Shown here: positions 1-64,000 of the stretch, one piece after another
How positions within the stretch are numbered: the first letter of the stretch is position 1
How the letters are laid out: every line of letters starts with the position of its first letter
Source: Candidatus Poribacteria bacterium
GTDB lineage: Bacteria; Poribacteria; WGA-4E; WGA-3G
Reading direction: 5' to 3'
DNA: 64,000 nt
NCBI GenBank assembly: GCA_965197475.1
Contig: CBDANF010000003.1
Coordinates: 640,001 to 704,000, forward strand
The notes under the pieces: generated by a model
What the model was told of the DNA's origin: nothing
The model's database searches: none
The model's input: the letters and a program-made list of their open reading frames with translations, nothing else
Position numbers and translations under genes: made by a program

Positions 1-261
1 CCCACCTCCTAAGGTAACCTTAAGCTTACCTAAAATCCCGCCTTAATAGCTATCTTTCAGCTATTTTCCTAAAAGCATCTCATCTGAACTAAATGTTGTA
101 ACCTCTGATACGTTAGAGTTTACGCAAATATGAAAAAAGAGCGGAAAATAGTATAATATTGGCACACTATCCATTTTTTCCTCTTTTTTTAATTTTTGGC
201 AGAATTATGCACCAGTTTTCCTCCTAACATGCGTCACTATAGAGTGATCGGAGGTAATTCT

Positions 262-570
262 ATGAAAACCACTGATGTTGAGCTCATCAACCGCATTCTC
301 AATGGCGATGATACTGCCTTCACTGAACTTGTGAAAAAGTACCAAAAACCGGTTCACGCGCTTGTGTGGCGTAAAATTGGAGATTTCCACATCTCCGAGG
401 AAATTACACAGGATACATTCCTAAAGGTATATCAAGAATTAGCGACACTGAAGAAGCCGCAGAGTTTTGCAAGTTGGCTTTATGTGATTGCCGCAAACAA
501 TTGTAGTACGTGGCTGCGTAAAAAGCGTGTTTGGACGCATCCGCTGGAAAATACAAACATCTCACACTGA
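262..570 (+). pseudogene. ECF RNA polymerase sigma factor, truncated after region 2
   Basis: GGAGG RBS, then MKTTDVELINRILNGDDTAFTELVKKYQ...EEITQDTFLKVY...FASWLYVIA (sigma70 region 2). It stops before region 4, where IS-like DNA begins. Confidence 0.85.
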
Positions 571-729
571 TATTTCTCAGAATGGTCTTCAACCTAATAA
601 TCATCAATAGAAACAAGGTGTAACGCCATGAAAATGCGTTTTTGCTGTGTCCATTTTCCTTGACTTTTATAGCATGAGAGCCCATCCTAATTACAGTTTC
701 AGACATAAAATGCATTAGGAGGACATCTC

Positions 730-1883
730 ATGCTAACTCAGCTTATCAAATCTATAACCTTTTTTCAACTACTTCTTTCTTCACAGTTTCGCACCTTGAA
801 ACAGGGTCTTGTTCATACCTTAGTGTTTTTGTCAACCTGTCATCTGTTTGGACTTACTAACCCGGATCAAGTGGCGGATGCGCTGTCTATTCCGAAAGCG
901 AGACTATATCGGGCACTGAATACGATGAGTCTTTATCTCTGGCAGCATCTTTTTGTGCGTATCGGGTGTTCTATTGCGTTAGAGGTGCTACAGGAGGCAG
1001 TATCAAAAAGTGCTTCTACCCTATCGCGTCTGTGTATCGTCATCAGTGTGGATGATACCTTTGTTTTCCGTTATGGAGCGGAGCTCTCCTACGTATCTGA
1101 TTGGTGGTCTTCTCAAGCAAATCAGCCGATGAAGGGACAAAATATATTGGGGATCACAATAAAGATTGGAAATCAGATCATTCCGCTGAATATGCGACTG
1201 GTCAGCAAACAAGGCCGCGGGAACACGGATAAACCCTCCTGTGTCATCACTATGTTCAAGGAAGTGGTGTCTTTCTTTGAAGAGACCGGAATAGATATCC
1301 GAAACTATCCGATCACCTTCGATGCGTGGTATGGCAGCCACCACTTGATTGACACCTTGCGAGAAATGGGATTTGAAACGATCCTTGTGCACGGAAAAAG
1401 CAACTATGTGATGACGATTGATGAAAAAAGGGTGAAACTCTCGGAACATAAAAAGTCGATCCAACTCCTCTCCAATCAATGGGGTTGCGATAAACCGGTC
1501 TATCGCACTAAAGCCACAAGTCCAACTTTTGGAAAAGTCGTGGTGTTGTTCTTGGCAGACCGTGGCAACATCCGAACAATGCGGTATTCGGGAAACCGCT
1601 GCGTGCGTGTGAAATCCTACGGATATGGTCTCAACACCACGGTATAGAACAGTATTGGCGGTATCTAAAAACAGACCTAAACCTCGCATCCATGAGCCTA
1701 AAAGGACGGAATGGCGCGTATGCGAACTTAGGTGTGAAAGTGATGAGCTACCTTTTGATACAGCAGGTCAGTCGCTCCGTGCGAAAAACCTTTCATCAAG
1801 GACAACTTGAACTTTCAGGACAGAGGCAGATGCTGTCTGATCTCAGCGAGCATTTTCATGAACAAATACCAAGAAAACATTGA
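730..1883 (+). pseudogene. IS701/IS4-like DDE transposase, frameshifted near 1580
   Basis: ISVDDT and ITFDAWY motifs in ORF 730-1647. The alternative frame continues VFGKPLRACEILRIWSQHHGIEQYWRYLKTDL into ORF 1692-1883. Confidence 0.75.
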
Positions 1884-1907
1884 TAAACATTGACATATGA
1901 AGAATTG

Positions 1908-2891
1908 GCTCATGTAAAAAGTAAGTGCTATTTTTTCAAAGTTATGTTAGAGTGTTACCTATGGACTTTCCAATACAATCTCTCCTGGATGAAGAAAAAA
2001 CTCAAGCGTGGGTGTTGGATCATTTCCACCTTCAAGGGCTGTGTTGCCCAAAATGCCAAGCGAGCGTGGCGGAGGCACGCAAGTTCCGTCCGACTGAAAC
2101 AAGTGGTCTACAAGTGTATCGCTGCAAACACTGTGAGAGCATCTACAACCTCTATACCGGGACGGTCTTTGCTGGCACGCAGTTTCGTCCCTCACAGGTC
2201 GTTCTGCTTTTGCGCGGTGTCTGTCAAGGTGTTTCAAGTGCACAACTCGGGTGTGAACTGGGTCTAAGTCGTCAAACCGTTCTTTCTATAAGACGTAAAC
2301 TCCAAACTTCGGCAGAGCAGATACAACCCGAAGCTGCTTTACCTGATGCTGAAGTCGAAACAGATGAGATGTTTCAAAACGCCGGTGAAAAAGGCGATAA
2401 GCACGTTGATGCTTCGGATCCGCCGCGTCGGCGTGGCAATAAACGCAGGGGACATGGGACTTATGACAATGATCGTCCGCCTATTGTTGGGACGAAAGGT
2501 CGCGAAAGCGGTCTCCTGAGATTACGTGTTGTGCGGCACACCGATTCTGCGACGCTTTCAACACACGTTCATCAGTGGACGTTGCCGACTTCAACGGTGT
2601 ATACGGATGGTTGGCGTGGCTATAACCGTATTCAGCGCGCCCGTGAGATTGTTCTCCATAAGGATGGCGAGTGGGCAAGAGACGCAGACGGTGATGGTCT
2701 TTACGAGATCCATACAAGGACGATTGAAGGTGCCTGGACGACGCTGCGAAACTTCCTTCGTCCCTTTCGTGGCGTTCATAAAAAGTTCCTCGCCGGTTAC
2801 GTCGCAATCTGTGAGTTCGTCATGAATCTAAAAGCTGTCAGTGTTGATTTTATAGCAAAACTCGTCAAAAGCACTTACTCTTGACATGAGC
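1908..2891 (+). mobile_element. IS1595-family insertion sequence
   Basis: 22-bp imperfect terminal IRs: gctcatgtaaaaagtaagtgct (1908) and agcacttactcttgacatgagc (ends 2891), 2 mismatches. No target duplication visible. Confidence 0.85.
1961..2884 (+). CDS. IS1595-family transposase
   Basis: N-terminal Zn ribbon (CPKC...CKHC), HTH, and VETDE / YTDGWRGY / TIEGAW catalytic motifs. Confidence 0.9.
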   Translation: MDFPIQSLLDEEKTQAWVLDHFHLQGLCCPKCQASVAEARKFRPTETSGLQVYRCKHCESIYNLYTGTVFAGTQFRPSQVVLLLRGVCQGVSSAQLGCELGLSRQTVLSIRRKLQTSAEQIQPEAALPDAEVETDEMFQNAGEKGDKHVDASDPPRRRGNKRRGHGTYDNDRPPIVGTKGRESGLLRLRVVRHTDSATLSTHVHQWTLPTSTVYTDGWRGYNRIQRAREIVLHKDGEWARDADGDGLYEIHTRTIEGAWTTLRNFLRPFRGVHKKFLAGYVAICEFVMNLKAVSVDFIAKLVKSTYS

Positions 2892-3043
2892 GAGCCCGAT
2901 TTATGTGGATAGTAGACGTACAGGACCCTGATTCCTCCATTCAAAAACCGAAAACTGAATGCCTCTGCGGGTTAAGGTTTAGGGTGTAAATTTCAACCTA
3001 AGTCCTGTCTATACGTCTATTTTGCAAAATCTGGAGCACAAAA

Positions 3044-4117
3044 ATGCAAAAACTACTTAATCAGATTGCAGCACATTTTCAAATTAATCCGACTGATATT
3101 TCAATTGGAAAGATTCTACACGGGAAACGAGAAAAGCAGAACGTCTACCGCTTGATTATCAGAGCGAAAAGTTACCTGCTCAAACAGTACGAAATTACTG
3201 TCCCTGTGACCGAATCAGGTTTCACACCATTTCAAATAGAGAAGTTCACATTATCAACACTCTACAAGGGTGGGTGTCTTGTACCGCAGGTGGTGTGGGA
3301 ATCTGAACAACATCATGCATTATTACTCAATTGGTGTGGAGATGAGACTCTCGATTCCTTAGCACAGAGCAGTTCGGATTCAAGCCTTATGCCTATTCTA
3401 CATACTATTTTGATGCAATTGTGCAGACTTGAAGCCTTTTTTACGGAAAATAGAGCGCAATTCAGACCTTATGTTTTTCATTCTGAAATCAAAAAGACCT
3501 TACAACAGCTACTTGAACAAGGCAGAAAAACAGTCGGTTACTTGGAACATTTGAGTAGGACATCGCTCGCCTCATCACAAGCAGTGCAGCTTGATGCAGC
3601 ATGGCATTCCCTTTCTAATCAACTTATAGCGGCGCAGCCAACTTTGGGCGTTCTTGACTACCAAGCACGCAATATCATAATTGACGATGAACTTCCTTAT
3701 TTTATCGATTTTGCAAGCATTGGTTGGGATTGGCAGGAACGGAGGTTGGTGCAATTTTTTAATAGCATTGGTGCCTCCCAAAAAGATGCTAACTTTGTTT
3801 CTCTGTTGAACCGTGAATTAGTTGATGTGTACGCAAGTTGGGTAGCTAACCATCGCGAAAGGTGTTCCACTGCTGATATTGCAGCGCGTGTAGATGGACA
3901 CCATCTGCTTTTTTATCTCTCTGTTATCTATAAACTTTTGGAAGCAGTGGCAAGACCTGAAACGTCTGAAAACCAGATTCTGCTACAAGCATGGGGAGAT
4001 GTACGGTTGAGATTCCAACGTGCGATTTCGCTGATTGTTAACTCAAATTTGAGTGACGATGTATCCACGGCCCAAATCCGTGAAATAATCGGGAAATTTC
4101 AGGCTGAAATTTCTTAG
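3044..4117 (+). CDS. APH/choline-kinase-like phosphotransferase
   Basis: 357-aa ORF with GGAG RBS; DYQARNIII and FIDF kinase-like motifs. Confidence 0.65.
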   Translation: MQKLLNQIAAHFQINPTDISIGKILHGKREKQNVYRLIIRAKSYLLKQYEITVPVTESGFTPFQIEKFTLSTLYKGGCLVPQVVWESEQHHALLLNWCGDETLDSLAQSSSDSSLMPILHTILMQLCRLEAFFTENRAQFRPYVFHSEIKKTLQQLLEQGRKTVGYLEHLSRTSLASSQAVQLDAAWHSLSNQLIAAQPTLGVLDYQARNIIIDDELPYFIDFASIGWDWQERRLVQFFNSIGASQKDANFVSLLNRELVDVYASWVANHRERCSTADIAARVDGHHLLFYLSVIYKLLEAVARPETSENQILLQAWGDVRLRFQRAISLIVNSNLSDDVSTAQIREIIGKFQAEIS

Positions 4118-4175
4118 TATGGCATTTCGATTCTCATCCTGCTGTCTGAAAGTCGGAGTCATTAGAAATAGCAGG

Positions 4176-4586
4176 CTATTCTTCAGTGATAATTGTTTCT
4201 TCAAGTTCTGTCAAAAACTGCTCTACTTCCGGGGTTGACGGCTTAATTTCTTCCGTGGATAATCCTGGGTTATGAAATTTAGTTTGATATGAATTGAGTA
4301 ACTCATAGAGAGATTTTAGGTCAATTTGTCGATTGTTAATAGCATCGTGAACGTTCTGAAATTGATCCTCTACTTTTTCTTGTGGGATACCATCAGGACG
4401 GTTTGTTATGAGAAGTTTTTCAGTACCCTGTAAGGCACGGGCAGCCATCCAGTACCTGAAACCTTCAGCACCTCCGACTCGGTTGTAAACAAATACACCG
4501 ATACCAATACTCACAATGAGAATCGAAAGGAGAAAAATGAGTACCCGCCTGTAACAACCGCTAATCTTTTGTGCTATGAGTGACAT
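4176..4586 (-). CDS. hypothetical membrane-anchored protein
   Basis: GAGGGG RBS; single N-terminal hydrophobic helix. Confidence 0.7.
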   Translation of the reverse strand: MSLIAQKISGCYRRVLIFLLSILIVSIGIGVFVYNRVGGAEGFRYWMAARALQGTEKLLITNRPDGIPQEKVEDQFQNVHDAINNRQIDLKSLYELLNSYQTKFHNPGLSTEEIKPSTPEVEQFLTELEETIITEE

Positions 4587-4669
4587 CTATCGTATTTTCC
4601 CCTCACTTCTATTTTTTAAGTTGACGTTTCAAATGAGTCTAAATCTTTAATTTCTCTATGAAAACTCAG

Positions 4670-5350
4670 TTATACACCGCGTTTTTCGCCCCAGATATCA
4701 ACATGCACGCGCGGTGAATAGCGATATCCATTTTCTTTGCAGAGTTCAACTAACCATTCCTGTTTCTGATGTAGCATCTCTGGAGTTTTGCCTTGAGGCA
4801 TCAACATAATCGTTTCAGGTGGAATGCCAATGTCTTCCTGCAAGGCTTGAATTTCCGCGAGATCGTCCGGCGTATCTACGACAAATTTTACTTGACACGT
4901 ATAAGTGTCCAAAAACTTTCGAATAACTTCGGGACAGATACGTTCCCGTTCGTGTCGTTTGAAAAAACGATTGGCTGAAGGTGGGTTGGAATTACGCAGC
5001 TTTGGACTCATCGAAATCAGGTGTGCTGCAACTTCTGCGAATAGGGTTGCATTCGTTTCAATTGTGATGTGGTGTCCCTGTTTATCTAACTCGCCACACA
5101 GTTCTATCAAGTCTTTAGTTTGGATAAATGGTTCCCCGCCAGTGATGACGACATGTTTACATCCGAATTGTGTAATTGCTGCAACGCTTTCGGCAACAGT
5201 AATATCTCTATTTTCTGGTTCCCAAGATGTGTAGGGTGTGTCACACCAAGTACATCTTAGATTGCAGTAACTTGTTCGAAAGAAAACAGATGGAACTCCT
5301 ATAAGCTGCCCTTCTCCCTGAATTGTGTGGAACAGTTCACTATATTTCAT
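4670..5350 (-). CDS. queE: 7-carboxy-7-deazaguanine synthase (radical SAM)
   Basis: ELFHTIQGEG, CNLRCTWCDTPY, VITGGEP, IETN, SPK and RVH motifs. Confidence 0.9.
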   Translation of the reverse strand: MKYSELFHTIQGEGQLIGVPSVFFRTSYCNLRCTWCDTPYTSWEPENRDITVAESVAAITQFGCKHVVITGGEPFIQTKDLIELCGELDKQGHHITIETNATLFAEVAAHLISMSPKLRNSNPPSANRFFKRHERERICPEVIRKFLDTYTCQVKFVVDTPDDLAEIQALQEDIGIPPETIMLMPQGKTPEMLHQKQEWLVELCKENGYRYSPRVHVDIWGEKRGV

Positions 5351-5406
5351 AGGATATCTCGCTGTTACAATCAGGAACAAGGAGACACATTAATTCTCAA
5401 AAGCAC

Positions 5407-5778
5407 TTAAGCCTCAATGAGTTCAATCTGAACGTTATCCGGTCCCTTGAAAAATGCCATCATGAGTCCGGCAGGTTTTAGGTCTTCAAGTTCAGCACCT
5501 TTTGCCTGTAGTTCTGCCACAGCAGCGTCAAGGTCTTCTACAGTAAAGGCAAGTTGATAAACGCCCCAGCGGGGGTTGCCGCTCGTCGGTTCAACATCCA
5601 TATCACTAAATTTAGGTGAGAGGAAAATTCGTTCACCACCGATTTCCATCCGTACAATTTTCAATCCTCTGACTTCAACGGTATCGGTGACCTGCCCGTC
5701 AAACATCTTTTCATAATATTCGATTGCACCTTCAAGGTCTTCACATCTGAGATGGATATGATGAAATGTATACGCCAT
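5407..5778 (-). CDS. VOC/glyoxalase family protein
   Basis: HHIHL...AIEYY, LAFTVEDLD, FFKGPDNVQIELI. Confidence 0.9.
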   Translation of the reverse strand: MAYTFHHIHLRCEDLEGAIEYYEKMFDGQVTDTVEVRGLKIVRMEIGGERIFLSPKFSDMDVEPTSGNPRWGVYQLAFTVEDLDAAVAELQAKGAELEDLKPAGLMMAFFKGPDNVQIELIEA

Positions 5779-5939
5779 AAAAAACTCCTTATGTAAAAAT
5801 TACTAATATGGTTTTGGTAAACTGCTTAATTTTGTCAAAATGTTTCTAAAGTTTAGGCACAATAAGCACCTTTGACAAAACGTCTGAATGCTGTTATTAT
5901 ACCAAAAACTTTTTATGAAGTCAAGAGAGAAGGTATTTT

Positions 5940-8171
5940 ATGTCGTTAGAGGAATATACCACGTTTCACTCCGAACATCTTGATTTGTTGGCGACAGAAC
6001 TCGCAAAACGAGAAATACCAGTCATTAATCAATTCGAGCCGATAGCTGATTTTGAAGAACTTTTCACCTTTTCTCAAGCACATCCTACACCAATTGAATT
6101 TGCTGAGCAACAGCCAGCATGGCGGCTTGAATCAGTCGCAGCACGCGTAATTGAAGTGCTCGGTATTGCAGTGCATGAAACTCTTGGCAAAGCAGAATGG
6201 GAAACGTTAGCCCAAATACTTTTAGAACATGCGGAATATCTCTATACGTATCCGGAAGCACCCACAGCACGTGAAAAATTGGCGGCTGGTAGTGCATTGG
6301 CATTAGCAAGTAGCGTTTGTGCTACGATGCCGCAAGCCGAGCTTTGGCGACTCGCTGGATTTGGACGAATTGCTGCAACTCTCCGTGAAATAGCCCCCAC
6401 ATCATCAGATACGCATATAATTCAGCCGCTTGAAGCCGCATTTTTGCTCGCAAATGCGCTAAACTTTCCAATTTTGGATTCCGCAATTGAATGCTATAAC
6501 ACGGTTCTAAACCGTCGTTTTACAGCTAAAAACAGATTAAGGTTTCCGTTAAGCGATAAAGAATTCTTTTACTATCTCAATTTGGAATTTAGAGGATTGG
6601 AAGCTGTTAAATCTGCTGTTTTAGACGGTGACATCGCGGATGCAGTGTCCGAATATACAATCTATCGCAAGGAGTACTTAAAGAATTTTAAAGATATTTC
6701 GCATTTAGAAAGGATAGATACCTTTAGCACGATCAAATTGTATTTTGACTGCTTGCTAAAATTGTCCATTTATCCAACACCTCCGATTTCGCCAACTACG
6801 GAAATCGGTATTGCAGCACTTCTCTATCCAGAATTTCGTATCAGTCAGCAACTTCTTGTGCTGGCATCTCGCCGCTACAAGTGGATAGTTGATGCTTTTT
6901 TCTATCCGGATGGTTTTCATAGAGATACGTCGCTACGTTCTCAAGTAGAAGCTATTACAGATTTTTCCAGATTTCTGCATATTTATGACAAGGTAAAGCA
7001 TCTCTACTGCTTTGCGTGTGCTGAAGAGATGAAAACGTTATTGGAGAAGCAGTTAGAAGCATGCATCTATATTTGTCAACCAGATTTGTCTTTTCCACCT
7101 TTCGGTGCTAATCCTGTTCCAGATAGTTTAGATGCTGTTGAAGTGTGTAATATCGGGAATATTGGTAACTTTAATCGGAAAGATTTTCAATACATCAGTT
7201 CTATGAGAAATAAGGGTAGTAAACCTCCGGCATTATCGCACGCGCTACCTTATATTGGCTACTATGTAATGCGAGATAGTTGGGAATCTGATGCACAATA
7301 CCTCTGTTTTGATAGTGGACCGTTAGGAAAACTGGGTTATGAAGACAAGTTGAGTTTTGTGTTGTACGCTCATGGACGACAACTTATCACACACAACCGT
7401 AGAAATGGATTTGGAAATTCATACCGCACAACAAGCGAAGCACACAACGTTGTTCTGATTCACGGGAAAAGGCAACTAACTGCACCGGAAATTGTTCCGG
7501 ACCCTGATACTCAATGGATTACGACCTCTGCATTTGATTTCGTAGAGGGGTGGTATAAGGCACTTGATTTCCATCATAAACGATCCATTTTTTATGTTAA
7601 AGGGGAATACTTTATTTTGCATGACGTCGTTATCGGGGACGGAGAACATGTGCTGGAACAAATTTTTCATCTCGGCTCATGTGGTGAGCAAATTACCGAC
7701 CGACATATTGTGTCAAATACTGGACAAGTTTGCACGCGGGAAGTTGGACACAGTAATATTTTTATTGGTGCTGTTGATGCGACTAACCTTGTCGCTAAAT
7801 TGGATGGTAATCGGCTTGCTTACCATGCCCAGCGTGAATTGCCTGCAGTATTCAATGTGGTACTGTTTCCGATGAAACCCCACGTGGAAAACCTTCCTAC
7901 AGTTCGCTCAGTTTCTGTCAATGCGGATGCGGATGTATTAGCTACCGGTTTCACGGTAAAATCTAACGGCGTAACAGATACATTTCTGATCTCTGACGAT
8001 GGTTTTGCATCAATGTCAACTTCGGAGACAGAGGAAAAAATTGAATTTGAGGGTGAATATCTGTTTTTGCGTGGCGATAAATTCGTGATGCTTAACGGGA
8101 AATACCTTAAAGTAGGCACAAAAGTGCTTACCGAGTTAGATGAACCACAAGAACGTTATGTGAGTATGTAG
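5940..8171 (+). CDS. heparinase II/III-like protein
   Basis: GYYVMRDSW, DKLSFVLYAHG, SEAHNVVLI and HKRSIFYVKGEYFILHD blocks typical of the heparinase II/III C-terminal part. Confidence 0.7.
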   Translation: MSLEEYTTFHSEHLDLLATELAKREIPVINQFEPIADFEELFTFSQAHPTPIEFAEQQPAWRLESVAARVIEVLGIAVHETLGKAEWETLAQILLEHAEYLYTYPEAPTAREKLAAGSALALASSVCATMPQAELWRLAGFGRIAATLREIAPTSSDTHIIQPLEAAFLLANALNFPILDSAIECYNTVLNRRFTAKNRLRFPLSDKEFFYYLNLEFRGLEAVKSAVLDGDIADAVSEYTIYRKEYLKNFKDISHLERIDTFSTIKLYFDCLLKLSIYPTPPISPTTEIGIAALLYPEFRISQQLLVLASRRYKWIVDAFFYPDGFHRDTSLRSQVEAITDFSRFLHIYDKVKHLYCFACAEEMKTLLEKQLEACIYICQPDLSFPPFGANPVPDSLDAVEVCNIGNIGNFNRKDFQYISSMRNKGSKPPALSHALPYIGYYVMRDSWESDAQYLCFDSGPLGKLGYEDKLSFVLYAHGRQLITHNRRNGFGNSYRTTSEAHNVVLIHGKRQLTAPEIVPDPDTQWITTSAFDFVEGWYKALDFHHKRSIFYVKGEYFILHDVVIGDGEHVLEQIFHLGSCGEQITDRHIVSNTGQVCTREVGHSNIFIGAVDATNLVAKLDGNRLAYHAQRELPAVFNVVLFPMKPHVENLPTVRSVSVNADADVLATGFTVKSNGVTDTFLISDDGFASMSTSETEEKIEFEGEYLFLRGDKFVMLNGKYLKVGTKVLTELDEPQERYVSM

Positions 8172-8334
8172 GACGGGTATAGGATTATTTTGTTTTAGGT
8201 TTTCCCATCATAGTTAGGAGATCGCGCCTTAATATTGAAAACTAAATGACAAATGACCCTAATTGGTTGAGAACAGTTTTGAAATCTGCTATATTATTTT
8301 GCACGAAACTTGTTGTATCCGGAGGTGAAGAATA

Positions 8335-8995
8335 ATGCGCTTTTTACGAAACATCGTTACTTGGATTGCTTCATTAGAATCCGGAGAGACTTTTCAAATT
8401 AGAATCCGGAGAGACTTTTCAAAAATGGATTCCAATTTTCCTTAAGATATTGGGTGTGCTTGCTTTGGCGTATACTGTCGTGTGGGGTATTGCCATTGGC
8501 GGAGGGATAGTAATAGGAAGGGACAGTATCCGAATATTTTCACTGACGCTTCTCATTCCTGGGGCAATTCTGGCAGTATTTCTCAACATTACGATCGGAA
8601 CAGTCCTCATTATGCTGTTTTGGAACAGATCCAATAAAATCAACACCCTTCATGATGAATCTGATTTCACGTTATTAAAAATTGCGGTTATTCTAATCAG
8701 ACTGTTTGGCGAAGTTACGTTTATCGTATCAATTGGCATAGGTTTTCTCGCGTTGATAGCTTCGATCTTTGGAATTGATATCCCAAGTTTTTTCAATTTC
8801 TTTTATTTTCCGAGTGGTCTTGAGATTTCTATTGGAACGGTCTCAGTAATTGTTTTCCTTATATATGGTATAATTGCATTGATTTTCAGTTATATTATTG
8901 CTGCGTTGCTCAATCTGATCGTGCGGATGGCGACAGATCTCAGGAAAATTGAGACTAAAAGGCATCATGGAGAAGATGACTCTGATTTACAATAG
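8335..8995 (+). pseudogene. multi-pass membrane protein frameshifted by a 25-bp tandem duplication
   Basis: GGAGG RBS and ATG at 8335. attagaatccggagagacttttcaa is repeated at 8373-8397 and 8398-8422; removing one copy joins the ATG in frame to ORF 8450-8995. Confidence 0.8.
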
Positions 8996-9215
8996 CTTGC
9001 TTAGTCCTTTCCTCTAAACGAGGAGCAGTCGTTGGTCAAGGCATAAGTAATAGAAAAACCAATATTTTCATAATTAAGGGTGCGAATTCTGGCTGTATAT
9101 TCAGGATTGAAAGCACTAGAGTGGGCTACGGTGATGCAAAATACGTAGTACCGATGAATAAACTTAAAATTCATTTCTGGTTACCTCAACGAAGTTTCTT
9201 ATGGAGGAATAAATA

Positions 9216-11231
9216 ATGGATGAACAACGTCACGAACTCGCTCACGTTTTTGCTGAGCCTTCACAGACTGTTAACGATGCAAGAGGTACTGCCTCACGCG
9301 ACGCCAATACACCGTATACCTTTCCAAACTACACAAAAGCGGAGTGGACAGAAAAAGCTGACGCATTACGTCAGCAGATTCGGGTGGCAACCGGCTTAGT
9401 CCCGACACATGAACAGACACCACTAAACGCCAAAATCTTTGGAAAAATTGAACGAGAAGATTATACAGTTGAAAAAGTCTATTTTGAACCTTTCCCAGGC
9501 TTCTTTACTACAGGAAATCTCTACCGTCCAAAAGGGAAAACCGGTCCGTTCCCGGGAATTGTAACCCCACATGGACATTGGGGACGTGGACGTTTAGAAG
9601 ACATTGAGCGCGGTTCGATTCCTGCTCGGTGCATAAACTTCGCTAAACAGGGATATATTGTCTTTTCCTACGATATGATTGGTACAAATGATAGTGGTAA
9701 ACAGATTGAACATTACTACGGAAGGGAGCGGGAGGCTCTCTGGGGGTTGAGTGGGATGGGACTCCAACTTCAGAATGGCATTCACTCCATAGACTTTTTA
9801 GAAAGCCTACCGGATGTAGATAAGGAACGCATCGGTTGCACAGGCGCGTCGGGTGGGGGAACACAAACCTTTATCTTAACCGCAGTTGATGAACGCATCA
9901 AGGTCTCTGCACCTGTCAACATGATTTCTGCGACGATGCAGGGCGGTTGTCGATGTGAAAACGCTCCGAATTTACGGTTGGATGCAAGTAACCTTGAGAT
10001 TGCAGCATTGATGGCACCGCGTCCGCTGCTGCTTGTTTCAGCGACAGGCGATTGGACAGTCAATACACCAACGGTTGAATACCCCGCAATCCGAAGCGTT
10101 TATGCACATTTTGATGCGGAAGACAAGGTGCATCAGGTTCAGGTGGATGCGGAGCATAACTACAATAAAGAGAGCCGCGAGGCGGTATACGCATGGTTCG
10201 CGAAGTGGTTGTTAGAAGTAGAGGACACCTCCGCATTCAAAGAGGTGCCGTATCAGGTTGAATCAGATGAAGTCTTGTTAGTGTTCTCTGATCGTGATAT
10301 GCCTAAGCATGCGCTGAAACAAGAGGAAATTCTGCCTGCTTGGGTTAAAAGTTCTCAAGAAACGATTGAAAAATATAAACCGACGAATGAAAGTGAGCAT
10401 GAGAAGTTTAAGGAGAAGATGGGAAGTGCGTTACAACATGCCCTCGGATTGCATATACCAAACAGTAGTGAGGTGACGCTTGCTGAACCAGAAGGTGCTT
10501 TTCCAACGACATATCATCCTAACTATTCTGCGCGTCACCTTGTCATCAATAGAAAGGGTATCGGAGATGCTATCCCGGCAATCCTATTTCGCTCAGAACC
10601 GCTGGTAGGACATGACCCTGTAGTTGTCATTGTGCATCCAGAAGGTAAAGAGAAGTTAATTGATTCGGAAACAGGTGAACCTTTGCCAATTATCACCGAC
10701 CTTGTGAGTTCTATTCCTGATCATAAAATCCTCATTATTGATGTCTTTGGAACGGGAGAACATGGGGAGTACCAAAGATCGGAGGATACAAACTATTTTA
10801 CCACCTACAACCGAACAACTGCGGCATTACGTGTGCAGGACATATTGACTACATTGCTCTATTTCTCAACCAGAGGTGATGTTTCGGAGGTTAGCCTCAT
10901 CGGAATAGGCGAAGCAGGTTTGTGGGGATTGCTTGCAGCGGGATTCGCGAATATCAAAAACGTAGTTGTGGATACAGCACATTTTGATAACGGTAATGAT
11001 GATGCCTATTTGGAAACTTTACCGATTCCGAGTCTACGCAAAATAGGTGATTTTCGCACGGCGGGGACACTTGTAGCACCACGAAATCTAATTATTCACA
11101 ATACGGGTGATGTCTTTAACACAGCGTGGATTGAGAAGGTGTATCGGAATGTCGGTGCAGGACAACATCTGCTTGTGAGAAACGAAATTATGTCAGATGC
11201 AGAAATAGCAGGAAGAATAGCTGAGTTATAG
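9216..11231 (+). CDS. alpha/beta-hydrolase (acetylxylan esterase-like), two-domain
   Basis: PHGH, GCTGASGGG nucleophile elbow, IAALMAPRPLL, EHNYN; degenerate second hydrolase domain. Confidence 0.8.
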   Translation: MDEQRHELAHVFAEPSQTVNDARGTASRDANTPYTFPNYTKAEWTEKADALRQQIRVATGLVPTHEQTPLNAKIFGKIEREDYTVEKVYFEPFPGFFTTGNLYRPKGKTGPFPGIVTPHGHWGRGRLEDIERGSIPARCINFAKQGYIVFSYDMIGTNDSGKQIEHYYGREREALWGLSGMGLQLQNGIHSIDFLESLPDVDKERIGCTGASGGGTQTFILTAVDERIKVSAPVNMISATMQGGCRCENAPNLRLDASNLEIAALMAPRPLLLVSATGDWTVNTPTVEYPAIRSVYAHFDAEDKVHQVQVDAEHNYNKESREAVYAWFAKWLLEVEDTSAFKEVPYQVESDEVLLVFSDRDMPKHALKQEEILPAWVKSSQETIEKYKPTNESEHEKFKEKMGSALQHALGLHIPNSSEVTLAEPEGAFPTTYHPNYSARHLVINRKGIGDAIPAILFRSEPLVGHDPVVVIVHPEGKEKLIDSETGEPLPIITDLVSSIPDHKILIIDVFGTGEHGEYQRSEDTNYFTTYNRTTAALRVQDILTTLLYFSTRGDVSEVSLIGIGEAGLWGLLAAGFANIKNVVVDTAHFDNGNDDAYLETLPIPSLRKIGDFRTAGTLVAPRNLIIHNTGDVFNTAWIEKVYRNVGAGQHLLVRNEIMSDAEIAGRIAEL

Positions 11232-11264
11232 TAAAATCTAAAAACAAAATGTTAACGATCCTCG

Positions 11265-11362
11265 GTAGATGCGGTTTCCTAACCAATGCAGAATGCCATA
11301 CGCGCATTTTGCCGAACCATGAGACTGAATAAATACCAGTTAGGTTGGGAAACCGAACCTAC
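11265..11362. repeat. inverted pair of GTAG-type REP-like palindromes
   Basis: gtagatgcggtttcctaacc ... ggttgggaaaccgaacctac between convergent genes. Confidence 0.6.
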
Positions 11363-11380
11363 CACAGTGTGCAAATAATG

Positions 11381-11403
11381 AGGCGCGCTTTATAAGCGCG
11401 CCT
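11381..11403. terminator. hairpin (terminator/REP-like) downstream of amtB; near-identical copy at 12945-12969
   Basis: aggcgcgctt-tat-aagcgcgcct; second copy taggcgcgctt-tgt-aagcgcgccta. Confidence 0.55.
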
Positions 11404-11428
11404 ATTCTTGTTAGGGGTTTTACCTCGT

Positions 11429-12898
11429 TTAGAGGTTATAACCACGTTCGTTGTGTTGTGATATGTCAAGACCCTGACGTTCATCATCCTCTTCAACGCG
11501 TAAGCCGACTATAGCATCAACGATTTTAAGGATTATGAATGAAAGCACACCGCTCCAAACAATGGTGATAACAATGCTAAGGAACTGCTTCCAAACCTGC
11601 ATACCGATGCTATTTTCCATTCCAACACCACCTAAAACTTTAGCAGTAAAGACACCTGTTAACAGCGCACCGACAATTCCACCGATACCGTGAACACCAA
11701 ACGCATCCAGCGAATCGTCATAGCCAAGTTTTGATTTCAAACTGGTGGCTCCCCAGAAACAGACAGCACCAGAGGCGAACCCGATAACAAGCGCGCCGAT
11801 CGGTCCAACTGTGCCTGAAGCAGGCGTAATTGCAACTAACCCAGCAACAGCACCTGTAACTATACCTAAAACACTTGGTTTACCGTGTTTGCCCCACTCA
11901 ATAAACATCCATGTAACTGCAGCAGTAGCGGTTGAAATTTGCGTGACGAGCATTGCCATGCCCGCTGTGCCATTAGCGGCAACAGCACTACCAGCATTGA
12001 AACCGAACCAGCCAATCCAGAGCATTGACGCACCGACCACGGTGAGTGTCAAACTATGCGGCGGCATTGCTGTCGTCTGGTAACCGAGTCGTTTTCCAAC
12101 TAAAATTGCAGCGACTAATGCTGCAATACCTGCGTTAATATGTACTACATTCCCACCTGCAAAATCAAGCGCACCTATAATATTGCCAAACAGTGAACCG
12201 TCGCCTGACCATGCCATGTGGCAAAGAGGCGCATAAACAATCAGCGACCAGACTGCCGAAAAGAGTAGCATTGCAGAGAACTTCATCCGTTCCGCGAATG
12301 CCCCAGCAATCAGGGCAGGTGTAATAATCGCAAACGTCATTTGGAAGACAATGAAAACGGTTTCGGGAATTTTTTCGGTCAGACTATCTACACCAACGTC
12401 TTTCAGGAATATATTGCCGAGTCCTCCAACAAAAGAGTTGAGTGTTATTTTCCCTGCCTCCATACCAGCGGTGTTGAAGGCGAGACTATACCCAATGACA
12501 ATCCATAAGATAGTGATAATCCCTGTTAAGGCGAAACACTGCATCAGCACAGAAAGCACGTTTTGCACGCGCACAAGTCCTCCATAAAAGAGGGCGAGTC
12601 CCGGAATAGTCATAAACAGCACGAGTGCAGTTGCAATAAGCATCCAAGCAGTGTCACCAGAATTTAGGGTTGGTTCTTCCTCCACTGCCGAGGCATCTTG
12701 CTGTTCTGTAGGTGCCTTTTGAGCGATTCGCAAGTTGCGACCTATCGGATCTGATGTATCATCTTGCTGTTCTGTAGGTGCCTCTTGAGCCATAATTAGA
12801 CTTGGTACACAAGATATCAGTAAAATTAATATTAGTGTTCCAATTAGCGTATAATTAAAACGCTTCATTGTTAATTGTGATGCACATCGTTGTTGCAT
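11429..12898 (-). CDS. amtB: ammonium transporter
   Basis: GDTAWML, PGLALFYGG, FQMTFAIIT, DFAGGNVVH, WFGFNAGS, DDSLDAFGVH; AGGAGG RBS. Confidence 0.95.
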   Translation of the reverse strand: MQQRCASQLTMKRFNYTLIGTLILILLISCVPSLIMAQEAPTEQQDDTSDPIGRNLRIAQKAPTEQQDASAVEEEPTLNSGDTAWMLIATALVLFMTIPGLALFYGGLVRVQNVLSVLMQCFALTGIITILWIVIGYSLAFNTAGMEAGKITLNSFVGGLGNIFLKDVGVDSLTEKIPETVFIVFQMTFAIITPALIAGAFAERMKFSAMLLFSAVWSLIVYAPLCHMAWSGDGSLFGNIIGALDFAGGNVVHINAGIAALVAAILVGKRLGYQTTAMPPHSLTLTVVGASMLWIGWFGFNAGSAVAANGTAGMAMLVTQISTATAAVTWMFIEWGKHGKPSVLGIVTGAVAGLVAITPASGTVGPIGALVIGFASGAVCFWGATSLKSKLGYDDSLDAFGVHGIGGIVGALLTGVFTAKVLGGVGMENSIGMQVWKQFLSIVITIVWSGVLSFIILKIVDAIVGLRVEEDDERQGLDISQHNERGYNL

Positions 12899-13143
12899 CT
12901 GTTTCCTCCTTAGTACTTATACAAATTAACTTGATCTCACTCGGTAGGCGCGCTTTGTAAGCGCGCCTAATACACAGAAAAATAAGATAATCCGGTTAAT
13001 TTGGTATTACAAGCGATGATGCTTGTTTGGTTATTTCTGTAAAGGCAGACAACTTTGTCTACCTTCCAATTTCAATTTTTTCGGGAAATAGTCTGACCTA
13101 CTAATGAAGTGCTACCGTTTATTCAGACCAAAATTTAGCAAAG

Positions 13144-13974
13144 TTAAGACAAGTTTTTTTGCTCAAATTCCACAGGTGTCAAATACCCTAACGCAGAGTG
13201 AGGGCGTTTGTGATTATATACTTGTGTAATAAAATGCCCAATGCGGGCTCTCGCTTCGTGGATGTCCTCATAGTCGTTGAGATGAACTTCTTCTTCCTTG
13301 AGCGTGCGGATAAGTCTTTCAGCATATCCGTTCTCCCAAGGACACCCTCTCCGGGCGACTGAAATCTCAATCCCATGATGCCTAAGCAATGAGATGGACG
13401 CATTTGAAAGATATTGAACGCCTTGATCAGAATGATGGATCTCTGGGACATTTTGACATAATGCTGTCTCCAAAGGTTTCAACGTTAGAGATTGCGTCAA
13501 GTGTTGACTGATATACCACCCTCTGATCATGCGAGTGAAGACATCCATGAGCAGACAAACATAGATAAAGTGTCCTTTGAGGCGGACGTAGGTGATATCG
13601 CCCACCCAGGCCTGATTACATCGGGAGACATCAAGGTTTTCAAGGCGATTGCTCCAGGGACGCACACCCGCAACGGATGTCGTGGTTTGACAGACACGCT
13701 TGACAGAAACCGAGAGGTTGGCGGACTTCATCAATCGGGCAACACGTTTATACCCGATGGTGTATCCGTTACGCACCAACAACTGTGTGGGACGCCTATA
13801 TCCGTATGTTGGATATAGCAAAGATAACGTCTCTATTTCATCCTGGAGGCCCGCTTCACACGGGGCCTGCTTGGAGTGATAATAGAGGTTGCTTCGGTTG
13901 AAACCGAGTGTCTCACATATCTGCCGAACCGAAAAGTCTGTCCGTAATGCCGTAACCATTTCTCGCTGCTCCAT
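13144..13974 (-). CDS. IS3 transposase OrfB (rve integrase core)
   Basis: YGYRR, WVGDITY, HHSDQGVQY, ENGYAERLIRTLKEE, YNHKRPHSALGY. Confidence 0.93.
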   Translation of the reverse strand: MEQREMVTALRTDFSVRQICETLGFNRSNLYYHSKQAPCEAGLQDEIETLSLLYPTYGYRRPTQLLVRNGYTIGYKRVARLMKSANLSVSVKRVCQTTTSVAGVRPWSNRLENLDVSRCNQAWVGDITYVRLKGHFIYVCLLMDVFTRMIRGWYISQHLTQSLTLKPLETALCQNVPEIHHSDQGVQYLSNASISLLRHHGIEISVARRGCPWENGYAERLIRTLKEEEVHLNDYEDIHEARARIGHFITQVYNHKRPHSALGYLTPVEFEQKNLS

Positions 13975-13979
13975 CGAGG

Positions 13980-14270
13980 CTAACTCAAGTAAGTTGAGGC
14001 TTTTTTTTGGATGTCAAGTGCCAAGGTCAACCGCCCAACGAGTTGCTCAAGTTGGGCGATCCGCTCCGCAGAGGCATCAGACTGTTTATCAGCGGGTTCA
14101 AAGAGGGTCGCCGCTTTTTCAAGAAGCTGTCGCTTCCACTTTGAAAGTTGTTCATCGATGAGGTTATGTCGCCGACACACTTCTGCTTGGGAACTTTCAA
14201 CGCTGAGAGCCTCAAGAACAACTTCGGCTTTAAACTCGGGGGTGAAGTTTCTTCGTTTTCGTTTCGCCAT
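13980..14270 (-). CDS. IS3 transposase OrfA (HTH)
   Basis: RRNFTPEFKAEVV...LSKWKRQ; A8G slippery run at about 14000-14008 followed by hairpin ctcaacttacttgag. Confidence 0.9.
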   Translation of the reverse strand: MAKRKRRNFTPEFKAEVVLEALSVESSQAEVCRRHNLIDEQLSKWKRQLLEKAATLFEPADKQSDASAERIAQLEQLVGRLTLALDIQKKASTYLS

Positions 14271-14583
14271 CGGATACTCCTTTCAAGGAGATGGATATTA
14301 TACCATAATCTTGTCTTAGAGAGCGGCCCGAATTTCCGATGGCAGTACATAACGCTTCTTAAAAAGAATGCCCAATTTCTATACGTATTGATTTAGCATT
14401 CTATCAGAATATCACAAAGGTTTCAAGTGATTTCAATCAAGGTCAAACAGCATGATACAGACAGCAAAATAGGAACGCCCACAAGCCAAGAAGTATAACT
14501 CAGGGATAAGTGAAACTTCCTGTGGGCGATCCTTATTCGGTTGTAACCTTAACCTCCAAATCGGAGGTTATCTGAAAATATGT

Positions 14584-15996
14584 TTAACGTATTGATGAGA
14601 CATTGAAGTCTGGATAGGCACTTGCACTGTGTTCTTCATAGTCAAGTCCTGCCTGTTCTGCCTCTTGCGAAACCCGCAAGCCTGTAACCGCTTTGATTGC
14701 GTAGAAGAGAATAAATCCTGTTACGAGACACCACGCAAGGACAGCGACGACACCGACGAATTGTGCCCAGAGTAGTCCGAATCCTCCACCAGCGAAAACA
14801 CCGCTCTCCATATCAAAAAATCCAAGAAGGAGTGTACCTAAAGCACCACACGTCCCGTGAACAGAGACAGCACCAACTGGGTCGTCAATGCGGAAACGTT
14901 CAAGCAATAGCACGCTAAGAACAACAACAATACCACCAAGTGCTCCCATAATAGCCGCGGATGTCGGACTAACGCCGGCACAACCAGCGGTAATCGTTAC
15001 CAATCCTGCAAGTGCACCGTTAAGTGACATACCCGCATCAGGTTTACCGAGAAATATCCATGCAGTGAGCATCGCTGTAATGGCACCTGCAGCGGCTGCG
15101 AGGTTCGTGGTGACGGCAATGCTGGAAATAGGTCCTGCATCTGCCCCCATCTGACTACCGGGGTTGAACCCGAACCAACCGAGCCACAAGATAAAGACAC
15201 CAAGTGCAGCAAGTGGTAGATTATGTCCTGCAATCGGTCTCGGTTTACCCTCGCCATCATATTTTCCAAGCCGTGGACCTAAGACGATAGCACCCGTCAA
15301 TGCAAGCCAACCGCCTGTTGAGTGGACAACTGTTGAACCAGCAAAATCGGACATGCCCAAATCTGATAACCAACCGCCACCCCAAATCCAGTGACCAACA
15401 ACAGGGTAGATGATACCGGTGATAAAAATACTATAGATTAGGTAGCTTTTAAATTGTGTTCGTTCCGCCATTGCACCGGAGACGATAGTCGCAGCGGTTG
15501 CGGCAAAAACGAGCTGGAAGAGCCATGCTGCGTGCGTCGGCACAGAACTCCACTCTAATGAACTAAACACACCGGATTCAGTTGGAACAAACCATCCGCT
15601 TGTTCCCATGAAGGCATTACCAGCACCAAACATTATGGCAAAACCAATTGCCCAATAAGCGATTGAGCCCATTGAGAAGTCCATCAGGTTTTTCATGAGA
15701 ATGTTAACTGCATTTTTGGCACGTGTGAACCCAGCTTCCACCATAGCAAAACCTGCCTGCATAAAGAAAACGAGAAATGCAGCGACAAGCACCCATAATG
15801 TGTCTGCATTATATTTCGATTCTTCAACCTTAGTCTCATACACATCTTCATCAATCTTTGTATATTTCGCTTTCGCCTCATCATCAAGTTTGTTATATGC
15901 CTCTCCATCAATCTGCATTGATCCATCTAGGGCGAAAGCGTTCATGCTCAGTAGACAAGCCAGGATGAGAACCGTTATTATAAATACTTTATTCAT
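14584..15996 (-). CDS. amtB: ammonium transporter (second, divergent paralogue)
   Basis: FMQAGFAMVEAG, FQLVFAATAATIVSGAMAER, DFAGSTVVH, WFGFNPGS, DDPVGAVSVH. Confidence 0.95.
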   Translation of the reverse strand: MNKVFIITVLILACLLSMNAFALDGSMQIDGEAYNKLDDEAKAKYTKIDEDVYETKVEESKYNADTLWVLVAAFLVFFMQAGFAMVEAGFTRAKNAVNILMKNLMDFSMGSIAYWAIGFAIMFGAGNAFMGTSGWFVPTESGVFSSLEWSSVPTHAAWLFQLVFAATAATIVSGAMAERTQFKSYLIYSIFITGIIYPVVGHWIWGGGWLSDLGMSDFAGSTVVHSTGGWLALTGAIVLGPRLGKYDGEGKPRPIAGHNLPLAALGVFILWLGWFGFNPGSQMGADAGPISSIAVTTNLAAAAGAITAMLTAWIFLGKPDAGMSLNGALAGLVTITAGCAGVSPTSAAIMGALGGIVVVLSVLLLERFRIDDPVGAVSVHGTCGALGTLLLGFFDMESGVFAGGGFGLLWAQFVGVVAVLAWCLVTGFILFYAIKAVTGLRVSQEAEQAGLDYEEHSASAYPDFNVSSIR

Positions 15997-16178
15997 TTAT
16001 AAGATCTCCTATGTTTCAATAAAACTGCTTTTCTTAGAACTCCGAAGAACTGAAAGTTTAAACCCGTTCGGCGATATTTTGGGTTCATCGCGAATCACTC
16101 GGTAATTGTTTGCCTCGGATTCGCGATGAACCTAAGTGAAGCACAGCCGAGAAGTTGACCTCACTGTTACGTTTCTTC

Positions 16179-16910
16179 TTACCAAGAACGGAGGAACGTC
16201 ATCCTACCGGTAATTCCCGAATCTTCCGAATCGTCGTCAAGTTGGGTTTCAAAACCGACAAAGAGCCCGAGCGTATTATTTTCACCATAGCCAAGGTTGA
16301 TACGTCCACCAACAACAAGACTACTAAGTCCTGTTTCAGTTTCTTCCTCTAAACCCTTTAATATGATTCCTGCTTCTACCTGCGGTCCGATAGCGACAGT
16401 ATCATTGAGTGAATAGAGGAGAAAGTCACGAGTATAGAGAGAATCATCACCGTAATCAAATGGCGTATTGAAAAACCCTTGTATCCAAGATTCAAAATAG
16501 ATAGAACCTGCGGATAAATAGGTAAACAGCTGTGGTGCAATCAGAGAGGAGGGACCGTTTGCTGAAGCATAATCAAACCCAATACCGACCATGGGGAGGA
16601 AAGTAAGTGACATTGAATCGCTATCAACAACCGGAATGCCAAGGCCGAGGTCAAACTCTGCAAAGGTGCCTACAACATAAATATCGCTATCTATAGATAT
16701 ACTTCCCATGGGATGGCTTGCACCAAACCAGATTTGTGTTCCGAGGCTATCTGTATCAGTACGGAACCAACCTGAAATACTCGATTCTTTTTCCATTGCC
16801 ATCTCTTCACCCTCTTCGTGGCTGTCAGCATAAACCGTGGAAATGCTACCAACTGCGAGGATGCAAACTATTGCCAACAATTGCGGTAACCAAAATGCTT
16901 TAATTTTCAT
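16179..16910 (-). CDS. putative outer-membrane beta-barrel (porin-like) protein
   Basis: AAGGAG RBS, signal peptide, alternating amphipathic strands, C-terminal aromatic (TFLRSW); first gene upstream of amtB. Confidence 0.6.
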   Translation of the reverse strand: MKIKAFWLPQLLAIVCILAVGSISTVYADSHEEGEEMAMEKESSISGWFRTDTDSLGTQIWFGASHPMGSISIDSDIYVVGTFAEFDLGLGIPVVDSDSMSLTFLPMVGIGFDYASANGPSSLIAPQLFTYLSAGSIYFESWIQGFFNTPFDYGDDSLYTRDFLLYSLNDTVAIGPQVEAGIILKGLEEETETGLSSLVVGGRINLGYGENNTLGLFVGFETQLDDDSEDSGITGRMTFLRSW

Positions 16911-17052
16911 TAAAATCTCCTTAGTAAAATAATATTCAAGCACCGCATTTGTGGTACTGGAATACGTTGTGTGCCAGTTTACGAAAACAAATCTTGATTC
17001 TGGCATCAACTTGTGATAGAATCTGTGCTTAGTTGCACTGCTTATGGTATAA

Positions 17053-17067
17053 GCAATATGCGTGCCA
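17053..17067 (-). promoter_or_regulatory. sigma54 (-24/-12) promoter
   Basis: Minus strand reads TGGCAC-GCATA-TTGC, about 140 bp upstream of the porin-amtB cluster. Confidence 0.85.
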
Positions 17068-17232
17068 ATTGTGTTTTCTATACGTTATTGGTGATTTTGC
17101 ATGGAAACCTGATAACGTTGGAAAGGTTGGGTAAACATAAGACGTGTCCTTATTGTGAGAAAGATTCTGTTTTATAGATGTTGGCTTATAGCATACGCTC
17201 TGCACAGTTTTGAGGAGTAGTTTCTTAGGAAA

Positions 17233-18657
17233 ATGCTGAAATTTTCATCACAAAACTGCCTAAAAAATAAGCATATTTTGCTCATCTGTATAGTCGGCAT
17301 CGGTGCATTCCTTCGATTTTGGCATCTTGGGCAGTGGAGTTTCTGGATTGATGAGGTGCTCACAGTACTTGATGCTAAAGAGTTTTCCATCACCAATTCC
17401 CCGATTAATCCTATACCCTATATCACTGCCAAGTTATCCGTTTTTATAGGTGAAAAGTTATCATTTCTAATTAAGAGTAGTAATGAATGGAACAGTCGCC
17501 TGATTTTTTGTATCGCAGGCATATTATCCATTCCAATCGTCTTTAGCTTAGGACAGACATTATACAACAATAGAGTTGGATTGTTAGCTGCGGCATTTGT
17601 TGCGTTGTCAAGTTGGCATCTATTTTGGTCACAAAACGCTCGTTCATACATCCTAACATTTCTGTTTGCTGTGTTGGCAGCGTGGTTTTTCTACCGAGCC
17701 TTAGAAAAAGACTCAACACTATTGACAATATGCGCCCTCTTTTTCTGTATCTGCTTGATCTTGTCGCACCTGCTTGCTGTAGCAATTGTGCCTGCATTGG
17801 CAGTCTATGCAATACTTCAGTTGTTAGCCGAACGCAACCGAAAACGATGGGTAAATCTGCTGATATTTTTTGTGCCGTTTGCCTTACCTGTGCTTATGCT
17901 TGCACTGCCACAAATTCGCGGTTATATATCTTCTGGATGGGGACATAATGAGTGGGGACGTAGTCCAATCTATATTGTCCTAACAATTGTCCAAGGGGTT
18001 AGCATTCCGATAGTTGTTGCTGCTTTTTTTGCAGGAATTGTAAAACCTCTTGACCGTCCTACCATGTTTTTAATCTGCTTCGCTGGTGTGCCTTTTGTAC
18101 TTCTACTGATTGCGTCTCAGTTGCAGAACGTAGCAGGCTATTATCTGTTTTGGACAACACCCGCGTATTTTATCCTCGCTGCAGTTGCATGTGAATGGGT
18201 CTGGAAGGGAATAAAATTGGAAGGCAGCAGTGGCACATTGCGTATACTCGTGCCGTGTGTGATTCTGGTGACGCTATTTTCGCAAGACTTTCTCTATTTT
18301 CGGTTTGAAAATGGTGGGAGACCCACATGGAGAGAGGCGTTTGAAGCCATTCAGGCAGAGCATAAGCCTACTGATAAATTGGTCCTATCGGAACCCGAAA
18401 TGGCTCGGTATTATATGCCAGCATCAGAGGCGGTTGATATTGATAAGTTGGTAAAGGACAAGGTAGCTTTTGAGAAAGAGTGGAAAAGTTCAGGCGGGGA
18501 AAGGTTGTGGTTTGTCGTAGACGTAGCAAGTTTTAACGTCTTTGATGCGGATATGTCCGTTCGTAATTGGATTCGTGAAAGAGGACATTTGGTAAAAACG
18601 TTACCGGCTTACTCGCGGGCAAAAGACAGAACGATTCATATCTATCTGTTGGAATAA
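17233..18657 (+). CDS. GT-C (GT39/PMT-like) membrane glycosyltransferase
   Basis: LRFWHLGQWSFWIDE, WSQNARSY, many TM helices. Confidence 0.8.
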   Translation: MLKFSSQNCLKNKHILLICIVGIGAFLRFWHLGQWSFWIDEVLTVLDAKEFSITNSPINPIPYITAKLSVFIGEKLSFLIKSSNEWNSRLIFCIAGILSIPIVFSLGQTLYNNRVGLLAAAFVALSSWHLFWSQNARSYILTFLFAVLAAWFFYRALEKDSTLLTICALFFCICLILSHLLAVAIVPALAVYAILQLLAERNRKRWVNLLIFFVPFALPVLMLALPQIRGYISSGWGHNEWGRSPIYIVLTIVQGVSIPIVVAAFFAGIVKPLDRPTMFLICFAGVPFVLLLIASQLQNVAGYYLFWTTPAYFILAAVACEWVWKGIKLEGSSGTLRILVPCVILVTLFSQDFLYFRFENGGRPTWREAFEAIQAEHKPTDKLVLSEPEMARYYMPASEAVDIDKLVKDKVAFEKEWKSSGGERLWFVVDVASFNVFDADMSVRNWIRERGHLVKTLPAYSRAKDRTIHIYLLE

Positions 18658-18665
18658 GATATATT

Positions 18666-19670
18666 TGAAGTCATATTGAGTAAAACATAAGGATGTGGTA
18701 AAATAGGGAAAGAAAAGGGTATAATTTATGTCCCTTTCTTTCCACTTCAGATACCGCTTTACTTTATGAAAGGTGTTATTATGGCAAACGAGGCTCAAAA
18801 ATCACCAAAATACAAATGTATTCCCAAACAGGTTTCCCGTAAAGATTTCAATCGTTATATCTTACCACATTTAGCGAAACGAGTCAAAGGCCCGAAACCG
18901 AAACTCTCCTTGGACAAGATATTCAACTATATCCTCTATGTTTTACATACGGGTATTCAATGGGATCAACTCCGAACCCGGCATCCTGAACTCCATTGGT
19001 CTAATATCTATAAATGGCATAATCGGTGGTCAAAAGATGGCTCGTATCAGAAACTTTTTGAGGCATCAGTGATACACGTGCTTGACACCGACCAACTTGA
19101 CACCTCTCAACTTCATGGAGATGGGTCAAATACCGTCGTGAAAAAAGGGGTGACAACATCGGTTATTCAGGCCACAAACATCAAAAAGGTGAAAAAGAGT
19201 TGATCATCACTGACAATCAGGGGTTCATCATCGGTCCGATAACCATCAAACCTGTCAACCAACATGGGACAAAGATTTTGCCCGAAGCATTCACCGATCT
19301 TATCGCCTTTGCTAATCGTATTGGAATGGATCTTAGTGCTTCCGCTCTAACACTGGATTCCGGTTTTGATTCCAAAGAGAATCATAAGATTATCAAACAA
19401 CACGGGCTTATCCCAGTGATATATCCGAACCGGCGGAATGCCAAAGAACCTATTGTAATTGCCCGTCCGTTCCGGTGGTTTAACAAGGAAATGGACAAAG
19501 ACCGATATAAAGTGGAGCGAACCTTGGGTTGGCAAGGGACTTATCGGAAACTCGCCCTTAGTTATGATAAACTCAAAGAAACCCGTTTAGGTTTTCGTAA
19601 TTTAGCATATTCAATGATAAACTTTTGGAGAACTTTCAACGATGCTTAGCTCTTACTCGCTATGAGTTCA
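18666..19670 (+). mobile_element. IS5-family insertion sequence
   Basis: Imperfect IRs tgaagtcatattgagtaa / ttactcgctatgagttca enclosing a split transposase. Confidence 0.75.
18781..19649 (+). CDS. IS5-family transposase (two ORFs joined by a -1 frameshift)
   Basis: YVLHTGIQW...HNRWSKDG, HGDGS, A6G4 at 19141 shifting into GDNIGYSGHKHQKG, TLDSGFDS, RYKVERTLGW. Confidence 0.85.
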
Positions 19671-19682
19671 CAAGTATGAATC

Positions 19683-19913
19683 CTATAGAAACTTCAAAAT
19701 TGCGTGGAGTGCGGTGCTGAGCAAATAGATCGCGAGTAGCATGCCAAATATTTTCCACCACACACCGCTGACAAGTTCACTACTTCGTCTAAATGCGTCC
19801 CTTACCAAGGACGATTCAAGTATGACGGTTGCAACGAAAAAGCCCCAACGCACCGCAAAATAGATAGCAAACGGTATACCATTGTTTTGTTCTAACATAT
19901 TTTTTCCATTCAA
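19683..19913 (-). pseudogene. remnant of a membrane protein next to the IS5 element
   Basis: GIPFAIYFAVRWGF...AFRRSSELVSGVWWKIFG looks like an internal fragment; no good start. Confidence 0.45.
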
Positions 19914-20196
19914 CCAGAAATTCCGTTTTTATCAGCTTAGTCCATGGCAAGATTCCAATATGCTACTGCAAATGTAAGAGGTGTCAACGGTTCATAACAT
20001 TCGGTGTAACTCGCAACCATAATTATTATAACCTAAATCGCATCTTAAATGGTAATCGTTTTGATTGTAAGTTAGTTTTCCATTCTGGATTAGTATCAGC
20101 ACACGTGAGGTTGAATTGAAATTAATTGTAAGTTTCTCTATAGAATGTGCTATACTTAAACTTACGGTCTCAAATGATGATTGAGGAGGTGACAAG

Positions 20197-21528
20197 ATGA
20201 GCATTACCCAATTCACAATGGAAGAGGTTCGCTGTTTTGGTGAACAGCAGACACTTGAAATTCGCCCGCTAACGTTTTTAGTTGGTGAAAATAGCACCGG
20301 TAAAACAACTGCTCTTGCTTGTTTTCATGTATTAGCAAACTTTTTTCAAAGTAAAGGAGTCGATTTCAATGCAAAACCCTCAAATTCACACCCTTATTCC
20401 TTAGGTACTTTCAAGGATATTGTAAGAAATAGCAAAAAAAAAGATAAATTATTTAAACTTGGATTTGCTTCTCAATATGCTAATGAAGAAGTTAAATGGA
20501 CATTTGAATTTGTTGAAAAAAAGAATGGAATTGATCCAGTTATTAATTCAATTACAATAGAACTTTCAGATGGAAAAATCATAATAGAAACTGAAGATAA
20601 AACCAAAGAAATAATGGATATGTGGCCACTTTTTGATTCTTTTGATGAAGAACTGAATCAGTACCGCATTACTTGTGATAAGGATATGTTGGAAATGTTT
20701 TCTGTTTTATTTGTACTAAGTCCTTTCATAAGACAACCCGTTGAAGAAAATCGCTTTTCTCTATTTTTGCAGCAAAAGAGTACTACATCTAAAATGAATA
20801 GATATGACCTTTTGAACATCTGGGATACCATCAATGTGTTTAGTACATCACCGGTTCGATCACGTCCTCAACGCACTTATGATCCTACAAGGGAATTTAA
20901 GGATCCAGAGGGAAGTAATGTCCCGATGTTACTTATGCGGTTTGAGGCAACTCAAAATAAGCTTTGGGAGGAACTTAAACAACAATTAGTTGAATTTGGT
21001 AAGAGTTCAGGTTTATATCAGAACATAGAAATAAAGAATTTTGGGCGTGCCCTTGGAACTCCTTTTCAATTACAATTCAAAATACATGGGCCTAAGGTTA
21101 ATATCATTGATGTTGGCTACGGTATCAGTCAAATATTGCCAATGTTGGTGCAGATATTTGATCCAGTTATTTCTTATAATACTTCAAATGATTCAAACTA
21201 TTTCTTATTACAACAACCTGAAATTCATTTACATCCAAGGGCTCAGGCAGAACTATCTTCTTTATTCGCGAAATTGGCAAGCCAAGGAAACCGGTCATTT
21301 ATCATTGAAACACACAGCGACAACATGATTGACCGTGCCCGCATTGACATAATGAAAGGCAATATTAGTCCAGAAGACGTGTCCCTCATTTATTTTGAAC
21401 CGGTAAAGAATATCGTTAAGGTGCATAACATCGGTTTTGATGAAATGGGGAATCTCATCGGTGTACCGACACATTATCGGGATTTCTTTCTAAAAGAGTC
21501 TAAACGACTTATGGGTTTTAAGGAATAA
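20197..21528 (+). CDS. AAA/ABC-type ATPase (AAA_21/DUF3696-like)
   Basis: GENSTGKTT Walker A, DVGYGISQILP, LLQQPEIHLHP, IIETHSD; GGAGG RBS. Confidence 0.85.
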   Translation: MSITQFTMEEVRCFGEQQTLEIRPLTFLVGENSTGKTTALACFHVLANFFQSKGVDFNAKPSNSHPYSLGTFKDIVRNSKKKDKLFKLGFASQYANEEVKWTFEFVEKKNGIDPVINSITIELSDGKIIIETEDKTKEIMDMWPLFDSFDEELNQYRITCDKDMLEMFSVLFVLSPFIRQPVEENRFSLFLQQKSTTSKMNRYDLLNIWDTINVFSTSPVRSRPQRTYDPTREFKDPEGSNVPMLLMRFEATQNKLWEELKQQLVEFGKSSGLYQNIEIKNFGRALGTPFQLQFKIHGPKVNIIDVGYGISQILPMLVQIFDPVISYNTSNDSNYFLLQQPEIHLHPRAQAELSSLFAKLASQGNRSFIIETHSDNMIDRARIDIMKGNISPEDVSLIYFEPVKNIVKVHNIGFDEMGNLIGVPTHYRDFFLKESKRLMGFKE

Positions 21529-21531
21529 ACT

Positions 21532-21960
21532 ATGTGTGTAATTTTAGATGCGGATGCTTTTAGTAAATTCAAGGACCCTGAAAATGAAGATATGGTACCT
21601 GTGTGGAATTGGCTGGAAAATAAAAATGGCAAAATCGCATATTCTAATACGGAAAAAATAGAAAGAGAATGGAATCAAGCAAGGATGGATGACATTAGAG
21701 ATGAACTGAGAAAAGCAGGGAAAATCAAATTAGTATCTGCACAAGTTACACAACAAAAAGAGAATGAACTCAAAGGTAAATTAAAATCAAACGACGAGCA
21801 TATTATAGCTTTGGCAATTATGGCGAATGTAAAGGTATTAATCTCTGGTGGGGATGCAAAATTAATCAAAGACTTTAAGGATCGCGCTTTAGTTAAAGGC
21901 AAAGTGTACTTAAGAAAGCAACATGCACGCCTACTAACTAAAGATACTTGTCCAGAATGA
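21532..21960 (+). CDS. PIN-domain-like protein
   Basis: MCVILDADA, SNDEHIIALA, LISGGDAKLIKDF acidic pattern; 3 bp downstream of the ATPase. Confidence 0.7.
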   Translation: MCVILDADAFSKFKDPENEDMVPVWNWLENKNGKIAYSNTEKIEREWNQARMDDIRDELRKAGKIKLVSAQVTQQKENELKGKLKSNDEHIIALAIMANVKVLISGGDAKLIKDFKDRALVKGKVYLRKQHARLLTKDTCPE

Positions 21961-21970
21961 AGGAGTAATT

Positions 21971-23044
21971 ATGACAAAACATTTTAAAAAATCAATTTCA
22001 CGCTTCTCTTTTTTGTTTATCTTTCTGTTTTGCGTTGTATTTGCAGCAACAGCCCAGACTCCCCAACAGATTGCTCAAAAAGCGTTCCGATCTACGGTGC
22101 TCCTTGTTATGGAAGACAAGAACGGTCAACCGCTTTCATTAGGTAGTGGATTCTTTGTTAAGCAAGGACAGATTGCAACAAACCTCCACGTTGTTGAGGG
22201 TGCTACAAGAGGTTACGCAAAGTTAGTTGGTCAAAAGACAAAGTTTAACATTGAAGGCTACACCGCAATTGATGAGAAACGTGATCTGATAATTCTGAAG
22301 GTTACAGCTATTGGAACACAAGCTATCTCGCTTGGTAATAGTGATTTAGTGCAGGTTGGTGAGACGGTTTACGCTGTAGGTAACCCACGAGGCTTAGAAG
22401 GTACGTTCTCAGATGGAATTATCAGTAGTATTCGCCCGGTTGGTAATGACAAACTAATTCAGGTTACCGCGCCACTTTCTCCGGGCAGCAGTGGCGGTCC
22501 TGTGCTAAATAGAAAAGGAGAAGTTATAGGTGTTTCTATTTTGACTATTCGAGATGGACAGAATCTCAACTTCGCGATTCCTTCAAACTATCTCAAAACT
22601 CTTATAGCCAAGGTGGGAGTCAAGATACCTTTGTCTCAAGCGAAACCTACCAAAGGACAATCCTCTTTACTCAAGACATTCGGTACCGAAAAGGTCCAGA
22701 GGGTAACTGGAGGCAAGTTTGTATGGAATGACATCTCGCTCGTGCCTAGAAAACTCGGATATACGTTTTCCTTGCGAAATAAACTCCGTGAAAACATTAA
22801 AAATGTTCATTACCTCGTAATCTTCTACGACGAACTAGGCGATCCGATTGATGCAACTTTTGAAGTGTTTCCGGAAATAATACCTGCTGGTTTAGCTAGG
22901 CGCCATAGAGGAACAGTTAGCGACTCTAGCGTTAGATATCTGTCTACAAAATATGAGTCGCGGGTAGAATCCTTCCCAGAAATCCTAACGGTAAAGGAAA
23001 CCTATGTGAAGTTCAGAATCCTGGATTTTGAAATAGTTAAATGA
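21971..23044 (+). CDS. secreted trypsin-like serine protease
   Basis: Signal peptide; TNLHVV / DLIILK / PGSSGGP triad. Confidence 0.88.
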   Translation: MTKHFKKSISRFSFLFIFLFCVVFAATAQTPQQIAQKAFRSTVLLVMEDKNGQPLSLGSGFFVKQGQIATNLHVVEGATRGYAKLVGQKTKFNIEGYTAIDEKRDLIILKVTAIGTQAISLGNSDLVQVGETVYAVGNPRGLEGTFSDGIISSIRPVGNDKLIQVTAPLSPGSSGGPVLNRKGEVIGVSILTIRDGQNLNFAIPSNYLKTLIAKVGVKIPLSQAKPTKGQSSLLKTFGTEKVQRVTGGKFVWNDISLVPRKLGYTFSLRNKLRENIKNVHYLVIFYDELGDPIDATFEVFPEIIPAGLARRHRGTVSDSSVRYLSTKYESRVESFPEILTVKETYVKFRILDFEIVK

Positions 23045-23151
23045 TGTTATAAGTTACAGAACTACCACTATGTTTGAGCTTGCCCTTACCTAATAAAATT
23101 ATCTTATAAACATCAATAGACTTGCTTTGGAACTGAAAAGAGAATTTTATA

Positions 23152-24162
23152 ATGAAGAATAATGCTATACCGGTTGCCCAAAAAGCCTTAGATTCTACGG
23201 TACTCTTGGTTACAGAAGATGTCAACGATCAACCACTATCTTTTGGTAGTGGATTCTTCGTTGGGGATGATCTGATAGCTACTAATCTTCATGTTGTTCA
23301 TGGTGCTAAAAAATGCTTCACAAAACTGTTTGGTAAGGAAGAAATGTACGAAGTTGCAGGCTATATCGCTATTGATCCGGAAAACGATTTGATCGTTCTA
23401 AAGGTTCAAGACTTTAATGAACTAGTAGTTCCTCTTAATCTTGACGATAATATTTCTGTTTACATTGGCGAAACAGTTTACGCCGTAGGCAATCCAGAAG
23501 GGTACGAAGGTACTGTCTCGGATGGCATTATAAGCGGCATCCGCGATGCCAACAAATTGATTCAGATGACCACTCCAATTTCTCATGGGAGCAGTGGTGG
23601 CCCCGTAATAAACAGCAATGGTAAAGTGATAGGAGTTTCTGTTTTAAGTTGCATCAATGGACAAAATCTTAACTTTGCTATTCCTTCAATTTACGTTAGA
23701 AAATTGATTGAGAACGTAGAAGAACTAACCCCAAAGTACTTATTATTTTCGAAACTTGCAGGAGTAATATGGGTTAATGAAGAATTGAGATGGGTGGAAT
23801 CAGACAGGCTAATGAATACTTACCATTTCACCTTGTTAAATCAGCGGCGTAAAACCATAAGAAAAATACATTGTCTTGTCATCTTCAGAGGAAATAACAA
23901 CGAGTTAATTCATATAGATTTTTGGGAGTCTTCAGAGGAAATACCAGCTGGAGAAAAAAAGAATATAATTCGGAGTAGTATTTTCGACATTTTCTCAGGA
24001 GAACAGATCGAAGATTTTGAGGTTGACGACATACTCTTTGCAGCAACAGTATTTGGTAGCCAGGGTTCGGACCTTAATGCCCGTAGTCTTATCTCACCTA
24101 AAATTAAGCAGCTAGCGAAAACCTACGAAGTTAAAGTAGTTAATTTTGAAGTAGTAGAATAA
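23152..24162 (+). CDS. trypsin-like serine protease, paralogue without signal peptide
   Basis: TNLHVV / DLIVLK / HGSSGGP triad; protease domain closely parallels the upstream gene. Confidence 0.88.
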   Translation: MKNNAIPVAQKALDSTVLLVTEDVNDQPLSFGSGFFVGDDLIATNLHVVHGAKKCFTKLFGKEEMYEVAGYIAIDPENDLIVLKVQDFNELVVPLNLDDNISVYIGETVYAVGNPEGYEGTVSDGIISGIRDANKLIQMTTPISHGSSGGPVINSNGKVIGVSVLSCINGQNLNFAIPSIYVRKLIENVEELTPKYLLFSKLAGVIWVNEELRWVESDRLMNTYHFTLLNQRRKTIRKIHCLVIFRGNNNELIHIDFWESSEEIPAGEKKNIIRSSIFDIFSGEQIEDFEVDDILFAATVFGSQGSDLNARSLISPKIKQLAKTYEVKVVNFEVVE

Positions 24163-24284
24163 ATGAAACTACTGAACAATCGTGTTTGATGTGTAGAGGT
24201 CAAGTACCAATACCGTTTTACAGAATATTGTTTTATCCACACTTCTGATTTTATCCCCTTATCTGAACAGGACTAAATATTCTC

Positions 24285-24313
24285 TTGACACTCTGCACAG
24301 TACCACATATAAT
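24285..24313 (+). promoter_or_regulatory. sigma70 consensus promoter
   Basis: TTGACA-17 bp-TATAAT. Confidence 0.8.
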
Positions 24314-24349
24314 AACCCCAAAAAACCCACATCTATGCGGAGATTTCAC

Positions 24350-24982
24350 ATGCCAACAATCGAAAAAGTTTTTGACTCACCTGGTCCACAACCTAACGGA
24401 ATGCAAGCCACCGAAGAAGGTCTCTGGATTCTTGACCAACGGAGCAATGAAGTGCATCTCGTCTTTTTTGACGGTGTAGTGAAAAAGACACTTGCCACTG
24501 GCTCAGACAAAGGGAGCGGTATAACACACACTGGCACAACCCTCTGGCTTGCCTCTACCTATAGCTGCGAAATCCTGTTGACCGAACCAGAAAACGGCAA
24601 AACCCTTGCCTCTTTTGATACACCTGGTGCTGGACAGACAGGTGCACACGGCTTAGAATGGCGCGACAATAAACTCTGGATGGCGGTGCCACCCTCAGCC
24701 ACTATCTATCAAGTTGATGTTGAAAACGATTTTACAGTTATTCATAAGTTCCCTGCGCCTGGTGGCAGACCGCACGGCATCGCATGGATAGGGGACGACC
24801 TCTGGTGCGTTGAGACGAACCACCGCGCAATCTATCATCTCAATCCACAAGATGGCAGCCATCTGAACAAAATTGAGATACCGGAACCACACCCCGAACC
24901 GCATGGCATGACCTACTGGGACGGATACTTCTGGTATTGTGATGCACACACAACCGCTGTCTGCCGAGTGGCACTATCCTAA
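24350..24982 (+). CDS. beta-propeller repeat protein (glutamine cyclotransferase/NHL-like)
   Basis: Repeated PG..PHG.AW.GD.LW..D units. Confidence 0.7.
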   Translation: MPTIEKVFDSPGPQPNGMQATEEGLWILDQRSNEVHLVFFDGVVKKTLATGSDKGSGITHTGTTLWLASTYSCEILLTEPENGKTLASFDTPGAGQTGAHGLEWRDNKLWMAVPPSATIYQVDVENDFTVIHKFPAPGGRPHGIAWIGDDLWCVETNHRAIYHLNPQDGSHLNKIEIPEPHPEPHGMTYWDGYFWYCDAHTTAVCRVALS

Positions 24983-25764
24983 TGAAAACTATCGGACGAC
25001 TCTTAGATATGGGAAAAAACTGCGCGGCGATGAACATGGCAATTGATGAAGCAATTCTGATCGTGCAGAAGGAACATCCAAACCCAACGTTGCGGTTTTA
25101 CGATTGGACTACACCAGCATTCAGTTTCGGCTATTTCCAAGATATTGCCTCAGAAGTGGACGTTGAGGCATGCCGTGCAGAGAACATTGAATTGGTCAAG
25201 CGGATGACCGGCGGCGGCACGGTCGTGCATGGGTGGGATTTAACCTACACGCTAATTCTTCCACGCCATGCTGGAGAAATGGGTGTTTCCGATGCGTATC
25301 AACAAATAGGAAAAAGTCTCGTCAAGGCGTTTGCAACACTTGATATTCCAGCAAAATGTTACGGTACCAGTGCCGATCCCTCACAATCTTCCCAAAATAT
25401 TTGTCTGACAAATCCCGCTGAAAATGATGTGATGTGCAACGATAAAAAACTGGCAGGTGTCTCGGTCCGACGCAACCGAAACGGTGTGATGTTTCAAGGA
25501 TATATCTCATTGAATATGCCGCCAGACCCCATCCTCAAACGCGTTTCAAAACATACTGAGATTCAACAGATGCTATATGAGAAATCTGCAGCTATTAATA
25601 ACGAAGGACGTTTCTTCACCAGAAACGATCTCATCCGATCAATCTGTGAAACATTTGAGGTTGGAATTGCGTTTAATATAGGAAAACTGTCGCTAACAGA
25701 GAAGGCACAAGCAGAGATGTTAGTTAATACGAAGTATGCTACGGCAGCGTGGAATTTTCACTGA
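24982..25764 (+). CDS. lipoate-protein ligase A / LipM-like protein
   Basis: NMAIDEA, PTLRFYDW, RMTGGGTVVH, KKLAG; TAATG overlap with the upstream gene. Confidence 0.85.
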   Translation: MKTIGRLLDMGKNCAAMNMAIDEAILIVQKEHPNPTLRFYDWTTPAFSFGYFQDIASEVDVEACRAENIELVKRMTGGGTVVHGWDLTYTLILPRHAGEMGVSDAYQQIGKSLVKAFATLDIPAKCYGTSADPSQSSQNICLTNPAENDVMCNDKKLAGVSVRRNRNGVMFQGYISLNMPPDPILKRVSKHTEIQQMLYEKSAAINNEGRFFTRNDLIRSICETFEVGIAFNIGKLSLTEKAQAEMLVNTKYATAAWNFH

Positions 25765-25890
25765 TATTGAGCCTTTTCATTAGAACTTAGATATATCCAG
25801 TTTTGGCACATATAAATCGGGCTTACAAAGTTCCCCTCCCACAAGATTGCCTCGCGACAACTGAATGCTCTGATTTGAACCAATTTGACG

Positions 25891-25919
25891 TTGACATGAA
25901 GGTAAATTCAGAGTACACT
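25891..25919 (+). promoter_or_regulatory. sigma70-like promoter
   Basis: TTGACA-17 bp-TACACT upstream of the PhyH gene. Confidence 0.6.
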
Positions 25920-25969
25920 CTTGCAAACTAAAGTAAAACGACACCATGTCGCTTCTATAGGGAGAAACA

Positions 25970-26809
25970 ATGGACCCGCTTTGTTTAGAACACTGTTTGA
26001 CCGAAACAGAAAAACAACAATTTGAAGATAACGGTTACTTTATAGTTGAGGATGCCGTTCCACAGGATATAGTTGAGAAGTTGATTGTTGCTTTTGACCG
26101 AGTCGGCGCGGAACACTTGGGCAAAGACGAACTTCCTCCCAAGGCAAGTTTCAACATACTTGACTTCGTTGGTAGGGATGAAATTTTTATTGAGCTGCTG
26201 GATTGGCACACAACGTTTCCGAAAGTGTGGGGAATTTTGGGTTGGAATATCAAACTCTATCACTCACACATGATTGCGCTGCCGCCTGAAGAACACGACA
26301 AACGTAGACGGCTTGGATGGCATCAAGATAGTGGACAACTCAACATTGAATTGGAAGGTAACCCGCGCCCGCGCGTATCGCTGAAGGTTGCATATTTTTT
26401 GACCGATACATCTGTGCCGGGACGCGGTAACTTTTCTGTCATACCGGGCAGCCAAAAATTCAACAAGGTAAAAATGCCTGAAGATGATAAGGCTAACCCT
26501 GAAAACGCTACCCCTGTATTTGCCAAACCCGGAACGGCAGTGTTTTTTGACCGCAGGTTATGGCACGCAGTCGGACGCAATACTTCTGATATCATTCGTA
26601 AGGTGATTTTCTACGACTACAGTTACCGTTGGCTGCAACCTCGGGACAACATGACTGTGGAACACTATATGAAAAAATCCGACCCAATTCGTCAGCAGAT
26701 TTTGGGCAAAAGCACAGGTGGGATGGGGTATACTTCCCCTGGTGACAAAGACGTTCCGCTCCGCGCATGGATTCAGGAAAATCTTGGTTCCGAAGCAGTT
26801 GCACGTTAG
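25970..26809 (+). CDS. phytanoyl-CoA dioxygenase (PhyH) family protein
   Basis: FEDNGYFIV, WHQD, VIPGSQ, GTAVFFDRRLWHA. Confidence 0.9.
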   Translation: MDPLCLEHCLTETEKQQFEDNGYFIVEDAVPQDIVEKLIVAFDRVGAEHLGKDELPPKASFNILDFVGRDEIFIELLDWHTTFPKVWGILGWNIKLYHSHMIALPPEEHDKRRRLGWHQDSGQLNIELEGNPRPRVSLKVAYFLTDTSVPGRGNFSVIPGSQKFNKVKMPEDDKANPENATPVFAKPGTAVFFDRRLWHAVGRNTSDIIRKVIFYDYSYRWLQPRDNMTVEHYMKKSDPIRQQILGKSTGGMGYTSPGDKDVPLRAWIQENLGSEAVAR

Positions 26810-26839
26810 TAAAATTACGGGCGGGCACACTGACCTACC

Positions 26840-29800
26840 CTATGAAAAATGATCAGGTAGTTTAACCATCCTGTTCGCGGCTAATTGGAAAATCCCTGTT
26901 TGGATAAACTTTTTTAAGAGAGGGTTTATCTGCTGAATAATAGCTTTGCTGATAGATTTGTAACCGAAAAGTTTAGCGGCTTCCCTTATCAACGCTTCAG
27001 GTGTGATAGCACCTTGTAAGGTTAGAACAAGCTTCATTGCCTCAACAATTTCCTCTTCACATATCCACTCAATTTTGGGTTTGGTCCGACAACGAACCTT
27101 TATCTCTCTATGGTTTGTTGCCCACAGAAAATCACCATTCTTATAAATAAGTTTGTCTCTTTGGGCAGCTGCTACACCCTTCTCAATCTTATTTTTAATT
27201 CGCTCTCCTGCTCGTTTTAATCCCCAGAGTTGACGGATTCGAAGGGCAACCAAGTCAGTATGAACAGGACTCTCGATTTTTACAACCTCTCTCACGGCTT
27301 TGGCGAGTTGGGATGTAGTTTGCAGGTGCAGCTCACCTTGCATTTGGATTTCTAGATCTTTACAAGTTTGGTAATCCTGAACATGGTCTGCAATAGAGAG
27401 AGGTTCCGAGGGATTCAGATTGGGTTCAGAAGGGGCCGGCTCGGATGGTTTTGGCGGATCAATAGGTTCTGGTATTGGAACTGGTGACAATTTTTCAGTT
27501 TTGGCACTCTCAATAGTCTCCAAAAGCCGCTGTCTTGTTTCCGCACGATTGCGATACCAATCTGTTGACCAAATACGGTGGAGTTTCCATCCTAAGCTTT
27601 CAAGTTGCTGCTGTCGTAATCTATCCCTATCTCTTGCTACAGGTGAACTGTGATAAGGTGCTCCATCACATTCAATGCCGATAAGATAACTTCCGGGCGC
27701 GGTTGGATTGACCACCGCCAAATCAATCCGATAACCTGCATGCCCAACCTGTTTTCTGACAGTGTAACCTTCACTTCTCATAAATTCATACACAGATTCT
27801 TCAAACGGAGACTCAAGATCAGGATCTGACGGTTCAGATCTATCTACTGATAGATTTCCTGTTTCAGCATATTCAAGAAAAGTCTTCAGGGCTTTCACTC
27901 CAATAGACGTATTATCTTCTAATTGAAGATCACTGGCACGAAAGTTTGAGAAGACAACACACTTCTCGCGAGCACGCGTGATAAGAACATTCAAACGACG
28001 TTGTCCACCATCGTTGTTGAGAGGACCAAATCTTTTGTAGAGTTTTCCTTCCTTGGTAAATCCATAGCCGACACTTATAAAAATAACGTCACGTTCATCA
28101 CCCTGAATTGTTTCCAGATTTTTAACGAAAAAATATTCATCTCGGTTGCTCGCAAAAAATTCTTCCATTTCTGGTTGCTGCTGGAGTTGGACTTCAAATT
28201 CGTCAAGAATTGCTTGTTGTTGTTTTACGCCAAAGGTCCCTATGCCAAGACTTTTATTTGGATAATTTCGGTAATGCGCAAACGCTTCTTTAACGACAGC
28301 TTGTGCCTCTTTTCGATTAGTTCCTCGGTCATAGACAGCATCACGGATATGCACAAGTTTTAGTCCTAAGTGTTCTGACTTATCAATAGCCGAAGGAAAA
28401 ATAAGCATGCTGTTGTCATAGAATTCCTGATTGGAAACAGCGATAAGGGACTCGTGTCGACTCCGATAATGCCATTTCAGTTCCTTTACAGGAAAACTTT
28501 GCCGGCATTGGTTTAAAATACTTTCCATGTCAATGATTGAGACGGTAAAATCATCTTCGTCTTCTTCTTCAGCATCGTCAACAATTTTATCAAAAAAACG
28601 GGTAGGAGGTAGTTGTCGTGTATCACCAATAACAATAGCTTGTTTACCTCGCAAAAGCGCACCAAGCGCGTACTCTGGTCGAATTTGGCTTGCCTCATCA
28701 AACACAATTACATCAAATTCAATCATTTGTGGATCGCAGAACTGTGCTACAGAGAGCGGACTCATCATAAAGCAAGGTTTTATTCGTTGGATTAACCCAC
28801 CAACAGCTGTTAACAACTCTCTAATACGCATAGCATTAGGACCTTTCGTTAGGCCAAATTGTGCTTGTAATTTTCCTGTTTCTGACTCTTGAGATGCCCC
28901 TTTATACAAGCGAGGACGGTTCTGGTGTAATTGAGTAACGAGACGCAGGCGATTCAATTTAATAATTTCTTTGTCAAGTTCGCGGAAACCTGCTATCTTT
29001 CTTTCATGTAGATTAAAGACAAAATCGCGCAGTTCAGGTCGGTCATGAAATGCTTTGTGGAGAAAAGCATCAGCAATATTTCCCTCAAAGCATGAAACTA
29101 TGTCCTCTGGTGCAAGCATATCGTTTTCAATTCTATTAATTAGTGGTTGCGCAACGGTTTGTTTGCAAGCGTCGCGACATCTTACATACGATTCCCACGG
29201 TTGGAGGCGGGTTAATCCTTGCTCCCATAATTTGAGGCGCGAACGTAGTTCAGCGAAGGGGATTTCTTTGGATCCTACACCAAATAAGATATTTGCATCG
29301 GTACCAAGATGATTAAACAAAGCATCACGTTGTTGCGTAAAATCGTTTTCTGCAATTTTAACCTGGTTGACGAGATCTTCAATTTGTTTCTGATTTACTC
29401 CAATGCTGACTATATCAATAACTTGTTCTGTAAAAATACCTCCAATTAGTTGTGTGCGAAAATCCACAATCCATTCTACAAATTCGTTTAGGCGTTTTAG
29501 CTTGCTATCTTCACCGTGCCAGTATCTACCAAATAAATCCTGTCCTGTTTGTTCCATATCTTGAATCTCTGCTCGGATTTCAGTACATTGTGACAATTTC
29601 GCGAGGTCTGTGATAAGTTGTTCCGGTTTTTTAGGCAGATCACCGATGTCGTCGTGGATGAATTGTATCCATGAATCAAATAACGGTAGTTCTGTTTTCC
29701 ACATTTCAAGCCGTGAAGAGATTTCAGTGAAGGCTACATCTTCTGCATCTAAACCGAATAGGGTTTTGGAGTCAAGTTCAAGTTGGCTGAGTAGGGTTAC

Positions 29801-32374
29801 GTATTCTCCCACAAATTCTTTGTGTTTTATTTTGGCTTGCTCAATAAGGTTTTTCAGGCGTTCACTTTCAATTCCTTCACTAACAATATCTACTGACCTG
29901 TCAATCAGCGTACCATCAAGAAGCTCTTTCCGAAATAACACAATCCATTCCGCAAACTGGCGGAGTTGGTTAGGATCGCTATCTTCTGCTTTCCAATAAG
30001 ATCCAAATAGAGACCGTCCATGCTGCTCCAATGCCTGTATCTCTTTTCGCATGTTAATACAGCGTGCTAATTCATCAAGGGAGGCAAGAATTTCCTCAAT
30101 TTTGCGGGGTGGTTTATCTTTGTAAAAGCTGCGAATCTGCTTTTTAATAGAATTGTATTTGCTGTGGAAGAGTCGAAAAAGCGGAAACATCCCACACAAG
30201 TTTCTATATTCATCATGCAGTGAGTCAATTTCTCGTTCCAAAGCTGCTGGTTTGAAAATAGTCAGCGCATGTGTCAGAATTTCCTGAACGTTTTCAACTT
30301 GCTTAATAAGTTTTTCAGCTTCAGGATTGGGACTATTCCATGCTTCATTGAGTAACATTTCTTGCTCAACAGGAATTGACTTTTCCATCACATCTGCGGC
30401 ATTGAGCATGGACTGGAAACCTTCAGGTGTGCTGATGGGTTGGATGCCGCAAATTTCCTCAATATCACGGATTGTCTCTTCTAAAGCGCGTGAAGCTTCC
30501 GAGGTACTGATGAGTTGATCAGTGTTAAACTTGGCGTGGGCCTCAACAATGCTTTTCTGCACGTCTTCAACTTTCCTGATTAATATACCAGACTCAAGGT
30601 TTGGGTGATTCCAAGCATCGTTTAATAAAACCTCTCGTTCAACAGGGATTGCCTTTGATACTACACTACCACCTATCAAGGCTTGTGGTAAGGTTTCCAG
30701 CATCGTAGGGATGTGAAGCGCACAAACATCAACGAGATCGTGAATTGCTTTTTCCAAAGCATCCAAGGCATTAACGCATGTTCCAATTAACGTTTTCGTG
30801 TGTTCTATGTAGACAGGTGTTACGATGTCAGGTTTGCAACCACGCCAAGGATTATTAGATATAGGAGTTACAAGAGGCAGTATAGTTGCGAGCTTATTAA
30901 GACATTCCTTTGCTGTGTCCCAACAATCCGGTGTAGTTTCGGATGGATTAGCAAACGTAATCCACGGCATGTCGCGCTCAACCTCTTCAAAATGACATTG
31001 TGCCATTTCGCGAATTCCAAAAAGTGTAAAAGGAGACTTTTGTGTCTGATTAATAGGTTCATGGAGTGCATTGGGATAGGCGTTGAGGATCTTTTTCTGG
31101 CTATCGATTTGATCAAAGATCTGATTCTGCCATGTTTTTTTCGGAGGATCTGCAGAACAAGTTCGTTCAAGTTCCTCTAACACCTTTTTCCTATTAGATT
31201 TGTGACTGTGCAACTCCAAGCAAAAGTCACCGAGTCCAACACTGCCAAGCCGTTCTTTTACGACTTCAAGCGCAGCCATCTTCTCACTGACAAAAAGCAC
31301 TTTTTTGCCAGCAGCAAGAAGTTCGGCAATCATATTTGCAATAGTTTGAGACTTGCCAGTTCCCGGTGGACCTTCAACTACCAAATTACGTCCTCTTTTA
31401 ACTTCTTCTATGACTGCAATTTGAGAAGAATCTGCGTCCATCACGTGATAGAAATCTCGACTTGGTACTTTGTCAACTTCTTCCGATCTAAACTCACCAT
31501 TTCCAAGTAGTTGAGGTGATTTTCCAAGGACCGCTGCAAGTAAAGGATGTGTTCCTATTGCCCATGCCTTTGAGCCCAAATCATTGTACATTACAAATTT
31601 GGTGAAACTGAAAAAATCAAGATAAATATCTGGTACAACACGCCAGTTATCCTGGTGGGACACTGCACCAGTCACAGCATCAAAATAGGTATCAACAGCA
31701 GTTTTATCCTCAAACGTTTTAAGATCGGGAAGTTCAACACCTTGATCTCTAAGTTTGGCATCCAGAGATATGTTTGGTAATATTTCTGCCCCACTCCAAC
31801 AAAGGCTGAATCGGGTGCGAACCTTTTTATGTTGTTTTAACTCAACTGGTATCAGAATTAGTGGTGCCTTGATAAACTGATTGGAATGTTTAATTTCTGT
31901 CCATTCGAGAAAGCCAAGGGCAAGATATAGTATGGAATAACCCTGTTCTCTAAAGACTGTTTCAGCCTGTCTATGAACATAGGATAACTTTTTGAGGAGT
32001 TCTTCTTTTGTCAAATTGGTCTGTAAAAGACGATCAGTATGGTGCTTCAAGGGTTCAGTGTCTGGTAAGTTGGGAAGAGGCAAGTACTCATTAAGAGCTT
32101 CCTCCTCAAAAAGCAACCGAATTTCTTCCTCGGAAATCTCTGATGGTTTAAATTGCATGGTCTTTGGTTGCAAAACGAGAATGTCAAAAATTTCTTTCGG
32201 AATCTCATCAACTACTTGAATAGTTCGTAGACTGTTTGGTTTTGGCTGATAGTTTAACAATCTATTTCCTAACGTTAGGTCAAGAAGGCGTTTACGTGCC
32301 TCTTGCACCTCTTGTTCAATCTTGGATTTGATAGAAGTGTTTTCTACATTGAAAACATTGTTTTCGCTTTTCAT
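26840..32374 (-). CDS. DUF4011 / SF1 (UPF1-like) helicase / Vsr-like nuclease / DUF3320 protein (Hhe-like)
   Basis: RLLDLTLGNRLLN, YLALGFLEW, GPPGTGKSQT, FDEASQ, GDTRQLPP, HYRSRHE, ETIQGDERD, RRLNVLITRAR, ESPFEE...IDLAV...IECDG...RDRDR...RIWS. Confidence 0.9.
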   Translation of the reverse strand: MKSENNVFNVENTSIKSKIEQEVQEARKRLLDLTLGNRLLNYQPKPNSLRTIQVVDEIPKEIFDILVLQPKTMQFKPSEISEEEIRLLFEEEALNEYLPLPNLPDTEPLKHHTDRLLQTNLTKEELLKKLSYVHRQAETVFREQGYSILYLALGFLEWTEIKHSNQFIKAPLILIPVELKQHKKVRTRFSLCWSGAEILPNISLDAKLRDQGVELPDLKTFEDKTAVDTYFDAVTGAVSHQDNWRVVPDIYLDFFSFTKFVMYNDLGSKAWAIGTHPLLAAVLGKSPQLLGNGEFRSEEVDKVPSRDFYHVMDADSSQIAVIEEVKRGRNLVVEGPPGTGKSQTIANMIAELLAAGKKVLFVSEKMAALEVVKERLGSVGLGDFCLELHSHKSNRKKVLEELERTCSADPPKKTWQNQIFDQIDSQKKILNAYPNALHEPINQTQKSPFTLFGIREMAQCHFEEVERDMPWITFANPSETTPDCWDTAKECLNKLATILPLVTPISNNPWRGCKPDIVTPVYIEHTKTLIGTCVNALDALEKAIHDLVDVCALHIPTMLETLPQALIGGSVVSKAIPVEREVLLNDAWNHPNLESGILIRKVEDVQKSIVEAHAKFNTDQLISTSEASRALEETIRDIEEICGIQPISTPEGFQSMLNAADVMEKSIPVEQEMLLNEAWNSPNPEAEKLIKQVENVQEILTHALTIFKPAALEREIDSLHDEYRNLCGMFPLFRLFHSKYNSIKKQIRSFYKDKPPRKIEEILASLDELARCINMRKEIQALEQHGRSLFGSYWKAEDSDPNQLRQFAEWIVLFRKELLDGTLIDRSVDIVSEGIESERLKNLIEQAKIKHKEFVGEYVTLLSQLELDSKTLFGLDAEDVAFTEISSRLEMWKTELPLFDSWIQFIHDDIGDLPKKPEQLITDLAKLSQCTEIRAEIQDMEQTGQDLFGRYWHGEDSKLKRLNEFVEWIVDFRTQLIGGIFTEQVIDIVSIGVNQKQIEDLVNQVKIAENDFTQQRDALFNHLGTDANILFGVGSKEIPFAELRSRLKLWEQGLTRLQPWESYVRCRDACKQTVAQPLINRIENDMLAPEDIVSCFEGNIADAFLHKAFHDRPELRDFVFNLHERKIAGFRELDKEIIKLNRLRLVTQLHQNRPRLYKGASQESETGKLQAQFGLTKGPNAMRIRELLTAVGGLIQRIKPCFMMSPLSVAQFCDPQMIEFDVIVFDEASQIRPEYALGALLRGKQAIVIGDTRQLPPTRFFDKIVDDAEEEDEDDFTVSIIDMESILNQCRQSFPVKELKWHYRSRHESLIAVSNQEFYDNSMLIFPSAIDKSEHLGLKLVHIRDAVYDRGTNRKEAQAVVKEAFAHYRNYPNKSLGIGTFGVKQQQAILDEFEVQLQQQPEMEEFFASNRDEYFFVKNLETIQGDERDVIFISVGYGFTKEGKLYKRFGPLNNDGGQRRLNVLITRAREKCVVFSNFRASDLQLEDNTSIGVKALKTFLEYAETGNLSVDRSEPSDPDLESPFEESVYEFMRSEGYTVRKQVGHAGYRIDLAVVNPTAPGSYLIGIECDGAPYHSSPVARDRDRLRQQQLESLGWKLHRIWSTDWYRNRAETRQRLLETIESAKTEKLSPVPIPEPIDPPKPSEPAPSEPNLNPSEPLSIADHVQDYQTCKDLEIQMQGELHLQTTSQLAKAVREVVKIESPVHTDLVALRIRQLWGLKRAGERIKNKIEKGVAAAQRDKLIYKNGDFLWATNHREIKVRCRTKPKIEWICEEEIVEAMKLVLTLQGAITPEALIREAAKLFGYKSISKAIIQQINPLLKKFIQTGIFQLAANRMVKLPDHFS

Positions 32375-32425
32375 AAAGTTAATTCCCTTCATTAGTGCTT
32401 AGACAAAGCCTAATTTAAAATATCT

Positions 32426-33613
32426 TTACCAATCTCCTCTCCGATCACCCCATAGATGTGCTTTGACGGCTTCCTCATTCAGTTCAGTGCCCCAACCTGG
32501 GCGCGTTGGAATCTTCATAGATCCATCTACAATTTCTGGCACATGGGTCGTCAAATCGTCTTTCCATGGCACATCGTCTATATCAACTTCCATAATGCGT
32601 ACGTTAGGTAACACGGCACATAGACTCGCGCTCATGTAAGTGGCAAGATGGCTATAATAGTTGTGCGGCGCAACGTTGAATTGATAAACATCCGCTAAAT
32701 CCCCGATCTTTTTAGATTGCGCAAATCCGTTCCACGGCACATCTATCATAAAGACATCTGCAGCCCGAGATTCGAAATAAGGGAGAAAATCGTGCATATA
32801 GTATAAGTTTTCACCAGTGCATATCTTTGTTGTCGTGGAATCTTTGATTTGACGAATTGCCTCGTGATCGTACATATCAATCTCTAATCATAACAAATCA
32901 TACGGTTCCAGGACCTTCGCGATACGCATACATGCTTCCGGTTTAAAGTTGAAGTTCAGATCAAGGTTGAGACCGACATCAGGTCCGATTGCATCTCTAA
33001 AAGTGCCAATTAGTGTTTCAATATGTCGCAGTAGTTCAGGAGTTACGTTTCCATCGGTGGAGCCAGGACCTCCACCGAAGCCACTGAAGTAGACTGAAGC
33101 AGGGTCACCGGGAATGACGATATTGGTTTTAAGTGCTGTGAAACCTTTTTCAACCACTTCACGCCCTAATGCTGCGATGTCCTCCATTGTACTTAACGGC
33201 GGCACGCCTATTAACTCAAAATTGCGCACACGAGATGTCCCACAGTGCGACCAGTACACGCGGACATTGTCACGCGTAGGTCCGCCAAAGAGTTCAACAA
33301 CAGATATTCCCAAAGCCTTCGCTTTGATGTCAACAAGCGCACATTCAATGCCAGCGATTGCCTTCGCCGCGATGCCGCCCGGGCTCTGTCGTGAACCGCG
33401 AATCATATCCCAAAAACGCATCTCATACGCACGTGGATCACGTCCAATCAACAAGGGCGTTAAATCTCTGATAGTTCCTACAACGCCGTTCGGGTTTCTG
33501 CCATCGCTGCATTCTCCGTAACCGGTAACACCTTCATCAGTCTCCACCTTGGCAAAAATCCAAGGTCGCCATCCACCATCCACAATAAAGGTTTCAATGT
33601 TTGTAATCTTCAT
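32426..33613 (-). pseudogene. mandelate racemase/muconate lactonizing enzyme family protein with one in-frame TGA
   Basis: ETDEGVTGYGE...PYDLL*LEIDMY...TGENLY...APHN; the two ORFs are in frame across TGA at 32888-32890. Confidence 0.85.
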
Positions 33614-33639
33614 AGAACTCCTTGGAATTCGTTTTTAGA

Positions 33640-34632
33640 TTAGAGGTTTACAACCTCTCCACGCTGATCGGATTCAAGCAACGCATCGCAAATACGCATC
33701 GTGTCTACTGCGACATCTGCCCACTCTGGCTCAAGATTGTCAGACTGCACTATCCCTGAAAACCGCTCAATCATATTGACTTCCTGTATGCACGCACCCG
33801 TTTCGTGCTTGTCATTATCCGAACCATGTATCCAAAACCGGGCAGATTCTTCCGATGTAGGCACAGTGAAATCATCACAAACCAGAGATGCGCGCGTTCC
33901 AGCAACCTCAAACCATTTTCGGAGCCCTGTATCAAACCCGCAATCCAAAGTTGCAATACGGTCATTGTCAAACCAGAGTATACCAGTCAAGTTGAAATCA
34001 ACACCGACTTTGTAACGTGCCGTTGCGAAAACCTTTGTTGGCATCTTCTCAAATGCCCAGAGAATCGCACGAACGCAATAGTATCCGAGATCACCGAGAC
34101 TTCCTCCGCCTAATTCCGGTTTAGTACGGATATTATTTGTTGGAACTGTATTCCAGTTGAACGTGAAAGCAGCCGTAACACGGCGCAGTTCTCCTAAGGT
34201 CGCAAGTTTCTCCTTCATCATCGCGGTACGCTCATGATGTACCCACATTACACCGTCCATCAGTTGCACACCGTTTTGACGGCATACATCTGCCATAATT
34301 GTAGCCTCGTCAGAATTTGCGGAAAGTGGTTTTTCACAAAGGACGTGTTTGCCGTGCTCTGCGGCTCTAATTGTCCACTCCGCATGCATTGAAGGCGGAA
34401 GGGGAATATAAATGGCATCCAAGGAAGAATCAGAGAGGAGGGCATCATAGTTGCCGTAAGCGATTGGGATATTGTGCTTTTGTGCCCATGCAGTTGCACG
34501 TTCTTCGGTGCGGCTTGCTACTGCCACCAATTCTGCGTTTTGCGCGAGATTAATGGCGCGAGCAACCTTTGTGGCAATACCCGCTGTGCTGAGAATTCCC
34601 CAGCGGACAGGTTGGTTTGCTGCTGTTGTCAT
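33640..34632 (-). CDS. Gfo/Idh/MocA oxidoreductase
   Basis: WGILSTAGIA, GKHVLCEKP, GGGSLGDLGYY. Confidence 0.92.
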   Translation of the reverse strand: MTTAANQPVRWGILSTAGIATKVARAINLAQNAELVAVASRTEERATAWAQKHNIPIAYGNYDALLSDSSLDAIYIPLPPSMHAEWTIRAAEHGKHVLCEKPLSANSDEATIMADVCRQNGVQLMDGVMWVHHERTAMMKEKLATLGELRRVTAAFTFNWNTVPTNNIRTKPELGGGSLGDLGYYCVRAILWAFEKMPTKVFATARYKVGVDFNLTGILWFDNDRIATLDCGFDTGLRKWFEVAGTRASLVCDDFTVPTSEESARFWIHGSDNDKHETGACIQEVNMIERFSGIVQSDNLEPEWADVAVDTMRICDALLESDQRGEVVNL

Positions 34633-34814
34633 AAGACTCCGTTCAATTTTGAAATGTTTGTCTTGAATGTTAGGCTTTCCATACTATACTGCATAACAGA
34701 AAATTGGTCAAGTGATAGCAATTAGCAGGCAGAGCTATTTAGTTTTCGCGAAGTACTCTTATGAAAGGGCTTTGTCCGCCCGATTGTGATTCAAATACAA
34801 TTAGCAGCAAATCC

Positions 34815-34850
34815 GTTTGCAGTCGCGCAATTCATTGTGCCTCTTACAAT
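34815..34850. repeat. REP-like palindrome; second copy at about 45829-45866
   Basis: cgtttgcagtcgcgcaattcattgtgcctcttacaat versus cgtttgtagtcgcgcaattcattgcgcctttttacaat. Confidence 0.6.
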
Positions 34851-34976
34851 CACCATAGTGTACTGCGATCCAGGTATGCCCTGATTAAGTTAAAGAAATC
34901 AACACCGAATGCCACGAATGGATTCGATGTTGACTTCTTGTAAAAATACGTTTTGAGATTATAATCTTCGTTTCTT

Positions 34977-36860
34977 CTATCTACCCCATCCCTGTTGTCT
35001 CTGCCGGCGTTGTAAAAAGACGCGGTCGCCTTCCGTAACACCGCTTTTAACGATCACATCTGTCTCGTTTTGCATGCCGGTTTCAATAGTGGTTTCGATA
35101 CCTTTGATACCATCCCCACTGTCCAACATCACAAACTTACCTCTTGAAACACTTACCTGTGCTGACACACCATTAGCTTTCTTTTCACCATTTATTAAGA
35201 GGGAGACAGTTGCCGGACCCGGAACAATACCGCGTTGCGAGCCATCTAAATTAATTGTCACGCTGCCATTTCCAACACTTCCAACGGTTCCGTTGAAAAT
35301 TTTCTCACTGATGGTCTGCATAGCAATCGGTTTTCCGACTTTGAAAGAGGACGTATTGCCGACTTGCGCGATAACCGTAGCAGAATTCTTCGTGATAACA
35401 GCATCAATGGGGATCAACAACACATTCTTTTCTTCATAAGTAATGATGTCAACATCGGCACTCATACCGGGGCGGATGTTCCCGGATGAATCCAATACCT
35501 CTATCATCACCTCAAAAGAGATAATGTTGTCTTGCTGTTGACCGCTCGGGGAAATCTCATAAATTTGACCTTTAAATTTTTTCGTTTGGAAAGCATCAAT
35601 TTTGATTTCTGCAGGTTGATTGGGTTCAAGACGTTCCATATCAACTTCGTTTATGAAGGTCTTTACAACCATTTTCGACAAATCGGCGATTGTCATAATC
35701 GGTGGACTTTGCGAAAAAGCCGAACGCCCAGATGTAACAATTTCACCTTGTTCTATCGCAAGTTGTGTAACAGTGCCTGACATTGGTGCCTTAATAACTG
35801 TCCAAGCAAGACGTTCCTCTTGATTCTTCAAACTACTTTTTCGTCGAAGTAGATTTGCATCGGCACTGACTTTGGATTGCTCTGTCAACAATTTTTCATT
35901 GTCAATAGTTAGCTGAAGTTCCTGTAACTGCGTCTTGGCGTTATCCAAACGAATTTGACTCTCTTCCTCTGATTTCTCTCGCATCTTTTTGAGGTTATCA
36001 ATGTTCAATTTCTGGTATTGCAGCTGTGATGCGCGAGTTTTTATAGCTGTTTTGCGTGCTTCAATCGTGCGGTCTTGTGAGACTATGGTTTGCTTCTGTG
36101 ATTCTACCCGTTTTTTTGCGTTTTCATGCGATGTGTTGGAACTTGCATGACGAGTCTCTGTATCCTCTAACACTTGCTTGGATACCAACTCTTGTTCATA
36201 AAGAGATTTATTCCGTTCTAATTCTGATTCCGCTGAATCTAATGAAACCTTTGATGAGCTTAGAGAAGTTTCGAATTCAGCGAGTGTTAATTTCGCCTGT
36301 GCAAGTGATATCTTGGCTTGTTCCAATGAGATATTATCTTGTTCTAACAGATTCTTTGTAGCCTGGATATCGGTTTCGGCGGAACTGATTTGTGTTTGTG
36401 TGGTAGCCTTCGTGGTTTCAAGATTGGCTCGTGCAATTTTCACTGAGGCTTCGGCTTGCGTAAGCTGGCTATTTAAGCGTTCTTTTTTGAGTTCTATATT
36501 TAATTTTGCCTGCATTAGTTGTGCTTCAGCTGCGTTAACATCTGCATTTGCCTGCTTTTGTTCTTCTTTATATAACTCAGGATCAAGTCTTACTAAAATG
36601 TCGTCTTTTTGAACATAATCACCATCATCAACAAGAAGTTCAACAACTTCACCCTCAACGTTAGATTTCACTTCAACGTCAAGAAGCGGTTCCAAATTTC
36701 CGGTTGCTCTGATGCTCATTCGGAAATTTCCGCGTTTGACGACTTCAATTTTAGGTGCAAGTGTCTGGTCTGATCCACTTTTGCCACGACTCAGAACAAC
36801 CCAACCTGCCGCAACTACAAGAACGACAATTATGCCAACAGTAATAATTAGTTTTTTCAA
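34977..36860 (-). CDS. MacA/HlyD-like periplasmic adaptor subunit with long coiled coil
   Basis: N-terminal anchor, VEVKSNVEGEV lipoyl half, IKAPMSGTV, IADLSKM, IRPGMSADV. Confidence 0.88.
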   Translation of the reverse strand: MKKLIITVGIIVVLVVAAGWVVLSRGKSGSDQTLAPKIEVVKRGNFRMSIRATGNLEPLLDVEVKSNVEGEVVELLVDDGDYVQKDDILVRLDPELYKEEQKQANADVNAAEAQLMQAKLNIELKKERLNSQLTQAEASVKIARANLETTKATTQTQISSAETDIQATKNLLEQDNISLEQAKISLAQAKLTLAEFETSLSSSKVSLDSAESELERNKSLYEQELVSKQVLEDTETRHASSNTSHENAKKRVESQKQTIVSQDRTIEARKTAIKTRASQLQYQKLNIDNLKKMREKSEEESQIRLDNAKTQLQELQLTIDNEKLLTEQSKVSADANLLRRKSSLKNQEERLAWTVIKAPMSGTVTQLAIEQGEIVTSGRSAFSQSPPIMTIADLSKMVVKTFINEVDMERLEPNQPAEIKIDAFQTKKFKGQIYEISPSGQQQDNIISFEVMIEVLDSSGNIRPGMSADVDIITYEEKNVLLIPIDAVITKNSATVIAQVGNTSSFKVGKPIAMQTISEKIFNGTVGSVGNGSVTINLDGSQRGIVPGPATVSLLINGEKKANGVSAQVSVSRGKFVMLDSGDGIKGIETTIETGMQNETDVIVKSGVTEGDRVFLQRRQRQQGWGR

Positions 36861-36975
36861 AACCTATTCCTCCTATAAGGTTTAAGAGATGCTAAGTTGA
36901 ATACACCTCATCTTTAGCCGGTATGCTGAAACCTATAAATCCTATTGTCTGCAGTGTTTAACAATAGGTAACGAA

Positions 36976-38292
36976 CTAATCAGATCGAAGTGCATCAACA
37001 GGGGTGAGTTTCGCCGCTTTATGCGCAGGGTAAAGCCCAAAGAAAACACCGATAGCGACCGACACGAGCAAGGCAATAAACATTGTTTGAAATGAAATGA
37101 CCGATGGCCAGTTGCTGTCTTCCCAGACAAACCTGGATATGAGTGCAGCTGTACCTTGCCCCATAAAAACACCTAAAATTGACCCAAGAATTCCACCACA
37201 TAATGTTAGCACAGATGCCTCAATGAGAAATTGGGTTATAATGTCGTTGAACGTTGCACCGAGTGCTTTCCGCAATCCGATTTCACGGGTTCGATCCGTT
37301 ACAGAAACAAGCATGATATTCATTACACCGATACCTGCAACCATCAAAGCGATACCTGCGATACCACCCATCAAGGCTTTCATGACCAAACCGACTTTAT
37401 TGGCAGTAGCCAATTCCTCTGTGGCAGTCCAATAGTTATATTCTTCACCTGTGTTGTTGTGAATTCTACCTAATATTTGCTTAGCATCCGAAATTACAAG
37501 CGGAATTTTATCTATGTCCTTTGCTTCTACGCGAATCCGTTCAACATCCTGGCGACCTTTAAAACGTTCTTGCAATGTCGTTATCGGAATGATGAATCTG
37601 TCATCCCAGCCAGTAGTGTCCATCGCGTCGCCCTTCTCTTCCATCACGCCGATAACTTTAAGCCGCACTTCATACAATCCGCTTCTGCCACGCCAATAAG
37701 AAGGACGGGAAGCTTTAATCTCTTTCCCAACCGGATCTTCATTGAGAAATACCTCTTCCGCAATTTTTGAACCGATTACAGCAACACTGCTGGATGCTTC
37801 AACCTCTTCTGGGTTGAAAAATCTACCGCTTGAGGTGTACCAGTTATGCGAACGGTCGTACCCAGCTGTTGATGCCACAATTCTGGATTCCTTTGTTCGT
37901 CCTTTGTAATTCACGTTCCACCCCGACATATCGTCTTCAGCAACAACGTCAACGATACCGCGTACACCCTTCATGATTTCATCAGCATCGTCAGTTTCCA
38001 GATGTTCTGCACGGTTCCTACGCCAACGACTCCTGCCTCTGACCGCTTCGCCCGCTGCTCGACTTAAAGTGCCGGACTGTTTGTCCCAATCATCTCGATA
38101 GATTTCAACGATCTTTGTGCCGCCCGTCCGTTCAATCTCTCGTAACACCAACGCAGCAGATCCGTCGCCGACAGAGACCATACTCACCACAGAGCCAACA
38201 CCGACAATAATTCCTAAAATTGTCAGACCGGAACGGAGCGGGTTTCGTCGTAAACTGGTAATACCTAAAATAATACATTCAAATAGATTCAT
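36976..38292 (-). CDS. MacB/FtsX-like ABC permease
   Basis: RSGLTILGIIVGV, GIGVMNIMLVSVTDRTREIGLRKALGA, GLYPAHKAA. Confidence 0.92.
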   Translation of the reverse strand: MNLFECIILGITSLRRNPLRSGLTILGIIVGVGSVVSMVSVGDGSAALVLREIERTGGTKIVEIYRDDWDKQSGTLSRAAGEAVRGRSRWRRNRAEHLETDDADEIMKGVRGIVDVVAEDDMSGWNVNYKGRTKESRIVASTAGYDRSHNWYTSSGRFFNPEEVEASSSVAVIGSKIAEEVFLNEDPVGKEIKASRPSYWRGRSGLYEVRLKVIGVMEEKGDAMDTTGWDDRFIIPITTLQERFKGRQDVERIRVEAKDIDKIPLVISDAKQILGRIHNNTGEEYNYWTATEELATANKVGLVMKALMGGIAGIALMVAGIGVMNIMLVSVTDRTREIGLRKALGATFNDIITQFLIEASVLTLCGGILGSILGVFMGQGTAALISRFVWEDSNWPSVISFQTMFIALLVSVAIGVFFGLYPAHKAAKLTPVDALRSD

Positions 38293-38302
38293 TATTTTTC
38301 TC

Positions 38303-39604
38303 TTATTCCTTGCGAAGTGCGTCTATTGGGGAGAGCGCGGACGCTTTTAATGCTGGATAGAGTCCAAAAGAGATACCAATCAACGCAGAAAATGAGACAG
38401 AAATTATAACCCACTGCATTGAGATAACCGATGGCCAATCTGGGACGATTTTTACAATCTTAACTGCAAGTAACGCCATGCCTTCACCCGCAAGATAACC
38501 TAACCCAACGCCTATAGCACCACCTATAATGCACATTACAATGGATTCTATAAGGAACTGTAGCATAATATCAAAACGTTTTGCACCAAGTGCTTTCCGA
38601 AGACCAATCTCACGAGTGCGTTCACTGACAGCTACCAACATCATGTTCATTATACCGATACCACCAATGAGCAGAGAAAATCCAGCAATGCTCCCTAACG
38701 CAATTTTTATGACTTTACTGATTTTATCTAACTGCGCCATACCCTCACGCATGTCTCTGAGACTGAAGAAGTCGTCCTGATTCTTATGCCGCTCCCTTAG
38801 CACAACCTTCACTTCTTCGATTGCTTTGGGAACTTCTTCAACGGTGTTCGCGTGAACAGATAACATGACAATCCTATCGTTGCCGGTAAACCGTTCTTGC
38901 GTTGTTGTGAGCGGAATGAAAATCATATCGTCCAAGTTCCACCCGAATCGGAGACTTCTGCCGCGGGGTTCCATTGTTCCGACAACGGTAAAACGTTCAG
39001 CAATACGATTCTGACCCCTTCTGCCAAATCGGTCATATCGGTCCCCACCTCTCCCAATCTTAATTTCTTTATCTAATGGTGACGCTGAACCGAAAAGATT
39101 GCTCGCTACCTCCGTCCCTAAAATACAAATTTTCGCTTTGTTTTCCATATCCTCATCGGAAATAAAACGTCCTTCCTGAATTTTCCAGTCCATCGCTTCC
39201 GAAAATGAGGCATTTACACCGTTATAACCGCTGCGAGCTTCAGCACCGCCTTCAGCTTGAACATGGACACCCCGCCACTCAGGAATACGTGGTACAACAA
39301 CTTTCACTGATGGGCATTCCGCCTCTATTGCTAACACGTCTTCATACTCAAAGTATTCGTTGCTACGGTTTGGCATCCAACGGCTGCCCACACGCTTATA
39401 GCTGCTGCGATACATCGTAAATTGGTTGACTCCACCCAGTTTTTGCGCATCCTGCAGCACAATCTTCTTCGCACCATCACCGATAGATATCATCGCAAGC
39501 ACAGAGGCAACTCCAATGATAATCCCAAGCATCGTCAACAACGATCGAAGCGTGTTGCTACGAATTGCAGAAATTCCAACGGAAAATCCCTCAAATATGC
39601 GCAT
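38303..39604 (-). CDS. MacB/FtsX-like ABC permease
   Basis: RSLLTMLGIIIGV, GIGIMNMMLVAVSERTREIGLRKALGA, GLYPALKAS. Confidence 0.92.
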   Translation of the reverse strand: MRIFEGFSVGISAIRSNTLRSLLTMLGIIIGVASVLAMISIGDGAKKIVLQDAQKLGGVNQFTMYRSSYKRVGSRWMPNRSNEYFEYEDVLAIEAECPSVKVVVPRIPEWRGVHVQAEGGAEARSGYNGVNASFSEAMDWKIQEGRFISDEDMENKAKICILGTEVASNLFGSASPLDKEIKIGRGGDRYDRFGRRGQNRIAERFTVVGTMEPRGRSLRFGWNLDDMIFIPLTTTQERFTGNDRIVMLSVHANTVEEVPKAIEEVKVVLRERHKNQDDFFSLRDMREGMAQLDKISKVIKIALGSIAGFSLLIGGIGIMNMMLVAVSERTREIGLRKALGAKRFDIMLQFLIESIVMCIIGGAIGVGLGYLAGEGMALLAVKIVKIVPDWPSVISMQWVIISVSFSALIGISFGLYPALKASALSPIDALRKE

Positions 39605-39979
39605 TCATGTCTCCAAAGACTTTAAAAAGATTAAACTTTTATGCTCTGTAATTTAGACAGAAAACAGCAGATAAGGTTCGTCAAATTAACAGGTTGATGG
39701 CGTTGAAAACTACATCCTCAATTTGTCAAAAGTTAACTGATGTTGTTGGAATACAATTACGCCATTTTTGACGTTAGAATTGCGAATAGGTTTATTGCAA
39801 AATTATTGTGAGTGGATTATCTATAAAACTTATTTGACAAATTTTAACTAAAATTGGGGAGTCGGATGAATACTACTGGTCAGATTTTTGTTTGAGTGGA
39901 TTTGCGAAATGGGAAAACAATACCAATCACGTTAATTTGGTATAAGTCCTTGCTACCTTGTGCTCACGGTCTCTCCTCT

Positions 39980-40036
39980 GTAGGAGCGACCCGCCAAATG
40001 CCATAAGCGCATTTGGCGTTGATTCGCCGGTCGCGA
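39980..40036. repeat. GTAG-type REP-like palindrome carrying a nested hairpin
   Basis: gtaggagcgacc...ggtcgcga interrupted by cgccaaatgc-cataagc-gcatttggcg. Confidence 0.55.
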
Positions 40037-40054
40037 CTTTACGACTAAAACACA

Positions 40055-40286
40055 AAAAACCGAAAACTGAATGGTTCTGGTGTTTTATTGCGTGGATCTG
40101 GGACTGCTGCTAACATATCAATCAAGTGGCAAGAGGAGATTCTTGTTTTGGTTTACCTCAAAAGAGTTTGTTTTTAAGGTGAAGTATAGCAGATGTAGCG
40201 TGAAAAGTCATGTCACATCTGCATATCGTAAAATATTAACACTTGTGATAAATTTCCCAAGAAAAGTCGAAAACTAAATGGCCCTG
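40055..40286 (-). mobile_element. ISAs1-like remnant (left end plus first codons) abutting a second related terminus
   Basis: Minus strand starts cagggccatttagttttcg (40286), encodes HLIDMLAAVPDPRNK, then cagaaccattcagttttcgg (40079). Confidence 0.55.
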
Positions 40287-40497
40287 CTATCAATTCATTA
40301 AGGTTGACTTTTATTTCAAATTACAGTATAATACATTTCAATATCTCCAAAAATTTCGAATATCTTTAAATAAACAAGGCAGGCACTCCAACTGTTATCA
40401 TTAAGTTTAAGCCAAGTTGGATAGAGCAGCGCACACAAAATATGCATCTTGGACTCGCTGTGCCGAAAATATGATACACATAAGGAAAGAAAAATAG

Positions 40498-40743
40498 ATG
40501 GCAACAATCGTAAAACATAACGCGACAGGCAAGAATTACTGCTTACTCGGAACAGGTTTTGGTGTTTTCTAGTCTTCAAAACCTAACGTCTTTTTTGGTA
40601 ATTTAATGGCTGATGTGGACGAAGGCGAATACGCTATGGTCTGCGTTTGTAATAGTGCCGGAAAAATTTATTGGATTGATGCAGATGAGATTACCGTTGT
40701 AAGCATTGATGGACAGAACGTCGGAGAACTCCCCCTTGCATAA
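40498..40743 (+). pseudogene. small hypothetical protein with one in-frame TAG
   Basis: AAGGA RBS; MATIVKHNATGKNYCLLGTGFGVF*SSKPNVFFGNLMADVDEGEYAMVCVCNSAGKIYWIDADEITVVSIDGQNVGELPLA; TAG at 40570-40572. Confidence 0.7.
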
Positions 40744-40819
40744 CTGAAATCAATTCTCATCTGGTATGAGAGGTTTATCTCCGACCATTTTTTACTCACG
40801 AAAGGAAACTTTTTACCGA

Positions 40820-41398
40820 ATGGATTTACAGCAGATTAATATCAAGGTTTTTGCAACCGAAGATAGCAAGATCAACTACACCAACTTCATCAAGGTTTTC
40901 AACCGTTGGATGGAAGAGGCTGATTCTGATGATTACCTGAACTACGCCGATTATTCTCACGTTGATGCAGGACCGGGCGTACTACTGATTTTAAAGCAAG
41001 CTAACTATAGCATTGACAGTGCCTATCATGAGGCAGGATTCCTCTACAATAGGAAGCATGATGTGGAGGGCGAAAATGCTGAAAAAATTCGCCAAGCTCT
41101 CACTGAGACACTCTCTAAATGCGAACTACTTGAAGCATCGGTAGAATTGGAAAATGCCATCCACTTCAATGGCTCAGACATTCTATTTATGATAAACAAC
41201 CGTAATATCGCGCCAAACACGCCTGAGACAGCGGAAGCAATTCAAGCAGACCTTGAACCTGTACTACAACAGATGTACGGTAGTGGCAACTTCAGCATAG
41301 AACGCACCTCTGAAGATATTCGCGAACGTTTCGCCTTAAGAATCTCCGCGAAACCAGACAAACCGATTTCAGAACTCATCTCCAATCTCGGAGGCTAA
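40820..41398 (+). CDS. hypothetical protein, coupled to moeB
   Basis: AAGGA RBS; ends 1 bp before moeB; ADYSHVDAGPGVLL block. Confidence 0.75.
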   Translation: MDLQQINIKVFATEDSKINYTNFIKVFNRWMEEADSDDYLNYADYSHVDAGPGVLLILKQANYSIDSAYHEAGFLYNRKHDVEGENAEKIRQALTETLSKCELLEASVELENAIHFNGSDILFMINNRNIAPNTPETAEAIQADLEPVLQQMYGSGNFSIERTSEDIRERFALRISAKPDKPISELISNLGG

Positions 41399-41399
41399 G

Positions 41400-42206
41400 A
41401 TGTTTAACTTTTCTAATGAACAGATTGAACGGTATAGCCGGCATATTATCCTCAAAGAGGTCGGCGGGATGGGGCAGACCAAGCTGCTTGAATCAAAAGT
41501 ACTACTTATCGGCGCGGGAGGACTCGGTTCGCCTATAGGTGTTTACCTCGCCGCGGCGGGGGTCGGCACACTCGGCATTGTTGATGATGATGTGGTTGAC
41601 CTCAGCAACTTGCAACGCCAAATCTTACACGGCACCAGCGATATTGGCATCCCAAAAACGAAATCTGCAGAAGCCTCCATCGCTGAGATGAACCCAGACG
41701 TTAAGGTAATCCCTTACAACAAACGTATCAACTCGCAAAACGCTTTTGAGATACTGGAACAGTACGATCTGATTATAGATGGGTGCGACAACTTTCCGAC
41801 GCGCTACCTCCTCAACGATGCATCTGTCATGCTCGGCAAACCGATTGTACACGGCAGCATCTTCCAGTTTGAAGGACAAGTAACTGTTCTTTATCCGGGT
41901 AAGGGACCTTGTTATCGATGCATCTTTCCTGAGCCACCACCAGCGGGGCTGGCACCGAGTTGCCAAGAAGCTGGTGTCTTTGGCGTGTTACCTGGTATCA
42001 TCGGCACAATTCAAGCCGTTGAAGCGATTAAAGTTCTTTTAGACATCGGTGAAACGTTGATCGGAACCCTCCTACTTTTCAACGCGCTCACGATGGATTT
42101 CAAGCGACTGAAACTCCATCAAGATAGCGGTTGCCCGATGTGCGGTGAAAATCCTACCATTAAAGAACTCATTGATTATGAAGAATTCTGTGAGATGCGG
42201 TGGTAG
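41400..42206 (+). CDS. moeB: molybdopterin-synthase adenylyltransferase / ThiF-family E1-like enzyme
   Basis: RYSRHI, IGAGGLGS, DDDVVDLSNLQRQ, DGCDNF, CYRC, SCQEAGV, CPMC. Confidence 0.88.
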   Translation: MFNFSNEQIERYSRHIILKEVGGMGQTKLLESKVLLIGAGGLGSPIGVYLAAAGVGTLGIVDDDVVDLSNLQRQILHGTSDIGIPKTKSAEASIAEMNPDVKVIPYNKRINSQNAFEILEQYDLIIDGCDNFPTRYLLNDASVMLGKPIVHGSIFQFEGQVTVLYPGKGPCYRCIFPEPPPAGLAPSCQEAGVFGVLPGIIGTIQAVEAIKVLLDIGETLIGTLLLFNALTMDFKRLKLHQDSGCPMCGENPTIKELIDYEEFCEMRW

Positions 42207-42446
42207 GCACTGATACAGAGTCACTTCAATGGAAGCAGGGACAATGCAATGGCGGAAAAAGGTGTAGTGATAATGTTATTTTTCATTCTTGCTATGATGT
42301 TTTGTCTCTTACTTATGTTTTATGGGATAGCTCAAATACTCAAGAAATCAGCAGAAGTTTGTCTAAAATTGCGAAAAACTTTGAGCAATTTAATGGCAAA
42401 GATGATAGTTGATGAACAAGTGCTTATAAGTGGTGTTCAGATATTT

Positions 42447-42872
42447 TCAGATTTCACTATGATAAAGTTCCGTCATCCATTCGCCATCATGGGCAGGATT
42501 ATAGATCAATCCTTTCTTCATGTCAAGACAAAGATCAAGGTCTTCTAACAGTATATGTCCAATGAGAACAGGTGTTCCCTTAGGTACGCCCATGACGGTG
42601 GTGATTCCTTCACGCTCCAATATTGAAAATTGCACGGGTGAATAGATCCATAGGTCTGTAATGCCGTTGACAGTTCGTCCCTGCTCACTGCGAAATGGCG
42701 TTAATCCGAGTTGCTCAATAAGGGATGGTGGTAAACCGAGCCGCGTCGCCCCGGTATCAACGAGTGCATCTTCAATAGTAATTCGCCGCACTTCTTCAGG
42801 GTTCATATAGCCTGCTCTTACTAAAGTGAGTTCATCGTTATTTGCGAGTTCGATTTTTGCAGTATGTCTCAT
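42447..42872 (-). CDS. clan AA (retropepsin-like) aspartyl protease
   Basis: ALVDTGAT and VLIGHILLEDL motifs. Confidence 0.85.
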   Translation of the reverse strand: MRHTAKIELANNDELTLVRAGYMNPEEVRRITIEDALVDTGATRLGLPPSLIEQLGLTPFRSEQGRTVNGITDLWIYSPVQFSILEREGITTVMGVPKGTPVLIGHILLEDLDLCLDMKKGLIYNPAHDGEWMTELYHSEI

Positions 42873-43063
42873 TTTCAATACACCTTGTTTCTCTTGGCAC
42901 TATTTTAACACCTTTCACGAAGTTTTTCAAGTAAAAGGTTATCGGCAGAATGGTTATCAGTAAGAGGAATTCCTTGGTCATTACCTCCCTTTGCATCCTA
43001 CAAGCACTACTGACTGCTATTTGCTAACGAACGACCGGTTACCGAAAACGTATAAAATCTTTG

Positions 43064-43825
43064 TTATGCCAAAACCTCCCTCCGAATTGGCGAATCAATG
43101 AACAAAGAATCGCCACCATCAATCGTCAATTCCAATCCAGTAACCCACGCTGCTTCGTCTGAGCAGAGCCACAGCGCAGCATACGCTATATCAATCGGAT
43201 TACCTAATCTCTCTAACTGTGTTGTTACTGGAGCGATTTTTCCTTCTGGCAACGGATCCCAAATAATCCCCGGACATAACGCATGGACACGAATGTTTTT
43301 ATCGTACAATTCTTTGGCGAGATTTTTTGCTGTTGCTACCATCCCCGCTTTTGCTGCAGCGTAAGCGGCGTTTGCATCTTGACGCACCCGTGCTCCAGCG
43401 GAAATAGTGATAATACATCCGCCACCGCGTTGCTCTAAAATTGGCACAAGCCGACGTACAGGGTTGAAAAGTGTTCGCAAGTTGTTTTGCAACGCGCCTT
43501 CCCAATACTCAGGATCCATAGTGGTAATATCGTGTTCAGTTGAGAAATACCCACCCGCAGCATGAATGAAGCAGTCAACACCACCCAATTCTGAAACTAT
43601 AGAATCAATAAGTGACTCTACCTGTGCGGCATCTTTCAAATCGGTCTGATGTGTTAGCACATCGCCATCGTTTGCACGGATGCGTTCCGTTGTCTCTTCC
43701 ATCTTATCTTTTGTGCGTGCGGCGAGTGCTACTTTCGCGCCTTCTTGTGCAAAAAGCAGTGCTGTTGCTCGACTCATGTTTGAGCCTGCACCACCGATTA
43801 GGACAACTTTATCTTTCAATCGCAT
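43064..43825 (-). CDS. SDR family oxidoreductase
   Basis: GGAGSNMS, YAAAK, IRVHALCPG, VTGLELTIDGG. Confidence 0.92.
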   Translation of the reverse strand: MRLKDKVVLIGGAGSNMSRATALLFAQEGAKVALAARTKDKMEETTERIRANDGDVLTHQTDLKDAAQVESLIDSIVSELGGVDCFIHAAGGYFSTEHDITTMDPEYWEGALQNNLRTLFNPVRRLVPILEQRGGGCIITISAGARVRQDANAAYAAAKAGMVATAKNLAKELYDKNIRVHALCPGIIWDPLPEGKIAPVTTQLERLGNPIDIAYAALWLCSDEAAWVTGLELTIDGGDSLFIDSPIRREVLA

Positions 43826-43906
43826 TTTCAATTCCTTTTGATTTCTATTTTATGAATCGTGGAGAAACCTTGTAAAACCGATTTGCATTATCACGTTTGT
43901 ATTCAC

Positions 43907-45085
43907 TTAATCCATTTCCTCTCTTTTTTCATGGAGACTTAGGAGTCGGTACTCTTTCTTGGTGATTTCACCTGTAGTTTCACTTCTTTCAGGCACTTCT
44001 TGAATTTCAGCACTATATTCTTTGCCCAATGTTACATCCACCGTATATTCAAAGTCTTTGTCTACGATGATTCCTTTATAAGGTTTTTCTGGTGTCTTTA
44101 TTTCCAATTTTCTAGTTCGCAGTGATCCACCGATTAACGTGCCAGCAATAGTGTGCTTCAACGGTGCTTCTTCTTGAAATTTCTGCAGTATCTCAATTGC
44201 TTCTTGCATTTGGGAGTTGGATAGATAAACTGTTCCTACTTGACCTGGTTTTGGAGATGTCCAAGTAAACTTGGTGTCTGTTGCAGATTGATTAAGCGAT
44301 TTTAGGAGCTCAGTGTAATACTTAGCAACTTTTGATTTAAGTCCTCCAAGACATTTTCTTAGTTCTGTTTGGTTGTCTCTTGCATTGACAAGTTTTAGGA
44401 ATTCTTCAATTGCATATCCACAATCTGTATATCCGAATAGCCCAAGGTCATTTGTAGGAACAATTCGCATCTTAAATGAACCTGTACCGACTTCATATAA
44501 TGAGAGCCCCATAATATTTTTGATATATTCCATGTTGCCTTTTGATTGAAATATTACAGAACCAATTGCATTAATTACATTTTGAAGGTCTGTGAAAATC
44601 TTGCCCAAGCGAGCTATTGGTGCTTGTGTTTTGGATCCCATAAGGTTAATATCCAATATTTCCGGGTTTACGACTATTAGTAATTCTTCAGAATTACTAA
44701 GCACTGGAGATTTATCTATTTCAAGATCAAGATATTCGCCGGACATTGGAAGCATATCCTCAGAAATCTGATTGGCTTGAATAAAACCTGTCTGGATTGA
44801 TGCATGTTTTTCGTATGGCACCTTTACTTGAATCGCATAAGGATCTTCAGGATGCGCAAATGCGTCGTGAAGGTCGATTGTGCCAGATCGGATAAGGTTA
44901 AGACGTTCAACGGAAACCGTAACACAGAGCCAAGTGAATTGTTGATCGTCTTCAGCAGCAGCTATAACAAGGTATAAATGACCTGCGGCGTTTCTACAGG
45001 AGTAAAGAATAGGTTGATCGTAGTAATCGTAAATTTCTACAATTTCAAGCTTTCCTAACTCTGGAATATTAAGTATATCAACCAT
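43907..45085 (-). CDS. DUF6575-like protein
   Basis: N-terminal EIYDYYDQPILYSCRN...YL...W...VSVERL...G.IDL pattern, recognised from memory as DUF6575-like. Confidence 0.55.
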   Translation of the reverse strand: MVDILNIPELGKLEIVEIYDYYDQPILYSCRNAAGHLYLVIAAAEDDQQFTWLCVTVSVERLNLIRSGTIDLHDAFAHPEDPYAIQVKVPYEKHASIQTGFIQANQISEDMLPMSGEYLDLEIDKSPVLSNSEELLIVVNPEILDINLMGSKTQAPIARLGKIFTDLQNVINAIGSVIFQSKGNMEYIKNIMGLSLYEVGTGSFKMRIVPTNDLGLFGYTDCGYAIEEFLKLVNARDNQTELRKCLGGLKSKVAKYYTELLKSLNQSATDTKFTWTSPKPGQVGTVYLSNSQMQEAIEILQKFQEEAPLKHTIAGTLIGGSLRTRKLEIKTPEKPYKGIIVDKDFEYTVDVTLGKEYSAEIQEVPERSETTGEITKKEYRLLSLHEKREEMD

Positions 45086-45118
45086 TATTGCACCTATTCT
45101 GAATTACTGCTGGCTGCG

Positions 45119-45517
45119 TTATTCATCTATTACCTCAAAAACGAGCCAAGGTTCTGCACCAATAGGTATCCACCATGTAACATGAGATTTCCCCGATGCC
45201 TTTGTCTCTTGAATCATACCAAGCTGCGGATTAAGTTCACCTTTAGCTGTTTTCTTATTTCTTAAGTGCCCATATCTTTTTGTGAGTCGATCAATATCTT
45301 GTAGGTCTGTACAGACAGATACCCCACTGTTTATGGTAGCCGGTTTAGGAAATCTACCTGGGAATTCTTCCCAAGTAGACAAGAAATCCTCTGCTTGTGG
45401 TGGATTGTGTTTTACAAGCCGGTAAACTGTACCAGAGGCGGGTTCAGCTTCCGCAGGTGGACAGTTTTCTGGATAAAAGTCTGGCCATTCCAACTCGGTA
45501 GTCCTTTCGTTTCGCAT
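45119..45517 (-). CDS. small hypothetical protein, possible ADP-ribosyltransferase-like fold
   Basis: WPDFYPENCPP, VYRLV, GVSV, SHVTWW; start could extend to GTG at 45529. Confidence 0.55.
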   Translation of the reverse strand: MRNERTTELEWPDFYPENCPPAEAEPASGTVYRLVKHNPPQAEDFLSTWEEFPGRFPKPATINSGVSVCTDLQDIDRLTKRYGHLRNKKTAKGELNPQLGMIQETKASGKSHVTWWIPIGAEPWLVFEVIDE

Positions 45518-45646
45518 GCTATTGATCACCGAGTGTACGTTTTATAATTTTAACACTTCGATATATTATAACACACTTCATTGTTAAATTACAAATATCA
45601 ATTGTAAGCGCTTGCTAAGTGCACAGAGCCTATAAGTTAGTTACAG

Positions 45647-45767
45647 CAGGACTTACGCAATGTGTTTAAAAGTCCCACTGATAAGGGGGATTTAGGGGGT
45701 TAAAAGCACAAATTCTGCCTATTTAACCCCCCTAACCCCCTTATCAAGGGGGAATGCGTAAGTCCTG
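45647..45767 (+). mobile_element. MITE, copy 1
   Basis: 13-bp perfect TIR caggacttacgca...tgcgtaagtcctg; internal GGGGG/CCCCC palindromes. Confidence 0.8.
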
Positions 45768-46012
45768 GTTAACTAAAGTTTGGACAATTTTTAGTAAAAT
45801 CTAAAATACATTTTCTTTAGGTTAGCGGCGTTTGTAGTCGCGCAATTCATTGCGCCTTTTACAATTGTAAGTTAAACTTTGTGATACCCATACAGTAAAG
45901 TGAGATCACTTATAGTTTGTATCAAATGACCCCATGAGTTATACTATTAGTATTCGTTAAACTAACGGGTAGATGTATTTGCATCGCCGACACTTTCTTC
46001 ATGGAGGTCAAT

Positions 46013-47695
46013 ATGGACCGTAAGAAGGATACCGCCTACGGTATCAATCGACTGGAATCCAAGAATGCCAGAGCCGCTATTATTCAGAAGATTTCAGCAG
46101 ACTTTAATCTAATGCCTCTCGTTGCTGAAGCCTACTATAAACAGATTTCCACCTACTTTGAACAGCACGCCGATGTGCAACTTACCTCAGGGCAAATCTG
46201 CTATGAGGCAGTCGCCGCTGAGGAACCCGCAGGCAAACACATCGCTTTAGCGAAAAAAATCTCCTGTCGACTCAAGCTCAACGATGTTGAAGCCGACCTT
46301 GAAGTTTTAGCGACTTATGGGCTCGCAGGTCTCAGACGGCATCGGATCCTCCGATTGACCCAAGAAGCTTATGACCAAGAAGCCTTGCTGAGTTATGAGG
46401 ATTTGGCGGTGTTATTAACCACCAGTCCTGCCACCGTCAAACGCGACATCCGAGCGTTGAAGCAGTCCGGCTATTTCGTGATGACGCGCGGGGCGAAACA
46501 CGACATGGGCCCGGGACTGTCTCATAAGACGCAGATTCTCGAGCTGTACTTCAAAGCATACACCTTCACCGAGATTGAGCAAAAGACGAACCACTCCGAA
46601 CGGGCTGTCTACCGCTACTTGAGGGACTTCACACAAGTCGCTACGCTCCATCATCAAGGCTTTCCTAACGCACAGATACGCCTGATCACCCATCTATCTG
46701 ACCGGTTGATCCGCGAGTATCTCTCACTCTATGAGGAATACCAACACACAGATCGCATGACCCAACTCCTTCACCCAGAACCTGAGGACACAAAAAAGGG
46801 GGGACCTCTCATGAGCAAACCTCTAACCCGCACGCAAATCAACGAGAAGAAATTCAGACGCATCAGCGATAAGTCCCTACGACAGTTGCTCATTCACCGC
46901 TTTCTCAATGACTATGGTTATGACAAAGGCGAAGTCACTGCCACCGCCATTGTTGATGATATTCTTAAGACCGTTGAAGACTATTTCGTGATTACCCTTC
47001 CTTTGGAGAAACTCGCCACCGGCGATCAACTCCCGGATGAGCGTTTCTTGAGTTATGGACAACTCGTTTGGATGGCCGTCCCTATTGAAGAGCATCCAGA
47101 AAGAGGAAAGTCCATCGTCAAAACCCGCATGAAACCCATCATCCTGACTTACCTCGCCGCAGAGGATATTGAATCCTTTCGCAACGGTTTCACCTCCCGG
47201 CAATTGCGGATCAATCGCTTGGTCCGCTGGTGTCATCAAGCTTATGACCAAGGGGCATTATTGACACAACTCGACTTGGCAGTTTTGCTCAATGTCTGCG
47301 ATGCCGTTGTCTGTGATTATGTTAATGAATGGCAAAAAACCACTGGAGAACTCTTGCCCACCCGTGGCAATATCCATGACTTATCGGGGGCTATTACCCA
47401 TAAGAAAGAGATCATAACCCTCTATCTTCAAGGACATCTCACCCCCAGGATTGCCGCAAAGACCAAACACTCTAAGGAGGCAGTTGATAGATACATTCGC
47501 GATTATGAGAGCGTCAAAGTCGTTCGGAAAGCAACCGCAGATATTGATAAAATCTCACAGATTACACGACTTTCTAAACGTGTCATCTCTCAATATCTCG
47601 ACCTCATACCGCAGCACCAACTCCAAGCCATAGATGCAGACCTTGCCAATTCAGACTCAAACGATGAAGCCACTCACCAAGGAGAAGCCCAATGA
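46013..47695 (+). CDS. tandem DUF1670-like protein (two homologous halves)
   Basis: GGAGG RBS. Both halves have GQ, AYDQ.ALL...DLAVLL, TRG..HD.....HK and HS..AV.RY.RD motifs; second ATG at 46811. Confidence 0.8.
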   Translation: MDRKKDTAYGINRLESKNARAAIIQKISADFNLMPLVAEAYYKQISTYFEQHADVQLTSGQICYEAVAAEEPAGKHIALAKKISCRLKLNDVEADLEVLATYGLAGLRRHRILRLTQEAYDQEALLSYEDLAVLLTTSPATVKRDIRALKQSGYFVMTRGAKHDMGPGLSHKTQILELYFKAYTFTEIEQKTNHSERAVYRYLRDFTQVATLHHQGFPNAQIRLITHLSDRLIREYLSLYEEYQHTDRMTQLLHPEPEDTKKGGPLMSKPLTRTQINEKKFRRISDKSLRQLLIHRFLNDYGYDKGEVTATAIVDDILKTVEDYFVITLPLEKLATGDQLPDERFLSYGQLVWMAVPIEEHPERGKSIVKTRMKPIILTYLAAEDIESFRNGFTSRQLRINRLVRWCHQAYDQGALLTQLDLAVLLNVCDAVVCDYVNEWQKTTGELLPTRGNIHDLSGAITHKKEIITLYLQGHLTPRIAAKTKHSKEAVDRYIRDYESVKVVRKATADIDKISQITRLSKRVISQYLDLIPQHQLQAIDADLANSDSNDEATHQGEAQ

Positions 47696-47762
47696 GACCC
47701 TAATCCTATGTTCCCGACGAACTTTACTTCGCAAAACCGGGGCAGGTGCCTTGAAAATATGG

Positions 47763-47791
47763 TTGACAACCGCTACCGGTTTTGCTATACT
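47763..47791 (+). promoter_or_regulatory. near-consensus sigma70 promoter inside the element's 3' non-coding region
   Basis: TTGACA-17 bp-TATACT with extended -10 TG. Confidence 0.75.
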
Positions 47792-47922
47792 TTAGACACG
47801 TTTATCGCTAAACGCATCATTTCTCAAAGAGGATGCTCGCGATCCCAACGCAACCCACTCATTAATGATCGCTGGGAAGCCAATAAACATCAACCTTCCA
47901 GCTATCCTATGGTCATTTGATA

Positions 47923-50085
47923 CTATTTCCTGATTACCATCTTCCGCGTAGCGGTGAAATCCCCTGCAGTGAGTGTGTAAAAGTAGATACCACTTGCGAC
48001 AGATTCACCCAACGCATTTTTGCCATCCCAATATGCAGCACGGTTGCGGTGATGATAGAGACCGACAGCTTGATGTCCTAAGTCAAGTGTCCGAACTAAC
48101 TTACCATTTGCAGCATAGATGGAGATGGTAACATCAGTAGGTGCTGCCAACTGATAAGGTATCCACGTTTCAGGATTAAACGGATTCGGATAATTTGGCA
48201 ATAGGGTAGTTTCTTTTGGTGTTAATGCTGCAAGGAGTTGTTCCAAGATGAGAATGCCGCGTTGAAAATCAGGGGTAGTTAGGTTGACTTCCCGGGCTTC
48301 ACGCAACCATCGTTGAACATCGGTAGCAGAGATTGTCTCCTTAAATCCATCCAGTAGGAAGGATAACGATCCGTTGCCAGCAGAAGGTGCTGCTACCATG
48401 TCACCGAATGTTGCGGAGACCATAATTAAATCAAATATATTAACAACCCCGTCCCCGTTGAAATCGCCAACGTTATCACCCTCTTGTCCGAAGTTTGAGG
48501 CAATCACAACAAGGTCTAATATATTGACGACTCCATCTTTGTTAATGTCTCCAGGGAGTATCGGAAATTCTGTTATTTTGGCATATTCTACGCGTAGTTG
48601 CGAAACTGCCCCTATGCTATTGCTCAATTCCACATCTGATAAACTTAAGGTGGAAGTTTTCGCTGCAACAACCTCAAAGGTAACTGTGGCGAGTGTGCCA
48701 GCACCGTTGCTTCCTGCAGCTGTAGACGTGGCAGCGAGTGTCACAGTATTACCTTCAACGACGGGTGCAGCAAAGGTCACACCGCTATGTAGATAGTCGC
48801 CGTTAGCACTCTCCACATAGCGGAGTGCAATGGAATCATAGTTGAGAGTAGCCTTATATCCAACGACATCTGCGCCAGCTTCAATAGTAAGAGCCAGTGT
48901 GAGTCGTTCTCCGACATCCGGTGATACCGTTGGAGATGGAGATAACTTGACAGAAGTCATTGTCGGATCAGTTGGCAGAATCTCAACGACGTAGTCGTAT
49001 ATAGGTCGCGTAAATTTAGTTTTAACTGTGACGAGATTCTGTTGGTTTTGTCCGTTTAAGTTTGCACACCGGATGTGATCACCACGCTTAGCAATAGTGT
49101 CGAATGCCTTCCAAAAAATTTTTCCACCGGCACTGTCCACGACAATATCCCGTAATTGTAAGTAACTACCATTCCTTGTGAGAATCTTTTGTCGGTTTTG
49201 TCCGTTGGGGTCCGCACACCAGATATTAAATGTTCCTGTATCATATTCATATTCTATCCAATAGATTTTATCAGAAGCGTTGTCCACGACAAGGGAGAAT
49301 AGTCCATCTGAAAGATTACCTTCGACAAGAACTTGTTGATTGTGTCCGTTAAGGTCGGCACTCCAAATGGTATCCGAATCCGTAAACCAGTCGTACTCAA
49401 CCCAATACATTTTTCCATTGTTGTTGTTAACAACGAGGTCGGATAGTTCCTCAACTTCATCACCCTTTGTGACAAGGGTTTGTAGGTTTTGTCCGTTGAG
49501 GTCCGCAGACCTGATATTCCCTATTTCTTCGTCCCAATCGTAGTCTGTCCAATATATTTTTCCATTGTTGCTGTCTACAACAAGGTCGTATAGTTCCCCT
49601 CCTGCATTACCTGTGAAGAGGGTTTGTAGGTTTTGTCCGTTGAGGTCCGCAGACCAAATGCCTTTCGTGTATGTGGTGCCCTTATCGTAGTTTGTCCAAT
49701 ATATTTTTCCATTGTTGCTGTCTACAGTAAGATTGAATAGGGATTCATTTTCACTGCCTATGACAAGGTTTTGCTGGTTTTGTCCATCAAAGTCCGCACT
49801 TTGGATACTATAGATTGTCTTATTAGTGTCAGAGGCAATCCAATAGATTTTTTCACCAGCATTGTCCACAACAAGTTCGTTTGCCCTACCCTCCATTGTG
49901 ACAAGGGTTTGTCGGTTTTGCCTATTAAGCTCGTCAGACTCAATGCTATAAGCTGTTCCGTCATCGTTGGCGGCAATCCAATAGATTTTGGAGTCTCCAT
50001 AGGCAACACTTTGGGCAATAACGGCTAACACTGTTAGCACTAAAGAAAACATAAATTTTTTTATATTGAAATTTTGATTTTTCAT
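47923..50085 (-). CDS. secreted protein: YWTD/LDL-receptor-like beta-propeller repeats, cohesin, dockerin and Poribacteria-type C-terminal domain
   Basis: Signal peptide; about 7 KIYW...I.SADLNGQN.Q.LV repeats; GTLATVTFEV; GDINKDGVVNILDLV twice; LLPNYPNPFNPETWIPYQL...TRKMVIRK. Confidence 0.85.
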   Translation of the reverse strand: MKNQNFNIKKFMFSLVLTVLAVIAQSVAYGDSKIYWIAANDDGTAYSIESDELNRQNRQTLVTMEGRANELVVDNAGEKIYWIASDTNKTIYSIQSADFDGQNQQNLVIGSENESLFNLTVDSNNGKIYWTNYDKGTTYTKGIWSADLNGQNLQTLFTGNAGGELYDLVVDSNNGKIYWTDYDWDEEIGNIRSADLNGQNLQTLVTKGDEVEELSDLVVNNNNGKMYWVEYDWFTDSDTIWSADLNGHNQQVLVEGNLSDGLFSLVVDNASDKIYWIEYEYDTGTFNIWCADPNGQNRQKILTRNGSYLQLRDIVVDSAGGKIFWKAFDTIAKRGDHIRCANLNGQNQQNLVTVKTKFTRPIYDYVVEILPTDPTMTSVKLSPSPTVSPDVGERLTLALTIEAGADVVGYKATLNYDSIALRYVESANGDYLHSGVTFAAPVVEGNTVTLAATSTAAGSNGAGTLATVTFEVVAAKTSTLSLSDVELSNSIGAVSQLRVEYAKITEFPILPGDINKDGVVNILDLVVIASNFGQEGDNVGDFNGDGVVNIFDLIMVSATFGDMVAAPSAGNGSLSFLLDGFKETISATDVQRWLREAREVNLTTPDFQRGILILEQLLAALTPKETTLLPNYPNPFNPETWIPYQLAAPTDVTISIYAANGKLVRTLDLGHQAVGLYHHRNRAAYWDGKNALGESVASGIYFYTLTAGDFTATRKMVIRK

Positions 50086-50185
50086 CTGATTTTCCTTTCT
50101 GGTAGTATTTGAGAGGGTATTAACCAAATAATGATGCACAAAAATGCAGTCCCTCTAAACAGCATTGCGTCATAACTAATTTAAA

Positions 50186-50338
50186 CAGGACTTACGCATT
50201 CCCCCTTGATAAGGGGCGTTAGGGGGGTTAAAAAGTCGTTATTTCAGTGATTTATCTCCCCATACGCTATCGCTATGGGGGCCCGCCCCCTAAATCCTCC
50301 TTATCAGTGGGACTTTTGAATACATTGCGTAAGTCCTG
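50186..50338 (-). mobile_element. MITE, copy 2 (inverted relative to copy 1, with an extra hairpin)
   Basis: Same 13-bp TIRs; reverse complement aligns with copy 1 at both ends. Confidence 0.8.
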
Positions 50339-50504
50339 TTACAGTATACGTAATTTTTTGAAAAAAGTCATGTTTTTTTCTAAAATCCTCTATCAAGACT
50401 TTAGTTGAATTCTAAAGTCGAACACGGTATAATAATGAAGCATTCCACCCCATGTAAGAGGTAGGTTTAACACAGCAAATAATGTAAACCTGCAAACACG
50501 ACTA

Positions 50505-51917
50505 ATGAGCAAAAAAACGCTTGACCATCTGCTAATAACATTCACAGCTTTATGTGATCTCTGTTTTATTGCGGCTGCAATTGTCATCGCATATTGGGTG
50601 CGGTTTGAATCAAGCTGGCTTGACGCGTTAGCGTTACATAAAGGCGGCACACCACCTTTTGACGACTATTTTCGACTTATCCCTGTAACGGCAATTATCT
50701 GGTTAGTAACGCTGAAGAGGTTTAAACTCTACCGTCCGGAAAGCAACGCGACACTTTCAGCGTTCTGGGCACTTTGTAAAACTTCTGGCATCGCGCTAAT
50801 TGCCACATTAGCAGCACTCTTTTTCATCTATCATCACGATGCGTATTCACGTTGGGTCATGCTTCTCGCCACTGGTTTCAGTCTCGTTTGGCTGTTCCTC
50901 GGCCGACTTGTCGTTCACCGTTTTCGTCAGTCAGTTCATACACAGGGAGTCGGTGTGAGTCGTGTGGCACTCGTAGGCTATGATGAACGCGGCGAAAAAA
51001 TCACCAATGCTTTGAATACTAAACCGAACAGCGGGTACAAATTAGTAGGTATAATTGATGGAGATATAGACACGGAGATCATTAATGTCGACGGTTCAAA
51101 CTTACAACATCTCGGCGAAAGTAGGGATATTCTTGAGATTGTGCAAAAATATCGTCTTGACATGCTCTTTATAGCGTCTCCTAAGGTGCCAAATAATGTC
51201 ATCCTGAAAATTCTGCACGCGTGTGAAGGCGTGCCGTTGCAGATCAATGTGCTACCTGAACTGTCCGAATTTATCAGAGGTGGCACGGCTGTTACATTTT
51301 TTGATGGTATACCGATACTTCAACTACGCGAAACACCGATGCAAGGTGTAAGCAGTATCATTAAGCGTCTGATAGACATCATTTTCAGTACGGTGGCATT
51401 AATAGTACTGAGTCCACTTATGTTGATAATCACGGTAGTCATCCGTCTAACATCACCGGGCAAAGCAATTTTCTGTCAAGAACGCGTCGGTAGAGCAGGA
51501 AAACGGTTCAAGATCTATAAATTTCGCTCTATGCGTATAGATGCTGAAGAGAAAGTCGGACACGTGTGGGCAAAAACCGATGACCCACGGCAAACCGCAC
51601 TCGGAAAATTTCTAAGACGCTGGAGTCTGGACGAATTGCCCCAATTTTTCAACGTTCTCAAAGGCGATATGAGTCTCGTCGGTCCGCGTCCAGAGATGTC
51701 CGGTCTAATTGATACATTCCAAGAATCGATACCGCACTATCTTGCACGGCAGCGTGTTAAATCTGGAATGACAGGTTGGGCACAAGTCAACGGCTTGCGG
51801 GGCAATACCTCTCTTGAAGATCGGGTCAATTATGACCGTTACTATATCGAAAACTGGTCACTTACTTTGGACATAAAGATTATTTTGAAAACACTATGGG
51901 CGATCAAAAAGGGATAG
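50505..51917 (+). CDS. undecaprenyl-phosphate glucose phosphotransferase (WcaJ-like)
   Basis: KRLIDI, YKFRSM, DDPR, SLDELPQFFNVLKGDMSLVGPRPE, GMTGWAQVNG. Confidence 0.9.
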   Translation: MSKKTLDHLLITFTALCDLCFIAAAIVIAYWVRFESSWLDALALHKGGTPPFDDYFRLIPVTAIIWLVTLKRFKLYRPESNATLSAFWALCKTSGIALIATLAALFFIYHHDAYSRWVMLLATGFSLVWLFLGRLVVHRFRQSVHTQGVGVSRVALVGYDERGEKITNALNTKPNSGYKLVGIIDGDIDTEIINVDGSNLQHLGESRDILEIVQKYRLDMLFIASPKVPNNVILKILHACEGVPLQINVLPELSEFIRGGTAVTFFDGIPILQLRETPMQGVSSIIKRLIDIIFSTVALIVLSPLMLIITVVIRLTSPGKAIFCQERVGRAGKRFKIYKFRSMRIDAEEKVGHVWAKTDDPRQTALGKFLRRWSLDELPQFFNVLKGDMSLVGPRPEMSGLIDTFQESIPHYLARQRVKSGMTGWAQVNGLRGNTSLEDRVNYDRYYIENWSLTLDIKIILKTLWAIKKG

Positions 51918-51928
51918 TGGGGTTTCGC

Positions 51929-52963
51929 TTATTCCCCAAAATACCGCCGTACAAAGGGCCATGCACCCGCTTTGTAATAACGGTGTCCACCATCACCGAT
52001 AAATAATTCGCACCTATCGGCAACGCCTGCAGCTGTGTAGATATCTTTCAATTTTTGATATGCAAATTTGACGTGTTCTATCGGAAAAATAGGATCATCC
52101 CGTCCTGCAATAGCACAAAACGGACGCGGCGCGATTAACCCCGCAACATCATACATCTCGCCTAACCGCATCACACCGGGCACATAGTTGCATTCACAAT
52201 GTCGAATAGTCCCAATGCTCCCTTCAAACGTGCAATAGTAGCAGCTTGGCACTGCAACAGCGATACGCGTTTCACACGCTGCCGCGAAAAGCGATACCGT
52301 CCCACCGCCAGAATTGCCGGTAATCGCTATCCGATCAGCATCTACGGGAAGATTTGCTATTGCCCAATCAATGAGGCGCGACATATCCCACACCCGCTCA
52401 CCAATCGGGGTTCTGCCAACGAGGATGCTATGCACCAACTCGTGTCGGCAAGAGTGCGTTTTATTATCTCTCTTATCTGCTTCGGTGCGTGTTTCACCGA
52501 ACGCACGTGTTGTCGGTGCAATAGCGATATATCCCTCTTCCACAGCTGCCTGCCGTGCAATGTCACGTTCTCCGTCTACCATCTCTTGCTCTTCTTTTTC
52601 AGAGTAAGCAATGCCAGCGTAGATATGCGGATGGTTGTGTCCATGCGGTGCAAGGATCAGTGGTACTTTCCCTTCAATTGTTTTTGGACGAAGCAGATAG
52701 AACGGTAGCGGCACCGTTGGCTCCACCCACAAATACCAACTTTCCCGAATATGATTGTCCATATCCAAAACCTCCAGCTGTTCCGATTCCGGAACATAGC
52801 CAGCAAGATCAGATTCCATGTTATCCAAACCGAGGGTTGCCCTCAATTCCGGACGAAAATTAGCTTGCCATGCTATCAAACCTTCCCTTGAAGTTTCCCG
52901 AAATTCGTATTTCCTCGGTACAGTGGCGTATAGGGTTTCAAAATGTTTATCTGCGTTATACAT
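51929..52963 (-). CDS. alpha/beta-hydrolase (dienelactone hydrolase-like)
   Basis: PHGH, ITGNSGGG, IAPRP, DPIFP, GGHRY. Confidence 0.85.
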   Translation of the reverse strand: MYNADKHFETLYATVPRKYEFRETSREGLIAWQANFRPELRATLGLDNMESDLAGYVPESEQLEVLDMDNHIRESWYLWVEPTVPLPFYLLRPKTIEGKVPLILAPHGHNHPHIYAGIAYSEKEEQEMVDGERDIARQAAVEEGYIAIAPTTRAFGETRTEADKRDNKTHSCRHELVHSILVGRTPIGERVWDMSRLIDWAIANLPVDADRIAITGNSGGGTVSLFAAACETRIAVAVPSCYYCTFEGSIGTIRHCECNYVPGVMRLGEMYDVAGLIAPRPFCAIAGRDDPIFPIEHVKFAYQKLKDIYTAAGVADRCELFIGDGGHRYYKAGAWPFVRRYFGE

Positions 52964-53126
52964 TACGGTTCTCTCCCTCGTAAATGCGCGACTACAAAAT
53001 GTTCCGTGCGTTAGATTATATCGTATTTCCGTTTTCTTGTGGTGTTTTTTTGCCAGAACTATTTTCATAGACGAATCACATCAATTCATGTTATTATGTA
53101 AAAAACAGATGGAAGGAGTGGTCGAA

Positions 53127-53971
53127 ATGAAACATTCAATAACATTTCGTTGCTTGTTTATAGTCCTGCTTTTTGTAGCAGTCGTGATTTTGCCAGCACA
53201 TTCGGTAGATGTAACTGTCGGGTTGTTGGCAGGAAGTAATGAACTCGGAGAAGTTGAGGAAGCTGCCTACCAATGGGCAGATGAAACTTTTCAAGCGACA
53301 ATACTTACGGCAGACAGCAACGGTACTTTTAAGAACAGTGGCGGTACTTCAACAAAATTGGATCAGTTCGCGGTGCTTTGGCTTTTCTATACAGAAACGA
53401 ACAAGTTACCTGAACCTTTCCTTGCAGATGTGACTAAGAAAGCAATACTTGACTACATAGAAGCGGGTGGAGGTATATTTCTCTCCGCTATGTAGCCGAC
53501 CTTGGTGTTGAAAAAGGTGGTACTCCCCGGAACCTTTCCCCTCTCGGCAAAAATCCGCCTGAAATTGGTATAATGCCAACGGATGATGCCAAAAACCATC
53601 CGGTTTTCAAAGGATTTGATACTGACGGACCAATTTTCCTCACGAGTATGGATCAGGCAGGTTTTAGTTCAGATTTCCATAACTTTGGTGCAACTTCCCC
53701 TGGAGGTAAAATTCTTGGAACAAAGACGCGCGGCGGTGGTGCTGGAGGCGGAGAACGCTCCTTTGTTGAATACGATGCGAAAGATGGAAAAATCATCACG
53801 CTTGGACATCATAACGGCGTTTACACCGATACAAAGTCAGCGGAAGGGGATAATCTCAGAAAACTTACGATGAACGTGTTTAATTACCTCGCTGAGAATT
53901 CTGCATTCCTTGCTGTTGAACCTGATGGTAAATTGACAACCACATGGGGGGGAATTTAAAGTCGGTATTGA
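53127..53971 (+). pseudogene. secreted Poribacteria-type protein with a frameshift and a nonsense lesion
   Basis: AAGGAG RBS and signal peptide. Frame breaks at about 53490 (FLSA / RYVADLGVEKGG); C-terminus reads AVEPDGKLTTTWGGI*SRY*. Confidence 0.75.
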
Positions 53972-54003
53972 AATAAGTTATCACATTGCGCTTTGCAACA
54001 CAA

Positions 54004-54030
54004 ACCCGTAACATGATACTGTTACGGGTT
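54004..54030. terminator. hairpin between convergent genes
   Basis: aacccgtaaca-tgatac-tgttacgggtt. Confidence 0.6.
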
Positions 54031-54071
54031 CCCTTTTATGTACGTGGTTATCTTAGACTGTAATACGTATC

Positions 54072-54358
54072 TCACAAAATTGTCTCTTTATCTGTTTCTG
54101 ATGACGTGGCAAGAATAGACGGATTCAAGAGCGAGTGGTGCAATATCCAATAAATTGCTGCTACAACCACACCACCGAGAAGTGTTGCTATCAACCATAT
54201 AATAGATGCTACAAAAATTGGAGTTTCTAATCGTTTGGCATCTCGGTATATTGCTACTGCAAACGTAATATGCACTATAATAGTCGCAATCCAAAACGCA
54301 ACTACCAAAAAATACCAATCCCAGCTGGAAATCCCCATCCGCTAAAATTAAAATTCAT
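54072..54358 (-). CDS. small membrane protein, possibly frameshifted near its 5' end
   Basis: The GGAGG-led ATG at 54358 stops after 18 codons; the main frame (FAVAIYRDAKRL...WLIATLLGG) differs by one base; T6 run at 54307-54312. Confidence 0.55.
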
Positions 54359-54508
54359 TTTCAATTCCTCCATGCTATTTTTAAGGTATAGTATACATCG
54401 CACTCATCTAAGTGTCAATGTTTTCAAACTGTACAGTGCAATTCAGTTCTCTAACGGGTAGATTTGTAATTCCAAGAAATGATATATGAGATAGATTCTA
54501 AATACCTT

Positions 54509-54537
54509 TTGACAACAACCAATTATTGTGCTACTAT
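54509..54537 (+). promoter_or_regulatory. sigma70-like promoter
   Basis: TTGACA-17 bp-TACTAT upstream of the peptidase. Confidence 0.6.
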
Positions 54538-54586
54538 GAAGATCTTAGATGTTCAAAATACCTATTCCCTAACAGATTGAAGAAAT

Positions 54587-55768
54587 ATGAAAATACCTGA
54601 GATCCAAACTGCTTTAGCAACATTAAACCTTGATGCCTGGCTTCTATACGATTTTCGCGGCATCAATCCAATTTCACAAAACGTAGCAGGCTTAGCTGGG
54701 GCAAACATCACTCGTCGATGGTTCTGCCTTATTCCTTCACGGGGTGAACCGCGCTGGTTAATTCATCGGATAGAAACATCAAATTTCACCGATGTGCCCG
54801 GAAACGTTTCACTTTACGCCGGATGGCAAGAACTCAATGAGGAGATGAAATCACTTTTCGCTGGTGCCAAATCGGTTGCTATGGAGTATTCACCAAATGC
54901 ATCAATTCCGTACATCTCACGCGTAGACGCAGGCACGTTAGAATGGATTCGCACTTTTGGGATTGAGGTCCATTCGTCAGCAGAACTCGCGCAATATGTG
55001 GAAGCGTGCCTAAGCGAAGCACAATACGCAGGACATCAAAAATCTGCACACCTAATCCTGCAAGCAAAAGATTTTGCCTTCACGTGGATTGGGGATCAAC
55101 TTAAGGCTGGCAGGACCATTACTGAATACGATGTGCAGCAGCAGATTCTCAAACAATTTGATGAGATGGAGCTTACAACCGATCATCTTCCAATTGTTGC
55201 TGTCAATGCTAACAGCGGCGACCCCCATTACGCACCAACTGAAACCCACACACAACAGATTAAAGCGGGGGACTTCATCCTAATTGACCTATGGGCAAAG
55301 CAGAAAGACCGGGATGCTGTTTTCGCCGATACAACGTGGGTAGCTTATGCGGGATCAACCGTTCCTGACCGATACGTCGAAATTTTTGAGATTGTCAGAG
55401 AGGCGCGGGATAGGGCTGTGGCGTTCATACGTGAAAAATGGGCAGCAAACGAACCGATTCCAGGCTATGCTGTTGACGACTGTGTCCGCGGGTACATCAC
55501 AGAAAAAGGATATGGACAATACTTTATCCACCGCACGGGACACAACATCGGTACTGTTATACACGGAAATGGCGTAAATTTAGACAATCTGGAAACACGA
55601 GACGAGCGGGTACTTATTCCCGGCATCTGTTTCTCAATTGAACCCGGAATTTATCTCACCGATTTCGGCGTGCGGACTGAAATTGATGTCTTTTTAGCCG
55701 GAGAAGGGAGAGATGACGTAATATTGACAACCGCGCCCGTTCAAAATCAGGTATTGCCTCTGCTGTAA
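54587..55768 (+). CDS. M24 family metallopeptidase (Xaa-Pro aminopeptidase-like)
   Basis: DPHY, LIDLWAK, ADTTW, HRTGHNIG, FSIEPGIY, GVRTEID. Confidence 0.92.
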   Translation: MKIPEIQTALATLNLDAWLLYDFRGINPISQNVAGLAGANITRRWFCLIPSRGEPRWLIHRIETSNFTDVPGNVSLYAGWQELNEEMKSLFAGAKSVAMEYSPNASIPYISRVDAGTLEWIRTFGIEVHSSAELAQYVEACLSEAQYAGHQKSAHLILQAKDFAFTWIGDQLKAGRTITEYDVQQQILKQFDEMELTTDHLPIVAVNANSGDPHYAPTETHTQQIKAGDFILIDLWAKQKDRDAVFADTTWVAYAGSTVPDRYVEIFEIVREARDRAVAFIREKWAANEPIPGYAVDDCVRGYITEKGYGQYFIHRTGHNIGTVIHGNGVNLDNLETRDERVLIPGICFSIEPGIYLTDFGVRTEIDVFLAGEGRDDVILTTAPVQNQVLPLL

Positions 55769-56507
55769 CTTTATAATTCCGTTTCTTCAAATCTTTAAGA
55801 ATGTGAGCAAAGTAGAGTCGAACGTTAAGTAACCACTGTTCAGCATAAGCGGTAGCAAGTAGCGGTAATGCTATTGATAAACGCGGTGCGTTAAGAAGCC
55901 ACTGTTCCGCATACGCAGCGAAGTCTGTTTCAACGAGTCCCGTACACCCGAGCGTGTAGATCACATAACGTTTGCCATCACGTTGTGCTTCTTGAACCTC
56001 AAGTGGCGTTTTAAGAGACATACGTCTTGCACTGTCAATTTCAAATACCCAGAAAAAGTAATCTTCGTTATGTGCGAGATAACCGATCTCCACTTCAAGT
56101 TGATGGGGTGCGTCAGTTGGGATCGGGATCGCCTCCAGATCGCGTTTTACTAAAACTGGATACAACGCAGCGAAAAATATCTGCTCTAATCCGAGCGGCT
56201 GTTCTACATGGTTGAGGATTTGCAATAGGGTTTGTTGGTCTTGCTGTTTTTGTAGTTCAAGGCAACTTTTTGAGAAAACTTCGTCGCGCAGTGCATGTGT
56301 TTCGGGGGAAGCATTTTCAGCAAGCGGTTTCAATTCCTGCATCAACTTAAGGATACGGCGGCGTTTGGGTAAAACTCGCCAAAACACCCAACGTGCCAAT
56401 GCTTGCCACGTCTCTTTCTCAATCAATAGCAACAAAAACGCTCGCACAGCAGTAGAAATTCGTTGAAAGATGCTTTCAGATGCAAGACCTTTTCTTTGGT
56501 TTGCCAT
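55656..56507 (-). CDS. hypothetical protein (3' end overlaps the M24 gene)
   Basis: 283-aa ORF filling the gap; internal duplication AYAEQWLLN twice. Confidence 0.55.
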   Translation of the reverse strand: MANQRKGLASESIFQRISTAVRAFLLLLIEKETWQALARWVFWRVLPKRRRILKLMQELKPLAENASPETHALRDEVFSKSCLELQKQQDQQTLLQILNHVEQPLGLEQIFFAALYPVLVKRDLEAIPIPTDAPHQLEVEIGYLAHNEDYFFWVFEIDSARRMSLKTPLEVQEAQRDGKRYVIYTLGCTGLVETDFAAYAEQWLLNAPRLSIALPLLATAYAEQWLLNVRLYFAHILKDLKKRNYKVTAEAIPDFERARLSILRHLSLLRLKRHQFQSARRNR

Positions 56508-56513
56508 ATTTTT

Positions 56514-56542
56514 TTGACTTTTCTCCTAAAATGTGTTATATT
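56514..56542 (+). promoter_or_regulatory. likely tRNA promoter
   Basis: TTGACT-17 bp-TATATT. Confidence 0.55.
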
Positions 56543-56572
56543 TAAGAACAAGATATGTTTAGGCAAATTATT

Positions 56573-56635
56573 GTGGAGGGTTTCTAACCCTATTTCTAAG
56601 ATTTCTTGTAGGAGGGGTTTCTAACCCCTATTTCT
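56573..56635 (+). repeat. tandem REP-like repeats upstream of the tRNA; related inverted copy at about 59460-59480
   Basis: ggaggg(g)tttctaaccctatttct twice; ggggttagaaacccctctcac. Confidence 0.55.
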
Positions 56636-56640
56636 TTTTT

Positions 56641-56725
56641 GCCGGAGTGGTGAAATCGGTAGACGCACTGGACTCAAAATCCAGCGGGCCCTAGGTCCAT
56701 GTCGGTTCGAGTCCGACCTCCGGCA
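56641..56725 (+). tRNA. tRNA-Leu(CAA)
   Basis: GCCGGAG/CTCCGGC acceptor stem, anticodon arm ctgga-ctCAAaa-tccag, long variable arm, GGTTCGAGTCC; CCA not encoded. Confidence 0.96.
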
Positions 56726-56727
56726 TC

Positions 56728-56756
56728 AGGCGATGGTTTAGACAAGCCATCGCCTC
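56728..56756. terminator. hairpin after the tRNA
   Basis: aggcgatggttt-agac-aagccatcgcct. Confidence 0.6.
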
Positions 56757-56768
56757 CTCTTTTAACAT

Positions 56769-57560
56769 TTACATGGCAATTATTTTACGCATCCGTTCTG
56801 CAAGATCAATTTGTGCTTCTCTATCCCCGCCGACTTCATGAACAACGTAACCGTCATAACCGACAGCACGAAACGCTTCCATCACCGCTGCCCAATCTGT
56901 ATCGCCATCTAATAGATTCACAAATCGATGTGAGCCGCGCGAGAAATCCTTGAAATGCACCCGCTTAATACGATGTCCAAGTTCACGGATCCAGTGTTCG
57001 GGATAACCATACGCCATCATGTTCGCGGTATCCAGATAGGTTCCAACCCAGTCACTGCCTATTTCGTCCACAATCTCGCGCATCTCTTTCGGGCTAAGTA
57101 GGAATTTGTTCCATACGTTTTCCAGACCGATGGCAACTTTGTGTGTTTCAGCTGAAGGTGCGAGGTCTTTTAGAATTCCAACGAGATTATCCCACACCTG
57201 TTGATAAGTTCCTTCAACGCTAAGTTGACCGGGGTGTAGCAAAATCCCGCCTACGCCGAGTGCTCCTGCAACCTCTAATCCACGTGCAAGCGATCTTGCA
57301 CCGTTCTTACGTTGCTCCGCATCAAGGCTGAGCAAGTTACCACGATTCGCATAACCTGCTGTTATACTGCCGATCTCAACTCCCGCATCTTCACACTTCG
57401 CAGCGATCTCTTGCAGTTCAGTATCACTCATATTGATGTCCGTGTCCTTACCTTCACCAAAGGTAAGCTCAACGGCATCGTAGCGAGCATCTTGGCAAAG
57501 CGAGAGTGTATCATCCAGTGACATATTTCCGAGAATTATTTGGGTAACGCCTATCTTCAT
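56769..57560 (-). CDS. sugar phosphate isomerase/epimerase (AP endonuclease 2 TIM barrel)
   Basis: GLENVWNKFLLSP, YLDTAN, VHFKDF, GYDGYVVHE. Confidence 0.9.
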   Translation of the reverse strand: MKIGVTQIILGNMSLDDTLSLCQDARYDAVELTFGEGKDTDINMSDTELQEIAAKCEDAGVEIGSITAGYANRGNLLSLDAEQRKNGARSLARGLEVAGALGVGGILLHPGQLSVEGTYQQVWDNLVGILKDLAPSAETHKVAIGLENVWNKFLLSPKEMREIVDEIGSDWVGTYLDTANMMAYGYPEHWIRELGHRIKRVHFKDFSRGSHRFVNLLDGDTDWAAVMEAFRAVGYDGYVVHEVGGDREAQIDLAERMRKIIAM

Positions 57561-57886
57561 CTTTGCTTTTCTTTCTCCTTTTCGGAATAGAAATGTGTTG
57601 ATGTCAACGCTTGTATGCACAAGTAACGTGTCTCAAGACATTGTGGACACCGCAGTTCAACATAATATACATCGTTAAACACAGCATCAATCCAATCTGA
57701 AAGCCTATTTTGGGTTTCACCTAAAAACTGTTCAAGCACCTCATATTCGCGATCACAATCCGGACAGATTTGCAGGTCTTGTCCTATGTCAATACTGTCT
57801 AACCATCCCATCTTTGCTGTATGGCGAGGTTTCTGTATCCCGCCATATCTCCATTCTATTGGTACGGTGGGTTCCATATCCCGCAT
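57557..57886 (-). CDS. small hypothetical Zn-binding protein
   Basis: CPDC...CPQC; ATGA overlap with the downstream gene; start uncertain. Confidence 0.55.
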   Translation of the reverse strand: MRDMEPTVPIEWRYGGIQKPRHTAKMGWLDSIDIGQDLQICPDCDREYEVLEQFLGETQNRLSDWIDAVFNDVYYVELRCPQCLETRYLCIQALTSTHFYSEKEKEKQR

Positions 57887-57982
57887 GTTTCGGAGATGTC
57901 ATCAATGGGAGGGCACGGAGACCCGCCCCTACATTTAGCTGGAATTATCTTTACGCCGAATATCCTATCCAGCGTCAATTTA

Positions 57983-59284
57983 CTACGCGCTGTTAGAAGA
58001 TACCGAAAATTGCGATACTGACTTGAGATAACGACTCGGCAAGCGCGCCTTGACGTAAACCGCATCCTCAGCGTATTCTGTCCCCAAGACCGTCCCATGT
58101 TTATATAGTATGTCTAACGCTTTTCCCTCTGTATAAGGGATACTCAGGTCAAGCATAACGCCGTGGGACAGAAAACGTTCCGCTAACATCTCCATTAAGT
58201 CTGTAATACCATCTCCACGCTGTGCTGAGATAGGTTTTGCCTCTGGATAACGGGTCTGAAGAATATGTAATAGATCTTCCGTTTCGAGTTGGTCGATTTT
58301 ATTGAAAACCATCACCATCGGGATATCGGATGCCTCCAATTCCGTAAGCACCTTGTCCACAGCAGCGATTTGTGCTTCTGCTTTTGGATGGCTAATATCA
58401 ACAACATGCAGCAAGAGATCCGCCTCCGTGACCTCTTCCAACGTTGCTTTGAACGCGGCAACAAGTTGATGCGGTAATTTCTTGATAAATCCCACAGTAT
58501 CGCTCAAGAGAATGTTCTGGTTTTTCGGCAACCTCACCTGACGCGTGGTTGAATCTAAAGTGGCAAACAGTTTATCTTCTGTCAAAACGTTTTCGCCTGT
58601 CAATGTATTAAAGATTGTTGATTTCCCAGCGTTGGTATATCCGACAAGAGAGATTTTGATTTTTTCTGATCGGTTTTGCCGTTGAACTTGTCGCCGCTTT
58701 TCAACCGTCGCTAATGCTTTTTTGACTTGAGAAATTTGCCTACGAACCCATCGACGGTCCATTTCAAGCTGCGTTTCACCGGGACCCCGTAGCGTGCTAC
58801 TACCGCTACCCCCGCTGGTTGCAAGTCGTGAAAGGTGCGTCCACATCCGTGTGAGTCGCGGGAGCGCATATTCCAATTGTGCCAAAGCGACTTGCAAACG
58901 CGCTTCACTGGTTAAGGCGCGTTGCGCAAAAACCAGCAAGATAAGACCTGTCCTGTCAACGGTTGCAATATCAAGTTCTCCCTCGATATTTCGTGTCTGT
59001 GCAGGTGATAATTCTTCGTCAAAGATGATTACATCTGCTTCAAGTTCCGCTACGACCTCCTTGAGTTCTTCAACCTTACCCTCTCCGATAAAATAGGTTG
59101 GATTCGGTGTATTACGCTGCTGAATTGTCTCACAAACAATTTCAATTCCCGCAGTTTCAGTCAGTTGTTGAAGTTCTTGCAGCGATTCCTCCGTTTCGTG
59201 CATCATCGCATCGCGCAGTTTTACGCCGACAAGGATGGCACGAGAGGGTGGGTTTGGCGTTTGTGTATCATAAAGTTGTTGCAT
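57983..59284 (-). CDS. hflX: ribosome-splitting GTPase HflX
   Basis: GPGETQLEMDRR, GYTNAGKST, LFATLD, DTVGF, NKID; AAGGAG RBS. Confidence 0.96.
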   Translation of the reverse strand: MQQLYDTQTPNPPSRAILVGVKLRDAMMHETEESLQELQQLTETAGIEIVCETIQQRNTPNPTYFIGEGKVEELKEVVAELEADVIIFDEELSPAQTRNIEGELDIATVDRTGLILLVFAQRALTSEARLQVALAQLEYALPRLTRMWTHLSRLATSGGSGSSTLRGPGETQLEMDRRWVRRQISQVKKALATVEKRRQVQRQNRSEKIKISLVGYTNAGKSTIFNTLTGENVLTEDKLFATLDSTTRQVRLPKNQNILLSDTVGFIKKLPHQLVAAFKATLEEVTEADLLLHVVDISHPKAEAQIAAVDKVLTELEASDIPMVMVFNKIDQLETEDLLHILQTRYPEAKPISAQRGDGITDLMEMLAERFLSHGVMLDLSIPYTEGKALDILYKHGTVLGTEYAEDAVYVKARLPSRYLKSVSQFSVSSNSA

Positions 59285-59676
59285 CTTATCTCCTTTCAAC
59301 TGTAAACTGTAACGGAATTCGGTTAGCACTATATACAGTTTATCAGATTCACACGCTGTTTTCAACCAAAACGTTACAAATTAGGACAATTTAGTTGAGG
59401 ATGCGTCTTATAATTGGAATTTGTTCAAATCAACGTCAAATGCGCGTATGGTATTCATCGGGGTTAGAAACCCCTCTCACAAGAGCGTTTGAGAAAAAAG
59501 TGGCAACTTGGGTTAATTATAGTAGGACGTTTTCCACGTCCCACGGACGTGCTAATGCCAAGCGGTACAAGGAATAGGACGTGTTTTTGTGTTTTTCTTT
59601 TTCCCATCTTTGGGTCTCACCGCGAGGCATGAAGCAGGAAACAGACGAACAAGCTACAGATTGTTGTGTGATAATA

Positions 59677-59705
59677 ATTTTAACATAAATAATTCTTGTT
59701 GTCAA
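59677..59705 (-). promoter_or_regulatory. sigma70 promoter pointing towards hflX
   Basis: Minus strand TTGACA-17 bp-TAAAAT. Confidence 0.7.
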
Positions 59706-59880
59706 GGAAAAAATTGAAATTTCCCATACGTCCATCTTAGTATCCATAGTTTTGTTCAATTGTAGATGAATCGAAAAATGATCCCATACTATCAGAAAAT
59801 ATATTGGACTCAATGTTCCGAGTTATGCTAAAATATAAGTACTATAAGAATTAACACTGGTTAAAACGTACTTACATAGA

Positions 59881-60612
59881 GTGATTTACATGATACTTCA
59901 GAATTTTCGCGTTGAGACTGCAGATTACCACAATTTTATGATCTCTTTGCCTGTAAAATCGGTTGATCTAATCTTAACCGATCCCCCATATTGCATAAGC
60001 AAAAAGACCGGGTTTTCGTCGGTGATAAATGGGGAGAAAAAGTTCGCTGTTAGTATGGACTTTGGCCAGTGGGATCAAACTGAAGTCAACCTTGAAGATA
60101 TGGCAAAAACGTTTTATGATGCTTTACGGCGTGGGGGAACTGCAATTGTGTGGTATGATATTTGGAAAATCGGTAAGTTGAAGGAAGCGATGGAATCTGC
60201 TGGCTTTAAGATGATTCGGCAAATTATCTGGCAGAAAACCAACCCTGTACCGTTGAATATGAGGGCAACTTATCTATCCAATAGCCGAGAAATGGCAGTT
60301 GCTGGAGTTAAAGGAGGAAAGCCCACCTTTAATAGTGAATACGATTCTGGTATTTATGAGTATCCCATCCCGCGGCACAATGGAAATCGGATGCACCCCA
60401 CACAAAAACCTTTATTATTGTTTGAAGATTTGGTGAAAAAACACAGTAATACGGGAGACCTTATAGTAGACCCGTTTCTTGGTTCAGGCACTACAGGAGT
60501 TGCTGCTGTTAGAAATTTCCGAAGATTCGTAGGTTGCGACGTAGACAATAACTATGTAAAAGCAGCTCGTAAAAGAATAAAAATGATTGAAACCGAACAA
60601 GTTACCAATTAG
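59881..60612 (+). CDS. orphan N6-A/N4-C DNA methyltransferase (beta class)
   Basis: LTDPPY precedes HPTQKP and DPFLGSGTT. Confidence 0.9.
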   Translation: MIYMILQNFRVETADYHNFMISLPVKSVDLILTDPPYCISKKTGFSSVINGEKKFAVSMDFGQWDQTEVNLEDMAKTFYDALRRGGTAIVWYDIWKIGKLKEAMESAGFKMIRQIIWQKTNPVPLNMRATYLSNSREMAVAGVKGGKPTFNSEYDSGIYEYPIPRHNGNRMHPTQKPLLLFEDLVKKHSNTGDLIVDPFLGSGTTGVAAVRNFRRFVGCDVDNNYVKAARKRIKMIETEQVTN

Positions 60613-60786
60613 CATTTACGCAAGAGTTTCCGTGATTTCGCCACGTTTAATGTATCCAAACGATGGGCAGGCACAGAGACCCATGCCTACAATGAAAAAC
60701 GGACAACTTTTGCTAAAACTTTACACACCTATAAAGTACAATTTGCCTTGCATACATCTATAGTATATGTTAGAATTAAGATTATT

Positions 60787-61248
60787 GTGAAAGATAACAA
60801 AAAATCCTCACAGAACCCTATAATTACTGTCAATCGGAAAGCGCGGTATGACTATCATCTGCGCGACCGGTATGAAGCAGGCATCGTTTTGCAGGGGACT
60901 GAAGTGAAAGCGATTCGAAACGGGCAGTTCAATCTGACAGATAGTTACGCACAAATAACGGCGGGAGAGGTATTCCTGATTGATGCGTTTATCGGTTTGT
61001 ATGATCAGGGTAATCGGATGAATCATGAACCGAAGCGCACCCGTAAACTGTTGTTACATCGTAGCGAAATAAAAAAACTGGAACGTTTAGTTCAATCAAA
61101 GGGAATGACCCTAATTCCGACTCGCGCTTACTTCAGCGGAGGAAAGGTTAAGTTAGAGTTAGCTGTCGCAGAAGGTAAACAACTTTACGACAAACGTGAT
61201 AAAATTGATCGCGAACAGGCTAGCCGTGAAATACGTACATATTCATAA
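60787..61248 (+). CDS. smpB: SsrA-binding protein
   Basis: NRKARYDY, EAGIVLQGTEVKAIR, RTRKLLLH, GKQLYDKR. Confidence 0.97.
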   Translation: MKDNKKSSQNPIITVNRKARYDYHLRDRYEAGIVLQGTEVKAIRNGQFNLTDSYAQITAGEVFLIDAFIGLYDQGNRMNHEPKRTRKLLLHRSEIKKLERLVQSKGMTLIPTRAYFSGGKVKLELAVAEGKQLYDKRDKIDREQASREIRTYS

Positions 61249-61267
61249 ACTCACAAAATAAAATTTT

Positions 61268-61621
61268 GGGGGTGACACCAGGTTTCGACGGAGGTAATTG
61301 CGATACAGGTTGCATGTCGAGGTCTCCGCAGGCCTCGTAAAATAGGCGGAACAATAATAATTGCTGATCAAGAATTAGCACTAGCTGCCTAAACTCAGCT
61401 ACGCTTGGTTGACTTGTTTCCCGTCAGGGATGCTAAAGCGCCGCAATACGGGATAGCGGTTTGGTTGTTCTCAAGGGACATTCCGCGAAGTTTAACTTGA
61501 GATAGCCTTTTATGGATCCTGCACAGGGGAGTCTAAAAGGCGAAACTCAAATCCTGTGATAAACATGTAGGAACCTCTATCAATATGCTTTCGGACGCGG
61601 GTTCGATTCCCGCCACCTCCA
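61268..61621 (+). ncRNA. ssrA: tmRNA; tag peptide (A)ADQELALAA at 61363-61392
   Basis: GGGGGTG...TTCGAC 5' end, GACGCGGGTTCGATTCCCGCCACCTCCA 3' end, G3-U wobble pair, directly after smpB. Confidence 0.96.
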
Positions 61622-61833
61622 TCGCCAATTGGCACAAAAATTTTTGGTTCAGACAAATTGACGCATACCTACATTTGTCAACAACCGAAAACGAAATTTT
61701 TACTATCTTTTCGCGGATAAACTGTTTCTATAATCATAGACTATACTTCAAAACACTTTGACATTTTTCGCAGCTATCTCGGCGTTTGCGTAGGACAATT
61801 CATTGCCCTTTTACATTCACGGGGTGTAGCACG

Positions 61834-62226
61834 ATGGCAGATTTTGAAAATCTACCAACCCGCATACAACGGATTGTTAAAGCAGAATTGCAGTCTGACG
61901 AACAGATCTGTTTGTGTATCCTTGGTCGTTCCTCGCTGCTGCACCCCGATTTTGTGTTGATTACCACGTTACGGGTGCTAATCTTAGACGAGCGGTATAT
62001 GGGAAGTCTCGCAATTTCTTACGCCAATATCCGGTGTAATGTGTTTTTTAGTGAGATAAGTGCCGTAAAACTTGCTCGATTCCTGAAACATCGATTATTA
62101 GGGCAGGCACGGCTTGAAATAAACGTCAAACGTAATATGTATTGGATTGACAACATGAGTTTTCGTGAAGCGCGCGGCGCGCGCCAGCTCATCACCGAAC
62201 AGATAGAGAGGTACAATTATGGGTGA
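61834..62226 (+). CDS. bacterial PH-domain-like protein
   Basis: [17 protein letters not shown] pattern; overlaps the next gene. Confidence 0.55.
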
Positions 62227-62974
62227 TTTTTGGACTTACCTAACTGTAACATATAATGTGTGGTTTACTGCGCCACTTGCTGTCGTCTTTCTGTTCGCAA
62301 TTTTTCGGCTTGTCCTCGGTGGTTTAGACTTCGGGGATGCCGACTTAGATGCGGATGTTGATGCGGATGTTGACTTTGACGTTGATGCGGATGTTGACTT
62401 TGATGTCGACGCTGACATTGATATTGACGTAGATGCCGATGTGGATGTTGATGCTGACATTGATGCCGACGCAGATGTAAGTGCGGATTCAGGGGTAAGC
62501 GGCAATTCTTTTGCCGACGTATTGGGCTTTCTAAATGTAGGAAGAGTTCCCTTTATGGTGATGATGATGTCGCTCTTTACAATCTGGAGTTTCACTGGAC
62601 TAATCGTCAATGAAATCCTTGGTGTCAAGAATACCCCAAACTTTTTCTGGATATCTTGTGCGTTGGCACTTGTATGTGGTGTGTTAGGTACTCGGTACTT
62701 ATCGCTTACACTCGCAAAGATTTTTCCCGAAAGTGATCCAGCTACGAAGGATCTGCATCTACTCGGATTGCAGGGCAGGGTAATTAGCGGGCAAATCACA
62801 ACGACTTTTGGAACCGCGCGGGTGCAAGTTCCGGACGGTCATACATTAACGGTGAGATGTCGCGTCAAACCCGACGAACCAAATCCAGTAAAGGGCGATA
62901 CTGTAATTTTAGTAAACTACGATTCTGATAAACGGATATTTGATGTAAAACCATCGGAAATGGAATTGCACTAA
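62219..62974 (+). CDS. YqiJ/DUF1449-like (NfeD-type) membrane protein with acidic repeat
   Basis: [13 protein letters not shown]-terminal OB-like GTARV...KGDTVIL; precedes a flotillin. Confidence 0.8.
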
Positions 62975-63021
62975 ATGCCAATTCCTGCTTATTAACCTGA
63001 TACCAGTCAAGGAGATATGAA

Positions 63022-64000
63022 ATGCCGAGCTTATTTGTGCTTATTGTGGGCGGTCTCATTGCGTTGTTTGTTATTTTCGTACTAGTATACAAATCTTTCT
63101 ACAAAAAAGCACCCGCTGACGCAGCGTTGGTGATCTCAGGAGGAAGTAAAAAACGTGTTGTGTTTGGTGGAACTCTCGTTAACCCAATTACAAATACTAC
63201 GCAGCTTATCTCATTAAATACGCTGCAGTTGCCCGTTGAACGGGAAGGTCAAGCGGCTTTGATTACAAAGGACAGTTTGCGGGTTGACATTCAGGCAGAG
63301 TTCTACGTCAAAATTGAACCGAATGAGCAAGATGTGCTTAAAGCAGTAGCTAGTCTTGGTGAAAAAACCCTCACACCGCAGGCAGTGAATACTTTGCTGG
63401 AAGGTAAACTTGTAGGTGTTCTAAGAAGTGTTGCTGCTACCATGGATTTGCAGGAACTCCACGAAAAACGACAGGAATTTTCCGACCAAGTTCAAGAGGC
63501 TTGTCTTGAGGATCTTGAGCAGAACGGATTCAAACTGGAAACAGTTGCTGTTACGAACCTTGACCAAACCCCTCTTGAGGCACTTGACGAAAACAACCGA
63601 TTTGATGTTGTTGCAATCCAGACGATCAAGAAGGAAGTGGAAGAAAAACAGACTGAAACGGCTAAGATTGAACATGAAAACAAGGTAAGACGGGAAGCGG
63701 ACCGTCTTAAAGCGGAACTTGAAATTAAGCAAAAGGAAGAGGAAACAGAAACCGAAGGTTTAGAGGTAGAAAAACGACTTGATTTTGCACAGGAAGAGCA
63801 ACGTCAGGAAATCGCTACCAACAAGGCTGAACAGGAACGTGCTGTTGAGGCACATAAGTTTGAGCAACTGCAAGCGGTTGAGGAAGCACGTATTAAACAG
63901 GAACAAGCTGTAAAATCGGCTGAAATCGCACAGACTCAAAAAATAGAGATGGAACGCATTGAACAGGAACGACAGGTTGAAGAAAGCGAAATCTTACAAA
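63022..64000 (+). CDS. YqiK-like flotillin/SPFH protein (runs off the window)
   Basis: AAGGAG RBS; MPSLFVLIVGG...FYKKA...LITKDSLRVDIQAEFYVKI...LRSVAATM, then EQ-rich coiled coil; absent from the ORF track because no stop lies in the window. Confidence 0.9.
   Translation, partial: MPSLFVLIVGGLIALFVIFVLVYKSFYKKAPADAALVISGGSKKRVVFGGTLVNPITNTTQLISLNTLQLPVEREGQAALITKDSLRVDIQAEFYVKIEPNEQDVLKAVASLGEKTLTPQAVNTLLEGKLVGVLRSVAATMDLQELHEKRQEFSDQVQEACLEDLEQNGFKLETVAVTNLDQTPLEALDENNRFDVVAIQTIKKEVEEKQTETAKIEHENKVRREADRLKAELEIKQKEEETETEGLEVEKRLDFAQEEQRQEIATNKAEQERAVEAHKFEQLQAVEEARIKQEQAVKSAEIAQTQKIEMERIEQERQVEESEILQ

Follow-up and report, generated by a model that had tools for sequence, protein, structure and literature searches.

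The genome of a sponge-symbiotic Candidatus Poribacteria (a MAG of 5.7 Mb) harbours a multicopy, recently active insertion sequence with conserved ends, one copy of which lies in the window, by which we mean the whole 64,000-nucleotide stretch analysed here. On balance, we regard it as an autonomous insertion sequence of an undescribed family, in which a pair of DUF1670 proteins, OrfA and OrfB, probably carries out, or at least directs, transposition. A bolder and more tentative proposal is that DUF1670 may constitute a hitherto unknown catalytic class among transposases or site-specific recombinases, made of HTH-type modules, working as an A/B pair or as a fused chain, and endowed with an evolvable, protein-encoded targeting. 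The features of the locus are the following:

45906 to 45909, - strand: orphaned old gene end, comprising the G that closed the former Lys codon AAG and the former stop TGA; sequence tcac.
45910 to 45911, no strand: left copy of the 2-bp target duplication (TT).
45912 to 47926, + strand: whole insertion sequence, 2015 bp, with 20 genomic copies and conserved ends.
45912 to 45931, + strand: left end, ATAGTTT followed by the 13-bp inverted-repeat core GTATCAAATGACC (core 45919-45931).
45917 to 45945, + strand: possible orfA promoter over the left repeat (TTGTAT, 17 nt, TATACT), below the promoter-scan threshold.
46013 to 46810, + strand: orfA, DUF1670 module of the A type, with GGAGG before the ATG at 46013 and an in-frame upstream ATG at 46001.
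46792 to 46803, + strand: A6G6 run, one base longer than the canonical A6G5, which fuses orfA to orfB.
46811 to 47695, + strand: orfB, DUF1670 module of the B type, 294 aa, from the alignment of copies.
47696 to 47926, + strand: right-end non-coding region, 231 nt.
47763 to 47791, + strand: predicted strong outward promoter of the sigma-70 type (TTGACA, 17 nt, TG-extended TATACT; 11/12 positions match).
47858 to 47869, + strand: internal site resembling the end repeat, CTCATTAATGAT here and CTCATTTGATGA in other lineages.
47911 to 47926, + strand: right end, repeat core GGTCATTTGATAC (47911-47923) followed by TAT.
47927 to 47928, no strand: right copy of the 2-bp target duplication (TT).
47923 to 50139, - strand: target gene, coding for 738 aa that include LDL-receptor class B repeats, cohesin, dockerin and, at the C-terminus, a T9SS type A sorting domain.

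A preliminary description of this locus had drawn the element between two perfect 13-bp inverted repeats, at 45919-45931 and 47911-47923. These repeats are real, lie at the claimed coordinates and far exceed chance, because the 2005-bp stretch recurs 18 times as full copies in the whole genome (93-100% identity), besides two deletion derivatives. The limits of 45919 and 47923 were too narrow: conservation extends 7 nt leftward (ATAGTTT) and 3 nt rightward (TAT) beyond the repeats, and the conserved sequence together with the TT flanks places the true element at 45912-47926. Nor is a target duplication absent, as had been thought, since the element duplicates 2 bp of its target, either TT or CG. 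The flanks are TT/TT in 80/81 complete Poribacteria elements and CG/CG in the elements L114, L116 and L137, where the last codon is Arg CGN or the sites are of other kinds. Empty sites tell the same story in G035, in which 73 unoccupied REP sites read T6 and the occupied ones read T6, the element and TT.

Insertion is site-specific, occurs in a single orientation and takes place in the last codon of T9SS-sorting-domain genes, the exact point lying between the second and third bases of the final sense codon (…RKMxIxK, then the stop). The target gene in the window matches TIGR04183 over residues 650-737 of its 738 (32.3 bits against a cut-off of 23), which assigns it to T9SS type A, and it also matches FlgD_ig with 37.6 bits. 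On the - strand, the right TT forms bases 1-2 of the last Lys codon of this gene, and the last four bases of the element, CTAT, read as A plus TAG, so that the final codon base and the stop of the present gene are element bases 47923-47926. This right terminus (...CTAT) is invariant; it completes the codon anew, as AAA, CGA or AGA, and brings a TAG stop with it, and the host protein is therefore unchanged. The old codon base and stop, left behind at 45906-45909, have their counterpart at the same position in other copies as TAA, TAG or TGA preceded by G or A; read in this way, the empty site was ...AGG AAG TGA, a pattern that the other copies share, and not the AGG AAA TAA originally reconstructed. 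Gene ends of the form ...[RK][KR][MLI]xxx[KR] followed by the stop host 69/81 Poribacteria elements, always with the right end gene-proximal, and in this genome 17/36 genes ending in RK[MLI]xxxK are occupied. The same target behaviour is observed at loci of Gemmatimonadota, Ignavibacteria, Zixibacteria and Eisenbacteria.

Mobility, already suspected from the repeats, is well documented by the distribution of copies, which share their ends and differ in their flanks. A genome search confined the 13-mer to the ends of the 20 copies, apart from one match with a single mismatch, and revealed no second element with the same ends in the 5.7 Mb. Two subfamilies, one of 10 copies (99.4-100% identity) and another of 3 copies (100% identity), have every copy at a different site. 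A MITE-like derivative of 432 bp is also present, and a deletion joint (45946>47775) was found among the assembled contigs of 2 DNA runs. Conservation of the ends extends to 62 elements from other Poribacteria and to further phyla, empty sites exist as well, and the idea of a mobile element thus came well through the comparison with its homologues. PF07900 itself follows a patchy distribution, with 1-22 domain matches per genome in 37/121 Poribacteria genomes. Neither a circular junction nor an excision product was seen in the contigs of the sequencing runs or in 176 genomes, which contained a single RE-TT-LE relic. Multiple copies with identical ends, different flanks, a target duplication, empty sites and only transposition-related genes are what defines an insertion sequence, and the element displays all of these.

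The single ORF of 564 aa (46001-47695) that lies between the repeats had been described as a tandem DUF1670-like protein. This holds for the window copy, but is not the normal state: 13/18 full copies show the canonical arrangement, in which orfA (270 aa) and orfB (294 aa) overlap in the sequence ATGA, and the tandem protein arises from one extra base in the A6G5 run. The extra base is missing in all contigs covering 46798 from 4/4 sequencing runs, contigs which may stem from other copies. Independent A-B fusions occur in L104 (564 aa) and P0001-P0005 (529-559 aa), and there are DUF1670 proteins with 2-3 modules. The family assignment was confirmed by HMM, with two stretches of the 564-aa ORF matching PF07900 (E 1e-122, 408 bits, cut-off 25) and all its remaining Pfam matches being HTH families. 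DUF1670 is, as proposed, the sole coding content: the 81 complete elements carry A and B only, with no other conserved ORF and, in particular, no separate transposase gene. Both ORFs are intact in 53/64 elements, and 12 comparisons, covering both ORFs of 6 element pairs, all gave dN/dS values of 0.068-0.111, which indicate that orfA and orfB are under purifying selection. The A+B pair between inverted repeats recurs at 43% identity (L135-L137). At 50% identity, DUF1670 falls into 1,540 clusters (E <= 0.001), from bacteria and Methanosarcina; its members are named in NCBI only as “DUF1670 domain-containing protein”, and full-text literature searches on “DUF1670” and “PF07900” returned no papers. 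A DUF1670-only insertion sequence family is not yet described.

How these proteins would break and join DNA is the weakest link of our reading, because no known active-site fold was recognised. The chemistries of known transposases are a handful (DDE, DEDD, HUH, Ser, Tyr and Cas1). As noted from the start, no DDE, HUH, serine-recombinase or DEDD domain is detected by Pfam, NCBIfam, PDB sequence and fold searches; the first two return DUF1670 and HTH families only, a profile search of PDB sequences gave nothing relevant, and Foldseek found no match in the PDB at E <= 0.001. Among the matches listed there is no recognisable RNase H-like (DDE) fold nor a DEDD transposase fold of the IS110/IS1111 kind, and neither has a Pfam or NCBIfam match. 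HUH enzymes are rejected, given the 2-bp duplication, the lack of a Y1/Y2 Pfam match and ends that are inverted repeats instead of hairpins. With VIA-align, residues 128-245 matched only winged-helix and sigma-4/resolvase-HTH structures (Z <= 6.4) and the N-terminal domain reached Z <= 3.9, its stand-alone model having a pLDDT of only 69. Likeness to resolvases is limited to the HTH (Tn3 resolvase 5cy1, Z 5.6, 44 residues; 1gdt as a weak Foldseek row), with no PF00239 match.

Such a protein could be a DNA-binding partner alone, and the most serious alternative, although a rather unlikely one, is that OrfA/OrfB only recognise the ends and the target, while a recruited host or unlinked enzyme, for example a housekeeping recombinase, a topoisomerase or a transposase encoded elsewhere, cuts and joins. 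In the models, the entire protein consists of HTH-type domains and a small domain at the N-terminus, which lacks any polar residue invariant throughout the family. Those residues that are invariant family-wide (R139, Q147, D155, R185, G186, D190, H197, K198, H220, R227, Y228 and Y262 in OrfB numbering) are all located in or between HTH units, at expected DNA-contact positions, and they could simply read the end sequence, whose conservation across phyla would alone keep such residues conserved. However, the element is successful in no fewer than seven phylum-level groups, as judged from record titles, so that a helper would have to be universal. Moreover, no second element of the genome shares the ends, every complete element is restricted to A and B, and we know of no insertion sequence that borrows its chemistry while giving a fixed 2-bp duplication.

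A second alternative takes each DUF1670 module as a cryptic tyrosine recombinase (R...H...R...Y) performing conservative site-specific recombination, an analogy already drawn from the motif R-G..HD..HK..HS..RY. The motif is real and conserved across the DUF1670 family, being common to the proteins of the element and 59 family members: conservation reaches at least 90% for R185, H197/K198, H220, R227, Y228 and Y262 among 59 sequences that span both paralogues, and the 35 residues from R227 to Y262 resemble the spacing between Arg-II and Tyr of integrases. Against this analogy, which we find very improbable, the region models as a winged helix plus a sigma-4/resolvase-type HTH, without integrase or topoisomerase IB folds among the Foldseek and VIA-align matches listed, and recognition of the conserved end sequence can account for the motif. 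The exchange made by tyrosine recombinases spans 6-8 bp, whereas flanking identity is here only 2 bp, and the dinucleotide varies with the target, as either a staggered cut with fill-in or a 2-bp crossover predicts. Even less probable is a non-autonomous element in which A and B are passengers or regulators moved by an unlinked autonomous relative. It would fit the lack of a catalytic domain, but no longer element with these ends occurs in the genome or among the 81 elements, both genes are kept by purifying selection within a selfish multicopy element, and the true non-autonomous derivatives are those that have lost A and B.

The right end deserves separate attention. The predicted outward promoter keeps its TATACT in all 47 distinct aligned right ends, with a -35 box that is mostly TTGACA, TTGATA or TTGGCA, and the putative orfA promoter has TATACT or TAAACT as its -10 in other lineages. 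The internal site at 47858-47869 is a possible extra protein-binding site. Read by eye, positions 47876-47898 are loosely similar to the target sequence. No Rfam match was found in this region, and RNAalifold on 26 right ends gave 3 pairs with zero covariation. Some lineages (L098, L101 and L104) insert at REP-like hairpins rather than at T9SS gene ends, and with respect to close relatives that target sorting-domain (CTD) gene ends they show 15 diagnostic positions in OrfB, 12 of them within residues 113-169, only 2 in OrfA, and only 4 base differences in the last 115 nt of the right end. The shift towards REP-like hairpins thus appears to track OrfB winged-helix substitutions and not the non-coding region, a correlation that probably rests on a single evolutionary event, and the OrfB winged helix (residues about 128-192) is a candidate target reader. 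That an RNA from the right-end promoter guides target choice, like the bridge or seeker RNAs of IS110/IS1111, is the least credible alternative, despite the conserved promoter with its 231-nt non-coding end, the 2-bp core, the subterminal repeats, the insertion into repeated sequences and the target-like stretch, since neither a DEDD protein nor a covarying RNA was detected, L084 (CTD target) has a right end almost identical to those of L098 and L101, and L104 has a CTD-type candidate loop.

In the autonomous insertion sequence that we favour, OrfA and OrfB would act as a pair, normally from two translationally coupled genes and in the window copy as a fusion. Their conserved C-terminal HTH would bind the near-palindromic end sites, the OrfB winged helix would read the conserved coding block R-K-M-x-I, 5-18 bp from the crossover, and the pair would perform, or at least direct, the cutting and rejoining of DNA with a 2-bp stagger. 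Should an intermediate arise that is circular or tandem, the outward promoter of the right end would drive orfA across the end-to-end junction.

An uncharacterised Pfam family gains in this way a function, and a widespread active insertion sequence without known chemistry adds either a new one or a new way of borrowing one. If the new catalytic class is true, DUF1670 would be a large unrecognised group of insertion sequences. The targeting of the element is unusual, as it homes across phyla to the final codon of genes for T9SS cargo and mends the codon and stop that it interrupts. In this genome, about half of the matching cargo genes carry a copy with a strong predicted promoter directed antisense into the gene, a situation that may influence the expression of secreted proteins and the rearrangement of the genome. 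Such a compact two-protein system, sequence- and orientation-specific and with a specificity changed by few substitutions, would also be of interest for genome engineering.

Among known systems, Tn7 with TnsD at attTn7 follows a similar safe-site strategy, reading a conserved 3′ coding gene end and inserting at a fixed distance and in one orientation, with the gene product unharmed. However, Tn7 uses TnsA, TnsB and TnsC (a nuclease, a DDE enzyme and an ATPase), duplicates 5 bp and lands downstream of the glmS stop, whereas the DUF1670 element enters the last codon itself and reconstitutes it, targets a multigene family (T9SS cargo genes) and has no known catalytic protein. IS110/IS1111 elements, a family treated in bioRxiv 10.1101/2024.04.26.591405, resemble our element in being strict about their targets, REP-like repeats among them, and in having subterminal inverted repeats, a promoter within a long non-coding stretch and a 2-nt core on both sides. 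They differ from our element in their DEDD transposase and structured, covarying RNA, neither of which was detected here, where the target change maps to OrfB; a guide-RNA system of this type was rejected for want of an Rfam match, a consensus structure or covariation and because the right end does not follow the target. IS630/Tc1-mariner elements have 2-bp duplications, terminal inverted repeats and a bipartite HTH DNA-binding region, and the weak Foldseek rows include the paired domains of Tc3 and Pax, just as the Pfam matches include HTH_23, HTH_28 and HTH_29. This assignment was discarded because the duplication is TT or CG and not TA; besides, there are two paralogous proteins, no DDE domain is detected, and the IS630 model of NCBIfam reaches only 15 bits where its cut-off is 100. 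IS30 resembles the element in its 2-3-bp duplication, its preference for specific hot-spot sequences and its abutted-end junctions with a 2-bp spacer, comparable to the RE-TT-LE relic, but carries a DDE transposase. Finally, IS607 and the large serine integrases share a 2-bp crossover and dimer-type palindromic sites, together with the resolvase-like C-terminal HTH; their breaks, made by a resolvase catalytic domain not detected in our proteins, fall at the centre of the palindromic sites, whereas those of the DUF1670 element fall 3 and 7 bp outside them.

The 2005-bp stretch is a repeated unit of its host genome, G000 (5.7 Mb in 3 contigs). The search for copies sharing the same ends in different flanks, proposed as a check in the preliminary description, returned 18 end-to-end copies with 93-100% identity and two further derivatives, one with an internal deletion and one of 432 bp made of both ends. 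Ten copies are 99.4-100% identical to one another and three others form a second group at 100% identity; the window copy stands alone, no other copy being more than 97% identical to it. Allowing one mismatch at most, the terminal 13-mer occurs 41 times in the genome; the 20 copies account for 40 of these with their ends and the remaining one is a chance near-match, so that no larger element with these ends exists there. The features of the window copy and its surroundings are the following.

45647-45767: compound palindrome just left of the element
45912-47926: complete element, with TT on each flank
45919-45931 and 47911-47923: perfect 13-bp inverted repeat
46001-47695: single ORF of 564 aa between the repeat arms
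47923-50139, minus strand: target gene, encoding a product of 738 aa

The inverted repeats stand as first described, but the boundaries proposed with them, 45919-47923, were too short, and the supposed absence of a target duplication has to be abandoned. Beyond the repeat core, all genome copies have seven further common bases on the left (ATAGTTT) and three on the right (TAT). The ta[c/t] of the left flank belongs not to the element but to the interrupted gene, whose old end it preserves: the opposite strand gives a Lys third codon position (G or A) and then a stop, TAA, TAG or TGA. For this reason the element spans 45912-47926 between TT flanks, and a 5-bp “AAATA” duplication is rejected. 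TT/TT flanks are found in 80 of 81 complete elements, 19 from this genome and 62 from other Poribacteria, the twentieth G000 copy (C2:965029) having a mutated left end that the end pattern missed. In other phyla two loci in which the interrupted codon is Arg (CGN), L114 and L116, are flanked by CG/CG; a metagenomic relative with 43% identity (L137) also shows CG/CG, and the flanks of one more locus (L117) are unequal, CG vs CT. No orthologous empty site of the window copy was found with a 4-kb query in 39 genus relatives, which matched only paralogous genes of the target type and in whose genomes the left flank lies elsewhere, and the empty-site evidence therefore comes from paralogous sites and from REP-like hairpins in two relatives, G035 and G026. 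Occupied hairpins read GAG-T6-[element]-TT-CTTC, a gain of 2 bp over the empty ones (73 in G035 and 37 in G026), which are typically GAGTTTTTTCTTC.

In 18 of the 20 genome copies the element adjoins, by its right end every time, an ORF ending in ...RKM(L/V)IxK, and 17 of the 36 genes of the genome that end in RK[MLI]xxxK-stop carry it. Among 81 Poribacteria elements, a survey that includes the loci below 6 kb left out of one other step, 69 lie at such gene ends, five in the loop of the REP-like hairpin and seven elsewhere, one of these on a truncated contig. The right end GTCAT[AT]TGATACTAT is retained, at 59-65% protein identity, in loci from Gemmatimonadota, Ignavibacteria, Zixibacteria, Eisenbacteria and others, which likewise lie at gene ends of the form ...KM/I-x-x-x-K/R-stop. 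Read directly from the sequences, the crossover always falls after the second base of the last sense codon, and the invariant terminal CTAT supplies A plus TAG on the gene strand, converting AAG to AAA, CGN to CGA and AGN to AGA before a stop, so that the host protein is left unchanged by the insertion. The window target product has at its C-terminus a match to the T9SS type A sorting domain (TIGR04183, 32.3 bits vs a cut-off of 23) and another to FlgD_ig.

Several further features were recorded. In the target gene, LDL-receptor class B (YWTD-type) repeats are found together with cohesin and dockerin modules and the T9SS sorting domain, an architecture that is unusual for a sponge-symbiont surface protein. 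The compound palindrome has 13-nt perfect arms (45647-59 and 45755-67) enclosing a G/C-rich inverted repeat at 45674-45751; the genome has 178 copies of its arm 13-mer, one mismatch being allowed, and 64 of a 19-mer from its core, contig depth from the sequencing runs is very high there, and it looks like another small repeat family. G035 carries 73 copies and G026 37 copies of the REP-like palindrome, GAAACCGAGTTTTTTCTTCAAAACTCGGTTTC (e.g. G035:C1:683258-683285; L026-L041), which are frequently arranged in short-period arrays; this palindrome is the alternative target for one element lineage. Four G000 copies (C3:49950, C3:845190, C2:1160548 and C2:1472043), three of them 100% identical, share flanks, the left one being common to C3:845190 and C2:1160548 and the right one to C3:49950 and C2:1472043; copies may have recombined, a segment may have been duplicated or two strains may have been assembled together (contamination 6.97%), and this could be the reason for the right flank of C3:845190, which is not of the usual gene-end type. 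MITE-like derivatives that keep only the ends are seen at G000 C3:94120-94551 (432 bp), placed at a sorting-domain gene end as full copies are, and as a window joint 45946>47775 in sequencing runs X1 and X2. In two loci of record OZ251998.1 (L068 and L070) the orfB match extends over 1292 nt vs 882 nt, with the left end displaced to the right of its expected position by about 320 nt, which suggests an insertion of about 0.4 kb inside these elements.

HMMER confirmed the suspected PF07900 assignment, with two DUF1670 modules in the 564-aa ORF (E 1e-122), the remaining matches being HTH families; the only NCBIfam matches, all sub-threshold, were to HTH parts of IS21, IS630 and IS1 transposases and to regulators. 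The single tandem protein of the preliminary description is true of the window copy, but 13 of the 18 full copies have two overlapping genes, orfA (270 aa) and orfB (294 aa), with an ATGA overlap behind a Shine-Dalgarno-like run, and two more have a product of 269 or 289 aa together with one of 294 aa. In the window copy the run is A6G6, one base more than in the others (A6G5 or A7GGAGG), which puts both ORFs in one frame; the base at 46798 is missing in all covering contigs of four sequencing runs, which may derive from other copies. Since the ATGA overlap is preceded by AGGAGG or GGGGGA, it indicates translational coupling, and with this stop/start arrangement in the canonical copies a programmed frameshift at the A6G run is rejected. 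The fusion recurs as a 564-aa ORF in another locus (L104), and matches over 89-97% of the query came from five database proteins of 529-559 aa; there are also proteins of up to 950 aa that carry two or three DUF1670 modules, and none of these has a known catalytic domain.

Both ORFs are kept in 53 of 64 elements, and dN/dS is 0.068-0.111 in all 12 comparisons, with 3 of 9 pairs left out in which one partner lacked two intact ORFs. The family comprises 1,540 clusters at 50% identity (E <= 0.001); its distribution is patchy within Poribacteria (37 of 121 genomes), and it is also present in the control genome of Methanosarcina acetivorans. Distant metagenomic relatives show again an A+B pair between inverted repeats, in about 1.7-1.9 kb. 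One metagenome contig holds two different elements of this kind 11 bp apart in opposite orientation (L137:879-2581 and 2593-4455), whose end repeats are unrelated (GTATCACCTGATAC vs AGGACATTTGTCC). Against PHROGs, OrfA gave only weak transcription-regulator or replication-initiator matches (best E 2.1e-5) and OrfB none, and neither PADLOC nor tblastn against plasmids gave a match. Contigs from RNA libraries, where DNA carry-over is possible, cover orfA, orfB and the right end.

In the OrfB model (pLDDT 87) a small N-terminal domain (three helices, a beta hairpin and one more helix) precedes a winged helix, which spans residues 128-192 approximately, and another HTH, at about 193-245, after which come helices. 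Foldseek against the PDB found nothing at E <= 0.001, the weak rows being repressors, paired domains, the Tc3 DNA-binding domain and a resolvase; with VIA-align over 48,161 chains (best Z 6.4) all were winged-helix or sigma-4/LuxR/resolvase-type HTH units. Residues 1-127 alone reached a best Z of 3.9, and neither for them nor for the whole model was a recombinase, nuclease or RNase H-like fold listed, an absence that is weak evidence for the 1-127 part, where the stand-alone model is mediocre (pLDDT 69). The family profile found nothing relevant among PDB sequences, only 8vd6 (“CAP REPEAT”, E 2.7e-4), and the protein atlas gave only weak HTH clusters, with scores up to 0.81. A predicted OrfA-OrfB complex scored 0.30 vs a mark of 0.32, a value that is no argument either way on binding. 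Throughout the family Q147 and G186 do not vary, and R139, D155, P183, R185, D190, H197, K198, H220, R227, Y228 and Y262 are at least 90% conserved. The R-G..HD..HK..HS..RY motif, first likened to the end of tyrosine recombinases, is indeed conserved throughout the family, but it sits in or between HTH units and no recombinase fold was listed; no DDE, HUH, serine-recombinase or DEDD domain, and no other known catalytic domain, was detected. We consider, tentatively, that DUF1670 may itself be catalytic; recruitment of a host or unlinked enzyme for the chemistry is a somewhat less likely alternative.

How the target is chosen was approached from the right end, which contains a strong outward promoter (11 of 12 positions matching) conserved among 47 distinct right ends, and for this reason an IS110-like guide RNA was tested. 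It was rejected: the right end has no match in Rfam, two RNAalifold-based analyses gave no consensus structure and no covariation, and the right end does not follow the target. A hairpin around 47868-47905 varies, judged by eye, without tracking the target; an element at a gene-end target (L084) and one at a REP target (L101) differ by four bases in their last 115 nt, and the right end of another REP-targeted element (L104) carries a loop of the gene-end type. The differences between L084 and L101 peak instead at element positions 1201-1300, with 27 per 100 nt vs 4-14 in all other intervals but one. Fifteen OrfB positions, and only two in OrfA, separate three REP-type from seven gene-end elements, the former being two in REP loops (L098, L101) and one at a non-REP site with ACTCGG at the same offset (L107), and three elements without two intact ORFs (L080, L104, L110) being omitted. 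Residues 113-169 hold twelve of the 15, a set that takes in the beginning of the winged-helix recognition helix. Gene-end sites have near-invariant bases 5-18 bp from the crossover, corresponding to the R-K-M-x-I codons, and three kinds of site in the REP-type lineage share (AC)TCGG at positions +8 to +13. We infer from one probable evolutionary switch that the OrfB winged helix would read the target.

The element has inserted repeatedly and recently; its ends are fixed, position and orientation are strict, the 2-bp duplication varies with the target sequence, and it encodes two conserved proteins and nothing else. Because the fusion recurs, translation appears coupled and the end sites are near-palindromic (e.g. 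GGTCATATGACC, GTATCACCTGATAC), OrfA and OrfB would work as a pair, bringing both ends together with the target for strand transfer at a 2-bp stagger, and the unequal spacing from core to tip (7 nt left, 3 nt right) could make the complex polar. Across a junction of right end, two bases and left end, transcription from the outward promoter would enter orfA. At G098:C1:247726-247749 (L089/L140), a 16-nt right-end remnant (GGTTATTTGATACTAT) is joined via TT to a complete left end, the one relic of such a junction among 176 Poribacteria genomes. No right-to-left joint was present among those listed from the Logan contigs of all four runs, contigs that cannot show circle junctions, transcript starts or rare empty alleles.

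A full-text search found no papers on DUF1670 or PF07900, and titles and the opening parts of abstracts contained no description of such an element. To our knowledge ISfinder holds no such family, which is indirectly supported by the lack of any NCBIfam IS model above cut-off, and in NCBI and JGI the proteins carry the names DUF1670, hypothetical or “transcriptional regulator”. The element is without the TA duplication that defines IS630 and, as tested, without the guide RNA that defines IS110/IS1111, and it fails the tested defining features of HUH elements. In other respects it resembles known systems: the safe-site insertion strategy of Tn7/TnsD, the 2-bp duplication of IS630 and IS30, and the subterminal repeats and REP targeting of IS1111. 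We rate it as a new IS family with unrecognised transposition machinery.

What the first reader, a model, noticed from the sequence alone, without database searches (positions are those of the whole stretch)
47731..47923. Promoter-driven, hairpin-rich 3' segment inside the DUF1670 element: candidate element-encoded ncRNA
Seen: after the ORF stop lies TTGACA-17-TATACT (47763-47791) with no RBS-led ORF behind it. It is followed by consecutive stems cgttta/taaacg (47799-47814), gcatc..ctc/gag..gatgc (47814-47836), gcgatc/gatcgc (47839-47872) and gctgg(g)aag/cttccagc (47871-47902), running to the right IR. A 10-bp inverted repeat gcaaaaccgg (47731) / ccggttttgc (47776) overlaps the promoter spacer. 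Known: IS200/IS605 omegaRNAs and IS110 bridge RNAs are encoded in element non-coding ends. Inference: a roughly 125-nt RNA partner or regulator of the protein. Readthrough would be antisense to the adjacent gene. I could not find a match between its loops and the target site.
Basis: partly seen in the sequence, partly recalled or inferred. Interest (0 to 1): 0.75.

Follow-up and report, generated by a model that had tools for sequence, protein, structure and literature searches.

The report
Conserved outward promoter in new IS
A mobile DNA element of sponge-symbiont bacteria carries a strongly conserved promoter that fires outward from its right end, but the short RNA it would make shows no sign of guiding where the element inserts.

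Summary
The sequence features are there. TTGACA-17-TATACT (47763-47791, with TG) is 11/12 to consensus. Across 42 distinct copies from poribacterial genomes the two hexamers are near invariant (identity 0.99 and 0.96). The spacer (0.68) and upstream non-coding DNA (0.63) drift like third codon positions (0.72). I take it as a real outward promoter, P-out.

The "hairpin-rich RNA" is only partly upheld. Only the last hairpin (47871-47902) is kept in all copies, and by sequence, without covariation. Stem 1 is kept in some lineages. A 33-nt block holding half of stems 2 and 3 is missing in 13 short-form variants.

The guide or partner-RNA reading is not supported. There is no significant match to target or element ends. 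Relatives (55-64% protein identity) with only 14-22 nt between ORF and right inverted repeat have the same termini and the same target. RNA-library contigs hold the region but give no strand or 5' end.

The element is a ~2.0-kb insertion sequence (IS) with two DUF1670 ORFs. It inserts in the last Lys codon of T9SS sorting-domain genes and rebuilds Lys plus stop. I read P-out as a lineage-specific regulatory outward promoter; its function is unproven.

The parts
45912..47926 (+). Whole IS-like element (2015 bp). Inferred termini ATAG...CTAT, flanked by TT (45910-45911) and TT (47927-47928).
   Evidence: 19 full or near-full copies at 92-97% identity in the same genome. Copy-to-copy similarity stops at these points. 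62 distinct insertion sites were compared. The exact tip and the 2-bp duplication are inferred, not shown by a matched empty site.
45919..45931 (+). Left inverted-repeat core GTATCAAATGACC.
   Evidence: I4. The same core is at the ends of relatives at 55-64% protein identity.
46001..47695 (+). 564-aa ORF made of two DUF1670 halves. The likely true start is ATG 46013, behind GGAGG. In this copy ORF-A and ORF-B are fused; in nearly all other copies they are two ORFs in a -1 arrangement.
   Evidence: PF07900 E=1e-122 with two stretches, plus HTH families. Other copies have open frames of about 291 and about 302 aa, this one 585. Junction comparison.
46792..46803 (+). A6 G6 run at the ORF-A/ORF-B boundary. 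Sibling copies have A6 G5; the extra G fuses the frames.
   Evidence: listing. 35 of 39 variants have at least 6 A followed by G. In 34 of 39 the ORF-B ATG is in the -1 frame and overlaps the ORF-A stop.
47731..47785 (+). 10-nt inverted repeat GCAAAACCGG / CCGGTTTTGC bracketing the -35 box.
   Evidence: I22. Kept only in part of the long-form lineage, with no compensating changes.
47763..47791 (+). P-out: -35 TTGACA (47763-47768), 17-nt spacer, TG (47783-47784), -10 TATACT (47786-47791). Predicted start near 47797-47799.
   Evidence: TTGACA in 41 of 42 variants. TGCTATACT in 32 and TGTTATACT in 10. Spacer of 17 nt (24 variants) or 18 nt (18 variants). Mean pairwise identity 0.99 and 0.96 against 0.68 for the spacer. 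The start point is inferred.
47799..47814 (+). Stem 1 (CGTTTA/TAAACG), a 5'-proximal hairpin.
   Evidence: Two pairs show compensating changes among 25 long forms. A different 6-7-bp hairpin (AUGUGC/GCACAU) sits at the same place in 13 of 13 short forms. It is weak or lost in several long forms: 6 of 29 fold better than 95% of shuffles.
47822..47854 (+). 33-nt block absent from the short-form elements.
   Evidence: Anchored alignment of 42 variants. Mean identity of the middle region is 0.56.
47871..47902 (+).
   Evidence: 93.4% of 320 cells paired in 40 variants but no double-sided change, which equals shuffles. Arm identity 0.89 and 0.81, loop 0.83. Absent from distant relatives.
47911..47926 (+). 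Right inverted repeat GGTCATTTGATAC plus TAT. C47923-T-A is the complement of the neighbour's TAG stop.
   Evidence: the ORF listing places the neighbour's stop at 47923-47925.
47923..50139 (-). Target gene: a 738-aa secreted-type protein ending ...TATRKMVIRK*, with a T9SS type A sorting domain. Its last Lys codon and stop are rebuilt by the element end.
   Evidence: Pfam FlgD_ig 37.6 bits, also Cohesin, Dockerin and Ldl_recept_b. TIGR04183 40.7 bits against a cut-off of 23. An ortholog at 87% identity in a same-genus genome has no element and ends AAA TAA.

Best explanation
The segment is a lineage-specific regulatory module at the right end of an insertion sequence. Its core is a real sigma-70-type promoter (P-out) that fires away from the element's two DUF1670 genes, towards and across the right inverted repeat.

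The transcript is non-coding. It begins near 47798. In many copies it carries a 5'-proximal hairpin. It always carries the conserved hairpin 47871-47902.

Every copy sits tail-to-tail against a T9SS sorting-domain gene whose own 3' end it has displaced. P-out transcription therefore runs head-on into, and is antisense to, transcripts entering from that gene. My committed reading is that P-out acts by transcriptional interference or antisense pairing at this junction. That would shield the element's genes from read-in antisense transcription and incidentally affect the neighbour's 3' end. It is not a guide for target choice.

Shown: the promoter consensus and its selective conservation; absence of an ORF; absence of guide-like matches; dispensability of the module for targeting within the family.

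Inferred: that it is transcribed, the start point, the 3' end, and the interference role.

Rough odds: P-out is a functional promoter 0.85; the interference/antisense role specifically about 0.35-0.4.
For: - Promoter: 11/12 to consensus with an extended -10.
- In 67 of 73 loci examined, the promoter pattern is followed by the right repeat within 230 nt. The six without it: three pieces of own-genome copies (L020-L022); one locus whose contig ends inside the gene (L060, contig data); one where I found no right repeat (L070); and one that is only a 29-residue match in an unrelated genome (L073).
- Hexamer identity is 0.99 and 0.96, against spacer 0.68, upstream non-coding DNA 0.63 and third codon positions 0.72 in the same copies.
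- The organism uses this consensus: 655 sites against about 177 expected, of which 19 are P-out copies.
- No frame is open in all variants.
- The module occurs only inside the IS copies: 19 full hits plus one 138-nt partial, nothing else below E=0.1.
- Fixed convergent geometry: 58 of 62 distinct insertion sites abut the last codon of genes ending ...YFYTLTAGDFTATRKMLI.K*.
- The terminal hairpin and its loop are more conserved than neutral sites. Distant relatives lack them, so they are not a family-wide end-binding requirement.
Against: - No 5' end, strand or level of any transcript was obtained. The four RNA libraries laid are assembled contigs that cover the ORF and the non-coding end alike, and DNA carry-over cannot be excluded.
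- No intrinsic terminator on either strand near the junction, so where the RNA ends is unknown.
- The interference role is an argument from geometry only.
- Relatives without the module live at the same kind of site. So the module is not needed for that lifestyle, and its benefit is unproven.
- Structure support is weak. RNAalifold gives -5.98 kcal/mol with a covariation term of -0.54 for 25 long forms. The terminal hairpin shows no covariation. Wobble-pair counts favour the + strand for stem 1 (23 GU against 3 AC) but the opposite for stem 2 (1 against 13).
Confidence: 0.4

Rival explanations
1. A discrete small RNA (about 80-110 nt, ending at the terminal hairpin) acts as a regulator or protein partner of the DUF1670 proteins without being a guide. 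It might titrate the HTH proteins or control transposase synthesis.
For: - The terminal hairpin arms (identity 0.89 and 0.81), its loop (0.83) and the CCACTCAT stretch (0.73) are conserved above the neutral level of 0.72 or less.
- A 5' hairpin is present in 13 of 13 short forms.
- Hairpins without a U tract can end transcripts in some bacteria (recalled, not tested).
Against: - No covariation in the terminal hairpin.
- The middle of the RNA is an indel-prone, fast-evolving stretch (identity 0.56).
- No Rfam match at E up to 1.
- Related elements do without it.
- No RNA 3' end data.
Confidence: 0.2
2. P-out is the promoter that expresses the transposase genes once the two ends are joined (circular or tandem intermediate), as in IS families with junction promoters. 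In the integrated copy its outward activity is a by-product.
For: - P-out points at the right tip.
- The left end has only a weak -35 (TTGTAT) before its TATACT, read. That -10 varies to TAAACT or TACACT in relatives.
- ORF-A has its own GGAGG ribosome site.
- Selection at the level of the element is easy to imagine.
Against: - The promoter is complete and lies about 135 nt inside the end, unlike junction promoters split between the two repeats (recalled feature).
- The conserved hairpin between promoter and tip is unexplained.
- Relatives have no such module.
Confidence: 0.17
3. A guide RNA in the manner of IS110/IS1111 bridge RNA or IS200/IS605 omegaRNA. Loops, or the flank-derived readthrough part, would base-pair with the sorting-domain gene end and direct insertion.
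For: - The element is highly target-specific.
- The RNA lies in the right non-coding end, as in the IS1111 group (PMC11208160, passages read).
- The hairpin loop AATAAACATC resembles the flank consensus (T/A)ATCAACAT(C/T).
Against: - That resemblance is at chance level (P=0.23). The best 20-mer has P=0.065 and lies in the dispensable block.
- No donor-end match (P 0.71-1.00).
- No DEDD or TnpB-type protein.
- Elements with 14-nt and 22-nt non-coding right ends (L087, L088), and one with an unrelated 171-nt end lacking a strong promoter (L084/85/95), have the same termini and the same target: TIGR04183 gene ends, 46.6 and 34.6 bits for two of them.
Confidence: 0.04
4. No RNA function at all. 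The conserved hexamers and the palindrome are DNA sites (protein-binding sites or end-recognition signals of this lineage) that merely look like a promoter and a hairpin.
For: - The terminal hairpin is conserved as sequence with no compensating change.
- The proteins are rich in HTH domains.
- The 10-nt repeat around the -35 could be an operator.
Against: - Two hexamers matching the consensus at 11/12, at a spacing of 17-18 nt, with a TG motif, all invariant while the spacer drifts, is the signature of RNA polymerase recognition.
- The consensus is in wide use in this genome.
Confidence: 0.08

Closest known systems
Outward-directed promoters in IS ends (for example IS10 pOUT, and outward or hybrid promoters of IS1, IS2, IS3, IS5 and ISAba1). 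Recalled; search listing only.
   Same: A sigma-70-type promoter inside a terminal non-coding region fires across the inverted repeat into flanking DNA. It is an element-borne regulatory signal.
   Different: IS10 pOUT makes an RNA antisense to the transposase start. Here the promoter lies 3' of both ORFs and points away from them. The flank is always the antisense strand of one class of gene, so no host gene can be switched on. The transcribed part holds a conserved hairpin.
IS1111-group bridge RNA, encoded in the right non-coding end (Durrant et al. 2024, PMC11208160; passages read).
   Same: A long right non-coding end downstream of the recombinase gene in a strongly target-specific element, with sub-terminal inverted repeats.
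   Different: No DEDD recombinase. No target- or donor-complementary loops above chance. No supported covarying structure. The module is absent from relatives with the same target.
IS200/IS605 omegaRNA (right-end RNA of TnpB/IscB). Recalled; mentioned in the passage.
   Same: A transcript that starts in the 3' part of the element, runs over the right end, and could carry flank sequence.
   Different: No TnpB or IscB gene and no HUH transposase. The element has terminal inverted repeats and a probable 2-bp duplication. No Rfam hit.
Tn7 TnsD-directed insertion at attTn7 behind glmS. Recalled; concerns the target logic of the element, not the RNA.
   Same: Recognition of a conserved coding 3' end, with insertion in fixed orientation that leaves the protein intact.
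   Different: Here the target is a paralogous family (T9SS type A sorting domains). The insertion is inside the last codon, and the element itself supplies the third base of Lys and a TAG stop. The proteins are two DUF1670 paralogs with no recognised catalytic domain.

Membership tests
sigma-70-type bacterial promoter | -35 and -10 hexamers close to TTGACA/TATAAT at 17 +/- 1 nt | tested here: met
   11/12 with TG. Spacer of 17 nt in 24 and 18 nt in 18 of 42 variants.
sigma-70-type bacterial promoter | Hexamers under selection relative to the spacer and neighbouring DNA | tested here: met
   Identity 0.99 and 0.96 against 0.68 (spacer), 0.63 (upstream) and 0.72 (third codon positions).
sigma-70-type bacterial promoter | A mapped transcript 5' end a few bases downstream of the -10 | not testable with these tools
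   All runs offered were assembled contigs. They show no start, end or strand.
IS110/IS1111 bridge RNA | Encoded in a non-coding end of the element | tested here: met
   228-nt right non-coding end, 47696-47923.
IS110/IS1111 bridge RNA | Partner is a DEDD (RuvC-like) plus Tnp-domain recombinase | tested here: not met
   Only DUF1670 and HTH families in Pfam. Nothing in NCBIfam or in PDB sequences.
IS110/IS1111 bridge RNA | Internal loops complementary to target and to donor ends | tested here: not met
   Target matrix: best P=0.23 and 0.065. Donor ends: P 0.71-1.00.
IS110/IS1111 bridge RNA | Conserved, covarying secondary structure | tested here: inconclusive
   4 of 25 pairs have double changes, and 60 of 500 shuffles reach that. 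RNAalifold is weak. The terminal hairpin shows no covariation.
IS110/IS1111 bridge RNA | The RNA goes together with target specificity across the family | tested here: not met
   L087 (14-nt end) and L088 (22-nt end) have the same termini and target.
IS200/IS605 omegaRNA | Adjacent TnpB or IscB nuclease gene whose 3' end overlaps the RNA scaffold | tested here: not met
   No such domain. No Rfam match.
IS10-type antisense control (RNA-OUT) | The outward RNA overlaps the transposase translation start on the opposite strand | tested here: not met
   P-out is on the same strand as the ORFs and downstream of them.
Junction promoter of circle-forming IS (IS3, IS30, IS256, IS110 types) | -35 in one terminal repeat and -10 in the other, assembled only when the ends are joined | tested here: not met
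   Both hexamers lie together, 135-160 nt inside the right tip. The defining feature itself is recalled.
Insertion sequence (the element as a whole) | Multi-copy, terminal inverted repeats, own genes only, variable presence among related genomes, an empty orthologous site | tested here: met
   19 copies. Inverted repeats. PF07900 in 29 of 101 genomes of the phylum. An ortholog without the element. A known transposase catalytic domain was not found.

The most novel reading that the evidence does not exclude
The P-out transcript, with its near-invariant terminal hairpin and loop, is a lineage-specific RNA cofactor or regulator of a transposition system whose two HTH-rich DUF1670 proteins have no recognisable catalytic domain. 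It might be bound by them at the right end to control synapsis or the supply of the frameshift fusion protein. The evidence excludes a role in choosing the target. It does not exclude a role in regulating or assisting the reaction in this lineage.
Probability: 0.1. Interest if true: 0.8.

Novelty: new variant of a known kind. Interest (0 to 1): 0.45.

Why it matters
For the finding itself, an outward promoter in an IS end is a familiar kind of signal, so the RNA idea loses most of its appeal.

What the follow-up exposed is less ordinary:
- This is an undescribed IS family. 'DUF1670' and 'PF07900' return 0 papers in the library searched.
- Its only genes are two paralogous HTH proteins.
- It inserts with single-codon precision into the last Lys codon of T9SS type A sorting-domain genes and rebuilds Lys plus stop.
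- In this genome it occupies 18 of 44 gene ends found with a strict pattern.

If P-out really drives antisense transcription into these genes, a large share of the secreted-protein repertoire of a sponge symbiont is flanked by an element-borne convergent promoter. The family also gives a clean case for asking how a coding-sequence target is read without a guide RNA, and where the catalysis comes from.

Tried and rejected
Guide-RNA tests. I scored every 8-20-nt window of 47798-47923, both orientations, against a weight matrix of 62 right flanks. Nothing was better than shuffles (P 0.065-0.80). The same test against the element's own ends gave P 0.71-1.00. Both used mononucleotide shuffles.

RNA-RNA pairing of the P-out RNA with the ORF-A leader and the ORF-B start (RNA duplexfold). 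The long 'duplexes' are dominated by the trivial complementarity of the two terminal repeats and by unrealistic long-range pairing. I draw nothing from it.

RNA libraries. 14 RNA runs hold part of the stretch. I laid four, one from each of four coded studies. All are contigs, and ORF and non-coding end are both covered. Contig ends at 47763, 47792/47798 and 47927 coincide with points where copies differ, so they are assembly break points, not RNA ends. No joint that goes back from the right end to the left end was among the 10 joints listed, which is no evidence against circles. Two joints (45925 to 47872 and 45946 to 47877) hint at very short derivatives but have short sides (21-37 nt). A scan of the genome found only one short derivative, of 432 bp.

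Small-ORF idea. The 10-codon ORF behind AAAGAGGATG in this copy is not kept, and the block is missing in short forms.

Link between the left-end and right-end palindromes (CGTTAAACTAACG against CGTTTATCGCTAAACG). In other lineages the left one is GTTA-N3-TAAC and the right one differs. I see no co-variation between the two (read from the listing).

Strand test by wobble pairs: mixed.

Origin of the module. No copy outside the IS in this genome. A 20-nt, 85% direct repeat between ORF-B (47574-47593) and the module (47808-47827) (D6) may be chance.

Protein side. Structure prediction could not be run. The ESM Atlas gave only HTH-type leads with scores at or below 0.81. So whether the N-terminal ~110 residues of DUF1670 hold a catalytic fold is open.

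Empty site. The same-genus ortholog (L097) lacks the element, but its downstream DNA is not alignable to the window's left flank. So the 2-bp duplication is inferred from 62 junctions rather than shown.

Supplementary files of papers were not consulted. The supplement tables of PMC11208160 could bear on how short bridge-RNA guides can be.
Full report
**What is in the window**

The finding lies in the right non-coding end of a 2015-bp repeat unit (about 45912-47926). The unit has 13-nt terminal inverted repeats, GTATCAAATGACC / GGTCATTTGATAC. It has one long ORF (46001-47695) made of two DUF1670 (PF07900) halves with several HTH signatures and no other domain. NCBIfam and PDB sequence searches add nothing.

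The same genome holds 19 full or near-full copies at 92-97% identity and one 432-bp deletion derivative. A pattern scan of species-representative genomes gave 51 loci. By record title, 49 are Candidatus or uncultured Poribacteria MAGs, with 67-97% protein identity. PF07900 is found in 29 of 101 genomes sampled from the phylum. So this is a mobile, multi-copy, IS-like element. I found no paper that names DUF1670 or PF07900 (0 papers each).

**The observation**

- TTGACA-17-TATACT at 47763-47791 is 11/12 to consensus and has a TG.
- The 10-nt repeat 47731/47776 is exact.
- The four stems can be read at the stated places.
- The 126-nt RNA from 47798 folds at -27.8 kcal/mol, z -2.78, with 2 of 200 shuffles as good. 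The MFE uses stems 2 and 4, not stems 1 and 3 as drawn.
- Rfam gives nothing at E up to 1.

**Promoter conservation**

In 67 of 73 loci held at that point, the promoter pattern is followed by the right repeat within 230 nt. That gave 42 distinct sequences. The six loci without it are these:
- three pieces of own-genome copies (L020-L022);
- one contig that ends inside the gene (L060, contig data);
- one locus without a detectable right end (L070);
- one unrelated weak hit of 29 residues (L073).

In the anchored alignment:
- the -35 is TTGACA in 41 of 42 variants;
- the extended -10 is TG(C/T)TATACT in 42 of 42;
- the spacing is 17 or 18 nt.

| Segment | Mean pairwise identity |
|---|---|
| -35 hexamer | 0.99 |
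| extended -10 | 0.96 |
| spacer | 0.68 |
| upstream non-coding DNA | 0.63 |

Third codon positions of ORF-B in the same copies stand at 0.72, and first and second positions at 0.95 and 0.97. So the hexamers are held while their surroundings drift at about the neutral rate.

Sites at or above 11/12 number 655 in this genome, against about 177 expected from composition. So the consensus is in real use here. I therefore take P-out as a functional promoter (about 0.85). No reading frame behind it stays open in all variants.

**The RNA**

There are two length classes. Thirteen short-form variants lack a 33-nt block (window 47822-47854). That block removes half of stem 2 and the 5' arm of stem 3.

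- Long forms, RNAalifold: 25 sequences give a weak consensus of -5.98 kcal/mol, with a covariation term of -0.54.
Four of 25 pairs show double changes, a number that 60 of 500 shuffles also reach.
- Stem 1 has two compensated pairs. Stem 3 is poor, at 72.7%.
- Short forms: a different but equally placed 5' hairpin (AUGUGC/GCACAU) plus the terminal hairpin, -15.69 kcal/mol, with no variation in the pairs.
- Folding the first 30 nt of each variant: a better-than-shuffle hairpin in 13 of 13 short forms but only 6 of 29 others.
- Terminal hairpin: paired in 93.4% of 320 cells over 40 variants, but without a single double change, exactly as in shuffles. It is conserved as sequence (arms 0.89 and 0.81, loop 0.83).
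- Wobble-pair counts are mixed.

In short, the structure amounts to one universal hairpin and a 5' hairpin in part of the family. There is no statistical support for a larger fold.

**Expression**

Fourteen RNA runs hold part of the stretch. I laid four, one from each of four coded studies. All are assembled contigs. They contain the ORF and the non-coding end alike and can show neither strand nor ends. The question of a transcript from about 47798 stays open.

**Where the element sits**

This turned out to be the key to the guide question. Copy-to-copy similarity often runs on beyond the right repeat. The reason is that the right flank is nearly always the reverse complement of a paralogous gene end.

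- Of 62 distinct insertion sites, 58 abut genes ending ...(V/I/L)YFY(T/Q)L.AG.F.ATRKM(L/V)I.K*. The other four still end in ...K*.
- The neighbour in the window carries a T9SS type A sorting domain (TIGR04183, 40.7 bits against a cut-off of 23).
- The right junction is always GATAC-TAT-TT. The left flank is (C/T)TA(C/T)TT or TCACTT before ATAGTTTGTATC.
- Read on the gene's strand, the left flank is the original third base of a Lys codon plus a TAA, TAG or TGA stop. The element end supplies a new A plus TAG.

The simplest model is termini ATAG...CTAT, insertion after the second base of the last Lys codon, and a 2-bp duplication. The protein is left unchanged.

A same-genus ortholog of the target gene (87% identity) has no element and ends AAA TAA. 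Its downstream DNA is not alignable to the window's left flank, so the duplication is inferred. With a strict peptide pattern, 18 of 44 such gene ends in this genome are occupied.

**Tests of the guide or partner reading**

1. A weight matrix of the 62 flanks finds no better-than-shuffle match in the RNA. The best 10-mer is the hairpin loop AATAAACATC, P=0.23. The best 20-mer has P=0.065 and lies in the dispensable block.
2. There is no match to the element's own ends.
3. The protein has none of the recombinase or nuclease domains that go with bridge RNAs or omegaRNAs (features of bridge RNAs from passages of PMC11208160).
4. Metagenome relatives include three further lineages with the same terminal repeats, the same ...GATACTAT right tip, and a right flank that is again a sorting-domain-like gene end:
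   - L084/85/95: IYVYRLQAGACSKSKKLIIMR*; TIGR04183 46.6 bits.
   - L087: ...KKAVILK*; TIGR04183 34.6 bits.
   - L088...KKMLLLK*; domain not scanned.

   L087's proteins are 64% (ORF-A) and 55% (ORF-B) identical to the window's. In L087 and L088 only 14 and 22 nt separate the ORF-B stop from the right repeat. L084/85/95 has an unrelated 171-nt end whose best promoter-like site is 9/12.

Target choice and transposition in this family therefore do not need the module. I put the guide reading at about 0.04.

**What the module most likely does**

It is an acquisition of the poribacterial lineage. It is found only inside IS copies and is kept under selection.

Its geometry is fixed. A strong promoter 135-160 nt inside the right tip points at a convergent gene that has been cut off from its own 3' region. 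My committed reading (about 0.35-0.4) is a regulatory outward promoter. Its transcript opposes, or pairs with, read-in transcription from the target gene, which would otherwise be antisense to the element's ORFs.

Rivals:
- a discrete small RNA ending at the terminal hairpin and acting on the DUF1670 proteins or their synthesis (0.2);
- a promoter that serves the transposase genes when the ends are joined (0.17);
- DNA-level sites only (0.08).

None of these can be separated without strand-specific 5' and 3' end data.

**Comparison with known systems**

As a kind, this is an IS outward promoter, which is already known. It has an unusual, fixed antisense setting and a conserved transcribed hairpin. 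It fails the membership tests for bridge RNA, omegaRNA, RNA-OUT and split junction promoters (see the table of features). The element itself looks like an undescribed IS family with Tn7/attTn7-like logic, reading a conserved coding 3' end and leaving the protein intact, but applied to a gene family and at single-codon precision.

**Also seen**

ORF-A and ORF-B are normally separate and in a -1 arrangement behind a conserved A6G-G5 run. 35 of 39 variants have at least 6 A followed by G, and 34 of 39 have ORF-B in the -1 frame. That is the layout of programmed -1 frameshifting in the IS3 and IS1 families (recalled). The window copy has one extra G (G6), which fuses the frames into the 564-aa ORF, the product that a -1 shift would give.

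Noticed in passing
window 47923-47928, and 62 junctions in L001-L071: The element inserts inside the last Lys codon of T9SS type A sorting-domain genes, in one orientation, and rebuilds Lys plus TAG. 58 of 62 distinct sites are such gene ends. 18 of 44 pattern-defined gene ends in this genome are occupied. The same target is used by relatives at 55-64% protein identity.
   Followed up: yes
window 46792-46813: A conserved A6G followed by a G run lies just before the ORF-A stop and ORF-B start, which overlap with ORF-B in the -1 frame. This layout suggests programmed -1 frameshifting. This copy has G6 instead of G5, so ORF-A and ORF-B are fused.
   Followed up: partly
window 46001-47695 (alignment A3): DUF1670 appears to be an N-terminal ~110-residue domain, then a winged HTH, then a second HTH. 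Invariant or near-invariant residues cluster in LP.RG..HD.G...THK and H.....(D)RY. No known catalytic domain was found in an element whose only genes these are. The family is large: 1019 clusters at 50% identity. Some proteins have two or three DUF1670 units.
   Followed up: partly
G000:C3:94120-94551 (outside the window; loci L020/L021): A 432-bp internal-deletion derivative of the element joins about 300 nt of the left end to the last ~150 nt of the right end. The deletion removes the -35 box but keeps the -10 and the hairpins.
   Followed up: partly
window 45936-45970 and the left ends in L023-L071: The left end has its own TATACT (TAAACT or TACACT in some lineages), preceded at 17 nt by TTGTAT inside the left repeat. 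Most lineages also have direct repeats of (C/T)ATGAGTTA, a GTTA-N3-TAAC palindrome, and a conserved AGGTAGATGTATTT.CATC before the GGAGG ribosome site.
   Followed up: no
G000, e.g. C3:945735, 1419833, 2283210, 2588567, 2817477, 2860097, 4023561; C2:99378, 1207963: Another repeat family turned up by chance in the scan for terminal repeats. Identical ~70-nt stretches contain TGTATGTAGGGGATCAAAAGACCCCCTACATGTTTGCAAGCGGATTATTTACA, with a palindromic core, at 10 or more places.
   Followed up: no
window 45925/45946 joined to 47872/47877, in RNA-library contigs of X1 and X3: Contigs join the first 15-35 nt of the left end directly to the last ~50 nt of the right end, the terminal hairpin included. 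These could be miniature derivatives in other strains or assembly artefacts at the inverted repeats. The shorter sides are only 21-37 nt.
   Followed up: no
loci L008 and L012 (own genome): Two copies share the same 50-nt left flank but have different right flanks, one of them not a sorting-domain gene. This suggests recombination between copies or a repeated left-flank sequence.
   Followed up: no
window 43907-45529: Left of the element lie a DUF6575 gene (392 aa, minus strand) and a 136-aa ORF with no family. Not examined further.
   Followed up: no
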